From: Chloroflexota bacterium
GTDB taxonomy: Bacteria; Chloroflexota; UBA11872; VXOZ01
Length of the DNA: 64,000 nucleotides
Direction: 5' to 3'
Assembly (NCBI GenBank): GCA_965221905.1
Contig: OZ244922.1
Location: 864,001 to 928,000, forward strand
Of this stretch, positions 1 through 64,000 are shown in pieces. The first letter of the stretch is position 1. Every line of letters starts with the position of its first letter. The notes under the pieces were generated by a model that was not told where the DNA came from, searched no databases, and saw only the letters and a program-made list of their open reading frames with translations. Position numbers and translations under genes: made by a program.

Positions 1-383
1 AGGAGACTCAAGCCAAGGAAAAGACTAAAGAAGAGCGTGGGAAGGAGCGCGCCCCGCAGTACGGAGGCTGCAGTGAGCGACGAATCGGCGGCGCCGAAGA
101 AGCCGGTGTACGCCGCGAAGTGGTACAGGTGCAGTGCGGCAGTAACCCACAGACCCGCACTGATAAGCAGGAAAGCGTCGCGCTGCTCCGCACGGAACCG
201 CTGCAAAGCGAGCGCGCCGGCAGCCAGCGCAATCGCCACCGCAATGATTATGCTAAGAGCGTAGGTGGCCTCACCAAAAGTCGCGAAGGAACCGATGCGG
301 GCTACATAGACTATTGCCAAGATGATAAAAGCAGCCGCATACGCTGCGGTGCGCATTGGATTTTCTTGCAATACTGCCGCCAT
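1..383 (-). CDS. N-terminal part of an integral membrane protein (MASE3-like sensor region, possibly of a kinase or cyclase); runs off the left edge
   Basis: Manual translation from ATG at 383: MAAVLQENPMRTAAYAAAFIILAIVYV...FLLISAGLWVTAALHLYH..., with several hydrophobic helices and no stop before base 1, so it is absent from the ORF track. Confidence 0.6.
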   Translation of the reverse strand, partial: MAAVLQENPMRTAAYAAAFIILAIVYVARIGSFATFGEATYALSIIIAVAIALAAGALALQRFRAEQRDAFLLISAGLWVTAALHLYHFAAYTGFFGAADSSLTAASVLRGALLPTLFFSLFLGLSL

Positions 384-555
384 GTGAATTTGCTCTACGA
401 ATTTGTAGCTATAACGGCAGCGAGGCTGCGTTTATTGCGACACCGCTACGTGCTGCGCCCGAGATCCCGTTCGCACGGAGAATAGGTAGTTTTCATTCCC
501 GGCGCATGCTTGGGGTGATCCGGCGTTCGATTGGTGGTCCGACCGGTGGCCTACG

Positions 556-1434
556 CTAGCAATTGACGTCTTTGCCCTCGCTCCCGAACACGGCCATGCG
601 TTCATCCTGCTCGATTCGCTCGATGCCCGCCGGAATGAAATGAAATTGAAGCGCCCGGCGCCGGCTTTCGCTGCGATTTGCCGGTGTGCCGTGGTGCATG
701 AGTCCATCGAAGAAGAGCACACCGCCCGGTTCGAGCGGCACGGCCACGTCGCGATTGAGATCAAGATGGTCGTCGCAGATCTGCCAGTCGCGCCGACGAA
801 AGTGCACCATCGGCCCTTCTTTGTGGGTACCGGGTTTAACATGCATGCACCCATTCTCAAGCGTGGCTTCATCGAGCGCCGTCCACGTGCCCACAATCGG
901 CGTGCCCATCGGCAGGTTGAAGAAGGCGTGGTCTTGGTGCCAGGGCTTTTCGCGTCCGATGCCGGGCGGCTTGCTGAGAGCTTGGTCCGCAAAGAGTTCC
1001 GGCTCGGCCTCGATCAAGCGCCGGACGACGCGTTGCAGATTCGGATGGTCCGACATGGCTTTCATTCGCGGTTCGAACTCCACGAAGTGTTGCAGCTTGC
1101 GCACGCAATCAAGCTGCTGCTCCGGCGGCAAAGTGCGGACGTACTTCTTAGAAGCGGACTCAAACTGCACACCCCGGAACTCAGAGTACTTGCCAGTCAC
1201 GAGATCAACAAAGCCCGCAATCGCTTCTTGGATCTCCGCGGGCTTAAACACCTGCTGAATAACGAGGTAGCCGGTCTCGCGATAGAACGTGACGTGCTCA
1301 TCGGTGAAGTCGTCGATGTGGGTAATCCCAGTGGCGCAATTGTCGTAGCGGTAGAGCTGTTCGTTGTACTGCAGGGCCTCGTGTTCGTCGAACTTGAGCT
1401 CTACGGCAGTTGCTTGTTCCTGTGCTTGTGCCAT
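556..1434 (-). CDS. Phytanoyl-CoA dioxygenase (PhyH) family Fe(II)/2-oxoglutarate dioxygenase
   Basis: KPPGIGREKPWHQD (HxD), WTALDEATLENGCM and distal HHGTPAN...RRALQ motifs. Confidence 0.92.
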   Translation of the reverse strand: MAQAQEQATAVELKFDEHEALQYNEQLYRYDNCATGITHIDDFTDEHVTFYRETGYLVIQQVFKPAEIQEAIAGFVDLVTGKYSEFRGVQFESASKKYVRTLPPEQQLDCVRKLQHFVEFEPRMKAMSDHPNLQRVVRRLIEAEPELFADQALSKPPGIGREKPWHQDHAFFNLPMGTPIVGTWTALDEATLENGCMHVKPGTHKEGPMVHFRRRDWQICDDHLDLNRDVAVPLEPGGVLFFDGLMHHGTPANRSESRRRALQFHFIPAGIERIEQDERMAVFGSEGKDVNC

Positions 1435-1488
1435 GGTGCTGTCCTCGCGCGGGAGTGAGCAAGGGGAATACAGATTCGCCTGAGTATG

Positions 1489-1517
1489 ATGGTAGAACTG
1501 TCCCTGCCTAGTGTCAA
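1489..1517 (-). promoter_or_regulatory. Putative sigma70 promoter for the PhyH gene
   Basis: Minus strand reads TTGACA-17 nt-TACCAT. Confidence 0.55.
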
Positions 1518-1655
1518 GCTTGAATCTCTGTGGGGACCGGCGGGCGCTCGTCGCCTTTTGACCGGTATTCCGACAGGCTTCGTAGCCGCGCTTCCTTCGC
1601 AGGAACCAGAGAGCTTGCGCGTCCGCTCGACTGCGGTGCAGGCCTGCAATTGCAA

Positions 1656-1685
1656 CGTAGGGTCATGGCATGCCGTGACCCTACG
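1656..1685. repeat. GTAG-type REP-like palindrome
   Basis: CGTAGGGTCATGGCATGCCGTGACCCTACG, a near-perfect inverted repeat related to the copies at 12793 and 15488. Confidence 0.75.
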
Positions 1686-1893
1686 CACCCAAGCGCCATG
1701 TTCATTCCAACTGCGCAGACCGCACATCCCTTGGACGCCTTAGCGCGAACACATAGTTGATTCTCGGTGGGTTTGCCGCACAATCTCGCTTCGACGGCGA
1801 AAGTGACCGGCGAAATATCTAACGCTGACAGTTGCGGCGAATTGCTCAAAGCCACCACGAGCGGGTTGCCGGAAACCGTTTCCCCTTGTCTCC

Positions 1894-1919
1894 GGAGTCC
1901 GGTTTGCGCCGGCGTGACG
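1894..1919. repeat. Degenerate half copy of the CGTC-type REP doublet
   Basis: GGAGTCCGGTTTGCGCCGGCGTGACG matches the right half GGACTCCGGCTTGCGCCGGAGTGACG of the other copies. Confidence 0.55.
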
Positions 1920-2063
1920 GCGAGAACGGTGAAAGCTTCATCCTGCCGCAGCATAGGCGGGGAAGCTCTTCATCATTTGATACAATAGAACGAAGGCGAT
2001 CTGACCGGTCTCTCCCTAGCAAACGGCACACCGCAAAGTTGAGGCCGTAGCATCAGTCCCCGC

Positions 2064-3905
2064 GTGAAGCGGAATATATCTGATCAAGACAACATTGCTC
2101 CGAGTACGTTCTCTGTGAATCAACAACACATCCGCAACTTCTGCATCATCGCGCACATCGACCATGGCAAGTCCACGTTGGCGGACCGGCTATTGGAGAA
2201 GACCGGCGCGCTCGACGCCCGCAAAGTCGTGGAGCAGTCGCTCGATTCGATGGAACTCGAGCGCGAGCGCGGCATTACGATCAAGGCCAAAGCCGTGCGC
2301 ATGCTCTACGCGGAGGCTAACGGCCAGACCTACGAATTGAACCTGATCGACACGCCAGGGCACGTGGACTTCGCCTATGAGGTGTCGCGCGCGCTCTCGG
2401 CCTGCGAAGGCGTGCTGCTTGTCGTGGACGCCTCACAGGGCATCGAGGCGCAGACGCTGACTAATCTCTACCAAGCGCTCAACCACGACCTCACCGTGAT
2501 TCCCGTAATCAACAAGATCGATCTCCCCAGTGCGCAGCCCGATATGGTAGCGGCAGAGTTGGAGAACCTCGGTTTCACACACGAGGAGATGATCTATACC
2601 TCCGCCAAGACCGGTCTGGGTACCGATGAGGTGCTGGCGGCAATCGTGGAGCGCATCGCGCCGCCGTCCGGTGCTGAAGCAGCGGCTACCCGCGCGCTCA
2701 TCTTCGACTCGCACTACGATCTCCATAAAGGGGTTGTTGCGTACGTGCGCGTGGTGGAGGGCGCCCTGACGGCCGGTCAAGAGATTTTGCTGATGCAATC
2801 CGGCGCGCGTTCCGAGGCGATGGAGATCGGCACCTTTCGCCCCCATCCGGTCAAGGAGACGCGCCTTGCCACCGGCGAGGTAGGCTACGTTGCAAGCGGC
2901 CTCAAGACACTGCGCGAGTGCCAGGTGGGCGATACGATCACGGCGGCGTCCGCAGCGGCGGCACAGCCCCTTCCCGGCTATCAACCGGCCAAGCCGATGG
3001 TATTCGCGGGGTTCTATACGATGGAGAGCGAGGACTACGAACCGCTGCGCGACGCTCTGGATAAGCTCAAGCTCAACGACGCGGCGCTGACCTATGTGCC
3101 GGAAACGAGCCCGGCGCTCGGCTTTGGCTTTCGCTGCGGCTGTTTGGGACTGCTCCACCTGGACATCGTGCAGCAGCGGCTGGAGCGCGAATACGGTCTG
3201 GAAATCCTTACCACTCTGCCGAATACCGAGTACCGCGCCGTCACCACCGGCGGCAAGATCGTGGCGGTGGATACGCCGGCGCAGCTACCGGACCCGTCGG
3301 ATCTCGATCGCATCGAGGAACCGTGGGTCGAGCTAAATCTCATCACACCGTCCGGTTACATTGGGTCCATCATGGACTTGTGCGAAAACCGGCGCGGCGC
3401 GTTCAAGGCGCTTGAATACTTGGACGAGCGGCGCGCAATTCTAAAATACGAGGTGCCGTTTGCCGAGATTCTTACCGACTTTTACGACCAACTGAAGACT
3501 CGCAGCCAAGGCTATGCCAGCATGGATTATACGGTGACGGGCATGCGGCCCGGCGACCTGGTGAAGCTGGAAATTCTCGTGAACGGCCAGCCTGTGGACG
3601 CCCTTTCCAGCATCATTCCCCGCGATCGCTCGCAGCAGGTCGGACGGGGCTTGGTCGAGGAATTGCGCAGACAGATACCGCGCCAGCTCTTCGAGGTGCC
3701 CCTACAGGCCGCCATTAGCGGCCGCATCATCAGCCGGGAGACCATCCCGGCCCTGCGCAAGAACGTGCTTGCCAAATGCTACGGCGGCGACGTGACCCGC
3801 AAGCGCAAGCTGCTGGAAAAACAGAAAGAAGGCAAGAAGCGTATGAAGCGGATCGGCCAGGTCGAGATACCGCAAGAGGCGTTCCTGGCGCTGCTGAAGG
3901 TGTAG
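2064..3905 (+). CDS. lepA: Translation elongation factor 4 (LepA); true start may be GTG near 2115
   Basis: [43 protein letters not shown] and C-terminal [25 protein letters not shown]. Confidence 0.98.
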
Positions 3906-4115
3906 TTCGGTGTGTGAAGGCGTAGTTCAAGGATTTTGAGAGAGTTACGCTAAGGTAGAAGTCGGCCCAATCGTGTGGCATGGAAGGTGCGTGCGAGCAC
4001 AAGTCGTACCGAAGGACTATCCACAAATCAAGACCCAAACAAGTGCAATGCAAATGAGGCCCGCAGCGGGCGGCCCTCGCGTGCGTGATGACTAACCCAA
4101 GAGGAGCATGACCAA

Positions 4116-5942
4116 TTGATTGAAACACCAGAAGCGACGAACACAAAGCAAAATACCGGCGCGGAGGCGGTGCGTTGGGACTTGGCGGACCTTTACGCCG
4201 CGCCGGACGATCCCGCGATAGAGTCGGATTTCAAAGCAGCGTTGGCGCAGGCAGAGGTGTTCCAAGAACGCTACAAAGGCCGCATTGCCTCAGGGGAGAT
4301 CACGCCGGACGAGTTCTTGGCGGCAGTTGAAGAAATCGAGCGGATCTTCATGTGCGGCCATAAGGCCATAATGTTCGCGCATCTGGTCTTCTCGGTGGAT
4401 ACGGCCGACCCGGCACACGGGGCCTTGCTGCAGCGCACGGAGGAGCAGGTAACCGCGGTGCAGAACGCGCTGCTCTTCTTCGACGTCGAGTGGCGGCAGG
4501 CGGACGGCGCCTTTGCCCAGCGCATCTTGGCGCATCCGCCGCTGGCACGTTACGCCCACTCGCTCGCGCACGAACGGGTGTTTGCGCGCCACACTCTCAC
4601 AGAAGCCGAGGAGAAGCTCGCCGCCGAGAAGCGCCTCACCGGAATCAGCGCCTTCCAGAGGCTCTTCGACGAGCGCACCAGCCGCCTGCGCCAGACCATG
4701 ACGGTCGACGGCGAGCGCAAGGAGATGAACGAGACCGAACTCCTGGCCCTGCTTTACCACGAGGATCGCGGCGTGCGGCGGCGTGCCCAGGTCGCCATGA
4801 CCAAGGCGCTGCAAGGCGATGCCCACATTCTCACTTTCATCTTCAACGTCGCGGCGCAAGAGAAGGCCATTGAGGACCGTTTGCGGGACTTTCCAGATCC
4901 GATGTCGTCGCGCAACATGGGAAACGAGGTTGACGACGCCACGGCCCACGCCATGCTCGACGCGGTGACGCAACGCTACGACATCGTGGCCGATTACTAC
5001 ACGCTTAAGCGCCGCATGCTGGGCTACCGCAAACTCTACGACTACGACCGCTACGCGCCGGTATTTCCCACGCCGGAAGGCGGTGTCAGCTTTGCTGAGG
5101 CCAAGGCGCTCGTGCTGGATGCCTACCATGCGTTTTCCCCTGAGGTGGGAAACCTGGCCGGAGAGTTCTTCGAGAAACAATGGATCGATGCTGCTGTCTT
5201 ACCCAGCAAGCGCGGCGGCGCGTACTGCCAGCCCTGCTTGCCGAGCCTGCACCCTTACGTTTTCCTCAACTACACCGGCAATCAGCGCGACGTGATGACA
5301 CTGGCCCACGAGCTCGGCCACGGCATCCACGCCCGCCTCTCCCGCGAGCAATCGTACCTTGAATTCGGTACGTCTCTGGTGGTGGCGGAGCTTGCAAGCA
5401 CGTTTGGGGAGATGCTGACGTTCCACGAGCTCATGGAGCGCACCACCGACCCACGGGTGCGCTTGACCTTGCTGGCGCAGAAGATCGAGGATTCGTTTGC
5501 CACGGTCTTCCGACAGGCGGCGATGCACCAATTTGAGTACGGGCTGCACACCCGCCGCCGCAGCGAGGGCGAACTCACCACGGAAACCATCGGCGAAATC
5601 TGGATGGAGCAGCAGTCGGCGATGTTCGGCGACTCCGTGGTTATGACGGAGAACTACCGGCACTGGTGGGCGTATATTCCGCACTTCATCCACGTGCCGT
5701 TCTACGTCTACGCCTATCCCTTCGGCGAACTGCTCTCGCTCTCCCTCTACCATGCGTATCAGCAGCAAGGCGCGCCCTTTGTGGACGTGTATCGCGGCAT
5801 GCTGGCGGCAGGCGGCAGCGAAACTCCCGCGCAACTCATGCAACGTGCAAACATAAACACCGCCGATCCCGCCTTCTGGCACGGCGGCCTGGACATAATC
5901 CACGACATGGTGCAAGAGGCGAAGGCGCTGGCTCAGGCGTGA
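4116..5942 (+). CDS. M3B oligoendopeptidase F family metallopeptidase
   Basis: N-terminal WDLADLY, KRGGAYC, TLAHELGHGIH (HExxH), AELASTFGE, WAYIPHF..PFYVYAY. Confidence 0.95.
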   Translation: MIETPEATNTKQNTGAEAVRWDLADLYAAPDDPAIESDFKAALAQAEVFQERYKGRIASGEITPDEFLAAVEEIERIFMCGHKAIMFAHLVFSVDTADPAHGALLQRTEEQVTAVQNALLFFDVEWRQADGAFAQRILAHPPLARYAHSLAHERVFARHTLTEAEEKLAAEKRLTGISAFQRLFDERTSRLRQTMTVDGERKEMNETELLALLYHEDRGVRRRAQVAMTKALQGDAHILTFIFNVAAQEKAIEDRLRDFPDPMSSRNMGNEVDDATAHAMLDAVTQRYDIVADYYTLKRRMLGYRKLYDYDRYAPVFPTPEGGVSFAEAKALVLDAYHAFSPEVGNLAGEFFEKQWIDAAVLPSKRGGAYCQPCLPSLHPYVFLNYTGNQRDVMTLAHELGHGIHARLSREQSYLEFGTSLVVAELASTFGEMLTFHELMERTTDPRVRLTLLAQKIEDSFATVFRQAAMHQFEYGLHTRRRSEGELTTETIGEIWMEQQSAMFGDSVVMTENYRHWWAYIPHFIHVPFYVYAYPFGELLSLSLYHAYQQQGAPFVDVYRGMLAAGGSETPAQLMQRANINTADPAFWHGGLDIIHDMVQEAKALAQA

Positions 5943-6112
5943 GGAGCAAGATCTGATTTTGCTGATGAGTTGAGAAACTGAGTTATAATGTTGCTTGAGT
6001 GATTGTTGTCCAAAGCCCGCAACAGGTGCTTGGATGGCGATTCACGAGTTCTTAGCTTACAAAGCCGAATGCTTCTTCACAGATAAATTCGGGCTTGCGG
6101 AGTAGCTGACTC

Positions 6113-7204
6113 ATGATTGAAGTAGCAGATTCGAGAAGTGATACTGAGGTTGAAGATAGCCTTGCTACAGAGGAAGATATTCCCTTTAAGTACTCGATTA
6201 CGAGCTATGGGGCCGACTTCACGCTCGACGGTTTGGTGCGACGCATTCAGGACGGAGACGTTGTAGTCCCGTCCTTTCAACGTGGCTACGTTTGGAATAA
6301 GAAGCAAGCCTCCCTGCTTATTGAGTCCTTTCTAATGGGATTGCCTGTACCGGGAATCTTTCTTTCTCAGGAAGAAGACCAGACACTGCTTGTGATTGAT
6401 GGACAGCAACGCTTACGAACGCTTCAGTATTACTACGAAGGATCCTTTGGTCCGGAGAGTCCCCGCTTATCGGGCAAGAAGTTTGCGCTCACCGACGTTA
6501 GTGATGCATTCGAGGGCAAGACCTGTGAGACGCTTACTCCCCAAGACCGACGACAACTCGACAATTCTCTTTTGCATGCGACAATTGTCAGGCAAAATGA
6601 GCCCAAAGATGGCAACAGCAGCATCTATCTTCTCTTTGAGCGCCTAAATACTCAAGGAGTTCAACTACAACCGCAGGAGATTCGCAATTCTATCTATCGT
6701 GGGGCATTCAACGAGATGCTCAAGGACTTGAACGAGAACCAGGCCTGGCGCCACATTTTTGGAAATATACATACTCGCGCCAAAGATCAAGAGCTAATTC
6801 TGCGATTTCTTGCCCTATATTTCGATGGTGATAAGTATTCGAGGCCGATGAAGAAGTTTCTCAATGACTATATGGATAAGAATCGAAGCCTAGGAACTAA
6901 CACGCGCCAAGATATAAGTCAGGCTTTCCTGCCCACAATAGAACTGATTGACAGTGCGCTAGGAAGAAAGGCATTCCGACCCACGGCAGCATTGAATGCA
7001 GCAGTCTTCGATGCAGTAATGGTTGCTACCGTAAAGAGACTCGAGCGAGGCGCAATCGCCAGTCTAGGAGAGTTCGAGGAAACATACGATGAGCTGCTAA
7101 GTAACGATGAGTTTATCTCGTTTACAAGAAGTGGCACAACGGATGTAGTTCGCGTTCGCCGAAGACTTGATTTGGCCACTGTTGCATTTTCTGACGTGTG
7201 TTGA
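6113..7204 (+). CDS. DUF262 (ParB/GmrS-like) domain protein, putative defence component
   Basis: PSFQRGYVW, LIESFLMGLPVP, VIDGQQRL and FERLN motifs; visibly AT-richer than the flanks. Confidence 0.9.
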   Translation: MIEVADSRSDTEVEDSLATEEDIPFKYSITSYGADFTLDGLVRRIQDGDVVVPSFQRGYVWNKKQASLLIESFLMGLPVPGIFLSQEEDQTLLVIDGQQRLRTLQYYYEGSFGPESPRLSGKKFALTDVSDAFEGKTCETLTPQDRRQLDNSLLHATIVRQNEPKDGNSSIYLLFERLNTQGVQLQPQEIRNSIYRGAFNEMLKDLNENQAWRHIFGNIHTRAKDQELILRFLALYFDGDKYSRPMKKFLNDYMDKNRSLGTNTRQDISQAFLPTIELIDSALGRKAFRPTAALNAAVFDAVMVATVKRLERGAIASLGEFEETYDELLSNDEFISFTRSGTTDVVRVRRRLDLATVAFSDVC

Positions 7205-7665
7205 TGCGAGAACGACAGTCATACCGAAATCGTCTTGACAATCTGATTAGTCAGATTCCAACCCTCTCAAGTGACCTCTATCTTCAGTCTAATCTTGTAA
7301 AATTCGCGTGTGTGTTGGTCTGCGGATATGTCGAAGTCTCCTTGCGCGATGTATTGCAAGAATATACGAGAAAAAGAGCTTCGGTCGAAGTCGGAAAGTA
7401 CGCTAATAGACAGTTAGAACGAATTCGAAATCCGAAGATGGAGGTTATCCTGGAGTTAGTGGGTGCGTTTAGTCAGGACTGGAAAAAGAGTATGGAGAGT
7501 GAAACGCAGGGAAGACTCAAGCTCCACGTGGACTCATTAGTCAATGACCGGAATTTGATTGCGCATGGCAAGGACGTCGGATTGAGTTACGTCCAGTTAC
7601 AGGGTTATTATCGAAGTGCACTAGCAGTAATCGAACTCATCGAAAAGCACTGCAACGCTGGCTAA
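7204..7665 (+). CDS. HEPN-domain protein (RiboL-PSP/MAE_28990-like), putative RNase effector
   Basis: R-x4-H motif RNLIAHG and upstream CGYVE helix; ATG overlaps the DUF262 stop (TGATG). Confidence 0.85.
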   Translation: MRERQSYRNRLDNLISQIPTLSSDLYLQSNLVKFACVLVCGYVEVSLRDVLQEYTRKRASVEVGKYANRQLERIRNPKMEVILELVGAFSQDWKKSMESETQGRLKLHVDSLVNDRNLIAHGKDVGLSYVQLQGYYRSALAVIELIEKHCNAG

Positions 7666-7830
7666 CTCTTGTCCCATTGTCTGCGCAAAGACCTGCACAT
7701 TCTTGCCCCGGGCTAGTTATCCAAAGGCGCATAGGGAGCGATCGTAATTGCGGCACTCCTGCGACTAAACCGTGCCACCCACTAAGGGAAGGCTGGTTGG
7801 TCGCCTTCTCGCTTTAGGTGCGCGAACAAC

Positions 7831-8274
7831 TTAGCGTTTGGTAGCTTCCTTATTTAGCCTTGTGAAGAATTGCTTCATGAGCAGTTTGGCGGCTTGCTTC
7901 ATGAGGCGTTGGCCGACGCGGGCCAGGGTGCCGCCGGCTTGGGCGTCGCCTGCTACGTGGATGGTGGTGGCGCCGGGCTTGTCCTCGGTCAGCGTAAAAG
8001 CTCCTTCGCCTTTCACAAAGCCCGGGCCGCCCTTGCCTTCCACGATCATGCGATAGCCGTTGGGCGGGTCGCGGTCAGCCACCGCCACCGTGCCCTGGTA
8101 GCGGCCCTTGATGCCGGCCACGCCCACGTTCAGGGTCGCCGCAAAGGTATCCTCGCCGGTCGGTTCCAGCTTCTCGCAACCGGGAATGCACGCCGCCAGC
8201 ACGTCGGGGTCCTGCATTAGCTCCCAGACGCGATCTTTCCCCGCCTTGATCGTGAACGTGCCTTCTACCTTCAT
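7831..8274 (-). CDS. coxG: CoxG / SRPBCC family accessory protein
   Basis: MKVEGTFTI...DPDVLAACIPGCE...GGTLARVGQRL; divergent from coxSLM; ATG 8274 follows AAAGGGA. Confidence 0.88.
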   Translation of the reverse strand: MKVEGTFTIKAGKDRVWELMQDPDVLAACIPGCEKLEPTGEDTFAATLNVGVAGIKGRYQGTVAVADRDPPNGYRMIVEGKGGPGFVKGEGAFTLTEDKPGATTIHVAGDAQAGGTLARVGQRLMKQAAKLLMKQFFTRLNKEATKR

Positions 8275-8426
8275 GCGACATCCCTTTGCTCGGTATCCTT
8301 GGCTTTTTGCTATCCCAATCATACCGCCAACCATGATCGGCATCCTAATGTCTTGAAAGGCTTGTGCCATTCCAATCTTTCAATGTTATAAGGCTGTCGC
8401 TACCATTATTCATTGGATACGCCCAA

Positions 8427-8482
8427 CCGTTCATACATCGACCCTTCGGCAGGCTCAGGACAGGCAAGCTCAGCACGAACGG
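8427..8482. repeat. REP-like element CCGTTC...GCTCAGCACGAACGG containing an internal CCCTTCGGCAGGCTCAGGACAGG unit
   Basis: Terminal CCGTTC/GAACGG inverted ends and two GCTCAG cores; degenerate CCGTT/ACGGAC echoes follow to about 8610. Confidence 0.5.
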
Positions 8483-8738
8483 CTGGTATTCGCTCAGGTG
8501 TTGCTCTTGGATACTACTACTAATCCGTTACTTCAACGGCCTCCGGAAGGACCGTCCGTTGCTGTCGACAGACGGACTTTGGGTTGGCCAACTTGCTGCG
8601 AACGGACTTCTCAGCCACTTGCGACTCATAATTGGCCTCTTTCATAAGTGATAGACACGTGTGTAATCATGGCGCAGTTGGTATACTAGACCAAATATTC
8701 TGGAGCATGCAGGCGCGCTTTGCGTAGGGGGTAGCGGT

Positions 8739-9215
8739 ATGCCCAATGAGATTTCGGTAACGATAAACGGCACACGTCGCACAAGCAGTGTCGAGCCGCG
8801 CACGTTGCTGGTGCACTATTTGCGTGACGACTTGGGACTCACCGGCACGCACGTTGGTTGCGATACCAGTCAATGCGGCGCGTGCACGGTGGTTGTGGAT
8901 GGCGCGGCGGTCAAGTCCTGTACGGTGCTTGCGGTGCAGGCGGACGGCGCCGAGGTAGTCACCATCGAAGGCCTGGCGCAGGATGGCAAGCTGCACCCGT
9001 TGCAGGAAGGCTTCTGGGAAGAGCACGGCTTGCAGTGCGGCTTCTGTACGCCCGGCGTCATTATGACCCTCCACCAGGTGTTGGAGGAAGAGCCGGACCC
9101 GAGCGAACAGGAGATTCGGCACAAGCTGGCAGGCAATATCTGCCGCTGCACCGGCTATCAGAACATCGTGAAAGCGGCCCAATTTGCCGCGCAGCGCATG
9201 CAGGAGCAGGCCTAA
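8739..9215 (+). CDS. coxS: (2Fe-2S) small subunit of a CO dehydrogenase/xanthine dehydrogenase-type molybdoenzyme
   Basis: [20 protein letters not shown] and GNICRCTGY. Confidence 0.95.
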
Positions 9216-9449
9216 TAGCGCCAACGGCGTTTGCGGTTTAGGCGGTGCGCGAGAGATGACCGGAGGCGGACTCCACCCGCTGCGCATACTCGATGAAACA
9301 GCCGCAAGCAGTCCGGTTGTCAAAGATGGGGGCCTCTTGCCATACCGAATTTGCAGACACAACCGGAAGTGCTCGTAGAGTAAAACTCACGAAAGAACAG
9401 TCCACCCAGTAACGGCGTCGGCCAGGTGCGTAAGTAAAGGAGCGAGGCG

Positions 9450-11831
9450 ATGATCGCGGGCCAAGTATCCAAATTGATCGGTTCGCGCGTGAAGCGCAAA
9501 GAAGACCCTCGCCTCATCACGGGTGAGGGTAAGTTTACCGATGACGTCATTCTGCCGGGCATGGCCTACATGGCGGTGCTGCGCAGTCCGTATGCCCACG
9601 CGCGTATCCTAAGCATCGATACAGCGCAGGCTGCCGCACACCCCGACGTGTTGGGTGTCATGACCGGTGCTGAAGTCAACGATCGCTGCAGTGAGCCTTT
9701 TCCGCTCTTTGCGATCCTGCCGGGCATGCAGTATCCGAAGCGCTGGCCGATGGCGGCGACGAAAGCGAATTACGTTGGCGAGCCGGTTGCCGCCGTGGTT
9801 GCCGGTTCGCGGGCGGCAGCGCGCGACGCGCTCGATCTCATCGAAGTAGACTACGATCCCCTCCCCGTCGTGACAGACATGGAGAAGGCGGTGGATGCAG
9901 ATGCGACCGTCATCTTCGAGGAATTGGGCTCCAACCTCTGCTACGAGGCGACCGATCAGGCGGGTGATCCGGACCGCGCCTTTGCCGAGGCCGACGGCGT
10001 GGTGGAAGCGCGCATGGAGCAGCCGCGCCTCATTCCGAATCCCATGGAGACGCGGGCAACAGTGGCGGACTATGAGCGCAGCAGCGGCAACGCTACTTTG
10101 TGGGTCACGACGCAGAACCCGCACATTGAGCGCATGGTCGCGGCCCGGATGCTGGGCATGCCGGAGAACAAGCTGCGCGTGGTCGCCATTGACGTGGGCG
10201 GCGGTTTCGGCTGCAAGATCAACACGTACTCCGAATCAATCATGGCTATCGTTCTGGCCGAGCATGTGGGCCGGCCGGTGAAGTGGGCGGAAGACCGCAC
10301 GGAGCATTTTGTCTCTACGAGCCACGGCCGAGGCCAGGCCCAATATGTGAAAGCCGCCTACAAGAAAGATGGCACTCTGCTGGGCATGAAGCTGAAGATT
10401 TACGCAGACTTAGGTGCGTACGCCCAGGTGATCTCCCACGTTATTCCGACCCTCACGCCTTCGCTGTCGCCGGGCGTCTACGGCATTCGCGACATTGGTT
10501 GGACCACGATAGGCGTCTTCACGAATAAGATACCCTACGACGCCTATCGCGGCGCGGGACGGCCGGAAGCGGCGTACATCATCGAACGGGTGATGGACTT
10601 GATCGCCGATGCGACGGGAGTAGACCCCGTAGCCGTGCGGCGAAAGAACTTCATCCCCAAGGACTCTTTCCCCTACGAGACGCCAACCGGGATGATCTAC
10701 GACTCCGGCGACTATGATGCGGCGCTGGATAAGGCGCTGGCAATCGCAGACTACGACAACCTGCGGGCGGAGCAAAAGAGCCAGCGCAAAGACGGGAGAA
10801 TCGTGGGGATCGGTGTGACCGTGACCACCGAGGTCTGCGGCTTCGGCCCCGCTGCCGCCATGGGCGGACTGGGGGGTTTCGAGAGCGCCACGGTGCGCGT
10901 TGATCCCATGGGCAAGGTCACAGTCCTTACCGGCGCGTCGCCCCACGGCCAAGGCGAGGAAACCTCCTTTGCGCAGATCGTAGCCGATGATCTTGGGGTT
11001 TCTTTCGAGGACATCGAGGTGATCCATGGCGATACAAGCATAGTCGCCAGGGGCGTCGGCACCTTCGGCAGCCGCACGCTGGTGGTGGGCGGCACGGCAA
11101 TCCTCAAGGCCAACGAACAGATCAAGGAGAAGGCCACACGCATCGCGACGGCGCTCCTGGAGGACAAGATCGGCGATACGCTCAACCCGCAACTGGTCAC
11201 GCTCGAGGACGGCATATTTGCCGTACAGGATATGCCCGACCAGTACGTTACCTGGGCCGAGGTAGGCGCCGAAGCCTACGACGGCCAGTTGTTGCCGGCA
11301 GACCTGGATCCCGGCTTGGAGGCGGTCTCCTTCTGGGAACCGCCGGGGCTGACGTTCCCCTTCAGCGCCCACATCGCGGTGGTTGAGATCGACCCGGACA
11401 CCGGCGAGGTCTCCCTGAAGCGCTACGTCTCTATTGACGACTGCGGCACGGTGATCAACCCCACACTCGTGGAAGGGCAAATCCACGGCGGCTTGGCACA
11501 GGGCATCGGACAGGCACTGCTGGAGCAGGCGGTCTGGGACGATGAAGGCCAGCTTGTTTCCGGTTCGCTCATGGACTACGCCATGCCGTTTGCAGAGGAA
11601 TTCCCCATGTTCGAGCTAGACCGGACGGTGACGCCAAGTCCGGTCAACCCCCTGGGCGCGAAGGGCATCGGCGAGATGGCGACCATCTCCGCCACGCCAA
11701 CGGTCGTCAATGCGGTCGTGGACGCGCTTTCGCCCCTCGGCGTGACACACGTGGACATTCCCATGACGGGGGAGCGCATTTGGCGGGTACTGCAGAAACA
11801 TGGCCGTAGCGGGAGAGGAGGCCGCTCATGA
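9450..11831 (+). CDS. coxL: Molybdopterin-binding large subunit, form II CoxL-like
   Basis: RKEDPRLITG, GGGFGCK, active-site AYRGAGRPEA (form II type), GQIHGGLAQGIG and GAKGIGE. Confidence 0.92.
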   Translation: MIAGQVSKLIGSRVKRKEDPRLITGEGKFTDDVILPGMAYMAVLRSPYAHARILSIDTAQAAAHPDVLGVMTGAEVNDRCSEPFPLFAILPGMQYPKRWPMAATKANYVGEPVAAVVAGSRAAARDALDLIEVDYDPLPVVTDMEKAVDADATVIFEELGSNLCYEATDQAGDPDRAFAEADGVVEARMEQPRLIPNPMETRATVADYERSSGNATLWVTTQNPHIERMVAARMLGMPENKLRVVAIDVGGGFGCKINTYSESIMAIVLAEHVGRPVKWAEDRTEHFVSTSHGRGQAQYVKAAYKKDGTLLGMKLKIYADLGAYAQVISHVIPTLTPSLSPGVYGIRDIGWTTIGVFTNKIPYDAYRGAGRPEAAYIIERVMDLIADATGVDPVAVRRKNFIPKDSFPYETPTGMIYDSGDYDAALDKALAIADYDNLRAEQKSQRKDGRIVGIGVTVTTEVCGFGPAAAMGGLGGFESATVRVDPMGKVTVLTGASPHGQGEETSFAQIVADDLGVSFEDIEVIHGDTSIVARGVGTFGSRTLVVGGTAILKANEQIKEKATRIATALLEDKIGDTLNPQLVTLEDGIFAVQDMPDQYVTWAEVGAEAYDGQLLPADLDPGLEAVSFWEPPGLTFPFSAHIAVVEIDPDTGEVSLKRYVSIDDCGTVINPTLVEGQIHGGLAQGIGQALLEQAVWDDEGQLVSGSLMDYAMPFAEEFPMFELDRTVTPSPVNPLGAKGIGEMATISATPTVVNAVVDALSPLGVTHVDIPMTGERIWRVLQKHGRSGRGGRS

Positions 11832-12700
11832 TCCCGCAAGCGTTTGATTACTATGCGCCGACGTCGGTTGCCGACGCCCTGCGGTTGCTCAGGCAACATG
11901 GGGACGACGCGAAATTGCTGGCAGGCGGCCACAGCTTGCTACCCATCATGAAGCTCCGGCTTTCCACGCCGCAATGCTTGATCGACCTGGGCAGAATTCC
12001 GGAACTGCGTTTCATTCGCGAGGAAGACGACGGCGGACTGACCATCGGTGCGATGACGACCTATCACGACCTGATGCACTCGGCGGCAGTTAAGGCGCGG
12101 GTGCCTGCGCTCGCCGAGGCCGCGGGTGAGGTGGGTGACGTGCAAGTGCAGAACAAGGGCACCATCGGCGGCAGCTTGGCCCACGCCGATCCGGCTGGCG
12201 ACTTGCCCGCTGTGGCGCTGGCGTTGGGTGTCGAGCTTGTCACCGCCACGCCGCGCAGCAGCCGCACCTTGGCCATCGACCGCTTCTTCCGCGATCTGCT
12301 GACCACGGCGCTGCGGCCCACCGAGATTCTGACCGAAATTCGCGTGCCGGCCCTCCCGGCCCGCACCGGCGTTGCATACAAGAAGCTGCCGAATAAGGCC
12401 TCTCACTACGCCGTGGTGGGCGTGGCGGCGGTGATTTCGCTAGATGACGACGGTGTCTGCACAGAGGCGCGCGTGGGCGTGACCGGAGCCGGCCCAACCG
12501 CGGTTCGGGCGCGCAATACGGAGCGCATCCTCAAGGGCAAGCACATCGACGCGGCGGTCGTTAGCCGGGCCGCCAAACGCGCCGCCGCGAACATCGAGGA
12601 CATCAACGACGACCTCCACGCTTCGGCGGAATACCGAGAACATTTGACGACTGTGTTTGCTGCAAGGGCCATTGAGGAGGCGGTGTCGCGAGCTGGGTAA
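11828..12700 (+). CDS. coxM: FAD-binding medium subunit
   Basis: AKLLAGGHSLLPIMKLRL and QNKGTIGGSLAHADPAGD; overlaps the coxL stop (ATGA). Confidence 0.95.
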   Translation: MIPQAFDYYAPTSVADALRLLRQHGDDAKLLAGGHSLLPIMKLRLSTPQCLIDLGRIPELRFIREEDDGGLTIGAMTTYHDLMHSAAVKARVPALAEAAGEVGDVQVQNKGTIGGSLAHADPAGDLPAVALALGVELVTATPRSSRTLAIDRFFRDLLTTALRPTEILTEIRVPALPARTGVAYKKLPNKASHYAVVGVAAVISLDDDGVCTEARVGVTGAGPTAVRARNTERILKGKHIDAAVVSRAAKRAAANIEDINDDLHASAEYREHLTTVFAARAIEEAVSRAG

Positions 12701-12792
12701 AGGCAACTGAAGTGAGCGTTGCGGTACCCGGAAGGCGGATCGCGTTGTAGGTAGTGTGACAGACAGCCTGACCAGCGCGTTATGACGGAAGT

Positions 12793-12820
12793 GTAGGGGC
12801 ACGACATGTCGTGCCCCTAC
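12793..12820. repeat. GTAG-type REP palindrome; may double as the cox operon terminator
   Basis: Perfect 28-bp palindrome GTAGGGGCACGACATGTCGTGCCCCTAC followed by GTTTTTT. Confidence 0.85.
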
Positions 12821-12967
12821 GTTTTTTGCCAAGCCTATAAGTTCGCCTCTGTTTGCATTGAGGCCAAAATCCAGGCAAGTAGCTATTCTAGATTCCAGCT
12901 TGAGCCGGCATGGGCGTTTTACTGGCGGGAACTGCACGGCGTGTGACGTTGAACCCTGGACGCAGAA

Positions 12968-13372
12968 ATGCGGATGGACGCGCGGACGATTAGGCATCTT
13001 ATGGAGGACGCATCGACGAACAGGATGTTCTGGATGGATACACATGACATCATGGCGCTGATAGGCCGCGCCCCCTGGCGTGAGGCGGTCACCTACAGGG
13101 ATACGTGGCCACACGAGTACGTCGTCATCAAGAAGGACGGCCAAGAGGAGTTGCTGGCCGCGTTCTGTGAGCGCATCGCGCGAGGCGAGGGCGTGGAGTG
13201 CGCGTTTTTCGGCCAGAGAAGGAAGTACCTCTTTCTGGGGGAGCACAAGTACTGGACCATGACGGACTGCCCCGATATAGACTTAGAGACAGAGGATTAT
13301 GTGCTGAACAGGGCCCTCTTGTACCGAGACCGCCGGGACTTCGTGATTGAACCTGGCGATACAGGGACGTGA
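12968..13372 (+). CDS. Hypothetical protein (WPHEYVV...KYWTM); start may be near 13034
   Basis: Coding-like ORF 12 nt upstream of the DUF4268 gene; no recognised family. Confidence 0.65.
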   Translation: MRMDARTIRHLMEDASTNRMFWMDTHDIMALIGRAPWREAVTYRDTWPHEYVVIKKDGQEELLAAFCERIARGEGVECAFFGQRRKYLFLGEHKYWTMTDCPDIDLETEDYVLNRALLYRDRRDFVIEPGDTGT

Positions 13373-13384
13373 AAGGAACGCACA

Positions 13385-14347
13385 ATGGATGCCTGTGAAG
13401 ATGAGTTTGAGCAGTTGGATGTCCACACCATGTGGCAGCATGAGGCGCACGACTTCACCCCGTGGCTCGCCGAGAATCTCCACATGCTGGGCGATGCGAT
13501 CGGATTGAAACTGGAATTTGTCCAGAGGGAGGTGCTGGTGGGACCGTACTTCCTGGACATCAAGGCGAAAGCGGCCGACGGCGGCGCGATAGTAGCCATT
13601 GAGAACCAATTGGAAGTGACCGACCTGCACCATCTCGGGCAACTGCTCACCTACGCCACCGGATGCGGGGCGCAGACCGCGGTATGGGTCGCGCCGGCAT
13701 TCGGCTACGAGCACGCGCAGGCCCTGCACCGGCTCAACGAATGGACGAAAGACAGCATCCGGTTCTACGGCGTCAAGGTCGAGGTCATCAAGCAGGCTGG
13801 TGGCGACCCTTCGCCTAGGTTTCGCAAGGTCGTGTGGCCCGGCGGCTGGTGCAAAGAGGCCACTCTCCAACCAGGAGAGATGGACCCGGAGCAACTGCGG
13901 TACCATGAGTTTTTCCGGCCACTGATCGCAAGACTGCTTAGAGATGGCTTTGCCGATAAGGCGGTCCAGCGCTTTTACTACGCCGACCGGATATTTCCCT
14001 CCCGCCTCAACCCGGGCATCGGGTACGCGGCGGAATTACACAGAGGCAGCGCCTGGGTGATACTGAGTATCCGAATGGAAGAAAAGGAGTGTACCAAGCG
14101 CATCTTCGACTTGTTGAAGGCCGACCGGGCGGAGATTGAACGGAGCGTCGACGCCGGTCCCGCTCTGGACTGGCATTGGCTCAGGCATGACAATTTCAGT
14201 TTCTCCTCCATATGCATCAGGAGAGATGGATCCATAAACTATCCTCCTGAGAAGCTGGAAGAGACCAGGGCATGGATGATTGATCTCCTTCCCAAGCTTA
14301 AGGAAGTCTTTGATCAGCGTCTCGCACACGTATTGGATTCCCGGTAA
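13385..14347 (+). CDS. DUF4268-domain protein with N-terminal PD-(D/E)XK/NucS-like nuclease region
   Basis: WQHEAHDFTPWL, LDI...IENQL..TDLHHLGQLLTYA; C-terminal FDLLKADRAEIE...LDW...WMIDLL pattern. Confidence 0.8.
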   Translation: MDACEDEFEQLDVHTMWQHEAHDFTPWLAENLHMLGDAIGLKLEFVQREVLVGPYFLDIKAKAADGGAIVAIENQLEVTDLHHLGQLLTYATGCGAQTAVWVAPAFGYEHAQALHRLNEWTKDSIRFYGVKVEVIKQAGGDPSPRFRKVVWPGGWCKEATLQPGEMDPEQLRYHEFFRPLIARLLRDGFADKAVQRFYYADRIFPSRLNPGIGYAAELHRGSAWVILSIRMEEKECTKRIFDLLKADRAEIERSVDAGPALDWHWLRHDNFSFSSICIRRDGSINYPPEKLEETRAWMIDLLPKLKEVFDQRLAHVLDSR

Positions 14348-14684
14348 CCGCTATCCGGAGCAACCCCGTGGCCGCAAGCTTGTGTGAAGATTGGTTGCGC
14401 TACGTGCGAACAAGTAGGATTCGTCAGAGTGAACGAGAGGCATCTAGCCCTTGAAGGCGACCAGTAAATGGACCATTAGACCAGGTCCCGCTCTGAAGAG
14501 TCCTGTCCCGTTGAAGTCGTGGCAATCAGTGTGGGAAATTCTTGACGGATTGCCGCTATTTCATAGCTGGGTACGAATCCTCCCATCTCCATCAGGGAGA
14601 CTCGAACGGAACCCCATCGGTTGAAATCGCCTTCAACCCACAAAATACGGTGTCCGCGGCCTCTAGGAAGGGCAATATTAAGAA

Positions 14685-15413
14685 ATGCCGCCACAGCCTG
14701 TGCTGGTTTCGTGGTCGTCGGGGAAGGACTCGGCCTGGGCGTTGCACGTGCTGCGGCAGCAGCCGGAGCGGTACGACGTGCGGGGCATATTCACGACCGT
14801 AACGCCGTATTTCGATCGCGTGGCGATACAGGCGACGCCGTTGTGGGTGCTCCGTGTGCAGGCGGAGCGATTGGGTCTGCCGTTGTACGAAATTCCCATT
14901 CCCTATCCCTGTTCCAATGAAGAATACGAAGCGGCAATGGCGCAGTTTCTCGCTCAGGTACTCGCTCTTCCAGCCGATCTAACGGCCAACACCTTCGCTT
15001 TTGGCGATCTCTTTTTGGAGGACATTCGCGCGTACCGGGAGTCGAAACTCGCGGGCACGGGGTTTGACGCCATCTTCCCGGTCTGGGGCATGCCCACAGC
15101 GGAATTGGCACAGACGATGCTGCACGCTGGGCTCAAGGCGATAGTCACGGCGGTGAGTCCGTCTTCGCAGTTCGACCGCAGCTTTGCCGGCCGTTGGTTC
15201 GATCAGTCGCTCCTGGTAGACCTTCCCAATGGCACCGATCCGCTTAGCGAGAACGGGGAGTTCCACACCTGCGTCGTGGCCGGTCCCATGCTCAGCCGAC
15301 CGATACGTGCCCAGCCCGGCGAGATCGTCGGCAGGCCGGTCAGCCGCAACCACGACGGCGCCGGCGGCATGGTAACCGCATGGTATGCGGACGTTGTGCT
15401 GCAAGAGGACTAG
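14685..15413 (+). CDS. PP-loop ATP-binding protein, diphthine-ammonia ligase/DUF71 (MJ0570)-like
   Basis: SWSSGKDSAWAL, FGDLFLEDIRAYRE and DPLSENGEFHTCV. Confidence 0.9.
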   Translation: MPPQPVLVSWSSGKDSAWALHVLRQQPERYDVRGIFTTVTPYFDRVAIQATPLWVLRVQAERLGLPLYEIPIPYPCSNEEYEAAMAQFLAQVLALPADLTANTFAFGDLFLEDIRAYRESKLAGTGFDAIFPVWGMPTAELAQTMLHAGLKAIVTAVSPSSQFDRSFAGRWFDQSLLVDLPNGTDPLSENGEFHTCVVAGPMLSRPIRAQPGEIVGRPVSRNHDGAGGMVTAWYADVVLQED

Positions 15414-15487
15414 GGCGCAGTCCCTACAAGCGGCTTGAGATTTACAGTCCCACATCTACTGTCTTCGCCATTCACCTTGCTTGACAC

Positions 15488-15515
15488 GTAGGGGCACGAC
15501 ATGTCGTGCCCCTAC
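15488..15515. repeat. GTAG-type REP palindrome identical to 12793-12820
   Basis: GTAGGGGCACGACATGTCGTGCCCCTAC between convergent genes. Confidence 0.85.
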
Positions 15516-15545
15516 CTCATTGGCGCCGTGGATCGGATATCCCAA

Positions 15546-16376
15546 TTAAGCAGGATCCAATGGCAGTTCCAGAAACTCAGCGAATGTCTGCAGGTAGCGT
15601 TCGCCGCCGAAGTGATAGACGTCGTCGTGATTTGCGCCGCGCACGATATAGAGCTGCTTTGGCTCATTGGCCGCTGCGTAAAGGGTATCCGCGTGTTTCA
15701 CCGGGACTTGCTCATCGCGGTCACCGTGAATGATGAGCACGGGCGCATGGATCGCGGCGAGGTGCTGGCGGTTGCTGTAGCGTGTATAGAGAAAAGGGCG
15801 CAGCGGCAGGAACGGGAACTGCACCCGCGCCATGTCCGGCGTGGACGTGAACGTGGATTCCAGAATTAGCCGGTAGGGTGGATTCTGGGTGGCAAGCTGG
15901 GACGCCACCGCCCCGCCCAGCGACTTGCCGTAGTACACGATGCCTTCGGGATTGACGTCGTCGCGACTCCGCAGATACATGAGCGCATCCTGGGCGTCTT
16001 GGTAGAGTCCGGGCTCCGAGGGTCTGCCCGCACTGCGCCCATACCCGCGGTAATCGAAGATAAAGAAACTGACGCCCAGCCGGACGTGCAGCCGCTTGAT
16101 GTATTCCACCCGTCCGGGGTGGGAAAGGTTGCTGCCGTTGCCGTGAAACCAGAGGATGGTTGTGTCGGTACGGCCGGGAACGAACCACCCGTGCAACCGC
16201 TCCCCCTCGCCGAACCAGACTTCCTCGTAGGCAAGTCCGAATTCTGCAGGCGTACTGTACGTCTCGTGGTCGGGAAAGTATATGAAGGTATCTTCCAGCC
16301 GCAGGACGCGCGCGAGAAGGACGAGTCCGGTCAGTACGAGTACGGCAATGACAATGCTTTCAACCATTTTCCGCAT
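15546..16376 (-). CDS. Membrane-anchored alpha/beta hydrolase (ABHD13/BEM46-like)
   Basis: N-terminal TM helix, FHGNGSN, DYRGYG, GKSLGG nucleophile elbow, HGDRDEQV and GANH. Confidence 0.9.
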   Translation of the reverse strand: MRKMVESIVIAVLVLTGLVLLARVLRLEDTFIYFPDHETYSTPAEFGLAYEEVWFGEGERLHGWFVPGRTDTTILWFHGNGSNLSHPGRVEYIKRLHVRLGVSFFIFDYRGYGRSAGRPSEPGLYQDAQDALMYLRSRDDVNPEGIVYYGKSLGGAVASQLATQNPPYRLILESTFTSTPDMARVQFPFLPLRPFLYTRYSNRQHLAAIHAPVLIIHGDRDEQVPVKHADTLYAAANEPKQLYIVRGANHDDVYHFGGERYLQTFAEFLELPLDPA

Positions 16377-16533
16377 GATTCTATCGGCGTCTTGCACGGA
16401 TTGGCATTTGATTTCAAACCCATCATACTAAAGGAGGAAACAGTTCGTTTTCTTGGAGTTCGTATAACTGCGTGTGCGGATTCTAGTCTCATTTCTAGAT
16501 CCAAGACTATGGAGAGCTAAAGGTAGCGGGACG

Positions 16534-17229
16534 ATGGTGCCTAATTTGGAGACAGTTTCCAATGATTGGCGGACCCTACCGGCCTACACAGTGAGTGAGG
16601 CCGCAAAGCTGGCGGGTACGACAGCGCCAACTGTTCGACGGTGGTTCTGGGGTAACGAAATCGCGCCCGTGTTTGGTGAACAGTCGCGTCCTGCAGAGCA
16701 ACCCGTTGCTATTTCTTTCCTTATGCTGGCCGAGATTGTAGTGGCGGTGCAGTTTCGCCGCAGTAACGTAAAGCTGGATACCATCCGACAGGCACACCAG
16801 TTTGCGCGTGAACACTTTGAGGTCGCGTATCCTTTTGCTTTCAAAGACTTCGAGGTGCTTGGCGGCCATGTCATGCATGAATTCGCGTTAGAGAGCGGCG
16901 AAGCGGCCCTATATCGCGCGGTTGATACGGCGGGTAGGCAAGCGGCATTGCCTATGGGGGTAATAAAGCGAATACGACAATTGGAGTTCGTTGCAGAGCA
17001 GGATTTTGCCGCGCGGTGGTTTCTGCTCGGTCGTGACATACCTGTAGTAGTGGATCCACGCTTCGCCGCTGGTCGCCCCTCCGTAGCGGGCAGTGGTATC
17101 CGGGCCGAAACTATCCTCGCGAGATTCTTCAGAGGTGGCGAGAGTATTGATGCGCTTGCTGAGGATTTCGAACTCAACTCCAATGTGATCGAGTACATCA
17201 TTCGCAACAAGCAGGCGCTTGCGGCGTGA
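16534..17229 (+). CDS. HTH + DUF433 antitoxin (VapB45-like)
   Basis: PAYTVSEAAKLAG..TVRRW wHTH and C-terminal VVDPRFAAGRPSV..SGIRAETI...GESIDALAEDF. Confidence 0.85.
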   Translation: MVPNLETVSNDWRTLPAYTVSEAAKLAGTTAPTVRRWFWGNEIAPVFGEQSRPAEQPVAISFLMLAEIVVAVQFRRSNVKLDTIRQAHQFAREHFEVAYPFAFKDFEVLGGHVMHEFALESGEAALYRAVDTAGRQAALPMGVIKRIRQLEFVAEQDFAARWFLLGRDIPVVVDPRFAAGRPSVAGSGIRAETILARFFRGGESIDALAEDFELNSNVIEYIIRNKQALAA

Positions 17230-17621
17230 TCCTCTTCTTCGATGAGGACATGGGTACAGCTATCCCTAAGTTCCTCAGGGGCGCTGACGAGGATGTGGAA
17301 GTACTGTGGCTACGTGCGCGCTTTCCCAATGAGAACGACCCACGCCGCCAGGACATTGGATGGCTTGAGGAAGCCGGGCGAGAAGGCTGGCTGGTCGTCT
17401 CATGTAACAAGAGCATGCTCAAAGTGGAATATGAACGGCAGGCGGTAGTACAGCACGGCGTAGGGGTCGTGTTCTTGGCGAGCGGCCAAATCGGGCGGCT
17501 CCCTATGATGAGTGCCATACTGCGGAAATGGGATTGGCTCAAGTCGCTATACTTGACCGCACCACGCCCATTCGTCCATTACCTTTACGCAAGCGGAAGA
17601 ACCAGGCCCGCTAAAATCTAG
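17226..17621 (+). CDS. PIN-like toxin (VapC45/DUF5615-like)
   Basis: LFFDEDMG and DIGWLEEAGREGWLVVS; GTGA overlap with the antitoxin. Confidence 0.8.
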   Translation: MILFFDEDMGTAIPKFLRGADEDVEVLWLRARFPNENDPRRQDIGWLEEAGREGWLVVSCNKSMLKVEYERQAVVQHGVGVVFLASGQIGRLPMMSAILRKWDWLKSLYLTAPRPFVHYLYASGRTRPAKI

Positions 17622-17678
17622 CACGGCTTGGTTCTTCTCACGCGAATTCGTCGCGGTGCAAACGCTCGTAGTGTCGCC

Positions 17679-18572
17679 TTACCCCCGGTCGGGGATGTGG
17701 CAGTTGGCGTACCAGATCGAGTCTTCCGGCGGCGGCTCCGGGGCCTGCTGCATCGACTTGAAGTTCTTGAGTGCCGGACGCACCTCGTCTTCCCAAATGT
17801 CCTCGACATCCGCGAATGTCAGCGGCGCTCGGGTCGGCTGCAGCCGGTCGTATTCCGCCAGGAGTTCTTTGGCGCTTTCGCCAAGGCCGGCCACAATGTC
17901 GGCATTCATGCGTTCGCCTGCCCGGCGATCGGATTCGTACGCGTCGTCACCCATGGCAAAGTGCGGCCCGGGGGTGCCGGCCGGCGGGATGCGGGAGAGG
18001 TCCACGCCGTCGGGTGTTACTGCCCACAGGAGCGACGTTTCGCCGCGGCCGGCGTGTCCGCCAATGCCCTCATCGTCCTCGAAACGCGACTCTTCCGTGC
18101 CCATCCCAATCGGCATGTGACAGTGCAATCGGGTGGCGACGTGCCGCTGCATGATCTCCAAGAACACCGGGATGTCCGGGCTGTGGGGACCGGCGTGGCC
18201 CGAAAAAATGACGGCCCCGTGAAACCCGAGGACGTCCACGGCGCGGATATGGTAGCTCATGTTCTTGAAGAACATCCACGGCGGCACTGACGTCAGCCAC
18301 GTCCGCGCATTGCCTATGGTGCGATGCCCCCATACAGCGGAGGTCCCGGCTTCGTGACAGTGCCAGTACGTGGTCGGCATCACAATGCCGCCGTATTGCT
18401 CCGCCGCTTGGCGCATATGGCCCTCGGGCCGCAACGCGTCACACCCCAGCACGTTCTGCGGCCCATGCGGCTCGCACAACCCATAGGGCATATAGACAAT
18501 CGGAAACTCCGCAACCGCCGCCTCCAACTCATCCGGGAACATTAGCTCCCAACGTACTTCTCGCCGTTGCAT
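17679..18572 (-). CDS. Creatininase family amidohydrolase
   Basis: GLCEPHGPQNVLGCD, SGH and GHAGRGETS; RBS AAGGAG. Confidence 0.88.
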   Translation of the reverse strand: MQRREVRWELMFPDELEAAVAEFPIVYMPYGLCEPHGPQNVLGCDALRPEGHMRQAAEQYGGIVMPTTYWHCHEAGTSAVWGHRTIGNARTWLTSVPPWMFFKNMSYHIRAVDVLGFHGAVIFSGHAGPHSPDIPVFLEIMQRHVATRLHCHMPIGMGTEESRFEDDEGIGGHAGRGETSLLWAVTPDGVDLSRIPPAGTPGPHFAMGDDAYESDRRAGERMNADIVAGLGESAKELLAEYDRLQPTRAPLTFADVEDIWEDEVRPALKNFKSMQQAPEPPPEDSIWYANCHIPDRG

Positions 18573-18793
18573 AGTTCAGTACTCCTTTATGATGTGTCAA
18601 GGCTGACTGTAGACAATTCTACCTTCGAATTGGTTGTTTTACTTTGACCGCCAATACAATTAGAGACAGTCTGCTGTCCATTGGGCAGGGCCTAACCTGT
18701 AAAGCCGTGGCTTTCACTTGCCTCTGTCTAAATCGTCCTCTGTCCTCGCCTTGCCGAATTCCATTTCCTGTAAGCCTTGGGCCGAACGCGGCG

Positions 18794-19642
18794 TCAGGCT
18801 CCTTTCTTCAGCTCCCATACGATCACTATCGGTAAACCTCTAACTGCGGCCTCCGTTAGATCGGGCATTTGCGCGGCGAATCCCATTGTAGCGATTTCTT
18901 GGTCTCCCCAGAGAGGCTCTATGCATTGGACGACTTTGAGTCCCGCCTTGTGGAACGCCGTGAGATAGTCAGATGCCAGGTGGACATTGTTCCTGACTAC
19001 TCCATATTCAGTTTGGCTAAGCCGGTAGCCGACGTGCACGCCAAGCAGCACCATCATGGGGTGGACGTCGGAGATGACTACATGCCCGCCGGGTCGCACG
19101 ACCCGCGCGAGCTCTCTGATGGGCGGCCCCAGATCGGCGCAGTGGGTCAGCGCCAGTGAACAGACAGCGCTGTCCATAGTTTCATCCGATAATGGGATCG
19201 CCGTCAGATCGCCGGTCTCGAACTGGGCCGCAGGCACCTTCGCCCTAGCTCTCTCCAGCATCTCAGCCGTAGAATCAATGCCGGTAACCCGATGACCCAA
19301 TGAGGCCAGGTATGCAGCGTGCCTCCCTGTGCCGCAGGCGGCGTCAAGTGCTGCACCAAGCGGGTATTGTCCGAGAAGTCCGTGCACAACGGGTTCTTCG
19401 GCGAGAAACATGGGGTTGCGGTCAGTGTCGTAGCTAGCGGCCCGTTCGGCATATCCGGCTGTGACCGTCTGTTCACCCGCAACGATGGGGGCCGACCACG
19501 GCGCTTTTTCATACTCTCCGGCTATCTCAAGTATCTTATGCGCTCTGGCTTTGACGGTCGCAAAATCCAACATCCAGGACCTAAGAATCGCAAGCCCCTG
19601 TAACCCTAGGATGAAGTCACCGAATCTAGCTTGGTCGGCCAT
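18794..19642 (-). CDS. Class I SAM-dependent methyltransferase
   Basis: ALDAACGTGRH, GIDST and ELARVVRPGG; ATG 19642 follows AAGGAG. Confidence 0.9.
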   Translation of the reverse strand: MADQARFGDFILGLQGLAILRSWMLDFATVKARAHKILEIAGEYEKAPWSAPIVAGEQTVTAGYAERAASYDTDRNPMFLAEEPVVHGLLGQYPLGAALDAACGTGRHAAYLASLGHRVTGIDSTAEMLERARAKVPAAQFETGDLTAIPLSDETMDSAVCSLALTHCADLGPPIRELARVVRPGGHVVISDVHPMMVLLGVHVGYRLSQTEYGVVRNNVHLASDYLTAFHKAGLKVVQCIEPLWGDQEIATMGFAAQMPDLTEAAVRGLPIVIVWELKKGA

Positions 19643-19686
19643 GGCCGGGTCTCCTTTAGCTATGGCGCTCACTCCCAGCGAAAGCA

Positions 19687-20397
19687 TTAGTCTATTAGGT
19701 CTGAGAGCGCCCTAATAGTCATATCCGGGCGAACTGTGGTCGCATCCGGCAGTCCGCCTCCCCGCGCATCCACCCAAACGGCGTAGATGCCCACATGCTG
19801 CGCGCCGCGAATATCGAACTCCAGGTTGTCGCCGACCATCCAGGCCTCGGTATGCCCTACGCTCAGAGACTCGATGGCGTGTTGGAAGGCTCTCTCTTCC
19901 GGCTTGCCGATCCCAAGCTCGCCCTCGATCTGAATGTGGTCGAAATACTTTGCCAGGGAGAACCGCTCTATCTTAGCTCGCTGCATCTCGGCACTGCCGT
20001 TTGTAACCAGACCCAAGTGGATGCCTGTCTTCTTTAGCTGTCGCAGCGTCTCGATGGCTCCCGGAAACGGTCGCATCGCCTCATCGCTGATGTGATTGTA
20101 CCGCTCACCCATGCGGGTTATGAGCCGGGAATCGGAAAAATCGAAACGAGCGAAGGCTGCAAGCAAGATGTCTCTCCTGGCTTGTAGCATGTTAAGGCGA
20201 CCCAGGCGCGCACGCTCCATGTCGCTCCAATACCAGTCTCGGGCTTGAAGTACGGCAGCCTGGAGCTCTTCTGCAGGCACGTCTCCGAGAATGTCGGCAA
20301 ACTCGCGGCAGAGCTGGAGCCACGCCAAGTCTGGATCGCTGTACCAGTCCAGAATCGTGTCGTCGAGATCGAGAAGAAGCACTTTGGGCAGTTTCAT
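19687..20397 (-). CDS. HAD-superfamily hydrolase (IA)
   Basis: LLDLDDTILD, LVTNG, GKP and MVGDNLEFDI. Confidence 0.92.
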   Translation of the reverse strand: MKLPKVLLLDLDDTILDWYSDPDLAWLQLCREFADILGDVPAEELQAAVLQARDWYWSDMERARLGRLNMLQARRDILLAAFARFDFSDSRLITRMGERYNHISDEAMRPFPGAIETLRQLKKTGIHLGLVTNGSAEMQRAKIERFSLAKYFDHIQIEGELGIGKPEERAFQHAIESLSVGHTEAWMVGDNLEFDIRGAQHVGIYAVWVDARGGGLPDATTVRPDMTIRALSDLID

Positions 20398-20812
20398 GTG
20401 GGCAATTATAGTTATACAGACAGGATGAAGCTAGGGGAGTGAGTGGCTCAGTTGCCGGTTGAGAAACCCATCACGCGCGGGCTTTTGCGGTATACAGCCG
20501 GGAGGATCGAGTCGTCGGTATCCAGAAGTCAAACCTCAGGAGTGGCAAATGCGTCAAACTCGCCTTGTTTGCGTGTGGCAGACGTGGCCATGGTGTCAGA
20601 CTAGGCGTCACACGAGCTCCCAGAACCACTGCCTCATTTACTTCAACCTGTGATGTCTATTAGCATCAGGGTAACTCTCTAGGCGAGAATGTACAGTAGA
20701 ATACGCACATCGCGGGCACCTAATGCTATGTCGCCATTCCAGTCTTCTCAACTGACGTTCGCCAAATTGAACAGGGCACGCATAATCACGGCCACCCACG
20801 GAGAAAGCCTGT

Positions 20813-21271
20813 ATGGAGACTTCCCTCCCGCTATCGGACCGTCTAAAGCTACGGAAGGCTAGCCAAGACGACATGGAGTTCGCTTTCCAAGTAAAGCGGG
20901 CCGCCTTCAGAGAGTACGCGGAGCTCGTATGGGGCTGGGACGAAGACATGCAGCGGCAGCTTCACGACCGACGATTCCGGGAACAGGACTACCGCGTCAT
21001 CAGTCTGGACGGCAAAGACATCGGGATCATATCGATGGCTGTAGAGCCCGATTGTGTGTTTGTAAATAATCTATATATTCTGCCGGAGCACCAAGGCCAG
21101 GGAGTTGGCCGGAAATGCATGCAAGTCATCTTGGAACGAGGGCGTGATCTGGGCTTGACGGTAAGACTTCAAGTGCTGAAAGTTAATCCTAGAGCGGTGG
21201 CGTTCTATAAAAGGCTGGGCTTTACGATCACGGACGAAACGGACACCCACTTTCTGATGCAAAGTATGTGA
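20813..21271 (+). CDS. GNAT family acetyltransferase
   Basis: PEHQGQGVG acetyl-CoA motif and NPRAVAFYKRLGF. Confidence 0.92.
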   Translation: METSLPLSDRLKLRKASQDDMEFAFQVKRAAFREYAELVWGWDEDMQRQLHDRRFREQDYRVISLDGKDIGIISMAVEPDCVFVNNLYILPEHQGQGVGRKCMQVILERGRDLGLTVRLQVLKVNPRAVAFYKRLGFTITDETDTHFLMQSM

Positions 21272-21434
21272 GTCCGTGAAGCTTCATCCTAGAGAATTGG
21301 CTCTAGGCGGCAAATGTAGACGGTCTTCCCACTCGGATCACTTCACCGCCTCTGGAGTATTCGTTACCCTGGAATTCGGGGACGTCTTCACGTTCTGCTA
21401 TCGCCTTGCGCCAATCGGCTCTCGCGAACGACAA

Positions 21435-22115
21435 TTATGTAGTCACACTGATGATATCTTGGACTTCGGTGACGCAGTCGATAATGTGATCTGGGGGTTG
21501 GAGATCGGTCGGATACTGCCGACCGCGTTGCACCCAAGCCGCCTGCATGCCGCAGCGCTTGGACCCATCGATGTCTGCTATGGGATTGTCACCTACGAAC
21601 ATGACCTGACTGGGCTTTTTGATACCGGTCGCCTGCAGGGCGTCGCGAAATATCCTTGGGTCCGGCTTCGCATACCCGGCATCCTCGGAAACGATGATGA
21701 ACGGGGCGAGTTGAGCCAGTCCCGCTACCCGGCACTTGACGTGCTGGTTGCTTGAGCCGTTCGTGACAATGCCCCACGGCACTCCTCGCTCGTTGAGCCA
21801 GGCAAGGAAATCGTTGACCTTGTGGTCCGGCTCCACGTGCCGCGCTATCGCGGCGCGGTACCATTCCATCACCGCCTCAACGTCGAGTCCGGTCTCCGGC
21901 CACTCGGTGACCCACCTTTCGAACATCGTCGCGCGGTCAGGGTAACCGTCTTCGTCCCAACGCATCATTGCCGCGACCGCATCTTCTCGTGTCACGGAGG
22001 TCTTTCCACTGAGGTGCTCTGCGTAAAAGCTTTCGGCAACCTTGAAGAAGGTCGCGTTTCTATCAAGCAAGGTGTTGTCTAAGTCGAATATCAAGCCTGT
22101 GACGGCGGTATTCAA
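21435..22115 (-). CDS. HAD-superfamily hydrolase (IA)
   Basis: FDLDNTL, IVTNG, KPDPRIF and FVGDNPIADI. Confidence 0.92.
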   Translation of the reverse strand: MNTAVTGLIFDLDNTLLDRNATFFKVAESFYAEHLSGKTSVTREDAVAAMMRWDEDGYPDRATMFERWVTEWPETGLDVEAVMEWYRAAIARHVEPDHKVNDFLAWLNERGVPWGIVTNGSSNQHVKCRVAGLAQLAPFIIVSEDAGYAKPDPRIFRDALQATGIKKPSQVMFVGDNPIADIDGSKRCGMQAAWVQRGRQYPTDLQPPDHIIDCVTEVQDIISVTT

Positions 22116-22239
22116 GGTCTCTCTCCGATTCGTTGAGCTGGATGGTGGGTGTCTCGTGGCCGGGGTTGATGGTAGTAGCCGCTCACCTCTCTTCTATACA
22201 CCGCGATGTGACTAGCGAACCCAACTACACGGCCAAGTC

Positions 22240-22356
22240 TCAAGGGCAGTCGGCAAACTAATAGTAAAGCTGGAGCCAAGCTTCATCAGGGTCGCTGTAC
22301 GAGTCCAGAATCGTGTCGTCGAGATCGAGAAGGAGCGCTTTGGGTAGACTTTTCAT
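22240..22356 (-). pseudogene. Truncated duplicate of the 5' end of the HAD gene at 19687-20397
   Basis: Translates MKSLPKALLLDLDDTILDSYSDPDEAWLQLYY*FAD versus MKLPKVLLLDLDDTILDWYSDPDLAWLQLCREFAD; the upstream DNA is also similar. Confidence 0.85.
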
Positions 22357-22521
22357 GCGGGTAATTATAGTTGCAGAGACAGGTAGAAGCCAGGGCAAAT
22401 GGGCGTTCTATCCGCCCCGCCAACTCGCAGTCCACTGACTCGAGCGCGTGGGTATCATTGTCCGGCTTGGTCGCATACGCCTTACCGAACCGGCCGGTCC
22501 TTTGGTATCGTTAGATGTCAA

Positions 22522-22836
22522 TCAGACCATAGGTAGACTAATCAACGCTTCCAAATCGTCGGGTTGCACGGTGTCGCTGGCGACTCTGTTGGCCCGAACC
22601 ACTCCGCAGGTCATGCACCGGTGGACCAACTGAAGACCCTTTTTCGAATTGTGTCTTATTGCTATCGGCTGCATCATGCCTTTACACGAAGAGGCCCTGT
22701 CCCCAGGCGCCATGTCGAGATGTTGCGAATAGAGGCACTGTGGGCAGTGGTTTCGGTAGCTTCCGTTCGTCAGGGGAACCACTTCCAATCCGCAGCGAAG
22801 GCATGTGAATGCCGTGTTTTTTCTGGCTCTGCTCAC
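22522..22836 (-). CDS. RNHCP domain protein (Zn-ribbon)
   Basis: FTCLRCG, GSYRNHCPQCLYSQH, GDRASSC and HRCMTCG. Confidence 0.9.
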   Translation of the reverse strand: MSRARKNTAFTCLRCGLEVVPLTNGSYRNHCPQCLYSQHLDMAPGDRASSCKGMMQPIAIRHNSKKGLQLVHRCMTCGVVRANRVASDTVQPDDLEALISLPMV

Positions 22837-22837
22837 A

Positions 22838-22878
22838 CCTGATCTCCTTAATCTGAGTTGTCAGATCAAGAGATCAGG
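22838..22878 (-). promoter_or_regulatory. Hairpin that sequesters the RBS of the RNHCP gene
   Basis: mRNA sense CCTGATCTCTTGATCTGA-CAAC-TCAGATTAAGGAGATCAGG immediately before the GTG start; AAGGAG lies in the 3' arm. Confidence 0.7.
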
Positions 22879-23131
22879 GTTCCGTTTGCTCTTACCTAGG
22901 CTTCCAGGCTTGGCTGAGTCATTGACTGATTCGCCGTCGTTCCTTTGGGGTCAACGGCTACTTCCGGTTCCACCTTCAACGGGGCTTCTTCCATCCCCGC
23001 ATCCGAACCACGGCCGACTTTGTTCGTCTTTGTATCGGCCACTGTGGGGCACCCGTGGTACGCATTGCCCGTCCGGCACCCCCCACCGGTATGTGTTCTC
23101 TCAGCCTCACTGGCTTCGGCGTCGTCCCCCG

Positions 23132-23167
23132 TCAGGCGTGAGCAGAGTTAGTGTTTTGGCGGCTCAA
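23132..23167 (-). CDS. Putative 11-aa leader peptide MSRQNTNSAHA
   Basis: Strong SD AAGGAGG, 6 nt, then TTG AGC CGC CAA AAC ACT AAC TCT GCT CAC GCC TGA. Confidence 0.4.
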   Translation of the reverse strand: MSRQNTNSAHA

Positions 23168-23516
23168 CTATTGCCTCCTTTTTGGCTTTAAGAGCTTCGA
23201 ATAGCCGTTGGATCCCAGCTATGCAGCAGACCCATCGGCAAAGCAAAGTTTATCAGAAAACTCGCTACAGAAGATATCATGAGCGGTCAGTCTGCGTGCA
23301 CGCTTGCCGGAAAAAACCAAGAGAAGGTGAATTGATGGTGTCGTTCTTGCAGCATTCGGATATACTGCACTGTGCAGCGCTGCACCGACCTTGCAAAGTC
23401 AAGCAATAGTAAAGTGTGCCAGTTATGAGTCTTGTTGGCACATTGCGGGATTGAATGAATGGCAACTAGCGCTGCCTAATCGGTCCCTTGACAGGAAAGC
23501 GAAAAAGGAAAGAGTG

Positions 23517-24425
23517 ATGGTATCTCTAACGTACGATGCCGAGAATAGCGTTTACGACTTTGAGACTTCTGAATTGAAAGGTTCCCTGCGGGCGCAGTCG
23601 CCGGATCCGCAGGTGGATATTCGGCACGGGATTAGTCAGCTGGTGCACAAGCCGAGCGGGGTCTCCATCATTCATCCCAAGTATTCGGCGCTCAATCTCT
23701 TTCGGCTGTTCGCGACGCATACGGGTCTGGGCGAACCGCGTCTGTTCGAGCGCACCGTAAGTGTGGACGGCGACACGCTGGTCGTGAATTGGGGCCCGGC
23801 TGATGAGCACTTTGCCAGCATTGAGGCGCGCTATCAGGTCAGGGAACCCAATCTGATCGACCTGACGATCACGGTGTGCGCCGAGGCCACGTACGAGAGC
23901 TACGAGATATTTCTTTCCAACTACTTCGATCCGCCGCTGCTGGCGCACGTCTACCTGGCCACCGACCGCTACACTCGCGAGCCGGGGGCCGAGGAGCTTG
24001 TCGCGCCCCAGGAGAACCCCATCTTCAAGGGCATGGGGCTTGTGTATACGCGGGATGCGCATGCGGCGCGGCGCTGTGTGGACGGCCGCTGGGAGCGCAA
24101 GGAGATGGGGCATCCGACCGCGCAGTTCCGACCCCAGCGCGAGTACGCCGTGCCCGTGGCGTTTCAGGCCGATATGGACAAGCGGGTGGCCGCGGTGGTG
24201 ATGTCGCGGCCCCAGGACTGCTTTGCCGTCACCAGCGGGTACAACACGGACGATCCCGAAGACGCCTGGAAGGTGCAGAACCCGCTTTACCTTTCGCTGT
24301 TCGGCAGCGACTTTGTGCCGGGCACGGTGCGCACGGCGCACGTGCGGCTGGCAATAACGCCGCTGGATGACGCAATGTCGCAGCCGCTGGCGCTGTACCG
24401 GCAGTTTCTCGCGGAGACAGAATAG
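23517..24425 (+). CDS. Hypothetical protein, possibly beta-sandwich/galactose mutarotase-like
   Basis: Long ORF with GC-rich codon usage; ATG follows AAGGAAAG; no catalytic motif recognised. Confidence 0.7.
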   Translation: MVSLTYDAENSVYDFETSELKGSLRAQSPDPQVDIRHGISQLVHKPSGVSIIHPKYSALNLFRLFATHTGLGEPRLFERTVSVDGDTLVVNWGPADEHFASIEARYQVREPNLIDLTITVCAEATYESYEIFLSNYFDPPLLAHVYLATDRYTREPGAEELVAPQENPIFKGMGLVYTRDAHAARRCVDGRWERKEMGHPTAQFRPQREYAVPVAFQADMDKRVAAVVMSRPQDCFAVTSGYNTDDPEDAWKVQNPLYLSLFGSDFVPGTVRTAHVRLAITPLDDAMSQPLALYRQFLAETE

Positions 24426-24489
24426 ACCAGTAGTTCAACAACATTGTAATGATAGGCAATTGCTCCTGGCGTTATTGGCGACAACGCAG

Positions 24490-24520
24490 GAGGCGCAGGT
24501 TGCAAACCTACGCTACCGGG
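24490..24520. repeat. REP-like repeat GCGCAGGTTGCAAACCTACGCTACCGG
   Basis: Internal palindrome; its reverse complement recurs at about 29857-29885. Confidence 0.7.
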
Positions 24521-24585
24521 CTGCAACCCAGCAATACAAACGTGTCGCACCGCTCGCTTAGCGGCGAGAGGAAGGACTATCTGAG

Positions 24586-25794
24586 ATGAAGAAGCTACGC
24601 ATTGCCGTCATTGGTGCGGGATCGGGGCCCGGTGCGCGGGCGCGCGGGTGGATCGAGACCGTGGCGAAACTCACCGACCACTTCGATCTGTGCGCCATCT
24701 GCGACATCAACCCGGCGGTTGCGGAAGAAATTTCGGCAAAACATGGCGTGGCGCAATCCTTTACCAACGTGGCCGCCACGCTGGACGAGGCCAAACCTGA
24801 TCTGGCGCTTATTCTGGTGCCGACCGACGGCCAATCGGCGGTAGCAGTTGAAGCAGCCAAGCGCGGCATCAACATCATTACCGAAATACCATACGGCATC
24901 ACCCTGGAAGTCGGCGATGCCATTCGCGACACGTGCCAGGAGCATGGTGTGGTCTGGGAGATTGCCGAGCAGGTCTGGCTCTGGCCGCAGGAACAGCTCA
25001 AGGCCAAGATCGTCGAATCCGGCTACATCGGCAAGCTCTCCATGGCCCGTCTCTGGTATGCGAGCGGAAGCTATCACGGCTTCAACGCCGTGCGCATGAT
25101 TCTGCGCGATTCGGTGCGGCGCGTGCTGGCGTACGTGGCGGAATCAGAAACCGATCAGTACCTGACCTACGGCGGCGAACAGGCGACGACGGTTGTTTGG
25201 GAGTCCATGTGGATCGAGTACATGCGGGGCACGATGTGCCTCTACGAACGGGCGCCGCGACCGTTCTCCAAGCACTCCAAGGCAAACCATTGGGATATCG
25301 AAGGCTCCAGCGGGCACATCTCCGGCCGCGACGTAGTCCTGCTTGCCGGTGAACCCGACCAGCCGCAGACGATACAAGAGCAGTACGTGACCGTCGGCGG
25401 CGAGCACGTGTTGGAATACGTGTACCTGGACCGCGTGCCCGACCTGCGGTGGGAGAATTCCTACAAGGCGTACCGGGTAGGCAACTTGGACGACGTGGCA
25501 AAAGCGGAAATCCTCACGAGCACGCACCAGTCGATCGTGGAAGGCACGCCGGTGCAGTACGGGCCGGAGGGTGCCCGCGCCGACTTGGAACTCTCGTTTG
25601 TCATGGCCGAGAGCCAGCGGCTGGGGAATGTCTGGGTTGACGTGCCACTGCCGGGACCGACGGAACTCTCCGAGCGTATCGAGCGTATGTTCGTTGAGAC
25701 GTACGGGCACGATCCCATTGCGGGCAGCCGGGAGTTGCTCGACGTGCCGATTGGCCGTAAGGGAGTCTGGTGGCCGGCAGCGCAGTGGCTATAG
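24586..25794 (+). CDS. Gfo/Idh/MocA family NAD(P)-dependent oxidoreductase
   Basis: KLRIAVIGAG Rossmann start, AICDIN and ITEIP (EKP-like). Confidence 0.88.
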   Translation: MKKLRIAVIGAGSGPGARARGWIETVAKLTDHFDLCAICDINPAVAEEISAKHGVAQSFTNVAATLDEAKPDLALILVPTDGQSAVAVEAAKRGINIITEIPYGITLEVGDAIRDTCQEHGVVWEIAEQVWLWPQEQLKAKIVESGYIGKLSMARLWYASGSYHGFNAVRMILRDSVRRVLAYVAESETDQYLTYGGEQATTVVWESMWIEYMRGTMCLYERAPRPFSKHSKANHWDIEGSSGHISGRDVVLLAGEPDQPQTIQEQYVTVGGEHVLEYVYLDRVPDLRWENSYKAYRVGNLDDVAKAEILTSTHQSIVEGTPVQYGPEGARADLELSFVMAESQRLGNVWVDVPLPGPTELSERIERMFVETYGHDPIAGSRELLDVPIGRKGVWWPAAQWL

Positions 25795-25987
25795 AGATGT
25801 TGCCTAGGCGTACAGCCGCGTGGTGCCCGTTCAGGACACCGAACATGCGCTGATCTAAAGGTGCGGGGTACTTCTCGAAGATAAGCGAGTTTTTGTTTCC
25901 ATCCCGTAACACTCTTGTGAGCATTAGCCAATCTACGGACAGGCTTTACTTTATGGTTGGCGTCGATGGTTGAGGGCTCACAGCTTT

Positions 25988-26057
25988 CGTCATTCCGGCG
26001 AAAGCCGGAATCCATCCTCTCTGGTTTTCCTGGACTCCGGCTTTCGCCGGAGTGACG
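25988..26057. repeat. CGTC-type REP doublet
   Basis: CGTCATTCCGGCGAAAGCCGGAATCC-spacer-GGACTCCGGCTTTCGCCGGAGTGACG. Confidence 0.9.
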
Positions 26058-26201
26058 AGCAGGTTGCCACACCTAACCCATCAATTAAAGTGGCATAACC
26101 GACTGCGCTGCTTTTTATGGGAATCGCTGGCCCAAGTTTGGCCCTTCCCGCTTGCCTTCTCTTACCAAATCAGTCAGCGAATTACATGGCACCTTAGATT
26201 T

Positions 26202-27539
26202 TTACCGCACCAGACGCCGGAACGGTTCGCGTTTCGTCTCGGCCTCGAGCAACGTGTCAAGCTCGCCGGCCAGGGCGCATTTGACTACCTCTAATGACTC
26301 TGCGGCGGCCGCAGCCGTGATGGCGATGTCCTCATCGGAGTGCGCCAGCGTGGCGGTGAACGTCATCGGGCAGAAGATACCGCGCTTCACCATCTCCTGA
26401 ATGAAGAGCGTTTCGATGGGCTTCTTGAGTGAGGGGTCCGGCAGATCGAATTCGAGCGTCGGCATGGTGTGAACGCCAGTAACTGAGGCAGCGATGCCGA
26501 CCGATTCGATGGCGTCCTGCAGCGCCGCCTTGACCTTCTCGCCGATTTCCTCGAAGCGCGCCGGGCCGTTGCGCCGCTTGAGCTCGGTGATGTTCGCCAC
26601 CGACGCCGCCAGGCCGACGGCTTCGCTCCAGTACGAACTCGACACGAACATGCGGCCGGCGGGCTCCATGGCTTCGCGGGAGCCGACCACGCAGCCCATG
26701 GCATAGCCGTTTGACATGGACTTGGCGAAGGTGGACATATCCGGCGTGACGCCGAGCCACTCTTGCGCGCTGCCCAGGGACAACCGCCAGCCCGACGACA
26801 CCTCGTCGAGGATGAAGAGCGCGTCGTTGGCGTGACAGAGCGCCTTGACAGCTTCCAGATAGCCGGGTTTGGGAGGTTGGGAGCGCATCGCCTCCATCAT
26901 CACCGCCGCCACCTCGCCTCTGTTTTCGGCGAACAGTTGCTCCAGACCGTCGAGATCGCCATAGGTGAATGGGAGTGCCGTGCCCGCCAGCGCCCGGGGC
27001 ACGCCGATGGGCTCGATGCCGGCGAAAGGAAAGTCGCCGGATTCGGGATCGACCAGGTAGTTGGCGGACTGGTACCAATCATGCCAGCCGTGGTAGCCGG
27101 AAAAGAGAATCTTGTCCCTGCCGGTGGTGCCGCGCGCGATGCGGACGGCCACGGCGCACGCCTCGCCGCCGCCCTTGGTGTAGCGCACCATCTCGGCGCT
27201 GGGAATGGTGTCAACCAAGATCTCGGCAAGCTCGATTTCCAGTGGGCTGTTCAGGCTGTACAGGCTGCCCTTGTCGATCTGCTCCTTCACGGCGGTGTCC
27301 ACCACGTCGTCGGCGTGACCGAGGATGATGGCAGTCACGGCGTTGACCCAGTCGATGTACTCGTTGCCGTCAACGTCCGTGAACTGCGATCCCTTGGCAT
27401 GAGCGGCGTAGATCGGACTAATCGGATGGGCGAAACTGCTCGCCCGGCGGCTGATGAGCTGCGTCCTGCCGGGAATGAGCTGCTCAGCCTTCTGGTAGAG
27501 GTCCAGGGACCGCTGTACTTTGCTCTGCGTCTTAATCAC
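26202..27539 (-). CDS. Class III PLP aminotransferase (glutamate-1-semialdehyde aminomutase-like)
   Basis: DVDGNEYID, GYHGWHDW, FILDEV and STFAKSMSNG (PLP Lys). Confidence 0.92.
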   Translation of the reverse strand: MIKTQSKVQRSLDLYQKAEQLIPGRTQLISRRASSFAHPISPIYAAHAKGSQFTDVDGNEYIDWVNAVTAIILGHADDVVDTAVKEQIDKGSLYSLNSPLEIELAEILVDTIPSAEMVRYTKGGGEACAVAVRIARGTTGRDKILFSGYHGWHDWYQSANYLVDPESGDFPFAGIEPIGVPRALAGTALPFTYGDLDGLEQLFAENRGEVAAVMMEAMRSQPPKPGYLEAVKALCHANDALFILDEVSSGWRLSLGSAQEWLGVTPDMSTFAKSMSNGYAMGCVVGSREAMEPAGRMFVSSSYWSEAVGLAASVANITELKRRNGPARFEEIGEKVKAALQDAIESVGIAASVTGVHTMPTLEFDLPDPSLKKPIETLFIQEMVKRGIFCPMTFTATLAHSDEDIAITAAAAAESLEVVKCALAGELDTLLEAETKREPFRRLVR

Positions 27540-27871
27540 ATTCAGGCTTTTCTATTACTTGGGATGTTTGCTGGCACTTCACCGGAGGGTGCAACAAGGC
27601 TATCCACGCTGCCGGTGCATCGGCAGTGTACCCTTTTCTGCCAGTAATCTCAAGATTAAAAGAACCCATGGTTTGAGGCGACGCGCTCTAATGTGCTGGT
27701 GCTCCCATTGCCCGGTGCATGGACAGGCGCACTTGCTTTAACTTCCCTGAACTGATGGAGAGTTCTGCTGCAAGCGAGTGCGAGAGGTCTTCATAACTGT
27801 TTACCAGAGTGTCTTCCGTGCGAAATCGCCGGGTCAGTGCACGTTACCGTTCAAGTAGAATCAGCAGCACC

Positions 27872-28594
27872 CTAACGGTCGCTCGTCTCCGTGAATACGG
27901 CGCGGGCGGTCAAGAGTTGCTCGGCGTAGAACTGGGAATCGGTGCTACCCCGCGCCTGCAGAGACGCGACTGCGGCGCTAAACTCGGCTTCGCCAGATTC
28001 CTCCCGGCCTTCGAGCAAGGCCGCTAGCCCGATATAACCTTCCAGCATCAAGCGGCCCTCCGGGTCCTCGCCATGCTCCAGATTGTAGACATGGGCTGCT
28101 CTAAGCACTTGCAGGGCCTCCGCGTAATGCTTGTGCGCAATAAGTTGGGCACCCAGGAACCAATAGGTGAACGCCAGTTGCGCGGCAGTTGGGTCGAGTT
28201 CATGCAGTTGGCGCACGCTGTAGCGGGCGAAGATGAGGCCCTGCTCCATCTGCTCATCTGAGATCGACATTCCCGGTTCGCTCCACCCGGGCCACGTGAA
28301 AGAGGCAACATTGGTCGCCATGCGCTTGGCCGCGAAACGAAGATCCTTGGCAGCGGTTTCGTCCTTGCCATCGTGTGCGTGTGCAGCGGCCAAGCAGTAG
28401 TGGATGCCGGCACTGCCGAAGTGCAGCACCTGCTCAATTGATTTGGCCCTGTGGTAGCAATTGAGAATGAGGTCTCCGAACGCCGCAGCAACTGTTTGCG
28501 TATCTCCAAGGCCAAGCACGAATGCGCTGGCGGCAAAGAGGTCTTTTTCCTCAATCAGGGCTTGCACCGATTGGTAGATTTCTTCACGAGTCAT
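27872..28594 (-). CDS. Hypothetical alpha-helical (TPR-like) protein
   Basis: 240-aa ORF with NVASFTWPGW and an Ala/Leu-rich helical pattern. Confidence 0.7.
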   Translation of the reverse strand: MTREEIYQSVQALIEEKDLFAASAFVLGLGDTQTVAAAFGDLILNCYHRAKSIEQVLHFGSAGIHYCLAAAHAHDGKDETAAKDLRFAAKRMATNVASFTWPGWSEPGMSISDEQMEQGLIFARYSVRQLHELDPTAAQLAFTYWFLGAQLIAHKHYAEALQVLRAAHVYNLEHGEDPEGRLMLEGYIGLAALLEGREESGEAEFSAAVASLQARGSTDSQFYAEQLLTARAVFTETSDR

Positions 28595-28759
28595 GGGTAC
28601 TGTTTTCTGCCGAGCCTCCCGGCCGAAATTGGCGTTTCTGAATCAAACATCTTGTAGGAGGGAGGGGCGACTTAGTTTTTACCACACTGTTGCCTCGGAA
28701 TTCTATTCAGGCTTGCAGATCATAGCCAATTGATTGGCAGAGATCGCAATTCAGTCACT

Positions 28760-28809
28760 TGAATGGGACTAGAAGGGTGACCGGTGAATGGGACTAGGAG
28801 GGTGTCCGG
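28760..28809 (+). repeat. 25-bp direct tandem repeat, 2 copies
   Basis: TGAATGGGACTAGAAGGGTGACCGG / TGAATGGGACTAGGAGGGTGTCCGG. Confidence 0.8.
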
Positions 28810-28812
28810 CTC

Positions 28813-28882
28813 CGTCATTCCCGTGAAAACGGGAATCCATCTTCTCCGCGTGCCCTGGACTCCGGCTTGCGCCGGAGTGACG
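28813..28882. repeat. CGTC-type REP doublet
   Basis: CGTCATTCCCGTGAAAACGGGAATCC...GGACTCCGGCTTGCGCCGGAGTGACG. Confidence 0.88.
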
Positions 28883-28921
28883 GTACTCGGGCATTAGATC
28901 TGTCGGGGTATGCCTCTATGC

Positions 28922-29701
28922 TCAGTCCGATTGCAGTGCTTGCACCGCCACGCGGTAGAGCATTTCCAGGCCCACGCGCGTGGTATTGGAGCGAAAGTGC
29001 GGGTCCCAAGTTAGGTCTCCGAGCGTATCGCTGATCGTCAGGAGCACTCCCATCTCAACGCCCCGGTATGCCGCGACGGCAAAGAGCGCCGCGGCCTCCA
29101 TCTCGACGGCGAGCACGCCCGCCGCCTGATAGTGTTGCACTTCCGCAATGGTCTCCCGGTAGGGGGCATCTGTGGTCCAACTGGTACCAACGCTATACGG
29201 CGTGCCGGTGGCCTGCAGCGCGTCTACCAGCCGAGCGGTCGCGGCCGGCGAAGCGTGGGCGTACGTATCCGGCGGCAGGTAATGGTGAGACGTGCCCTCA
29301 TCCCGAATCGCGCGGTCGCAGACGACAATGTCGCCAATGGCAAGGTCTCGCTGGAGACTGCCCGCAGTGCCAATCGAGAGGAAGCGCCGTATTCCCTGAA
29401 CGATCAGCTCTTCCAGTACCACGATTGCCGCCGGCGCTCCAATGCCGAAGCCACCTTTGACGGCCACCCGGTTCTCCGTCTCGTTCAGCGAGTGCAGTTT
29501 TACGATTGCACCCCGTTCCGTGGTTGTGGTCTGGTGCTGCTCGAGGATGTGCGCCAGTAAGGAACTCTGGTAGCAAAGAATGACCGCTTCCGGTACGGGC
29601 ACCGTAGATGCGCTCTTGTTCCCTTGGAAGTATTCGAGAGAGGCTTCCGGTGTGATAAAGGCGTTTTCACGATGCTTATTGGGGAAGTTTGGATACGGCA
29701 T
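28922..29701 (-). CDS. Nucleoside phosphorylase (uridine/purine phosphorylase family 1)
   Basis: GIGAPAA, IGTAGSL, AIRDEGTSHHY, WTTDAPYRET and AVEMEAAA. Confidence 0.92.
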   Translation of the reverse strand: MPYPNFPNKHRENAFITPEASLEYFQGNKSASTVPVPEAVILCYQSSLLAHILEQHQTTTTERGAIVKLHSLNETENRVAVKGGFGIGAPAAIVVLEELIVQGIRRFLSIGTAGSLQRDLAIGDIVVCDRAIRDEGTSHHYLPPDTYAHASPAATARLVDALQATGTPYSVGTSWTTDAPYRETIAEVQHYQAAGVLAVEMEAAALFAVAAYRGVEMGVLLTISDTLGDLTWDPHFRSNTTRVGLEMLYRVAVQALQSD

Positions 29702-29856
29702 GAGACTTTTTCTGAAGATTTCTGAAACTTGCACGTTCTTTACGGCTACTAGCTTACTATGTATTACTAGCAACTGACTAAACGGGGTCTGCGTCCAGTT
29801 AGCGTCACTCAAAGCCTTGCAGTAAGGATTAGGGGCCCTAAATTCACCACGCATTT

Positions 29857-29885
29857 CCGGTAGCGTAGGTTTGCAACCTGCGCTC
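29857..29885. repeat. REP-like repeat, inverted copy of 24490-24520
   Basis: CCGGTAGCGTAGGTTTGCAACCTGCGCTC. Confidence 0.7.
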
Positions 29886-29973
29886 GTGCGGCGAAGGAGT
29901 TTTCGGCGTAAACGTGACCCTCTTCAAGACAGCCCTGCCCGTCTTCCCCCTCACCCTAGCCCTCTCCCTCGAT

Positions 29974-30211
29974 GAGACCTTTGCGTAACTTCCGCCAGAG
30001 GCGCAAGAATTACTCCCTCTCCCTGGAGTGTACAGACCGGGGTGAGGGGATTCTTGCTTACCCTGTCTTTTCTACCTCTAAGACCTATATGTAAGTGTGC
30101 AATATCGGTGAAAATGGCCCCGATTGCGGGGATTCCCCCCCCCCTCACCCTAACCCTCTCCCGGCGGGAGAGGGGACTTTGTCGCCTCGGCAAGGGTTAT
30201 GCAAAGGTCTC
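29974..30211. mobile_element. 238-bp non-autonomous MITE with IS5/IS1106-like ends, inserted in a CCCTCACCC REP hairpin
   Basis: Terminal IRs GAGACCTTTGCGTAAC / GTTATGCAAAGGTCTC; 6-bp direct repeat CTCGAT at 29968-29973 and 30212-30217. Confidence 0.85.
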
Positions 30212-30358
30212 CTCGATGGAGAGGGAACAATACGCGGTCATGAGGGATGGCGGAAGGCGTCCCTGGCCTATGGTCGGACTCAACGGATGCCCCTACTAAA
30301 TCCTAGAACGACAGCAAGGGGCCGAACTCTCGCGTGGCATCCTGCGACGGAGGAGAAT

Positions 30359-32560
30359 TCAATCCTTCTTCACGAAGACCGGACTGCACCACGCCATCTC
30401 GCCGTCGTACTGGGTGACGCGCACGAAGTAGGGCGTTACGTCTTGGTGCAGGGGTTCAGGGTCTTGGAACGTGAAGGCAACGTCGTAGGGAGCGCGCTCC
30501 TCATTGTCGCGGCTGATGCGGACCTCGCTGCCAATGCCGGTAGTGACCGGGCGTACGAGTTCGTCTCTGTCGGCCAACTCGTCCAGGCGCACCGTAAACG
30601 TGGCGGGCGCAGAGGTGAAGGTGAGCGACGTCTCGGCGTTGCCGTCGAGTTCCAGCGCTACGCCGTCCCAATCGCCGGATGTCTGCGAGACCCAGCGTAT
30701 GCTCTCCTCATTCTGCTCGATGATGCCCTCCACCGGATCGTCAAAGGCCCAGCCTCTTGCCGAGAGAATGCGGCCCTTTTCCACGCGCAGGCTGCCGTCC
30801 CAGCGGAGGCGGCGGGTGCGGTCCTTCACGCGCGAGCCGCGCCAGCCGACGCGAATCTTCGTGGGCAGACCGCTCTCCGGCTCGACAAGGGCATGTGTGT
30901 AGACCACCGTCGTGCCCCGCAGTACCTCCACCTTCTCCAACGGCGCGGTGCCTGCTACTTTGACGTTTAACACTGGTGGCTGGGTGGAACAAAAAACCTC
31001 ACCCATGGGGTGCCCGTCGGCGGTCAAGTTGAGAATCATGCGCGCGCCGGTGGAGGCAAAGGTATGGCGGGCGCGGATGGCATCCCAAATCGACCGGCGC
31101 TGCAGGCTGGGCGCATAGGCGCCGAGCAGCCCGCCACGTACGCCGAACATGCCGCCGTTGGTGGGACGGCTGGTGCCGGGGCGTCCCGTGTGATCGTCGC
31201 TGCCGGCCGCAAAGCCCGTGATCAGGCCGCGCTCCAGCGCCTCCTGCCAGACCCACTCGAACCAGCCGTGGGCTGAGGCGATCTCGATGAGTGGCATAAC
31301 TTCCGAGTCGAAGTAGTCGAGATTGGCGCGCCGCCCGCCGATGTGGGGAATCATGAATACGTCGTCCAAGCCGCGATAGAGATCGACCAGCGTCGAGACC
31401 GGGCACTTATCCTCCCACGGCCCCGGATCGCCCGGCACCTGCCAGTGGGACGAGCGGTGCAGCGGGCCTTCATCGCCGAGAAAGTGCACGTTGTGATCGC
31501 CGCCCGCCGGATGGTTGCCCGACCACTCGTAGCCCAGCAGCGTAAGAAAACGTCCGGGTTCGTTGTAGCGCTTTACTATTTCCTGTAACTCATACCAAAA
31601 CTCGGCAGTGATTTGAAAGTCGTTGCCCTGAATGCCCAGGAAGTCGACCCCCGCGTGGTCGCGGGCGTAGGTGAAATATTCGTCCGGACTGCCAGTGCCG
31701 ACGGTCTCTTCGGTCTGGGCGTGCATGTCGCCCCAATAGAGCCGCAGGACGGGCGCCTGCTCCTGCACGTGGATGGGATTGCTCTGGACGGCAAAGGCCG
31801 GATCCACGCTGCGCGCCTCGAGGCGCGTGATGCCGGCTTCATTCAGAGTTAGGCCGGTAAAGCGAAAAGTCCCGCCATCGTGCTCGCTAAAGGCATGGCT
31901 CGCCAGCGGCTCGGCCTGGTGTGGCAGGTAGAGGCCAACCTCACCACGAAAGCCGGAGGCCGTGTTGCCCCAGGCGTCGTCGGCGCGCACCAAGACTTCG
32001 AATTCTTCATCCACGGCGATCATGCCCGGGGCTTGCGCCACCAGGTGCGCGGCCGGTCCTGCCACGATGCGCACCACCGGCGCGTCCGGTAGCTCGCGAA
32101 ACTGCATCGTGCCGAAGTTGTCGGCAAAGAACTTGAACTCGAAGGTGCTCTCCACAAACGTCTGCGCCTGGCTGCCGGGGCTGCCCCCGCAGCGGTCGCC
32201 GAGCACGATCCGGATATGCTCGCCCGCCTTTAGGGTGCCGTCGTGCACATGCACGTGGATCGTGCGCCGCCAGGGCCGCACGTGGTTCTCCCGGTCGAAG
32301 TGCACCCGCAGCCTGGCGTTGCCGTCGGTAAAGACCTTGCAATAGTTGGCTGCGGTGGGGTCGGTGAAGTTCGGCGCGCCCCAGTCGCAAACGCCCCGCA
32401 TCACCAGGCGCAAGTTGGAGCGGTCGTCCATGCCGTACGTGCCGACAGTAAAGGTAAACGTCCACGTGCCCCAAGACCCGGCCGCCACGTCGGCGGTCGG
32501 CTCCAATGCAACCGTACCGCAGTACTCACGCAATGTCGCTGCATCATATTCCGGTGGCAT
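30359..32560 (-). CDS. DUF3604 / PHP-like metallohydrolase
   Basis: LYWGDMHAQT, LLGYEWSG..GDHNV, IPH, EIASAHG, GSDDHTGRPG and YFVRVTQ.DGEMAW.SPV. Confidence 0.85.
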   Translation of the reverse strand: MPPEYDAATLREYCGTVALEPTADVAAGSWGTWTFTFTVGTYGMDDRSNLRLVMRGVCDWGAPNFTDPTAANYCKVFTDGNARLRVHFDRENHVRPWRRTIHVHVHDGTLKAGEHIRIVLGDRCGGSPGSQAQTFVESTFEFKFFADNFGTMQFRELPDAPVVRIVAGPAAHLVAQAPGMIAVDEEFEVLVRADDAWGNTASGFRGEVGLYLPHQAEPLASHAFSEHDGGTFRFTGLTLNEAGITRLEARSVDPAFAVQSNPIHVQEQAPVLRLYWGDMHAQTEETVGTGSPDEYFTYARDHAGVDFLGIQGNDFQITAEFWYELQEIVKRYNEPGRFLTLLGYEWSGNHPAGGDHNVHFLGDEGPLHRSSHWQVPGDPGPWEDKCPVSTLVDLYRGLDDVFMIPHIGGRRANLDYFDSEVMPLIEIASAHGWFEWVWQEALERGLITGFAAGSDDHTGRPGTSRPTNGGMFGVRGGLLGAYAPSLQRRSIWDAIRARHTFASTGARMILNLTADGHPMGEVFCSTQPPVLNVKVAGTAPLEKVEVLRGTTVVYTHALVEPESGLPTKIRVGWRGSRVKDRTRRLRWDGSLRVEKGRILSARGWAFDDPVEGIIEQNEESIRWVSQTSGDWDGVALELDGNAETSLTFTSAPATFTVRLDELADRDELVRPVTTGIGSEVRISRDNEERAPYDVAFTFQDPEPLHQDVTPYFVRVTQYDGEMAWCSPVFVKKD

Positions 32561-32737
32561 GATGTTTCGAAGTTCCCCTCTCGTTAAATAAGGCTTCTTT
32601 GGAACTGCATCCTCGAAATGGAGGAGTAGCAGTTCTTGCTCGAACTATGCTCTGTCTCTTACCTTTCGTCGTTTGCCTTTCGCCAGCCCGCGTCGTAAGT
32701 ACCCTTGGTTCCCCGCGTGCTGAGGCCTACGTGCTGG

Positions 32738-33922
32738 CTATTTTTGTTGGCAGGCTTCTGCGTACACCGCCAGGGTGTGTTCGGCGATGCGCGGCCATGA
32801 GAACGTGCGGGCGAAGCCTTTTGCGGCGACGCCGAAGGTTTCTGCCATTGTGTGGTCAGTGTAGAGCGAGCGCAAGGCCAGACAAAGCGCGGCTGGATCT
32901 TCAGGCGGCACGAGAATCAAGGCGTCGCTTTCCTGTATCTCCGGCGACGGCTGTTTGGGGTAGGTGCTGACCACCGGCAGGCCGTGGGCAAGCGCAGTGA
33001 GCAGGCTGGTGCGGCGCAGCGACGCCCCGTCCGCAAAAGGCAGGGCCATGGCATCGCAGGTGGCGAGCGCGCGGGAGGCGTCAGCCGCTTCCAGGTAGCC
33101 CGTGCTGAGCAGAATGTCTCCCATGTCCAGGTCCAGTCTGCGGATGAGTCGCTCCAAGTGCTCCTTATAGACGGCGTTATAGGGATCGCTCTCACCCAGA
33201 CTGCCGCCAATGATGAGCGCCTGCGCGGGAATGCCCTGATCGCGCAGGATGCGCACCGCTTGGAATAGCGTGTCCAGACCTTTGGTGAGGTTTACGAAGC
33301 CAAAGAACCCCACCAGGAAGGCGTCGGGCGCGACGCCGCATTCGGCGCGGAGCGATTGCCGTTCATCTACGGTGATGGGGACGACGGAAACGGCCGGCCC
33401 AACGCCGATCTGGTGTGTCGGCGTTTTCTTCGATGAAGGCACGCCTGCATCTACCGTAGCGCCCCAGTGTTCCCGGTCTTCGCGCGTGGTGAAGATAAGC
33501 GCGTCACTCTTTCGACCCAGCATGTGGGTTACCCAGTGGCGCAGCGGGCCCGCCTTGGGAAAGAGATAAGGCGTACGCAGGTCGTGGAAGGTGGTAACGA
33601 CGGCCGGCCGCGGCGTGCGGCGCCGAAGGTACCAGGGCAGCAGGTTGACGGCGGGCTTGAGGTCGAAAGCGGCGGTCTGATACTGGATGTGCACCACGTC
33701 GATCCGGCGTTCGCTGATTATCTGCTGCGCTACTCCCCAAAAGGGAAAGCCCCACGTCCCCACCACGGGATGAACCGTGGGTTCGGTGCTGGCGCAATCT
33801 GAGCTGGTCAGCACCTCGCTTGTTACGTCGAGCGCGCGCAATTCGGACCGCAATATCGCCGTATAGTCGGCAATGCCGCCCTGGTTGGGTGGGTATTCAC
33901 CTGTGATGTAGAGAACGCGCAT
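32738..33922 (-). CDS. Glycosyltransferase family 4
   Basis: ITGEYPPNQGGIADY, FFGFVNLTKG, LPFADGAS.RRTSL and FSWPRIA. Confidence 0.92.
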   Translation of the reverse strand: MRVLYITGEYPPNQGGIADYTAILRSELRALDVTSEVLTSSDCASTEPTVHPVVGTWGFPFWGVAQQIISERRIDVVHIQYQTAAFDLKPAVNLLPWYLRRRTPRPAVVTTFHDLRTPYLFPKAGPLRHWVTHMLGRKSDALIFTTREDREHWGATVDAGVPSSKKTPTHQIGVGPAVSVVPITVDERQSLRAECGVAPDAFLVGFFGFVNLTKGLDTLFQAVRILRDQGIPAQALIIGGSLGESDPYNAVYKEHLERLIRRLDLDMGDILLSTGYLEAADASRALATCDAMALPFADGASLRRTSLLTALAHGLPVVSTYPKQPSPEIQESDALILVPPEDPAALCLALRSLYTDHTMAETFGVAAKGFARTFSWPRIAEHTLAVYAEACQQK

Positions 33923-34037
33923 TGGTGCTAAAGGGTGTGACGCTCGCGGCGTAGAGTACGCGGACTGTGTCGCAGACGGATTTGTCGCGGAAGCAATTGG
34001 TTTCTGTAATATCTAAGTAAGAAGCTGAACACTTGCA

Positions 34038-35894
34038 TTATACGAGACGCCGACCTCGCCCCGGAAAGCCGGTAAGGTACCAAGCGGTCACGTGGGCAAA
34101 AACATTGGCGTTTTGGCGCAAGATGGGGTGTTTTCGCCACAGTAGGGATCTCAAGGTCTGATCCGCCGTGTAAGCAGCGAAGAGGAGGCCGATGATGCCC
34201 CGCAGAAGTAGGGCAACCAAGCGGCCCCGCTCCTTTGCCAGGAACTTGTGGCGACTGAGGTGGAAGTTCAGGGCGCGGGCAATCAGGTCTTGATCGGCGC
34301 TTTGGCTGCGGTGGTGCCGCACGTGAGCATCAGGGAGATATGCAACTTCCCAACCTGCTTCCTTGATACGCAGACACCAATCAGTCTCCTCAAAGTACAT
34401 GAAGAAGCGCGGATCGAACCCACCGACCGCCTGCAAGACCGCCCGCCGCACGACGAGGCAGGCGCCCACCACCCAATCTACCCGCGCTTCTTGGGTCTCG
34501 TCCAGATCGCGGCAGTAGAACCGTTGGAGGTCCGGCGTTTCCCCAAGCCACCACTCCAGGGGGGTGCTCTGGAGGAATACCGTGGCCAAGGTATACGAGC
34601 GGCGGCACGTGGACTGGGTGTGCCAATTGGCGCGATTGGAGCCGTCGGGCGCAGCTATGTGGGGCCCGAGCAGCCCTACGTGCGGTTGCTGGTCAAGAAA
34701 GTTCTGAATGGCAGCGAAGAATCCGGATTGGACGCTGGCATCCGGATTTAGAACAACCACCGATTCTCCTTGCGCCGCCAGCATGCCCTGGTTTGCCGCT
34801 TGGCCGAAACCCTTATTCGTGCTGTTAGCGATCAGGCTCACCTTGGGGAAGCGTGCTCGTACCATCGCGACGCTGCAATCCAGCGATGCATTGTCTACGA
34901 CGATCACCTCGCCCGAAATGCCGGCGTTTTTTATATCAGTTTCTACCGAGCTTATGGCCTTAGCTAAGAGGTCGGCTACGTTGTACGAAACGATAACGAC
35001 CGAAACGGCGCAGGTGGCTGCAGGCAGTTCGCGAAACTCCTGCCACACTTGCGTGGTGGGGTCGTTCTCCAGGGCCGCAAGGTGACGGTACGTGCGCCAA
35101 TCGAAGTAGGCCATTGCGGCGCTGAGCGCAAAACCCACCCAACCTCCGGCGAATCCCCGCCAGGTAAAGAAGTGGCGGTTGAAGGCCCGCAGCGGCTGCA
35201 GGAAATAATTGCGCAGGCGCACCCGCTGCCCCTGGAGCCAGAGACGGCGCGCCTCCAGTTGCGCATATCGGTGATGCTTGGCTACAAACTGCCGTACCGA
35301 GGCGTAACTGTAGTGGGTCAGGGGTTGAGACAGTCGTTTATCGGGACCGTCGAGCACTACGAGCTCGTGCACCAGCCTGTTCGGATCATAGCGGCCTTTC
35401 GCGACCTGAAATAACCTGAGTTGGTAATCGGGGCTCCAGCCTGCGTACTGCAACCAGCGTTCTTTCAGGAGATTCTTGCGGGGAATCCAGTATCCTGACA
35501 CCGCCTCGTCCTGCACCCCAGTTCTAATCTCCTCCGCGAGTACTGGAGTTACGATCTCATCGGAATCGATGAAGAGCACCCATGGGGTCTTTACAAGGGA
35601 AAGAGCGAAGTTCCGCTGGGCGGCGAAACTCTCGAGTTTTCGTTCTAACACGTGCGCGCCGTGTGGTCGACAGCGGTCAGGAGTCTCGTCTGTGCTGAAG
35701 TCATCCACTATCAAAATGCTGTCGACCCAGGCGAGGGGAGTGAGACAAGCATCAATCTCGGCTGCCACGTTACGGGTAAGCACCACGGCCGTTATGCCGG
35801 TAGGAGTTGGCTCCGAAGATGGATTCCCGCCCCGTATCGAGTGTGGGGCAGGCTGTGCGCGGGAATAACGGAGTTGCATATTCAACGGGGCCAC
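34038..35894 (-). CDS. Tandem double GT2 glycosyltransferase (WaaE-like plus WbbL-like domains)
   Basis: Domain 1: VDDFSTD, AAQRNFAL, IDSDE, PDYQLRLF. Domain 2: VSYN, VVDNAS, GFGQAAN, LNPD, FDPRFFMYFEETDWC. Confidence 0.9.
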   Translation of the reverse strand: MAPLNMQLRYSRAQPAPHSIRGGNPSSEPTPTGITAVVLTRNVAAEIDACLTPLAWVDSILIVDDFSTDETPDRCRPHGAHVLERKLESFAAQRNFALSLVKTPWVLFIDSDEIVTPVLAEEIRTGVQDEAVSGYWIPRKNLLKERWLQYAGWSPDYQLRLFQVAKGRYDPNRLVHELVVLDGPDKRLSQPLTHYSYASVRQFVAKHHRYAQLEARRLWLQGQRVRLRNYFLQPLRAFNRHFFTWRGFAGGWVGFALSAAMAYFDWRTYRHLAALENDPTTQVWQEFRELPAATCAVSVVIVSYNVADLLAKAISSVETDIKNAGISGEVIVVDNASLDCSVAMVRARFPKVSLIANSTNKGFGQAANQGMLAAQGESVVVLNPDASVQSGFFAAIQNFLDQQPHVGLLGPHIAAPDGSNRANWHTQSTCRRSYTLATVFLQSTPLEWWLGETPDLQRFYCRDLDETQEARVDWVVGACLVVRRAVLQAVGGFDPRFFMYFEETDWCLRIKEAGWEVAYLPDAHVRHHRSQSADQDLIARALNFHLSRHKFLAKERGRLVALLLRGIIGLLFAAYTADQTLRSLLWRKHPILRQNANVFAHVTAWYLTGFPGRGRRLV

Positions 35895-35904
35895 TGGGGA
35901 GTGC

Positions 35905-36891
35905 TCACTGATGATGCTCGCCCCTGAGTGCTAAAGCCAGTACACGGAGTCGACTTTGCCAGCGGTCGCGGAGTTCGTGGCCGGGGTCTGGGTTGTCGTT
36001 TTCGTGCAAGCCGGAGTCCTTGCCGCTTATGCGCGGCGTTAGGAGTTGCGGAAGCATCTTGCATAGATCCCACAGCGCGCCTATCGCCACGATGCCGCGG
36101 GCGGCCCACTGGTAGCGGCGACTGCAATGCTTGGCAAAAAGCTTGAAGCGGCTGCGATGCAATTCCACGAACATGCGTCCGGCCGCCTGTTTCGTGCTTT
36201 GACCTTCGTGGTGCACGACGCGTGCATCGGGCACGTGCATAATCTCCCAACCCGCTAGTTTGATGCGGCGGCACCAGTCCACTTCCTCGCAATACATGAA
36301 GAATTGTTCGTCAAGCCACCCCACGACAGTGCACGCTTCGCGCCGCACCATCATGCATGCGCCGAGGGGATAGTCCATCGCAAAGGGTTTCTCATGCAGG
36401 GCAAACGGGTAGCGGCCGTACAGCCGCGAATTCAGCAAACGATGATTTAGAGGAAAAAAATCTATCAGCGCCATGGCGAGCGTGGGAAAGCGAAATGCCG
36501 CATGCTGATACCTGCCGTCAGGGTATAGGAGCGTCGGTCCCACCACGCCAACGTTAGGGTGGGCAATGAGAAATGTCGCGAGGGCATCCAAAGCGCTGGG
36601 AAATAGCTGCGTGTCCGGGTTGAGCAAGCAAAGGAAGGTGCCACGCGCGGCCCGTAGCCCCTGGTTGCTGGCTACGGCAAAGCCGCGATTTTCCTCATTA
36701 GCAATCACCTGCACGTGGGGAAACTGCTCTCGCACCAGCGCCACGCTGTCGTCAGCGGACGCGTTGTCGACCACGATCACTTCGTCCGGCGGGTGCGGCT
36801 CTGCGGCTATGGACGCCAAACAGCGCGCCAAGAGCGAGCGTACATTGTACGAGACGATGACTACCGATAGGCTATTTCGGCTCGATTGCAT
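35905..36891 (-). CDS. GT2 glycosyltransferase (WbbL/rhamnosyltransferase-like)
   Basis: VIVSYN, VVDNASADDS, NRGFAVASN, LNPD and FFMYCEEVDWC. Confidence 0.92.
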   Translation of the reverse strand: MQSSRNSLSVVIVSYNVRSLLARCLASIAAEPHPPDEVIVVDNASADDSVALVREQFPHVQVIANEENRGFAVASNQGLRAARGTFLCLLNPDTQLFPSALDALATFLIAHPNVGVVGPTLLYPDGRYQHAAFRFPTLAMALIDFFPLNHRLLNSRLYGRYPFALHEKPFAMDYPLGACMMVRREACTVVGWLDEQFFMYCEEVDWCRRIKLAGWEIMHVPDARVVHHEGQSTKQAAGRMFVELHRSRFKLFAKHCSRRYQWAARGIVAIGALWDLCKMLPQLLTPRISGKDSGLHENDNPDPGHELRDRWQSRLRVLALALRGEHHQ

Positions 36892-37186
36892 ACCGCCTGA
36901 CGCTTCTCCTACGTGGGTTCCCAGGCAAAGCTGCCGGCTCGAAACGGTGTGATCGATCCGGCCCGGAAGCTCAACCCGTATTGCAGGATTTCCTAACGGG
37001 CGCTTATCTCTCTACGCCAAGACACCGGCACTATGCTTTAGGATCGCATGAGTTCCTTGGCGTTGGCGGTTAAGAGTCCTGTTCCTTTAGTGAAACAGCC
37101 TCAATGCTCAGGCGTCAACACTGCCTAACACAAAACTAGAAGGCTCAAGAGGAAGCCTGTGTCTGCTTCGCGCACGCTGCGATTGC

Positions 37187-38233
37187 TTATGCACTGCTCG
37201 AGGCGGGAGTTGCCGCCGCCGCAAACGTGAACTCTTTGAACTCGTTCTCGCAGGGGCGCCCATGCGCGATGAGCATGCGGCGCTCGTCGGGAATCATGAT
37301 ATAACCGATTACGCTGTGCGCGTGCGGCCCGTGCTGACAGATGGACGTCGGATCGGCGTGTGCGCGCGCAATGGCAATCACCTGCTCCAACGAGTGCGGC
37401 TGCTCGGCAGTGAGTTGCTGGAGTAGGTCATAGCGGCCGTGGCTGTTGGCCATGAAGGCCTCGTTGTCAGTGCGCAGCATCGGCCGCACGTGGTCGACCA
37501 GGCAATGGTTGGAGGTCCAGATCGCATGGTCGTCGAGGCGGCGCACGCCGATTGCCGTGGGTGTGCGCTCAGCTACCGCTCCGTTGCCAGAGGCATCGGT
37601 AAAGGCCAGATTGTGGCCGTGGGCCATGATGGGCGTGTGTTCAACCAGAGCTATCGCGCCATCAACATCATCGGGATACTGCAGAAAATAGCGTAAGGCT
37701 ATGTTGGCAGGAACACCGTAGTCCCAGTCTGAGTCAGTGTTGGGCAGGCTGCCGCCTCCGAAGGTAAGGCCGGCCTCATTGATGCCTCCGTTCATCCACA
37801 CCGTACCGGCCCACGTGACGCCAATAAAGTCATGACCGGTTGCGGGATGCGCTTCCAAGTAAACGTGAAACTTAAGGACTTCCAGGGTCACGTCGTTGGA
37901 CTTGTAGTGCACGATGCCGTGGTCAGGGGTGACGAGCACAAAATTCGTACAGCCGACCTGCGTGCGCCTCAACTCTTGACAGGAATTGTATGCGAGCAAA
38001 TCTGAAAAGGCGACACCCGCGCCATCGGCAATGCCGTGTAGCTCCTCCAGCGCCTCCGGGATGACATTTTCCATATTGCGTTCCACTTGCGCGAGCACCC
38101 GCGCTGTGTGGTCGGCAGGAAATCTGCCTTCAGGGACTACATGCTGAATGGCCGCTGCAACCAGATCGGCAAAGGCTTCCCCGTGTTGCCGGCCCATCTC
38201 ATACGGTGTTCCACTCAGAACTACCTTGCGCAT
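37187..38233 (-). CDS. Peptidase C45 / acyl-CoA:6-APA acyltransferase family Ntn hydrolase
   Basis: GTPYEMGRQHG, autoprocessing GCT site, GINEAGL and SNH; ATG follows GGAGG. Confidence 0.88.
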   Translation of the reverse strand: MRKVVLSGTPYEMGRQHGEAFADLVAAAIQHVVPEGRFPADHTARVLAQVERNMENVIPEALEELHGIADGAGVAFSDLLAYNSCQELRRTQVGCTNFVLVTPDHGIVHYKSNDVTLEVLKFHVYLEAHPATGHDFIGVTWAGTVWMNGGINEAGLTFGGGSLPNTDSDWDYGVPANIALRYFLQYPDDVDGAIALVEHTPIMAHGHNLAFTDASGNGAVAERTPTAIGVRRLDDHAIWTSNHCLVDHVRPMLRTDNEAFMANSHGRYDLLQQLTAEQPHSLEQVIAIARAHADPTSICQHGPHAHSVIGYIMIPDERRMLIAHGRPCENEFKEFTFAAAATPASSSA

Positions 38234-38502
38234 AGCAATTCCTCCTCTGCAACTGACGAAATCTGCCGCTACGTACCTCGGGAGCATTGGGTATCGCTTG
38301 GAAGCCGCTCTACCGCCCTCGTCGCTCCCAGTTTAGTGGACGCTTGTAGGTCATGGAAAGGCACTGTCGATTCAGGTTGGAATGAGGCTCTGCGGGATCG
38401 CTCATTCCTGATGTGCCACAGCGCAGATTGCCTTGAGATTATCAACTTTCCGCAAACTATCACGTTCTCTGAGGAAAGCTGGTTGAGGGTATTGCCACAG
38501 AA

Positions 38503-39159
38503 TTACGAAGAGGTCTCTTCAAGCGCTTCCGCCGTGCGGTGAGTGCGGATGTATTCGAGGCTGCGGCGGTACTGGTCTTCCGTAATGAATTGCTTGGACA
38601 TATAGAGGTTGAGCATCACTTCGAGGCGCAGAATTGGGTAGAGGGTATATCCGTGTCGCTTAAGGCGCGCTGCGCCGCCTTGATCGCGGTCCACGAGGAC
38701 GATAGCGTCGCGGACGATCAAACCCGCCTCTTGCAAGATAGCCGCCGTTTCCAGGATACTGCCGCCGGAGGTGATGAGGTCGTCGATGATAAGGACGGTC
38801 TCTCCCGCCGCGTAGCGCCCTTCGATGCGGTGCTCTCCTGCCTCGCTGCGCGCGTAGATCATGGGGACATCGGTCGCCAGGGAAAAGGCTGTAGCGAGAT
38901 GCAGCCCTCCAAAGGGAACACCTGCCACAAGGGTGAAGGGGCGAATTTTGGGATGGCGCATAGCTTGGCCGGAGCTTGTCTCCTGGGCGATAAGCTGCGC
39001 GGCGGCGCGCAGCGAGTGTGGATTGCTCACCAAGACTCGCGGGTCGATATAGATTGGCGAATGCACGGTCGTGCGGCCTAGCGTGTAGTCGCCGAAGCGC
39101 ACGCCGCCTAGCTGGAACATGTTTTCAGCAAGCCACAAATTTGAGACAGGCTGCTCCAC
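38503..39159 (-). CDS. Orotate phosphoribosyltransferase-like PRTase
   Basis: VRFGDYTL...SPIYID, AGVPFGG and PRPP motif LIIDDLITSGGS; the canonical RKxxK loop is absent. Confidence 0.8.
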   Translation of the reverse strand: MEQPVSNLWLAENMFQLGGVRFGDYTLGRTTVHSPIYIDPRVLVSNPHSLRAAAQLIAQETSSGQAMRHPKIRPFTLVAGVPFGGLHLATAFSLATDVPMIYARSEAGEHRIEGRYAAGETVLIIDDLITSGGSILETAAILQEAGLIVRDAIVLVDRDQGGAARLKRHGYTLYPILRLEVMLNLYMSKQFITEDQYRRSLEYIRTHRTAEALEETSS

Positions 39160-39202
39160 GTCAATCCCTTTCCGCGTGGATAGAATAGTTGTCAGAAACA
39201 CT

Positions 39203-39232
39203 ATTATCCTTCACCGGCAAGTCGAATGTCAA
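39203..39232 (-). promoter_or_regulatory. Putative sigma70 promoter for the PRTase gene
   Basis: Minus strand reads TTGACA-18 nt-GATAAT. Confidence 0.55.
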
Positions 39233-39265
39233 TTGCCGCTCTGCTGCGCGAGTGGGGCCGGCTGA

Positions 39266-40021
39266 CTATTGCGTGTCCCGCACTTCCGCGATTGCTAGAT
39301 AAGAAAGGCCGAAAGGCAGATTGCGTCGCGCCAGCCACCGGGCCTCGGCTCGATGCACGGCGACAGTCAACGCATTGAGCACGGCCGGTACAGCCGGGAA
39401 ATCGCTTCGGGATTCTTCCTCTCCAGCATTCTGTGACAAGAGTTTCGTAAGACCCCGCACGATCAACGCGGGCGGATAAATTGAAGCGAATGTAGGTGAG
39501 ATACGAAGAAGCCGTAAGCCTGCACCCTCGATTGTTCGCCGGAGAGACCGCTCGGAGTAGCGCCGGAAGTGGTGGAGAGCTCGGTCGTGCTTACCAAAGA
39601 GCGCTGGGTGCGCGGGCACGGTACAGAGGAAGATGCCGCCCGGTCGCAGCACGCGGGCACTCTCGCGGACCGCGGGCGCATCATGGCGCAGGTGCTCCAG
39701 CATGTCGGCAGCCACAATCAGGTCGAAGGCATCAGCAGCATACGGGAGCGCCGTGGCGCTGGACTGCACCAGGTTGCCAAGGTTGCGCTCCGCACAGAAG
39801 GTAAGCGCTGCTTTCTCAATGTCGATGCCATGTGTTTCTCCATCGGTGGAGAGCATTTCGAGGACGGCGCCGGTGCCACACCCGATGTCGAGGATGCGCG
39901 GGCCGGCAGGGAGCCGCGTGTCAACAGTGCTCAGAGCTGCTTGCAAGAACAGGCGCTTGGACTTGAACCACCAGTAGTGGTCTTCCAGCGCAAACATCTT
40001 GGCATACTCGTCGCGTTTCAC
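39266..40021 (-). CDS. Class I SAM methyltransferase (type 11; EDHYWWF family often found with glycan genes)
   Basis: LEDHYWWF, ILDIGCGTG, DMLEH and HDRALHHFRRY. Confidence 0.9.
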   Translation of the reverse strand: MKRDEYAKMFALEDHYWWFKSKRLFLQAALSTVDTRLPAGPRILDIGCGTGAVLEMLSTDGETHGIDIEKAALTFCAERNLGNLVQSSATALPYAADAFDLIVAADMLEHLRHDAPAVRESARVLRPGGIFLCTVPAHPALFGKHDRALHHFRRYSERSLRRTIEGAGLRLLRISPTFASIYPPALIVRGLTKLLSQNAGEEESRSDFPAVPAVLNALTVAVHRAEARWLARRNLPFGLSYLAIAEVRDTQ

Positions 40022-40583
40022 CGTAGCTTCACCTAACCCCTAAATGCATTGCGACATGTACAATGTTGGTCGTAAAGAGCACTGGCGCCAAAATACTCCT
40101 GCGCGGTCCGGTCGGCGATCTACCGGCTAATTCGGGAGATCAGCGAGGATTTCAGTCCCTCAGCACCTGAGATAAAGACCGCTGCGATGGACTTTGCCAC
40201 TTAGTCTGAAGGACACCGGATACACGCGAACCGGGACCAACTGACTTCTGCTCCATCGCTACGCCGCTGCACACTCTAGTATGTATTGTACGGCATTGGG
40301 ATGAGGACGCGAATGGGCCGTAGGGCAAGGAAGCGTGTGCCGGCAGAGTGGATTGCCGGTAGGAAGCGCGACGACTCTCGGCGGAAGAGCCGTGAGAGCA
40401 AATGCTCCGGGCGCGCTGAGATTGTCTGGAGAGATGCCGAGCGTTAGAGAGTTCGCATTGCACCTCTTTACGGCCGGCAAGCTAAGATAGAAACGTGAGC
40501 GCAAGCGGAGGGACCTGACTGTGTGCTATGCCCGCTGCCAGGTGATGATGCGGCGGCAAAGCGCCTAAAGACGAAAGAGAACA

Positions 40584-42140
40584 ATGAAGACACATTCGAC
40601 ACTCCTCGGTGTAGTGAGCATACTCGCGAGTGCTGTGGCCTCTGCGGCCTTACTGGTGCTGGCGTTTCCTCCGTATGACTATTGGTTCCTGGCGTGGGTG
40701 GCACTCGTGCCGATGTTGTTGCCGCTGGCACTTCCCACGCAGCGCCCGCGCACTGCCCGGGCCTCGGCTGCCCTGACGTTCGTGCTTTTCATGGGCGTGC
40801 TCTTCTGGCAGGCATTCCCGCCCGGCCTCACGTCCCGCGCCTGGCGGAGCGGCGACTTTCCGCCGATTCTCTTTCTTGACTCACCGGCGTTATTCGTGAG
40901 CGTCATTCTGCTCCCGACTCTCTTTGTGATTTTCTATTTCGGGCGCGTACCGATCGGCTCGCCGATCTCCCTTGCGCAGGTAAAGCCGTACTTCTGGCTC
41001 CTGCCGCCCGCTGTGTGGACGCTCACTGAGTACGTCCGCTACCGGCTGCAGTTCGGTCACATCTGGGGCAATCTCTTTACAACGCAGCACACAGCACCGG
41101 CCGCATTGGTGGTTACGCGGTTTGGCGGCCCGTGGTTGCTGACGTTTTGTATAGTCCTGGTCAATGTCCTCATTGTGGTTGGTCTCGCTCGCTTGCTGGC
41201 GCGCCTTCCCGCGAGAGCTGCAGGAGTGTCCGCGCTGGCAATTCCAGTCTTGCTGGGCAGCGTATTCTTTGGCTCGGCAGTGCAGGCATTCGCTGCGCCA
41301 CAAGCACAGACTGAGCCGCGGACGATAGAAGTGGCGCTCGTGCAGCCCGGCATCGACATGTCCGACTACTACGATATGTCGGTCCGGCAGGGCGTGCGCG
41401 ACTACTTCGCGCTGGCTTGGAGCGACGTGGAGCAACTCTCACGCGAGCAAGCGCAGGGCGCGGACCTCATCGTCTGGCCGGAGGCAACGGTCTGGCGCGA
41501 CGTGCAAGCCGACCCCGAAGCCCGCGACCGCCTGGCGCAGTTTGCCCGTGAGATGAATGCGTATCTCTTTGCCCCCTACTTTGTGGACACTGATCCCCGT
41601 GGCTTCCGCAATGAGGCAGTGCTGGTCTCTCCTGAGGGAGAGTTTCTTGGCGTGTACGCTAAGAACCACCCCATAGTCTTCGTGGGAGAGGAAAGCGTGA
41701 CCGGCGGCGCGCATCCGGTATTCTTCACGCCTCTGGGCACGTTTGCCACGATGATGGCGTACGATTCTGACTTTCCCGACGTGGCGCGAACGCTAACGTC
41801 CAACGGCGCGCAGCTCATTGCGGTCACGAGCCATGACTGGGTGGAAATGAGCCCGTTTCAGGTGGCGGCCGGCGCACTACGCGCCGCTGAGAATAACGTA
41901 ACCATTGTAAAGGCGGATTGGCGCTACGGCAGCGCTGTAATCCTGCCTAGCGGTGAAATCATCGCCAGCACTTCTGCGTTGGAGCCGGATCGCACGGTAC
42001 TCCGTGCCACCGTACCCGTACCGGAGGACTCCGGCACGCTGTACACGCGCACCGGCGACTGGTTCCCAGGACTGTGCGCACTCTTAGTCGTTGGGCTGCT
42101 GGCCCGAATGCGCTGGGAACGGCGATCCGCAGGCCGTTAA
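40584..42140 (+). CDS. Apolipoprotein N-acyltransferase (Lnt)-like membrane nitrilase with catalytic Cys replaced by Ala
   Basis: LAFPP..W.LAWVALVP TM region, VALVQP, IVWPEA, YAKNH, MMAYD (normally ICY[DE]) and RAAEN...TLYTRTGDWF. Confidence 0.85.
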   Translation: MKTHSTLLGVVSILASAVASAALLVLAFPPYDYWFLAWVALVPMLLPLALPTQRPRTARASAALTFVLFMGVLFWQAFPPGLTSRAWRSGDFPPILFLDSPALFVSVILLPTLFVIFYFGRVPIGSPISLAQVKPYFWLLPPAVWTLTEYVRYRLQFGHIWGNLFTTQHTAPAALVVTRFGGPWLLTFCIVLVNVLIVVGLARLLARLPARAAGVSALAIPVLLGSVFFGSAVQAFAAPQAQTEPRTIEVALVQPGIDMSDYYDMSVRQGVRDYFALAWSDVEQLSREQAQGADLIVWPEATVWRDVQADPEARDRLAQFAREMNAYLFAPYFVDTDPRGFRNEAVLVSPEGEFLGVYAKNHPIVFVGEESVTGGAHPVFFTPLGTFATMMAYDSDFPDVARTLTSNGAQLIAVTSHDWVEMSPFQVAAGALRAAENNVTIVKADWRYGSAVILPSGEIIASTSALEPDRTVLRATVPVPEDSGTLYTRTGDWFPGLCALLVVGLLARMRWERRSAGR

Positions 42141-42152
42141 AGAGGGAAATCC

Positions 42153-43301
42153 ATGGGGAAGATAACGCTCACCGGCAAGCAGAGCGACTTTCTCAAGATC
42201 GTGGCGGCTGCCGCCGGACGAGGTGACCTGGAGGCGGTGCAAGCCTTGGTCGAGGCCGACCCTCGCTGGGTGCATACCGTCGGCTCTCACGGGCGCACGA
42301 TGCTGTGGGAAGCATCTTATTGGGGCAAACAAGCAGTTGCGGAGTTTCTGGTCGAACGTGGCGCCGATGTGAACGCCAGCGCCTGCCATTACAGCCAGCA
42401 TTACGTGGAGATTAGTTGCTACTGCATTGCCAGGGCCAAGAAGCGCCATGTCCTTGCCGACTATCTGCTAGAGCGCGGCGCGACAGTAAACGTGTTTACG
42501 GCAGCCTATCTAGGGGAAACGGCGGCGGTCGCTGGATTCATTGAAGCCGATCCAATGCTGCTTGAAAGCACCCAAGCGCAGCACGACTCTCAGCGGTCAG
42601 AAGGGGGACGGCTGGTCTTCGACCACATGCCCAACATGTGGGCCACGCCGCTCGCTTATGCGCTCAGCGGCGGTAGCGGAGATACGGTTGCTCTGCTGCT
42701 CGAGCGCGGTGCGGAAGTACGCAAATACGACACACGGTTGCTAGGCATTGCGGTGGGCCGCAACCGACTGGACTTAGTTCAGATGCTCTTGGAGCACGGG
42801 GCCGATGCCGACCAACTCCCATTGGCAGACCCTTCCCAGAACCGCGAATTAGCAGAGCTGGCAATTGCCCACGGTTATGACGTCAATACCGGCCGTCCCG
42901 GCTGGCCGCCACTGGTGGTTGCGAGCCGCGGTGACAAAGGAGAACATCCCGAGCGGCTACAGGCGCTGCTGGAACTTGGGGCGGACGTGAACGTGCGCGA
43001 CTACAAAGGTAAGACCGCGCTCCACCGCGCCGCCACCGCCGGCTTCCTCGCCAGCATGGAGGTCCTGCTGGCTAACGGCGCGGACATTAACGCCGCAGAC
43101 CTCCAGGGTGACACCCCGCTCTTTGACGCAATCCGCGCCGGTCAGGTCGAGGCAGTAGCCCTGCTGCTAGAGCGCGGCGCAGATGCAGGGGCAGAGAATA
43201 AGAGAGGCGTCTCTATAGTCTCTTTGGCGAAGAGGATGAGGAAGCAGGGCGCGGCTGAGATCGTGAGAATGCTGACCGATGACGCATTGCAAGCGAAGTG
43301 A
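42153..43301 (+). CDS. Ankyrin repeat protein
   Basis: Repeated G.T.LH.A...LL..GAD.N units, e.g. GKTALHRAA and GDTPLFDA. Confidence 0.92.
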   Translation: MGKITLTGKQSDFLKIVAAAAGRGDLEAVQALVEADPRWVHTVGSHGRTMLWEASYWGKQAVAEFLVERGADVNASACHYSQHYVEISCYCIARAKKRHVLADYLLERGATVNVFTAAYLGETAAVAGFIEADPMLLESTQAQHDSQRSEGGRLVFDHMPNMWATPLAYALSGGSGDTVALLLERGAEVRKYDTRLLGIAVGRNRLDLVQMLLEHGADADQLPLADPSQNRELAELAIAHGYDVNTGRPGWPPLVVASRGDKGEHPERLQALLELGADVNVRDYKGKTALHRAATAGFLASMEVLLANGADINAADLQGDTPLFDAIRAGQVEAVALLLERGADAGAENKRGVSIVSLAKRMRKQGAAEIVRMLTDDALQAK

Positions 43302-43388
43302 TCGGGACTAGAAGTGGCGTAGAGTGACTGGGTCGTTGGCAGGTTTTACAGAACAGTCACTTCTGAACTATAGAGAAATGATCCGTTC

Positions 43389-43456
43389 TGTCATTCCGGC
43401 GAAAGCCGGAATCCATCTTCGCTGCGCCCTGGACTCCGGCTTGCGCCGGAGTGACG
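43389..43456. repeat. CGTC-type REP doublet
   Basis: TGTCATTCCGGCGAAAGCCGGAATCC...GGACTCCGGCTTGCGCCGGAGTGACG. Confidence 0.9.
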
Positions 43457-43464
43457 AACGGCAT

Positions 43465-44226
43465 CTAGCCCAGGCACCCACCGTAGCGTTCGAGCGCCGC
43501 CAGGATTCCGTTCTCCGTTACGTCGGGCGCGATCCAGTGGGCAATGGCTTTGAGGTCGGGGTGAGCGTTGCCCATGGCAATGCGCAGTCCGCATTCCTGG
43601 AGAAACTCAACGTCGTTGGGGCCGTCGCCGATGCCGATGATCTGCGCAGGCGTAGTGTCGAGCAGGCGCGCATAGCGATGGACGGCGGTCGCTTTGGTGC
43701 CGCGCTTGTGGGTGACGTCCACACCCCACGTCTTACCGGGCTCATAGGGAAAGCGGGTCACGTGCACCGGCCTTTCCGGTGGAAAGAGCTGTTCAAAGCG
43801 CGGCAGGTCAGCCGTGGGCACCGGCAGCACCGTGATGCGTGTAATGCGCCATTGGCTAATGTCCGCTACGGCCTCAACCACCGTCGTGTCGTCTACGGCG
43901 GAGAAGGTATACGGGCTCTGTGTTACGGCGTCCAGCAACGTGTGGGCATCCTCCGATTCCAGATAGATGCAGTCGAGGGTCTCCATTGTGTCGGCGCGGA
44001 AGATGCGGGCGCCGCCGTCGGCAACCTGAGGTCCCTTGAGACTGAAGCGTTCGGCCATGGCGGCAACGTAGTGAAAGTCCCGGCTGGATATGAGGCTTAC
44101 ATGGCACTGCTGCGCCACGGCCGATAGCCCTGCGACCACTGGCGCCGGAGGCGGCACGCCATAGGGCGCAAGTGTGCCGTCGATGTCGGTGAGCAATGCC
44201 CGATAGTGCGTTCCACTTGGTTGCAT
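43465..44226 (-). CDS. Cof-type HAD hydrolase (IIB)
   Basis: LTDIDGTL, ISSR, GTKATA and IGDGPNDVEFL...AMGNA. Confidence 0.9.
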   Translation of the reverse strand: MQPSGTHYRALLTDIDGTLAPYGVPPPAPVVAGLSAVAQQCHVSLISSRDFHYVAAMAERFSLKGPQVADGGARIFRADTMETLDCIYLESEDAHTLLDAVTQSPYTFSAVDDTTVVEAVADISQWRITRITVLPVPTADLPRFEQLFPPERPVHVTRFPYEPGKTWGVDVTHKRGTKATAVHRYARLLDTTPAQIIGIGDGPNDVEFLQECGLRIAMGNAHPDLKAIAHWIAPDVTENGILAALERYGGCLG

Positions 44227-44317
44227 CGATTGCGTTTCCTGTCACTGTCCTTGGGGATAGTTCGCAGACATCACCTTCGCGCGTGGATACTTTACCGCGG
44301 GAAAGAGCGTTTGGGGC

Positions 44318-44386
44318 CGTCATTCCGGCGAAAGCCGGAATCCATCTTAACTACGCCCCTGGACTCCGGCCTTCGCCGGAGTGACG
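44318..44386. repeat. CGTC-type REP doublet
   Basis: CGTCATTCCGGCGAAAGCCGGAATCC...GGACTCCGGCCTTCGCCGGAGTGACG. Confidence 0.9.
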
Positions 44387-44456
44387 ACGGGAATGCGCCT
44401 CGAACTTGGAACGCGGAGACCTGCAATCGCTCACCGACAAACTTCCGCCTAGAAAA

Positions 44457-45818
44457 TCAGGCTAAATCAACCCGCTGCACTGCACTCTCCAAGGCAGCGA
44501 CAAAGCGGTCGACCTCGTCCTGTCCCATCGGCGTCGATAGAGCGCCCAGGCCCTCCTTGGAGACGATGACCCCCGCATCCAGCAGGCCGCGATGCAGGCC
44601 GCGCAGGCGCGCTTCCGCGACCGGCCCCTTGGGGATACTGCGGTAGTTGACGATAGGCGCATCCGTAGGCACGACAATGATGAGCGAACCGGCGCCGCTG
44701 ATTTGGCCGGGTACGCCCGCATCGGCAAAGACCGCATTGGCGCGGGCGCGCAGATCGTCGCCCAAGGCTTCCAAGCGCGAGTACACATCCGGTGTGAGTT
44801 GCGTCAGGGCGGCAATGCCGGCTGTCGCGGAGAGTGGGTTGCCGCTGTACGTGCCGCCGGAAGCAAGCGCGGGCGGTCCCTCAGTGGGGTCGAGCAGCGC
44901 CATGATCTCGGCACTGCCGCCCACCGCGCCAATCGGCAGTCCGCCACCGATGATCTTGCCAAAGACCGTGAGATCGGGTTCGCCGCCAAAGCGGGCGGCC
45001 CCGCCCTGGTAACTCACCCGAAAGCTGATCACCTCATCGGAAATGAGCACGATGCCGTAGTCTCGCGTAATCTCGCGCAAGAACGCGAGGAAGTCGTCCT
45101 GGGGCAGCGGAAAGCCGGAGCGGTTGCAGAGCGGGTCGTAAAGCAGCGCCGCTATTTCTGCACCGTGTTGTTCGAGCAGGCAGGTCACGGCTTCACGATC
45201 GTTGTATGGCAGCGTCAGCACGTCGGATTCAACCGAATCGGCCAGTCCGCCGCTGCTGGCCACGCTGTGGGGAGCGTCCGCCGGGCCCCATGAGTCCGGT
45301 TGCGATGAATAGCTGACCTGCACGTAGTCGTAGTAACCGTGATAGAAGCCCTCGAATTTGGCAATCCGGCTGCGTCCCGTGAATGTGCGCGCCAGCTTGA
45401 CCGCCAGCATCACGGCCTCGGTACCGGAATTCGCAAAGCGAATCTTTTCCAAAGCGGGGACGCGGGTTACGAGCAGACGGGCAAGGTCGAGCTCCGGCTC
45501 CGCCGGTTCGGAGAAGGCCGTGCCGCGCTGCAGTTGATCGATGATGGCGTTGTTAATTATCGGGTTGGCATGGCCGTGGATCAACGCGGTCATGTTGTTG
45601 AGGTAGTCGACGCGCTCGACGCCCTCCACGTCGGTCAGGTAGCAGCCGTTACCGGACTTGGCATAGATTGGATACGGTTGATAGTAGTAGTGGAGCCGTG
45701 AGGTGCCGCCTGGCATGTACTGAGAGGATTCTTCGAAAAGCTTGGCAGTTTCGCTGGACAAGGATAGAGATTCGCCAGGGTCGGTCGCAACTCCCCCTTG
45801 GCTTTGCCGCTGGCCCAT
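44457..45818 (-). CDS. Class III PLP aminotransferase (GSA aminomutase-like)
   Basis: FANSGTEAVM, KFEGFYHG, ISDEVISFR, FGKIIGGGLPIGA and GTYSGNPL; ATG follows GAGGAGG. Confidence 0.92.
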   Translation of the reverse strand: MGQRQSQGGVATDPGESLSLSSETAKLFEESSQYMPGGTSRLHYYYQPYPIYAKSGNGCYLTDVEGVERVDYLNNMTALIHGHANPIINNAIIDQLQRGTAFSEPAEPELDLARLLVTRVPALEKIRFANSGTEAVMLAVKLARTFTGRSRIAKFEGFYHGYYDYVQVSYSSQPDSWGPADAPHSVASSGGLADSVESDVLTLPYNDREAVTCLLEQHGAEIAALLYDPLCNRSGFPLPQDDFLAFLREITRDYGIVLISDEVISFRVSYQGGAARFGGEPDLTVFGKIIGGGLPIGAVGGSAEIMALLDPTEGPPALASGGTYSGNPLSATAGIAALTQLTPDVYSRLEALGDDLRARANAVFADAGVPGQISGAGSLIIVVPTDAPIVNYRSIPKGPVAEARLRGLHRGLLDAGVIVSKEGLGALSTPMGQDEVDRFVAALESAVQRVDLA

Positions 45819-46161
45819 GGCCGCCTCCTCGATGCTTGTAAGGTCTTGTGGCGATGATATACTCAATGGCGCACGGGCACAACGGCATGAATTCGACGCA
45901 TGCGCTGAGCGGAGGTGCGCCCGCGACTGTTTGCATGGGCCAGCGAAGATGGGCGAGCATTTTGGCTCCCGAGTTATGACCTCTAGGGCGGGGTGCAGCA
46001 ATGACTGTGTTCAGGCCGCGCGTTGCCATGCAACGCACGCAATACTGCTGACCGGCCCTCCAGAATGGCACTATCATGTTGCCATCTCCATTCGACCGCC
46101 TTCTGAGAGAAAAAAATTCACATTTTGATCCGCCCGGTAGCTTTTTAGAGACTCCGTTGCT

Positions 46162-47673
46162 ATGAATGCCCTACAAATACCTCAATATGCAGATAAAGTC
46201 GTGATTGGGGGCGGCACGGCCGGGGCTGCCGTGGCGGGACTGCTTGCGGAACGCGGCGACCGGTCGGTACTGCTCCTGGAGGCCGGCCCCGACTACGGTA
46301 GCCTCGCGGAGGGTCGGTGGCCGAGCGACTTACTGGATGGTCGCGTGCTCGCCAGCACCCACGACTGGTCGTTCACCAGTGCGGCGGCAAACGGTAAACC
46401 GGGCCACGCGCTGCAGCGCGCCAAGGTGATTGGCGGCTGCTCAGCGCATAACGGCTGTATCGTGATCTGGGGCAGCCGCGCCGACTACGACGGCTGGGCT
46501 GCTGCGGGCAACGACGGCTGGTCGACCGCAGAGGTGCTTCCCTACTTCCGGCAGGCAGCGGCACGACTCTGCGCGCGGGATTTCGCGCCGGAGGAGGTAA
46601 CCCCGCTCCACGGCGCGTGCCTGAAAGCCATGATTGCCGTCGGCATCCCCCTTTCAACCGACCTCAATGACCTTGATGAGGACACCGGCGCGGCGCTCGC
46701 GCCGATCAACATCAGGAACGGAGTCCGCTGGAGCACGGCGCTTGCCTATCTCGACCCGATGCGGAACCAAGGAGACTTGACCATAGTGGGCGATGCGCTG
46801 GTAGAGAAAATCAACCTGCAGGGCTCGCGCGCAACCTCGGTCGATTTCATCCGCGAAGGAGAGAGGATGACGGTTGAGGCTGGGAGAATTTATCTATGTG
46901 CGGGTACGTATGGCTCCCCCGCCATCCTGCTGCGCTCCGGCATCGGCCCGGCAGATGAATTACAAAAGACTGGGATAGTTACTAAAATCGACCTTCCCGG
47001 AGTTGGCCGTAACCTGCACGATCATCCGGGCGTCAGCATGACGCACCACGGCACGCCGCTCTTCAATTCCTTGATGACAGACTGCATAGCCGCCGGTAAG
47101 ACCGTCTTCACGGAGCAATGCCTTGCCAAGGCGCGCAGCAGCCGCTGCAAAGAGGCATTCGACCTGCACATAGCCCCGCTTACTGCAGCCGGGCCAGACG
47201 GGGACGGACGCTGGGAGTGCTCGATGTACGTCGCGAACATGGCGCCCCAGTCCCGCGGTCGGCTCACGCTGCGCGACAGCGACCCTCGCAGCAACCCGGT
47301 AATCGATACCGGCTATTTTACGGATCCAGGCGACAACGACCTGGCGGTGCTGATGGACGGCGTCCTCTTGACTAGGGAGATCGCGCGTGAGCAACCGCTT
47401 GCCGCGTTGATCGGCCCCGAGCTTGACGAAACGGCCGGCATAGTTACGGCCGAGGAATTGCGCCGCAACAGCCTCCACTACTTCCACCCGGTCGGCACCT
47501 GCAAGATGGGCCCGACCTCCGACCCTGAAGCTGTAGTAGATTCAGTAGGAAGGGTTCACGGTATAAAGGGTCTCCACGTCATTGACGCCTCGATCATGCC
47601 CACTGTCCCCAGAGCCAATACCAATCTGCCAACGCTCATGCTCGCCGAGCGGATCGTCGCCGGGCTTGACTAG
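46162..47673 (+). CDS. GMC family FAD oxidoreductase (choline dehydrogenase-like)
   Basis: IGGGTAG, LLEAGPD, KVIGGCSAHN, GVGRNLHDH, YFHPVGTCKMG and ANTNLP. Confidence 0.93.
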   Translation: MNALQIPQYADKVVIGGGTAGAAVAGLLAERGDRSVLLLEAGPDYGSLAEGRWPSDLLDGRVLASTHDWSFTSAAANGKPGHALQRAKVIGGCSAHNGCIVIWGSRADYDGWAAAGNDGWSTAEVLPYFRQAAARLCARDFAPEEVTPLHGACLKAMIAVGIPLSTDLNDLDEDTGAALAPINIRNGVRWSTALAYLDPMRNQGDLTIVGDALVEKINLQGSRATSVDFIREGERMTVEAGRIYLCAGTYGSPAILLRSGIGPADELQKTGIVTKIDLPGVGRNLHDHPGVSMTHHGTPLFNSLMTDCIAAGKTVFTEQCLAKARSSRCKEAFDLHIAPLTAAGPDGDGRWECSMYVANMAPQSRGRLTLRDSDPRSNPVIDTGYFTDPGDNDLAVLMDGVLLTREIAREQPLAALIGPELDETAGIVTAEELRRNSLHYFHPVGTCKMGPTSDPEAVVDSVGRVHGIKGLHVIDASIMPTVPRANTNLPTLMLAERIVAGLD

Positions 47674-48024
47674 AGGCGTCTGGGCCGGATTTGGTACAGT
47701 TTGGCGACCCCGACCGTACGATAGCTAGAACCTTCGAACTGAGATTCAACTCAAAATCCCAGTTGTATGCCGACCCGTACCCACTGATTGGGGCGACCTG
47801 TCAATCTGTATAGGCATAGTACATTCGTCTGGCCGCCATGGCTCCCTTGACCCACGCTCGGCAGTTAAAATGACACACTCACACTACCAGCGATTCATTC
47901 CTTTTCGATCTCAGAATTTTCCTACGAAAACTACTAGATTCTCTCCTGAAAGTGATGTATTGTGAAATTATAATCCAGGGAACACGACGGGAATATTGGG
48001 CCGCCAGAGTATCCAGGTAGCACA

Positions 48025-48855
48025 GTGAGAATGCCAATGTACGCTTCCCTTCAGACGGCCAATGAAACGACGCTACCCGGGCCTTTGATGGCCGGTCTGG
48101 GTGATGTCCGCTTACTGCACCCCCCTGGGACCTTCGCCTTGTCACCGGCAAGCCTGATTTCGGTCCAAGCGATAGTGGGAAACCAGGGCCTGCTCAAAGG
48201 CATCGGGCTGGACTGGGGCACTGGTTCCGGGTGTCTGGCGATCACAGCAGCCAGAATTGCCGATGTTTTTCACGTGGCCGGGCTGGACATCTCCGAGACG
48301 AGTGTGGCAATCGCCCGCCAGAACGCCTCGTGCAACGCCGTCAACGACAAGACGTCGTTCTTTGTCTCCAACTCATACTCGCCAGTGGACTGGCGCGTTC
48401 GCCGGGCACTCGATTCCCTGGTGAGGCGTGTGGACTTCGTGCTTGCAAATCCACCTGCCAGCGAACACGACGACGGCTTCGGTTTCCGACGAGAAGTGCT
48501 TAAGGGGGCGCGGAAGTACATGGCAGCGGGTGGCGTTGTATTACTCGGCGGGTCGTCTCGTTATGGCCAGAGGGCTGAGCGACTGTGCGACGAGGTGCCC
48601 GAATTCAGCTACGGCGGGGTTATCTCAAGCACCGGCTGGGTCCCGTTTGATCTTGCCCGACCGGACTACCTGCGATGTCTGCAGCAGTACGCGGCGGAGG
48701 AGGAACGCGGAGGTCTGACCTACCGCTTCCAATGCAACGCTGTTCATGCAGGAGAGCCGATCAACGCACGACGCGCACTCTCGCTCTTCGTTGCAACTGG
48801 TCTAATGCCGTTCATGGATTGGCAGATGCACCTGTTCAAATTCAACCGAGACTAG
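48025..48855 (+). CDS. HemK/MTS-like SAM-dependent methyltransferase
   Basis: LDWGTGSGCLAI, GLDIS and ANPPA. Confidence 0.8.
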   Translation: MRMPMYASLQTANETTLPGPLMAGLGDVRLLHPPGTFALSPASLISVQAIVGNQGLLKGIGLDWGTGSGCLAITAARIADVFHVAGLDISETSVAIARQNASCNAVNDKTSFFVSNSYSPVDWRVRRALDSLVRRVDFVLANPPASEHDDGFGFRREVLKGARKYMAAGGVVLLGGSSRYGQRAERLCDEVPEFSYGGVISSTGWVPFDLARPDYLRCLQQYAAEEERGGLTYRFQCNAVHAGEPINARRALSLFVATGLMPFMDWQMHLFKFNRD

Positions 48856-49604
48856 GCTAAGGTCCGACCAGCATACGCGTCCATCGCCCAAGGGTCACCT
48901 TATTGTTGCCCTGAACTCCGCATAATCCTGGTAACACACCTCAGCCTCCGGGGCGAAACGTCAAACTACTCTGGGCTTACCTTTGACATTTGCACTTCAC
49001 CGGTACACCTCTGCATCTGAACCGAAGTACCCAACCATCGTCGACAAAATCCACTGTCCGGTTCTCTCACGGATGCCAACCGGCGTTTCCCAGGCGCCGC
49101 TTGAATGCTGAGAGACGTATCCCGGTTACAGGACCGTCGGCCATTCTCACCATGGCTTCGCACTTTCCGTACCTGGCGTGGAGTGTGTCACGTCTTGGGC
49201 ATGGCAATGTACAGAAACCTTTCATGTCTCGAGAAGCATCAGCGGAAAGCGAGAGTAGCCTGGCGGAAAGTGTGCGAACCCTCTTTAGGACTGAGGATGC
49301 CGAGAAAGCAACCGAACTCGGGTATGGATGAAGATTCAGCCGGCCAGCGCAAGCGGCTGCGACTCCAACCGGGCTCGGAACGGCGCTCTCTGCCTTGACA
49401 GGGCAGTGCGTTAAACCATTACACGGCGGGGCCGCATGGGGAAAGAAGCTGTGGCTAGGCTGTGCCGAGCGGCTGGAGAGCAGCACCTTGCTGCGATGGG
49501 CTGTGACCGACGACCCGCTCATGCCTGATCAGCGTGACCGGTGTCGTACGATAGCCTCTGCCGGTCACGCGCTTGACCGCCCTGGTCCAGCCAGGCAACG
49601 GCGC

Positions 49605-49633
49605 TTGACAAGCCGCAGGCAGTGGGTTAGATT
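49605..49633 (+). promoter_or_regulatory. Putative sigma70 promoter for the second PhyH gene
   Basis: TTGACA-17 nt-TAGATT. Confidence 0.5.
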
Positions 49634-49725
49634 TGCCGAGACTTTCGGGCAAGAAGAGGGTGACTTGCAGAGAGTTCAATTCAATCTAACTCGCAGCGGA
49701 CGCAGATTGGCCTAAGGAGAGCATT

Positions 49726-50940
49726 GTGAAGGTTGATAGAGACCAGTTTTTGGATCAAGGCTACCTGATTTTCCGCAATCTAATTCCCGCGGACAGACTG
49801 GAATCCATGCGCGCTAGTTGCGAGATTATGCTGGAGCGGCAGAAGGTTAACTGGGCGCGCGAGCGCGGGCCGGACGATCCGCCGGGCGGCGAGTACGAGA
49901 AGGTCCGTCAGCCGCGCGTCATGATGAAGCGTCCAGGTCTCATCGACGCAGAGACGGCCAACGTCGTGGAAGAGTTTTGGGTCGCTGACGAGACCCTGGA
50001 AATAGCTAGTCAGCTCCTTTGCGAACCCGAGCCTTGCATTACCGAAATGATGATGATGTGCAATCCGGTCCGCGACTGGCCGGGCGGCACCGGCTGGCAC
50101 CGGGATATTCACCCCGTCGACATGGCCCCGCTGGATGCGCTCACAGCAGACCTGATAGAGAACGGCCCCCGATATACGCAATGGAACGTGCCCCTATATG
50201 ACGACAGCGTGTTGTGGGTCATTCCCGAAAGCCATCGCAGGCGCAACACCGAGCAGGAAAATGCCGAGTTGCTCAAGGACCGCGCCGCGCCCGTCACTGG
50301 GGGTATTCCGGTGGAGTTGAACGCCGGAGACGGTGTTATCTACATCAACTACCTGAACCACACCGGCAGCAATTACACTACAAAAAAGCGGCGCACCCTC
50401 CACGGCGGCCACGCCATTTACGGAACGTACCCGGAGACCGGCTTTGTTGAAAGTCTGGCTCCTTGGGCCCGTGAGCGGTTTGAATCCTACGCCGCGCGCG
50501 GCGAGCGCATGCAGGACGCCACCGAGGAAGCACTCCGCGCCGTCATCGCAAAGGATGAGCCCGGCTTCCGTGCCGCTTTGGATGCTCTGCAGCCGGGCGC
50601 AGGCCTCCACGGCAGAACTACCCTCACGATCTACTTGTCTAAGACCGCGAAGCAGATTCGCATTTTAAAAGACCCCGATCACGGCCCGCCGGACGATCTC
50701 CATCGGTGGGTTGAGGGCGAGCACGCCATTACCCTGAATTGGGGACCGGACTTCACTGCGCGCTTCACCGCTGAGGAAGCGACGATCCTGTGGAGCCGGT
50801 TCAAGGGTATGGATGCCGCGCTCCAGAGCGACGTGGATGTGTTCGAGCCTGCATTTCAGGCACGGCCCATGCGATACTATTTCAACGAATTGCCGGCCGG
50901 CATCGACACCGAGTCGTTCATAGCCGGTTGGAACGGCTAG
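49726..50940 (+). CDS. PhyH family dioxygenase with C-terminal extension
   Basis: FLDQGYLI, WHRD, LWVIPESHRR and LNAGD....NHTGSNY...RRTLH; RBS AAGGAG. Confidence 0.85.
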   Translation: MKVDRDQFLDQGYLIFRNLIPADRLESMRASCEIMLERQKVNWARERGPDDPPGGEYEKVRQPRVMMKRPGLIDAETANVVEEFWVADETLEIASQLLCEPEPCITEMMMMCNPVRDWPGGTGWHRDIHPVDMAPLDALTADLIENGPRYTQWNVPLYDDSVLWVIPESHRRRNTEQENAELLKDRAAPVTGGIPVELNAGDGVIYINYLNHTGSNYTTKKRRTLHGGHAIYGTYPETGFVESLAPWARERFESYAARGERMQDATEEALRAVIAKDEPGFRAALDALQPGAGLHGRTTLTIYLSKTAKQIRILKDPDHGPPDDLHRWVEGEHAITLNWGPDFTARFTAEEATILWSRFKGMDAALQSDVDVFEPAFQARPMRYYFNELPAGIDTESFIAGWNG

Positions 50941-51223
50941 TTCTGCATATTCCTCGCAAGGCCGGCAGGGCGTGACGATGCTGTGCCCCCTAGAATCGCT
51001 TAGGTGACCAATTGGATTTATCAGATGTGCTCGCCAAAGGGCTTGGTTCGCCAGTGCGCAAATGCCGGGCGATCTCTCGCAGGATACAGGCGTTGTTCCA
51101 ATAACCTCCTGCAGGCGGTCTCAGTGCATTTTTGAGGCAATGCCTATGTATACTTAAAGGTGTTCGTTGCACGAAGAAGCTTATATAGGAATCTATTTTG
51201 GCATCTCAAAGAGGAGGACATCA

Positions 51224-52867
51224 GTGCTTAGCCAGATACGACGTGGTATTGCGGTTTTGGTAGCTACAGCGGCGCTCTTGGTCGCTGTTTCCTGTAGTGT
51301 GCAAGTTATTCAGCCCCCTCCCGATCCCGCAACCTCGCCCGCGGAATACACGCAGTATTTTGTGAATCAGGCGATAGCCTACTACAAAGCCCACGGGCTT
51401 CAAGCGACCATTGATTTCTACAACTCGATGGAGAGTGTGGATGGCGAGTGGTACGTCTTCATCGGTGATGAGAACGACGTGATGATTGCGCACCCGACCG
51501 TGCCGCAGAACCGTGGGCAGCGCTTCCAGGACCTTCTCGGTCCAGATGGCTATCCCGCGGGAGCACTGATCGCCGGTGCTGCTACCGAGGAGGGGGCCTG
51601 GGTTGACTATACGTACTTGAATCCGGCGGCGGAGTCGATCCAGTGGAAACACACGTGGACGATCAGGTATGACGGGCTAATCTTTTCCTCCGGCTGGTAT
51701 GAAGAAGGCGCGTCGAAGTCAGATCCGGCGGCGTACACACAAGCCTTCGTAGAGCTGGCTATTCGGCTCTATGACGCGATAGGGCTTGAAGACACGGTAG
51801 CGTTCTACAATACGCCGGAGAGTATTGATGGAGCGTGGTACGTCTTCATCGGTGACGAGAACGTTGTCGTGCTTGCGCATGCGGCTGTTCCGAAGAACGT
51901 TGGGCTACGCTTTGTTGAGATTCTGGGGCCGGGCGGCTATCCTGCCGGCGCGCAGGTCGCAGCAGCGGCCGTTGAAGGGGGTTCGTGGACAGAATACATG
52001 TACATTAACCCGGCGGCAGGTGCGTTCCAGTCCAAACATTCATGGGTGGTGCGGTACGAGGGACTTATCTTTGGCTCCGGCTGGTGTGAAGCAGGTCCGT
52101 CGAAGTCTGATCCAGCCGCGTATACACAGGCATTCATCGATCAAGCGATACGGCTGTATGACGCGGTCGGACGCGAAGCCACGTTTGCCTACTACAACAC
52201 GCCGGAGAGCGTAGATGGTGACTGGTATGTCTTCATTGTCGATGAGAACGACAACACCGTGGTGCATCCCACTCGTCCCGAACTTATTGGCAGCTCTCCC
52301 AAACAACGCGTTGATGTTCGCGGCAAAGAGTATGGCCTTGAGCTCGTCGAGGCTACAGAGGACGGTACTTGGGTGGACTACTACTTCTTGAACCCGTCCA
52401 CCGGCTATGAAGAGCAAAAGCATGCCTGGGCGGTTAGGCACGACGGGCTAATCTTCGTCTCCGGCTGGTACGAGCGAGCCGAAGCAGAAGACGACGCTAC
52501 GTACACCCAGTCATTCGTGCACCGCGCAATCCAACGCTACGACGCCCAAGGGCGTGAGGCTGCGTTCGAGTACTTCAAGTCCCCGCAGAGCGTGCAGGGT
52601 CAGTGGTACGTCTTCGTCCTGGATGAGAACCAGGTCACCATCGCGCATCCCAATCCCGAACACATCGGCCGCACCAGGGAGCAGCGCATCGATACACGAG
52701 GCTTTGATTACGGCGCGGAGTTCCTGACTACGACCGAGGAAGGCAAGTGGATAGACTACGTATTCCTGAACCCGGAGAGCGAAAAAGAGACGTTGAAGCA
52801 TACGTGGCTTGTCCGTCATGATGGACTATTCTTCGGCTCGGGCTGGTATGAGGAGGCGGGGGAGTAG
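51224..52867 (+). CDS. Lipoprotein with four tandem Cache-like domains
   Basis: GTG follows GAGGAGG; signal peptide with lipobox LVAVSC; four repeats of YTQ.FV..AI..Y...S.DG.WYVFI...HP...W.DY..LNP...KH.W..R.DGL.F.SGW.E. Confidence 0.88.
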   Translation: MLSQIRRGIAVLVATAALLVAVSCSVQVIQPPPDPATSPAEYTQYFVNQAIAYYKAHGLQATIDFYNSMESVDGEWYVFIGDENDVMIAHPTVPQNRGQRFQDLLGPDGYPAGALIAGAATEEGAWVDYTYLNPAAESIQWKHTWTIRYDGLIFSSGWYEEGASKSDPAAYTQAFVELAIRLYDAIGLEDTVAFYNTPESIDGAWYVFIGDENVVVLAHAAVPKNVGLRFVEILGPGGYPAGAQVAAAAVEGGSWTEYMYINPAAGAFQSKHSWVVRYEGLIFGSGWCEAGPSKSDPAAYTQAFIDQAIRLYDAVGREATFAYYNTPESVDGDWYVFIVDENDNTVVHPTRPELIGSSPKQRVDVRGKEYGLELVEATEDGTWVDYYFLNPSTGYEEQKHAWAVRHDGLIFVSGWYERAEAEDDATYTQSFVHRAIQRYDAQGREAAFEYFKSPQSVQGQWYVFVLDENQVTIAHPNPEHIGRTREQRIDTRGFDYGAEFLTTTEEGKWIDYVFLNPESEKETLKHTWLVRHDGLFFGSGWYEEAGE

Positions 52868-52872
52868 CGCTG

Positions 52873-52898
52873 AACACTGCATGGCGCCATGCAGTGTT
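52873..52898. terminator. Perfect 26-bp palindrome just after the Cache gene, a possible terminator or stabiliser
   Basis: AACACTGCATGGCGCCATGCAGTGTT; no clear U-tract. Confidence 0.5.
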
Positions 52899-53278
52899 GA
52901 TGTGGAAGTTGACCAAGGCGGCGGCAGTACACTTGCCGGCCGCCTTGGTTGTTTTGCCCTGCCCATGCGGAAGCATGTGGGGCGTCATACACGACCGTCC
53001 AGAGCCTCTCAGTACCTCCGGTTGCGAGTGTGTTTACCGGGCGCGCGTGCATCGTTGAGTCGCCCATGAAAACTGCCCGGCTACCGCGACAATATATTTG
53101 GCGCTAAATTTCCCGGCTTGCCGCAACGCTGCTAGGGGCAAGCGTACGCTGCCTTCGCTATAATGTGACCCAAATAATCTGTCCCATGACGGCTACGAGG
53201 TGGGTGGCTGGATCAAGGGCATGGACGGGGCAGTACCATTGGTGTGAATGAAGCGGCCGCAATTGCGGCGGAAGGGTA

Positions 53279-54559
53279 GTGCTGATGGCTGACGGGCTGC
53301 TGGCCGGGATAGGGCGCGCGACGATTACGCCGCCGTTAGGAACATGGCTGTGTGGGTTTGCCGGGCGAGAGCACGGCTGCGACGCAGTCCTCGACGACCT
53401 TTACGCGACAACTCTCGTGCTCGCTAACGATGAGACCTCCATAGCGATTATTACCTGCGACGTCTGCGGCCTGCCAACTCAGCAAGTCGTGGCCTTGCGT
53501 GCACTAATTGCAGAGCGTACGGGCATTAACCCTGCCAACGTCCTCATCAACACGTCCCATACGCATTCAGGGCCATTTACGAGCATCCGGGACGACATGC
53601 TCGCTCACGAGCGGGCGTATTGCACCACGCTGATTCACGCTATTGCCGGTACGGTGGAACTAGCACAGCAAAGTCTGGAGGCGTGCCGCATAACGCACGG
53701 GGCTGGCAGTGTGGCGGTGAACGTGAATCGGCGCCTCCTCAGCGAGGCCGGCTGGGCAGGCATGGGCGAGAACCTGGGCGGCGCTATCGATAGGACGGTG
53801 CAGCTACTGCGCGTAGATACGTCGGAGGGTGAGCCGCTTGCTGCCCTCGTACACTACGCGTGTCATCCGGTGGTGATACAACCGCCCAGCGTTGCCGTTT
53901 CCGCGGACTTCGTGGGCGTGGCGCGCGGCCTCTTTGAAGCAGCGAGCGGCGCCACGATGCTCTTTCTTCAAGGCGCGTGCGGCAATATCAATCCCATCGG
54001 GCAACGCGCCGAGATCGACATGCGGGAGCGTCTCTGGGGCGTGGGCAGCGCGCTGGGCGCAGAGGCGCTGAAAGTGTATTCGCTCAACGGACTGCACATG
54101 GACTTCGCCGAGGGGGAACCACTCGCTCCCACACTCGGAGCGGCGCAGGAGACGCTGACGCTCGATCTACATACACCCAACGAGCCGCCGGCAGCGTTAA
54201 GTGGGCGTACCCCTGCGCTGCGCTACTGGACGCCGCCGCTCGTAGACGGCGGTAGAGTGGAATTCGAAGTGCAGGCGCTCCGCATCGGCGACGTGGCCTT
54301 GGTCGGTGGCGCCGGTGAGGTTTTCATCGAGATCGCGCAAGCGGTGCAGGAACGCTCGCCGTTTGCCCATACCATGTATCTGGGCTACACGAACGGCGAC
54401 GTCGGCTACATCCCCACCGCTGCCGCCTATCCCGAAGGCGGCTACGAGGTCGATAGCGCCCACTTCCACTACAATCTCCCCGCCGCCGTAGCCCCAGACA
54501 GCGCCGGTCGGGTCGTGGACACCAGCGTAGCGCTGCTGGAATCGCTTCACGAAGGCTAG
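53279..54559 (+). CDS. Neutral/alkaline ceramidase-like amidohydrolase
   Basis: ITPP, SHTHSGP, YACHP, SADF, FLQGACGNINP and GYIPT..AY.EGGYE. Confidence 0.88.
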   Translation: MLMADGLLAGIGRATITPPLGTWLCGFAGREHGCDAVLDDLYATTLVLANDETSIAIITCDVCGLPTQQVVALRALIAERTGINPANVLINTSHTHSGPFTSIRDDMLAHERAYCTTLIHAIAGTVELAQQSLEACRITHGAGSVAVNVNRRLLSEAGWAGMGENLGGAIDRTVQLLRVDTSEGEPLAALVHYACHPVVIQPPSVAVSADFVGVARGLFEAASGATMLFLQGACGNINPIGQRAEIDMRERLWGVGSALGAEALKVYSLNGLHMDFAEGEPLAPTLGAAQETLTLDLHTPNEPPAALSGRTPALRYWTPPLVDGGRVEFEVQALRIGDVALVGGAGEVFIEIAQAVQERSPFAHTMYLGYTNGDVGYIPTAAAYPEGGYEVDSAHFHYNLPAAVAPDSAGRVVDTSVALLESLHEG

Positions 54560-54611
54560 CGGTTGGTCTGGCTTGTAGGGACCACTTTGAGACGAATGCA
54601 AGAGGTAAACC

Positions 54612-55439
54612 ATGTTCTCACTTGGGGTAATGACCGATGAAGTCTCGCAGGACTTTGCGCATGCGCTCGACGTGATCGAGGAGTTCGGTGTGCGCACCGT
54701 CGAGTTGCATAGCATGTGGGACAAGAATATCTGCGACCTGGACAGCCACGAGCTGACGCAGGTATTGCGCATGGTGCGGCAGCGGGGCTTTGCCGTGTGC
54801 GACATTGCTTCGCTCTTCTTGCGCTGTCCCATCGACGACCTAGACGCCTACAACGAGCACATTAGAATTCTGGAGCGTTCCATCCAGATTGCGCCACTCT
54901 TCGATTGCCAACTTGTGCGCTGCTTCTCGTTCTGGCGCGAGGACGATCTTGAAACCCACTGGGACACCATCCTCGAACGTCTTGAGTTGCCGGTGCGCAT
55001 GGCGGAGTCCGCGGGCGTGACGCTGGCGTTCGAAAACGTGCGCTCGTGCAACATCGGTACGGGCGCGGAGACTGCGCGCTTGATGGAGACAGTCGACTCG
55101 CCGAATATGCGCGTGATCTGGGACCCGGGGAATGCGTACGTCTCCGGTGAGGCGCGGCCCTATCCGGACGGCTACGAGGTGGTGAAGCCTTGGATCGTGC
55201 ACGTGCACGTCAAGGATGCGGTGCTGGGCCCCGACGGCAGTTCTGTGTGGAAGCCCATAGGCGCGGGTAAGGTGGACTATGCGGGGCAACTCAAGGCGCT
55301 GGCAGATGACGGTTACGAAGGCGTGGTCTCGCTGGAGACCCACTACAAGCCGGAAAACGGCACGCCCGAGCAGGGCAGCCGGGAGTCGTTTGCCGGCCTG
55401 CAGGCGATCTTGTCCGAGCAGGGGATCGTGCCCAGCTAA
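54612..55439 (+). CDS. Sugar phosphate isomerase/epimerase (AP2Ec TIM barrel)
   Basis: LAFEN, WDPGN, HVHVKD and SLETH. Confidence 0.9.
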   Translation: MFSLGVMTDEVSQDFAHALDVIEEFGVRTVELHSMWDKNICDLDSHELTQVLRMVRQRGFAVCDIASLFLRCPIDDLDAYNEHIRILERSIQIAPLFDCQLVRCFSFWREDDLETHWDTILERLELPVRMAESAGVTLAFENVRSCNIGTGAETARLMETVDSPNMRVIWDPGNAYVSGEARPYPDGYEVVKPWIVHVHVKDAVLGPDGSSVWKPIGAGKVDYAGQLKALADDGYEGVVSLETHYKPENGTPEQGSRESFAGLQAILSEQGIVPS

Positions 55440-55489
55440 TGGTTCGGCATTCTTGACTCAAGCAGTTCCCCTCACCCTAGCCCTCTCCC

Positions 55490-56754
55490 TGTACAGACTG
55501 GGGAGATAGGTAACAGATGTTCGGGGACATAGGTTACACATTTTGTTCATTGAGGTCTAGGGTTTTTATGCGTTGGACGGAGAAGTAAACGTCCCATACG
55601 CCGTCGGTTTGGGTGGGTCTGAGCGCGACCCGCTTATGCGTGAAGGCCTTCCCCACACGCAGTGGTCTGCCCTGGAAAGAGATGCGACCGGAGACATCCA
55701 CAGAACGCACGTGGTCGTCGGGGGCGTAGTCGATGGCGGGTAGGGTCTCGGGGAAAGTTTTACCACTGGGTGTGTATCGGCTGACCGGGGTGTCGAGGTC
55801 GAGGGCATAGTGTGGGCGCTCCAAGTTGTAGAAGTCACGCCAGGTGTCGAAGGCACGTTGGCAGTGGGGGAGGTCGGTGAAGGTGCGGCCTGTAAGCAAC
55901 TCGCTCTTGAGCGAGCGGTGGAAGCGTTCCAGCTTGCCGAGTGTTTGGGGATGGTACGGTCTGCTGTGGTGCACGCTGATGCCCAGTTGCATGAGCCAGA
56001 CGGTGAGGGGAGTAAAGGGATGAGCGCTGTCGCTACCCCAGGGGGAGCCGTTTTCTATCAGCATGGCCTGAGGCAAGCCGTAACGCCGAAAGACGTGGGT
56101 GAGGCGGTCTTGGACCGTGTTTCCCTGCTCGTTGGCACAGGCCCGCAGCGCCAGGTTGAAGCGAGAGTGATCGTCCAGGAGGGTGAACGGATGGCAGCGG
56201 TGGTGTTGCACGGCAATGTGTCCCTTGAAGTCCATCTGCCACAGCTCGTTGGGTTCGGCACGCTCAAAGCGCACATAGGGTGTGTGCTTGGCAGCCTCGG
56301 ATTCATCGATGAGCCCATGTCGTCTGAGAATGGCAGTGATCGTGCTCTTGGCAGGCACGCCCGTATAGCCGCGATCCTGCAACATCCTGGCCAGCACATG
56401 CGCACCCTTGGTCGGATGCGCCTGGCGCAACGCTACGACAAGCTCCTCCATCTCCCGGCTCGTCTGTTGCGGACTGGAGTGCGGGCGCCTGGGCAGATCG
56501 TGAAGGCTCTGCCCTCCGGCCTGCGCGTACCGCCGCAGCCACTTGTAGCCGGTCTTGCGGCTGATTTCCATGCGACGACACAACTCGCTCATGTTCACTC
56601 CGTCAGATTGTGCCAGAGCAATAAACTCTTTGCGCAAAGACATGGGTGTACCCACTTTCCAAGGCATGGTCCTCCTCCATCTAAAAGATTCTCCATGCCT
56701 TATGGTGTAACCTATGTCCCCGAACATGTGTAACCTATGTCCCCGGTCTATACA
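55490..56754 (-). mobile_element. Complete IS481-family insertion sequence (1265 bp)
   Basis: TGT...ACA ends; about 50-bp imperfect IRs (TGTACAGACTGGGGAGATAGGTAACAGATGTTCGGGGACATAGGTTACAC); 5-bp TSD CTCCC at 55485-55489 and 56755-56759. Confidence 0.95.
55534..56667 (-). CDS. IS481 family DDE transposase; second catalytic Asp appears as Glu
   Basis: MPWK start follows GGAGGAGG; HTH ISRKTGYKW; WQMDFKG, DDHSR, IENGSPW and QTLGKLERFHR. Confidence 0.93.
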   Translation of the reverse strand: MPWKVGTPMSLRKEFIALAQSDGVNMSELCRRMEISRKTGYKWLRRYAQAGGQSLHDLPRRPHSSPQQTSREMEELVVALRQAHPTKGAHVLARMLQDRGYTGVPAKSTITAILRRHGLIDESEAAKHTPYVRFERAEPNELWQMDFKGHIAVQHHRCHPFTLLDDHSRFNLALRACANEQGNTVQDRLTHVFRRYGLPQAMLIENGSPWGSDSAHPFTPLTVWLMQLGISVHHSRPYHPQTLGKLERFHRSLKSELLTGRTFTDLPHCQRAFDTWRDFYNLERPHYALDLDTPVSRYTPSGKTFPETLPAIDYAPDDHVRSVDVSGRISFQGRPLRVGKAFTHKRVALRPTQTDGVWDVYFSVQRIKTLDLNEQNV

Positions 56755-57030
56755 CTCCCCGAGGAGAGGGAACCGGAGACGCCAATGGAGCGTTATGGCG
56801 CGGTTGGTTTATCCCTGCCAACCAAACGCTCAGTCTCTACTTGCCCGTCGTCGCGCGGGGGGCTTGTCCCCCGCTTCCCCGTGTCGGGGCACAGGGCAGT
56901 CTTGGCGAGAAGAGGAAACACCAATTCAGGCTATGTGCTTAGACATAATGTCGTAGACGAACGAACGAAGACAGCACGTATTCGTTACAATGAGAGCGTG
57001 TAGCTTCTGAAACTCAATGGAGAGCGCGCC

Positions 57031-58425
57031 ATGAGCACGACTGTCGGGTCATCCAGTCTAACACTTGATGAACAGTTCACGCGGCAGTTTGCCGGGTCCG
57101 CCGCGCGCTTCCAAGAAGCTGTCAACGTATTTCCGAATGGCGCGACCCATGATGGCCGCGCCCAGAAACCCTTTCCGCTCTATATCGAACGGGCGCAGGG
57201 CGCGCATAAATGGGACTTCGACGGCAATTGCTTCATCGATTTTCTCGTCGGCCACGGCGCATTGCTCTTAGGGCACGGCCATCCCAAGATCGTCGAGGCC
57301 GTGACTGCACAGATGCAGCGCGGCACGCATTACGGGGCGGCACACGAAGGCGAGGTCGCATGGGGCCGCTTGGTGCAGCGGCTTGTGCCCTCCGCCGAGC
57401 GCGTGCGCTTCACGAGCTCGGGAACCGAGGCCACATTGATGGCCCTGCGGCTGGCGCGCGTGTATACCGGCAAGAGTAAGATCATCAAGTTTGAGCACCA
57501 CTTCCACGGCTGGCACGATTACGTCGTGGTGGAAGCCCCGCCGGAACCGCCCCCTGCAGGAGTCCCGGCTGGCACGGCTGACTCAATGCTTGTGCTCCCG
57601 GTGCACGACCTCGACCGTCTTGAATCCGTCTTGCGGGATGACCCCGATATTGCCGCCGTCATTATGGAGCCCACCGGCGCTGGGTACTCCTCGTATCCGC
57701 TCGACCCTGATACTCTTGCTGCCGTGCGCAAACTTACGCTCGACTACGGCGTGCTGCTCATCATGGACGAAGTAATCACCGGTTTTCGCTGTTCGCCAGG
57801 TGGGGCGCAAGCGGCCACCGGTGTGATTCCTGATGTCACGACACTGGCTAAGATCCTTGCCGGCGGTCTGCCCGGCGGCGCCGTGGCGGGACGTGCCGAC
57901 ATCATGGCCCACCTCGAATATCGTGATGAACCGGAGTGGAACTCCCGCAAGAAGGTCCGCCACCAGGGCACGTTCAATGCCAACCCGCTTTCGGCCTCCG
58001 CCGGCGCAACCGCGTTGGCCATCGTGGCCGAAGGTTGGCCCGCTCGCCACGTGAATGATCTGGCGGCCATGCTACGGGAAGAATTCAACCAGGTCATGGA
58101 CGCACATGGCCTAACCGGCTGCGTCTACGGCACGTACTCGATGTTTCATATCCTGCTCTATAATCCCCAAAATCCTCACGAGAAGATTCGCCTCGCGGAT
58201 TTTGGCTCGGCAGAGGGGCCGACATTTAGCGCTATGCGGGACGCCGATCCGGCGATTTACGGCAAAATGAAGCGCGGCTTGCAGGTCAACGGCGTCGATC
58301 TTATGGGGGACGGCGGCATGCTCTCTACTGCCCACACCGAGGAAGACGTGCGCGAGGCTGCCGCGGCTTTCGACCGCACTATCGGCCTTCTGAAACAAGA
58401 GGGTGTGATCCCCGGTGTGCGCTAG
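57031..58425 (+). CDS. Class III PLP aminotransferase (GSA aminomutase-like)
   Basis: FTSSGTEAT, HFHGWHD, MDEVITGFR, LAKILAGGLPGG and HQGTFNANP. Confidence 0.92.
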   Translation: MSTTVGSSSLTLDEQFTRQFAGSAARFQEAVNVFPNGATHDGRAQKPFPLYIERAQGAHKWDFDGNCFIDFLVGHGALLLGHGHPKIVEAVTAQMQRGTHYGAAHEGEVAWGRLVQRLVPSAERVRFTSSGTEATLMALRLARVYTGKSKIIKFEHHFHGWHDYVVVEAPPEPPPAGVPAGTADSMLVLPVHDLDRLESVLRDDPDIAAVIMEPTGAGYSSYPLDPDTLAAVRKLTLDYGVLLIMDEVITGFRCSPGGAQAATGVIPDVTTLAKILAGGLPGGAVAGRADIMAHLEYRDEPEWNSRKKVRHQGTFNANPLSASAGATALAIVAEGWPARHVNDLAAMLREEFNQVMDAHGLTGCVYGTYSMFHILLYNPQNPHEKIRLADFGSAEGPTFSAMRDADPAIYGKMKRGLQVNGVDLMGDGGMLSTAHTEEDVREAAAAFDRTIGLLKQEGVIPGVR

Positions 58426-58583
58426 GTCGAGGGTAGATAAGGGTTTTGCAGCCTGCATAGGGCTTCGACGGCACGAGTGACCCGCTGCATGTAGGTTTGG
58501 ATGGATTCCCTTTCCTTCAAGCGAGCCAAATGCATTTTGAGCGGAAAGACAAGACCAATAGGAAAGGGTGAGAGCGCACTGAC

Positions 58584-59573
58584 ATGAACGCTTCTGCCAA
58601 TGAACAGTCCTATGGCGGGCCGGAACAAGAAATCTTCAAGCACGCGTTCTCCGATCCGATTATCGAGAACGAGATGCTGTATCCGGCGCTGACGACGCTC
58701 GACGACATATACGAGGCTAATGCCACTCTGCTCATGCCGGTCGAGCATTTCTTTACGGCGTATGAGAACCTGCAAATCGAGTCGGCGGAGACGTTGGAGC
58801 TCGATGGCGGGTCTACTCACCTCCTGCACATCACCTATATGCTGGGAGGCGCCACGTATCACGGGTACGCCTACGCGCCTGCCGCCCCGCAAACCGACCG
58901 CCCTGCCTCGCTGATCATCCCGGGGAGCGGCCTCAATTGCTCCGAGCCGATCTACCGCAAAGATCCGGCGAGCTACCACGACGGCATCATCGACGCACTG
59001 GGCGACGGCTTCATGAACTACACGTTCATCAAGCCCAACGAGGACTGCCTGGCGTTCCACAATGGCGAAGGCAAGGTCAACATTGCTTTCTTTGTGAACT
59101 GGCTGCTCAACAATGCGACATCATTCTCTGCCGCGTACATCGTGAGCGCGATGGCGATAACGAAGTACCTCCAGCAGCGGCATGACAAGGTGGTGGTTGC
59201 CGGGCTTTCGCAAGGCGGCGGGGCGGCACTGCTCACGTCTTTGCAGTCGCAACCCACGGCCGCGCTTATTGCCTCCGGCTTTTCCGTAATCATGGAGCGC
59301 ATCCACTGGTCGGGGCACAACCAGATCATCATCCCCGGCATCGGCCAGGCCTACAGCAATGAGAACGTGCGAGAGAAAATCAAGGCTTCGCCCACGCAGT
59401 TCCTCTTCACCTACGGCAGGCAGGAACACGTGATCTACCGCCTTGAGGCAGAAGAGCACTATAGCTGCGACTTCCTCGCCGACTGCTCCAATGTGCGCTG
59501 CGAATCCCACGACGACGGCCACATCTTCCATGTTGACATAACAAGCGACTTTTTGCGCGGCCTTGGCATGTAA
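58584..59573 (+). CDS. Putative alpha/beta hydrolase
   Basis: IIPGSG, VAGLSQGG nucleophile elbow and C-terminal DDGH. Confidence 0.7.
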   Translation: MNASANEQSYGGPEQEIFKHAFSDPIIENEMLYPALTTLDDIYEANATLLMPVEHFFTAYENLQIESAETLELDGGSTHLLHITYMLGGATYHGYAYAPAAPQTDRPASLIIPGSGLNCSEPIYRKDPASYHDGIIDALGDGFMNYTFIKPNEDCLAFHNGEGKVNIAFFVNWLLNNATSFSAAYIVSAMAITKYLQQRHDKVVVAGLSQGGGAALLTSLQSQPTAALIASGFSVIMERIHWSGHNQIIIPGIGQAYSNENVREKIKASPTQFLFTYGRQEHVIYRLEAEEHYSCDFLADCSNVRCESHDDGHIFHVDITSDFLRGLGM

Positions 59574-59683
59574 ACGGCTGATTTTGGCACGTGCGGGGGC
59601 GGCGCTGCAGTCGCGCGGGGAGAGCGCGGCTAGTTATGACCGGCCCGTATCGTCGCGGCGCAAGGCGATGGGGTTGAACGGCA

Positions 59684-61636
59684 ATGAGTGCGATAGAACA
59701 CTATACAGACGAATGGACTCCCCTCAACCCTGTAATCCTGGAGGCGCACCGAGCGAGTTCCAACGCGGTTGTGTCGGCGAATTGCTCGCCAGCGCAGGCG
59801 ACGGTGGGTACCTGGCAGTGCGTGGAATTGCGACTGACCCTCGGCCCCGAGGGGTTGTGTGAGGGCGATGCCCTGGTCGTGCAGTCTGCGACGCGCGGCT
59901 TGCAGTCCTGGCCGGTGTTGCAGCACCTTATGCCGGCAGAGGCGGGATACACCACTGCCGAGACCGCTTCGGGAAGGCGCGTGACCTGCGTTGTGGCTGG
60001 GCAGCACGTGCGCATGGTCGCGGCAGAGCCGCTGCCGGCCGGAGACACCCTCTGTCTTACGTACGGCGACCGGCGCGCTGGCGGGCCGGGCATCAAAATG
60101 ACTCTGGCCGCGCTCCGGCAGTGGTTTCGTATTCTTTACGTGCCCCAGGACGGTTCCGGCGCGCGCGAGGTGATCGCTGAACCGCCGTACCTTGACCTGC
60201 TACCGGCGGCGGCGGTCGGTCTTGACGTCTTGGCCCCAAGCCATGCTCGACGAGGAGAGGAATTCACGCTCGTCGTCAAGGCGGTAGATGAACATGGCAA
60301 CACGGTCGCGCCATTGGCCGAACCCGCAGCTATCTCTCCTGTAATTGGAGTAGATATTCCACCCGAAGTTGTGCTCAGCGAACGCGAACGGGCCGCCCGC
60401 CGCACAACCGTCGTGCTCACCGAAGAGTTGCCGCCCACCGCGCGGTTGCGCCTTGTCGTGCGCCACCGGCAGATCAAGAACGTGGCGTACAGCAATCCGC
60501 TGGAGTTGCTCCCCGAAAATGACGTCTCCGACCGCATCTTCTGGGGCGATTTGCATGCGCACACCTCTCACGGCCACGCGTATGGCGAGATCGAAGACCT
60601 CTACCATTACGCGCGCGATGAGGCGCGGCTCGACTTCGTGGCGCACGTGGAGCACTACACGCGCGCGGGCGAGTGGCTGCACCCGTGGTGGCGGCGGCGC
60701 TATCCGGCGAGTGAGACGGTCGCGGACTTCGTCGAGCACTCGTGGCAGGAGCGTCTGCAGCAAGCGCGGCGGTTCGATGCGCCCGGCCGGTTCGTGCCGT
60801 TACTGGGTTTCGAGTGGGCGCACACGACCGGGCATCTCAACGGCTTCTTCCCCGGTTTGGATGCGCCGCTCGTCTATCCCACGAGCTTTCGCGATCCCGC
60901 GATGAATCCCGCTCACCTCAAAATGCTGCTTGCAGGGCATGAGTGGTTCGGCGTGCCCCACCATACCGCCTTCCCGCTGGGTCGGGGTACCTTGGGCGGG
61001 TTCCGTTGGGAACTCTTCGATCCTGAGACCATGCCCTGCGTGGAGATTGCGTCCAAGCAAGGGAACGGTGAGTACTTCGGCGCGCCGTACGCGGCGCTGC
61101 CATCGGGAGTAGGGGGCACGGTGCGGGAAGGGCTAGGGCAAGGACTCAGGTTTGGCTTCGTGGGCGCTACGGATACGAATATCGCGCGGCCGGGCTCGTT
61201 CACGGCCCAAGAGAAACGCCAGCGACTGCCGGGCCTGACGGCGGTGTTTGCGCCTGCCCTGGAGCGTGAGGCGATCTACAACGCGATCCGACAGCGGCGT
61301 TGCTACGCTACCCTCGGCGGCAGACCGATTCTGCGCTTCACTATCAACGGCGCGTTCATGGGCGAGTCGTTGCGTTTGGCACGCGCCGACACCGTGAAGC
61401 ACATCGTGTGCGACGTAGCCGGCACGGCAGACCTCGCGCGCGTGGAAGTCATCAAAAACGGCGAACCGTTCTTTCAGTTCGTGACCACGGACACCGGCGC
61501 CCACAACCGCACGCACGAGTACCGTGAAGAGTTCCCCGACACAAACCCCAGCCAATCAGGCGACTACTACTATCTGCGCGTGCAGCAGTTCGATGGCACC
61601 CTCGCCTGGTCAAGCCCCATCTGGATCGATTTGTAG
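59684..61636 (+). CDS. DUF3604 / PHP-like metallohydrolase
   Basis: IFWGDLHAHT, LGFEW, GHLN, VPHH, VEIAS, GFVGATD and YYLRVQQ.DG.LAWSSPIW. Confidence 0.85.
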   Translation: MSAIEHYTDEWTPLNPVILEAHRASSNAVVSANCSPAQATVGTWQCVELRLTLGPEGLCEGDALVVQSATRGLQSWPVLQHLMPAEAGYTTAETASGRRVTCVVAGQHVRMVAAEPLPAGDTLCLTYGDRRAGGPGIKMTLAALRQWFRILYVPQDGSGAREVIAEPPYLDLLPAAAVGLDVLAPSHARRGEEFTLVVKAVDEHGNTVAPLAEPAAISPVIGVDIPPEVVLSERERAARRTTVVLTEELPPTARLRLVVRHRQIKNVAYSNPLELLPENDVSDRIFWGDLHAHTSHGHAYGEIEDLYHYARDEARLDFVAHVEHYTRAGEWLHPWWRRRYPASETVADFVEHSWQERLQQARRFDAPGRFVPLLGFEWAHTTGHLNGFFPGLDAPLVYPTSFRDPAMNPAHLKMLLAGHEWFGVPHHTAFPLGRGTLGGFRWELFDPETMPCVEIASKQGNGEYFGAPYAALPSGVGGTVREGLGQGLRFGFVGATDTNIARPGSFTAQEKRQRLPGLTAVFAPALEREAIYNAIRQRRCYATLGGRPILRFTINGAFMGESLRLARADTVKHIVCDVAGTADLARVEVIKNGEPFFQFVTTDTGAHNRTHEYREEFPDTNPSQSGDYYYLRVQQFDGTLAWSSPIWIDL

Positions 61637-61867
61637 AGCAGCATTTGCTCTAGACTAGGCTCCCAAATTGGCGTCCATCAAAATGCCACAGAAGTCCTAC
61701 GCTACATACGGACTAAGTACACGGCCTCTGACTTCTCGCTGTTGAACGGTGTATGTCCTATAACCCGCTCAATATCGGCAGCCAAACGGCTGGCATGCTG
61801 ACCGCAACAATGGCTGGAACGGTGATAGAATCGCTTAGGACAAACAACATCCACAGGATAGATTTCA

Positions 61868-64000
61868 ATGATTCCCGATCAAAGCCACATCAATAGACTA
61901 CGAGATACGCTGTGGAAGCGCCCCGGCTCTGGGGTTTCGGTAATGGTCGGCAGTGGTTTCAGCAGAAGTGCGGAGAAGATTCGTTTCGACGCTGATGACA
62001 TTCCCATGTGGTGGGATATCGCTAACGAAATGCACAGGAGTCTAGACCCGGAAGGCGTGAATGAGTATCGGCAAGGAGCAAAGGCACCGACTTTAACGGC
62101 TGATAGCGCTTTGAGATTTGGCGAAGAATACAGGACTGTTTTCGGCCGCAGCAAACTGCATGAATTATTAGAGCAGCTTGTTCGTGATGAAGAATTTTCT
62201 CCTGGAGAAACCCACTTACGATTGTTGAGTCTGCCTTGGAGAGATGTGTTTACCACAAACTGGGATACGCTACTAGAACGGGCTAGCTCAAACATAGCGG
62301 CACCAGCGTATAGCGTTGTTCAAAACATGGAACAGCTTCCCCTTATGAGCCAACCTCGCATTGTCAAGTTGCATGGTTCACTTCCTGCGCAGTTTCCGCT
62401 GATTTTCACAGAAGAGGATTATCGAACCTATCCGATCCAGTTCGCGCCGTATGTAAACACCGTGCAACAGGCAATGATGGAAAGCCTGTTTCCTCTCATT
62501 GGATTCTCTGGTGATGACCCCAACTTTCTTAAATGGTCAAGTTGGGTACGCGACAATTTAGGGGATGCTTCACCAAAGATCTACTTAGCTGGTTGGTTGG
62601 AATTATCACCAAGTCGTCGTCGAATGCTAGAAGAGAGCGGAGTAAATTCAATCGATATTGCAGAACACCCAAAGGCCAAGGAGTGGCCCGAGAGGCTTCG
62701 ACACCAATACGCAACAGATTGGCTATTGTGCTCACTCGAGAATGGCCAGCCATATGACAGTACTGATTGGCCTTCACCCCAAATGCGAGAGACCACGCCA
62801 GTCCCGGTACACCTTCAGCCTATCGAAGAGATAGTCGCGGATGTTCCTCAAGTCCATCCAGAGAAGGAAAGGCGAACTAGCTCGCCTAATTACCAGAACG
62901 AGTCGCTTGAACGGGTCGAGCAAGTTCTCGACGTTTGGGCACATAACAGAAGGCTCTACCCTGGGTGGTTAGTATTCCCACATGGGCAAGACCGATTTGA
63001 ACTTAGTCAGCGGACGGATGATTGGGAACCGCCGATTCTCAAGGTGCTAGACAGGTTATCATCAGTAGAGCAGTTGAGAGCAATTCGCGAGTTGGTATGG
63101 CGTCGAGAAATCCTGCTCGAACCCATTAGCTCGGAGCTCGAAGAGGCTGCGCAGAAAATACTGGACGCCATAGATGGCGCTAGTCTCACAATTGAAGGAT
63201 CCCGTGAGTTACGTGATGATTGGCAAGAGATTCGGGACGCGTGGAGGACTATATCACTTGCCCTAGTCACGAATGCGCGCTACGGAAATAAGCGCAGCCG
63301 GTTTGAATGCCGCCTTGAGGCACTAATGCCCCTCCTTACCGAAGACTCCGACGCTGAACACAGAGCAAAGCAAGAACGGTGCCTATGGGCAGCCTATTCA
63401 CTGGACTTAGACCAGTTGAGTGTGCTTCTCGATGAATGGCGCGTTGAAAACTGTGACCCAGCATGGATGTTGCGCAAGGCCGCGTTACTTACGGAAGCAA
63501 ACAGATTCGATGAATCGGGGAAGCTAATTGAGAATGCATTGGATTTGCTTAGGAAAAACTCACAGGCGGTAAGAAGCATCGCAAACGCTTCCCGGGAAGG
63601 CTGGGCACTTGCTTCTTCACTTACTTACTCTAATCGAAAGAAGCTGCCAAGGGAGTGGGACAAGCTCGCTGCTCAAAAGTGTGATGCTCTAGCTGAGATT
63701 GACCACATCAGACGCCCACTTCAAGGCATCGAAGAGCTACAGAATCCCCCGCCATTTGACTCTACGTCAGGGGAAGGTTTTCGCATTGAGCTTTCCAATA
63801 GAGGCTACCAGCGCATGATCTCGGCGTACAGAGCAGTTCGCCTTCCGGAAGTGACAGGCCTTCCGATAGCAAACAACCCTGATAGTGATGGCTTTCCGCC
63901 CATGTCTCTATTCTCCGATGTCCTGAAACTAGCAGCGGAGGGAATGGTTACGGTTAATCCGGAACTTGCACTAAGGTTAATCCTTCGGGTGAGTAAGACT
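61868..64000 (+). CDS. SIR2-family NADase, Dsr1-like anti-phage sirtuin; runs off the right edge
   Basis: Manual translation: SVMVGSGFSR, FTTNWDTLLER, IVKLHGS, FTEEDYRTYP, IGFSGDDPNFL.WS.WVRDNLG, then a long helical region; AT-richer than the flank. Confidence 0.88.
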   Translation, partial: MIPDQSHINRLRDTLWKRPGSGVSVMVGSGFSRSAEKIRFDADDIPMWWDIANEMHRSLDPEGVNEYRQGAKAPTLTADSALRFGEEYRTVFGRSKLHELLEQLVRDEEFSPGETHLRLLSLPWRDVFTTNWDTLLERASSNIAAPAYSVVQNMEQLPLMSQPRIVKLHGSLPAQFPLIFTEEDYRTYPIQFAPYVNTVQQAMMESLFPLIGFSGDDPNFLKWSSWVRDNLGDASPKIYLAGWLELSPSRRRMLEESGVNSIDIAEHPKAKEWPERLRHQYATDWLLCSLENGQPYDSTDWPSPQMRETTPVPVHLQPIEEIVADVPQVHPEKERRTSSPNYQNESLERVEQVLDVWAHNRRLYPGWLVFPHGQDRFELSQRTDDWEPPILKVLDRLSSVEQLRAIRELVWRREILLEPISSELEEAAQKILDAIDGASLTIEGSRELRDDWQEIRDAWRTISLALVTNARYGNKRSRFECRLEALMPLLTEDSDAEHRAKQERCLWAAYSLDLDQLSVLLDEWRVENCDPAWMLRKAALLTEANRFDESGKLIENALDLLRKNSQAVRSIANASREGWALASSLTYSNRKKLPREWDKLAAQKCDALAEIDHIRRPLQGIEELQNPPPFDSTSGEGFRIELSNRGYQRMISAYRAVRLPEVTGLPIANNPDSDGFPPMSLFSDVLKLAAEGMVTVNPELALRLILRVSKT

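Follow-up and report, generated by a model that had tools for sequence, protein, structure and literature searches.

The IS481-family insertion sequence at 55490-56754 of the window (the whole stretch of 64,000 nucleotides analysed here) is inserted in a pre-existing copy of a multi-copy intergenic repeat, and the same repeat is occupied with base-pair precision by most members of the clade to which the element belongs. We give a probability of roughly 60% to the reading, drawn from sequence comparison, that this is an IS481 subgroup whose transposition machinery selects as its target the three-block repeat known as BoxC, PIT or the "triplex motif" (Holder et al. 2015, PMC4666352). The observation itself is confirmed, and it constitutes a new variety of REP-targeting insertion sequences. 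The coordinates of all features are given in Table 1.

Table 1. Features of the insertion sequence, its split target repeat and the second mobile element, in window coordinates.
Feature	Position	Strand	Description
IS481-family insertion sequence	55490..56754	-	1,265 bp; transposase gene on minus strand
Transposase-distal terminal inverted repeat	55490..55539	+	tip TGTACAGACT; two 17-nt boxes
Transposase-proximal terminal inverted repeat	56705..56754	-	tip TGTATAGACC on minus strand; two boxes
Transposase gene	55534..56667	-	377 aa from ATG after GGAGGAGG
Codon GAA (Glu) replacing catalytic Asp of ..DNG.. motif	56053..56055	-	from comparison with relatives
Target-site duplication CTCCC, left copy	55485..55489	.	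read from sequence
Target-site duplication CTCCC, right copy	56755..56759	.	read from sequence
Left part of split BoxC/triplex-motif repeat	55468..55489	+	tail block CCCTCACCC, linker TAG, tail-side arm CCCTCTCC(C)
Right part of split repeat	56755..56770	+	duplication, remaining loop (CGA), far arm GGAGAGGG
MITE-A (second mobile element)	29974..30211	.	238 bp; ends GAGACCTTTGCGTAAC / GTTATGCAAAGGTCTC; within loop of another repeat copy
MITE-A duplication CTCGAT (6 bp)	29968..29973 and 30212..30217	.	repeat halves 29947-29967 and 30218-30225
Solitary 14-nt IS481-type tip	30029..30042	+	TGTACAGACCGGGG; fused to repeat tail within MITE-A

The element and its insertion site

The element belongs to the IS481 family, as the earlier note on this DNA had proposed. 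Its transposase scores 275.7 bits against the NCBIfam IS481 model NF033577 (cut-off 224), the models for IS3, IS21 and IS630 all remain under their cut-offs, and the Pfam matches are rve, rve_3, HTH and LZ_Tnp_IS481. The HTH and rve domains lie within one uninterrupted open reading frame with no programmed frameshift, unlike the arrangement in IS3. Members of the IS481 family typically have terminal inverted repeats and produce a short target duplication. Here the outermost letters are TGTACAGAC...GTCTATACA, and the two 50-bp inverted repeats, both starting with TGT, are identical at 45 of 50 positions. Each end contains the two boxes that had been described before, now delimited as 17-nt units with a spacing of 23 bp: GGGGAGATAGGTAACAG (55500-55516) and GGGGACATAGGTTACAC (55523-55539) at the distal end, and the reverse complement of GGGGACATAGGTTACAC twice at the proximal end (56705-56721 and 56728-56744). 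The CTCCC duplication previously claimed was found directly at both borders of the element, and its length of 5 bp agrees with the 5 or 6 bp seen in 62 of 82 related elements (best 80 of 573).

The interval 55468-56770 to which the earlier note had assigned the element corresponds to the element together with both halves of the split repeat. Taking out the element and one CTCCC rebuilds the empty site as CCCCTCACCCTAGCCCTCTCC-CCGA-GGAGAGGG, which reproduces the reconstruction with a CCGA loop proposed there. In four congeners (G008, G013, G003 and G002; loci L098, L101, L094 and L100) an intact orthologous hairpin stands between the same two genes, and the one in G008, ...CCCTCTCC-CCGA-GGAGAGGG, agrees with the reconstruction letter by letter in both arms and the loop. 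The element was thus inserted into a repeat that already existed. With a rebuilt site that equals the orthologous intact site, the insertion fits the "type 1 association" of Tobes & Pareja 2006 (PMC1525189). The left half of the repeat ends in one copy of the duplication (its final 5 nt), and its 22 nt have the same letters as 29947-29968, adjoining MITE-A, in line with the shared stretch that had been pointed out at that hairpin.

The start of the transposase was picked by comparing relatives; the longest open reading frame reaches 56727 (397 aa), its start falling within the inverted repeat. Besides an HTH domain and a DDE (rve) core, the protein has a C-terminal stretch aligning to IstA of IS5376; roughly its last 80 residues lie beyond the NF033577 model. 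Its catalytic motifs WQMDFKG and GKLERF are kept, and the second Asp is replaced by Glu. This Asp of the ..DNG.. motif is present in 77/77 relatives, and Glu (..IENG..) is found in both full copies of this genome, where the adjoining Met is likewise altered, to Ile. The DDE triad is therefore intact in the lineage of relatives and departed from in the copy at 55490-56754. Judged by these residues, both full copies in this genome are probably no longer active, or only weakly so, and since both carry the substitution, it may be that the local copy was never mobilised by the protein it now encodes.

Identity of the target repeat

Judged by its letters and block plan, the target is the BoxC/PIT/triplex motif and not a RAYT-linked REP. 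It consists of three G/C-rich blocks in a row (a pyrimidine arm, then a purine arm and a purine tail). The copy in the window reads CCCTCTCC-TCGG-GGAGAGGG-CTA-GGGTGAGGGG, and it has the same block plan and nearly the same letters as the E. coli motif TMECO, CCCTCTCCC-TTGA-GGGAGAGGG-TTA-GGGTGAGGGT (Holder et al. 2015 Table 1, PMC4666352). Our genome census yielded 52 intact hairpins, 44 of them with the third block; the hairpin part of the repeat, taken by itself, folds at about -9 kcal/mol with DNA parameters. What had been called a "REP hairpin" is accordingly a repeated palindrome that is targeted, as stated, but it is not a REP of the RAYT type: the GTAG/CGTC head of classical REPs is absent from the targeted repeat, and the only Y1_Tnp gene above the cut-off in this genome has another repeat, GTAGCGCGGGGGCTTGTCCCCCGC, on its flanks. 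Mimicry of the ends or boxes of the insertion sequence by the repeat was also rejected, as the best local alignment score, 7, is equalled by 19% of random genomic 60-mers. Because the ends are no more repeat-like than random DNA, there is no visible logic for the end-binding domain reading the target, a point against target selection by the transposition machinery.

Target preference across related elements

Related elements were taken for flank analysis as the best 80 of 573 detected, and an element was counted as lying in the motif when both hairpin arms were found at most 22 nt from its junctions. By this measure, 55 of 82 related elements (best 80 of 573) lie between both arms, compared with 13 of 3,080 positions drawn at random from the same loci (0.4%) and 0 of 5,000 drawn from this genome (Fisher p ~6e-85). 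The outcome that the earlier note had named as refuting its proposal, other copies lying outside such palindromes at background frequency, thus did not arise. The element flanks are all unique apart from 2 pairs, so the insertion events are independent. Four loci were excluded from the counts, three of them too short (L056, L057 and L078) and one with the far end absent (L034). The visible flanks of L034, L056 and L078 look repeat-like.

In the clade with at least 66% protein identity, 51 of 60 elements are in the motif, and precise insertion into the palindrome is therefore not only exact at the present site, as had been claimed, but usual for its clade; in the clade at 55-58% identity, only 4 of 22 are (both among the best 80 of 573). 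The motif-inserted rows of the tree form a supported clade (48/54 rows, SH-aLRT 99). Three genomes with at least 4 copies each show a high association ratio (13/13, 9/10 and 7/8), compared with just 2/15 in one genome at 58% identity. In the present genome, four MITE derivatives of the insertion sequence (264-287 bp) and one solitary end also lie within such repeats. None of the 6 proteobacterial plasmid copies whose ends could be resolved is in the motif (Mesorhizobium, two Sinorhizobium, Acidovorax, Cupriavidus and Pseudomonas; a Burkholderia copy with unclear ends was excluded), and in E. coli BoxC is found at 1 of 5 distinct element sites. On these counts, a general preference in Proteobacteria was rejected; since the copies there are mostly off the motif, the preference is strong only in a Chloroflexota-centred clade.

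Cut position and alternative explanations

When the repeats are arranged with the tail leftmost, 33 of the 39 duplications start 4-6 nt inside the tail-side arm and 1 starts at the mirror position (33 vs 1, binomial p 4e-9). The cut therefore falls where the loop meets the tail-side arm, and both orientations of the element relative to the repeat are used (26 vs 23). The duplications mirror the local loop sequence (CTCCC, TCCCG, CCCAT, CCCGT and others), as is expected of real transposition, and 49 of the 68 elements having a duplication show the tail on a single side. The cut offset is clade-specific and precise to the base pair (4-5, 6 or the loop centre). Target arm sequences also vary by clade under a constant three-block plan, clade D using a 15-bp-stem variant and clade E the variants CCCCCCTCCTGG... 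and CCCCCTCTCCGC.... Insertions of clade E off canonical repeats fall in G/C-rich purine/pyrimidine tracts (median run 12.5 vs 8; GGG/CCC counts 8.5 vs 1).

In the mechanism that we propose, the DDE transposase would bind the two boxes of each end. A circular copy would then probably form, by analogy with the IS3/IS481 group, in which transposition proceeds via such a copy. Joining of the ends would follow where the loop meets the tail-adjoining arm, with a 5-bp stagger between the two target strands, leaving the CTCCC duplication and a repeat broken into two recognisable halves. As the cut is fixed relative to the tail while either element orientation occurs, the asymmetric repeat would be read as a whole and not as a plain symmetric hairpin, most likely by the transposase itself. 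Insertion at such a place would be harmless to genes, so that copies persist. Further MITEs exploit the same repeat, one of them bringing fresh repeat copies.

Repeats within any one genome are nearly identical, so recognition of sequence and recognition of shape are inseparable there. It is possible, although we give it a rather small chance, that shape is what counts and that the transpososome captures the distorted junction of a transient non-B form, either an extruded hairpin or an intrastrand triplex. Such a reading would accommodate the different arms targeted by clades D and E under one three-block plan, the influence of the third block (33 vs 1 cut positions) and the purine/pyrimidine tracts that receive the off-repeat insertions of clade E. 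The isolated single strand of the motif folds into a stable triplex in vitro, but the double-stranded motif gave no triplex signal (Holder et al. 2015, PMC4666352). Moreover, the base-pair-precise, clade-specific cuts fit protein-DNA contacts, and ordinary hairpins of at least 7 bp are common (8-9% of random positions) yet unused. The asymmetry introduced by the third block allows the two readings to be told apart experimentally. A somewhat more speculative proposal is that a whole IS481 subgroup, with members ranging from Chloroflexota elements to the K-12 remnant ISEc19, has evolved to read the pan-bacterial motif as a three-block object, maybe in a non-B form. If that were true, it would be the first natural insertion sequence homing to a triplex-forming repeat and, together with MITEs that land in the motif as well as carrying new copies, and with DUF559 cassettes that the motif brackets, it would account for the association of these motifs with unstable intergenic DNA and for their multiplication.

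Guidance by a helper that binds or cuts the repeat, such as a nucleoid protein or a DUF559 nuclease, is unlikely. A shared host-side cue could explain the presence of several unrelated elements in one repeat, and inverted repeat copies bracket both DUF559 genes of this genome; however, the cut places differ, the IS481 type being found at the arm/loop junction and MITE-A centred on the loop. The 5-bp duplication is, in addition, unchanged at E. coli sites outside the repeat, so the stagger belongs to the transposase.

Random insertion followed by survival only in harmless spots would suit an intergenic repeat, where insertion is probably neutral, but we regard it as very improbable given that the 52 intact hairpins, a minute share of the 3.52-Mb genome, hold most copies, that the in-repeat position is constant within 1 bp or so, and that random flank positions gave 0.4%. 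Least credible is the notion that the hairpin arms are longer ends of the element itself, or were spread by gene conversion between repeats: the inverted-repeat alignment does continue into the flanks at many loci (at L010 with a perfect 22-nt extension on both sides), but this reading is ruled out by uninterrupted orthologous sites and by loops and direct duplications that are site-specific and match the local repeat, and the predominantly one-sided tail and the 52 empty repeats of this genome also speak against it.

Relation to known systems

The closest parallels to targeting of the BoxC/PIT/triplex motif by the transposition machinery are IS1397, ISKpn1 and ISPsy8 of the IS3 family, which likewise encode DDE transposases, of a sister family, and insert into REPs or palindromic units. 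They also leave a short duplication and a repeat that can be rebuilt from the flanks, with all or nearly all copies associated (Tobes & Pareja 2006, PMC1525189). The present element differs in belonging to IS481, with a single open reading frame and no frameshift, in its BoxC/triplex-motif target instead of a REP/PU, and in its duplication of 5-6 bp against 3 bp in those three elements. Its cut lies off the symmetry axis, toward the tail block, whereas ISPsy8 and ISRm22 insert on the axis (PMC1525189). The REP-associated families listed by Tobes & Pareja 2006 (PMC1525189) are IS3, IS110, IS4, IS256 and IS5, a list that does not mention IS481. Full-text literature searches found no description of such palindrome targeting for IS481, which agrees with the earlier impression that it is not well described for this family. 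IS481 would be the sixth family of insertion sequences homing to repeated palindromes.

Site-specific insertion into repeated palindromes (REPs) is also shared with IS621, ISPpu9, ISPpu10 and ISPa11 of the IS110 family, but these have DEDD recombinases guided by bridge RNA, no typical inverted ends and a duplication of 0-2 bp, so that enzyme and mechanism are unrelated. Where transposons that choose triplex-forming sites are concerned, Tn7 provides a precedent: Rao, Miller & Craig (2000) reportedly found it attracted to triplex DNA, with an artificial triplex, in vitro and with target choice by TnsC. For the present repeat, a triplex in vivo is hypothetical.

A more direct relative is ISEc19 of E. 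coli K-12 (yagA, annotated 'IS481-like element ISEc19 family transposase'), whose protein is about 50% identical along its full length and whose ends follow the same plan, with TGTAC... at the tip and two GGrGACAT... boxes behind it. The end of the K-12 copy adjoins a BoxC arm, the loop and 4 nt of the middle block, which is the same relative position as here; this copy is without its far end and no duplication can be read, and the remaining 4 of the 5 distinct sites of this type in E. coli are not BoxC. E. coli K-12 holds 23 BoxC copies (Holder et al. 2015 Table 1, PMC4666352), and with a related element in the same strain the proposal is testable there.

Knowledge of BoxC/PIT/triplex motifs goes back to the 1990s. 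Hundreds of genomes contain them, and they have been linked to rearranged intergenic regions. The account of the motif by Holder et al. 2015 (PMC4666352) reports no transposon or transposase link and leaves the cause of the instability open; in our data, at least three kinds of mobile elements land in it. Uninterrupted orthologous sites and dozens of independent insertions show that an IS481 subgroup and other MITEs use the motif as a landing pad with base-pair precision, which offers a concrete, testable source of instability. There is also a practical side: a transposase directed to a defined and harmless repeat could serve as a tool for safe-site insertion.

Other mobile elements in the same repeat

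Repeats of this type are also entered by MITE-A, which carries repeat copies of its own internally and is represented by 6 clean cases in the genome. At the orthologous hairpin of the IS481 site, a MITE of the MITE-A type is found in G015 and a third MITE in G010. The earlier suggestion that two unrelated families share one palindrome therefore holds with regard to the second element and its 6 cases; the unrelatedness concerns the ends. Pairing of MITE-A ends across the genome at distances up to 800 bp gave no pair more than 428 bp apart, and no autonomous partner was found. A derivation of MITE-A from a DUF559 cassette by deletion was rejected, as the alignment is limited to repeat parts of 33-36 nt. 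Both DUF559 genes are themselves flanked by the repeat, as described above. The solitary IS481-type tip within MITE-A is probably the remnant of an insertion that was deleted between short matching stretches, and would then represent a footprint of the insertion sequence in a further copy of the repeat.

Structure of the IS481 element and its transposase

Excising the element and one CTCCC from the window restores CCCCTCACCCTAGCCCTCTCC-CCGA-GGAGAGGG, the empty site that the earlier note had reconstructed, and the sequence said there to be shared with a MITE-bearing repeat is indeed identical over 22 nt (55468-55489 and 29947-29968). The span first assigned to the element, 55468-56770, comprises the IS together with the two halves of the repeat that it splits. 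The IS termini agree at 45 of 50 positions, and both contain a pair of 17-nt boxes, GGGGACATAGGTTACAC or close variants of it, spaced 23 bp apart. The sole long ORF lies on the minus strand; its product scored 275.7 bits against the IS481 family model NF033577 (cut-off 224), remained under the cut-offs of the IS3, IS21 and IS630 models, and contains the Pfam HTH, LZ_Tnp_IS481, rve and rve_3 domains. Translation likely starts at the ATG at 56667, after GGAGGAGG, giving 377 aa, since relatives begin at the same MPW. In a search against solved structures, residues 14-364 aligned with IstA of IS5376 (E 6e-6), so the transposase has a C-terminal part past the DDE core, outside the IS481 model. Both full copies in this genome read ..MLIENGSPW.., against ..DNG.. 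in all 77 relatives compared (among the best 80 of 573 detected). Because the changed Glu falls, in the IstA alignment, at the second catalytic Asp where relatives keep ..DNG.., both local transposases are probably impaired, weak or dead, a state that fits the copy numbers: two here versus up to 13 in one related genome (among the loci kept from the best 80 of 573). The change is common to both full copies despite this presumed weakness.

Coordinates of the elements, derivatives and associated genes
Feature	Coordinates	Remarks
IS481-family element	window 55490-56754	1,265 bp; termini TGTACAGAC...GTCTATACA; read from sequence
Target duplication CTCCC	window 55485-55489 and 56755-56759	immediately abutting both element ends
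Met-Asp to Ile-Glu in ..DNG.. catalytic motif	window 56053-56055, minus strand	also in genome copy 154996-156283
Second full IS copy	genome 154996-156283	99% identical to window copy
IS MITE derivatives	genome 485289-485575, 856640-856903, 3278343-3278629, 3374126-3374412	264-287 bp; both IS ends kept
Solitary 14-nt IS tips, TGTAYAGACCGGGG (n=6)	window 30029-30042; genome 48520, 66039, 571937, 750319, 3201138	fused to repeat blocks
MITE-A	window 29974-30211	ends GAGACCTTTGCGTAAC / GTTATGCAAAGGTCTC; between repeat arms
RAYT-like Y1 transposase	genome 3327899-3328216 (L091)	168-aa ORF; flanked by tandem and inverted GTAG-headed repeat GTAGCGCGGGGGCTTGTCCCCCGC
DUF559 (Vsr-like nuclease) genes	genome 116898-117330 and 3498761-3499190 (L115, L114)	
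yagA/ISEc19 remnant	L103 (E. coli K-12 MG1655), locus 917-1000	beside half a BoxC

Identity and age of the target repeat

Judged by its sequence, the target is the same three-block motif as the E. coli TMECO/BoxC/PIT elements, for example CCCTCTCCCTTGAGGGAGAGGGTTAGGGTGAGGGT, described in the accessible part of Holder et al. (2015, PMC4666352). The 21 nt highlighted in the earlier note correspond to the third block (the purine tail), linker and near arm. This 3.52-Mb single-contig genome, of which the window is positions 864001-928000 (G000:C1), contains 52 intact hairpins, 44 of them with the third block. We rejected a RAYT-type REP as the target, as the one Y1_Tnp gene above cut-off has another palindromic repeat, headed by GTAG, on its flanks; a copy of the latter just downstream of the IS (window 56850-56874) is untouched. 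Both DUF559 genes of the genome are bracketed by inverted BoxC-type copies, and the 3' end of each extends into the repeat's tail block.

The IS lies between genes for a xylose-isomerase-like TIM barrel (left) and a class-III aminotransferase (right). Between the same two genes, the congener G008 has an unbroken repeat, ...CCCTCACCCTAACCCTCTCC-CCGA-GGAGAGGG..., G013 matches it but for a CCCGA loop, variants of it occur in G003 and G002, and G004 lacks the repeat. The orthologous repeat is filled in G015 by nested MITE-A-type elements, about 570 bp in all (duplication CCCAG), and in G010 (L099, locus about 105-330) by a third MITE-like element, which is about 225 bp long, has the ends CTGACA...TGTCAG (CTGACAGGGGTAGGTA...CTTGTCAG) and is bordered by CTCCCC on each side. 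The repeat is thus older than the insertion, and at least three kinds of element have hit it independently. The ends of the G010 element faintly resemble IS481-type ends.

Target preference among relatives

We took the best 80 of 573 detected relatives, mostly from Chloroflexota or Dehalococcoidia MAGs and with 55-99% protein identity. Ends were defined in 76 loci, leaving out L056, L057 and L078 (too short) and L034 (far end missing); six elements of this genome brought the sample to 82. An element was scored as in-repeat when CCCTCTCC and GGAGAGGG, with at most one mismatch, lay within 22 nt of the rebuilt junction. By these simple pattern rules, applied mostly to MAG hosts, both arms were found at the junction in 55 of the 82 elements, compared with 13 of 3,080 positions drawn at random from the flanks of these loci and none of 5,000 drawn from this genome (Fisher p ~6e-85). 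The earlier note had held that other copies at background frequency outside repeats would speak against targeting; these 82 elements clearly show otherwise. Outer flanks were unique bar two pairs, so the insertions are separate events.

Within this sample from the best 80 of 573, the in-repeat share was 9/13 in the 97-99% clade plus own elements, 18/20 in the 72-81% clade, 13/15 in the 68-70% clade and 11/12 in the 66-67% clade, but only 4/22 in the 55-58% clade, in which even the insertions that miss a canonical repeat fall within G/C-rich purine/pyrimidine tracts. Per genome, the values were 13/13, 9/10, 7/8, 3/5 and 2/15. In a quick maximum-likelihood search, the clades of at least 66% identity grouped together with support, and 48 of the 54 rows in that group sit in the motif. 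Two 99% identical copies from one congener (L001 and L002), neither with a clean duplication, share the same few extra letters, ..ACGCGG, between repeat arm and IS tip; these may be flanking DNA carried along, or reflect recombination between copies.

Insertion geometry and mechanism

With the tail block set left, 33 of 39 cases have the start of the duplication 4-6 nt inside the tail-side arm and one has it in the far arm (binomial p 4e-9), while the IS faces either way relative to the tail (26 versus 23, p 0.78; both counts from the sample of 82). That the cut is asymmetric and the orientation free speaks against a simple symmetric hairpin as the cue and shows that the third block counts. 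The offset is 4-5 in the closest clades (CTCCC, TCCCC) and 6 in the 68-70% clade (CCCGT, CCCAT); in the 66-67% clade the target is a longer repeat variant with a 15-bp stem and likewise a tail, cut in the middle of its loop (GGCCT). A 5-bp duplication also occurs at E. coli sites outside the repeat.

On the best-supported reading, the three-block motif would be picked by the transposition complex itself, which would carry out its usual joining, with a 5-bp stagger, where the loop meets the near arm. Transposition in the IS3/IS481 group is copy-out/paste-in through a circle, a route we would assume for this IS too. A non-B form of the repeat, rather than its sequence, could instead be what is read, a reading favoured by target letters that vary between clades while the three-block plan is kept; we regard it as less likely. 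Base-pair-precise cuts with clade-specific offsets, and the lack of a triplex signal from duplex DNA reported in PMC4666352, favour protein-sequence contacts. Survivorship alone is contradicted by the counts against random positions and by the fixed cut position. Unbroken orthologous repeats and site-specific duplications contradict both spread by gene conversion and the idea that the hairpin arms belong to the element.

MITE-A in the same repeat

The proposal that two element families use one palindrome holds in that the IS and MITE-A both sit in the motif; the families are distinct by their ends. The MITE-A duplication, CTCGAT, is the repeat loop, and six clean pairs in the genome have 5-6-bp duplications centred on the loop. 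Among the 60 MITE-A end motifs found genome-wide (GAGACCTTTGCRTAAC ends), 36 have an arm just outside, and for 14 of the 52 intact hairpins such an end is no more than 90 nt away. MITE-A lands in the loop while carrying motif copies in its interior, and so multiplies its own landing pads; two IS481-type MITEs are inserted in these internal copies, so part of the spread of the pads is due to the very elements that insert there. Tandem half-units occur at genome 2034244-2034632, and no autonomous partner was found in this genome.

Other copies and wider relatives

The second full IS copy carries a third box, 23 bp extra, at the transposase-proximal end (genome 154996-155070), where two are usual, and lacks a target duplication; on one side it lies in a small hairpin nested within a composite repeat, and on the other it borders unrelated DNA; the extra box and missing duplication suggest a rearrangement beside it. 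A tblastn search of the genome returned no third transposase copy. All four IS-derived MITEs, which split into two sequence subfamilies, lie in BoxC-type repeats with 4-6-bp duplications, and the congener G003 has several more partial matches. One solitary IS end (genome 607289) abuts a repeat tail; another (2681840) has an unrelated flank. The 14-nt tips may be footprints of insertions deleted between short matching runs (CCCCGG, GGGGA) common to tip and repeat.

Tobes and Pareja (2006) name five REP-targeting IS families and do not mention IS481, and Petrillo et al. (2008) bring up BoxC but connect it with no IS. The earlier note's view that such targeting is not well described for IS481 agrees with our search of openly available full texts, which yielded no account. 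Full-text search for work joining intrastrand triplexes with transposases found none beyond PMC4666352 and a cyanobacterial review. Relatives at 47-50% identity, among them E. coli yagA ('IS481-like element ISEc19 family transposase') and ISRm20, have the same end plan as the window IS. In K-12 MG1655, ISEc19 ends directly beside GTCCCCTCTCCCCTTTGGGG, which comprises the arm, the loop and the first 4 nt of the middle block, a relative placement that matches the window IS; the far end is truncated. The half BoxC next to this remnant is 22 nt away from an intact motif, TMECO number 3 in Table 1 of Holder et al. (PMC4666352), who report no transposon association and no transposase remnants near such motifs. 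Four other E. coli sites of such elements and six plasmid copies in other Proteobacteria lie outside the motif. For the MAG copies placed in Desulfobaccales, Thiodiazotropha, Desulfurivibrio and Glaciihabitans, the flanks resemble the repeat.
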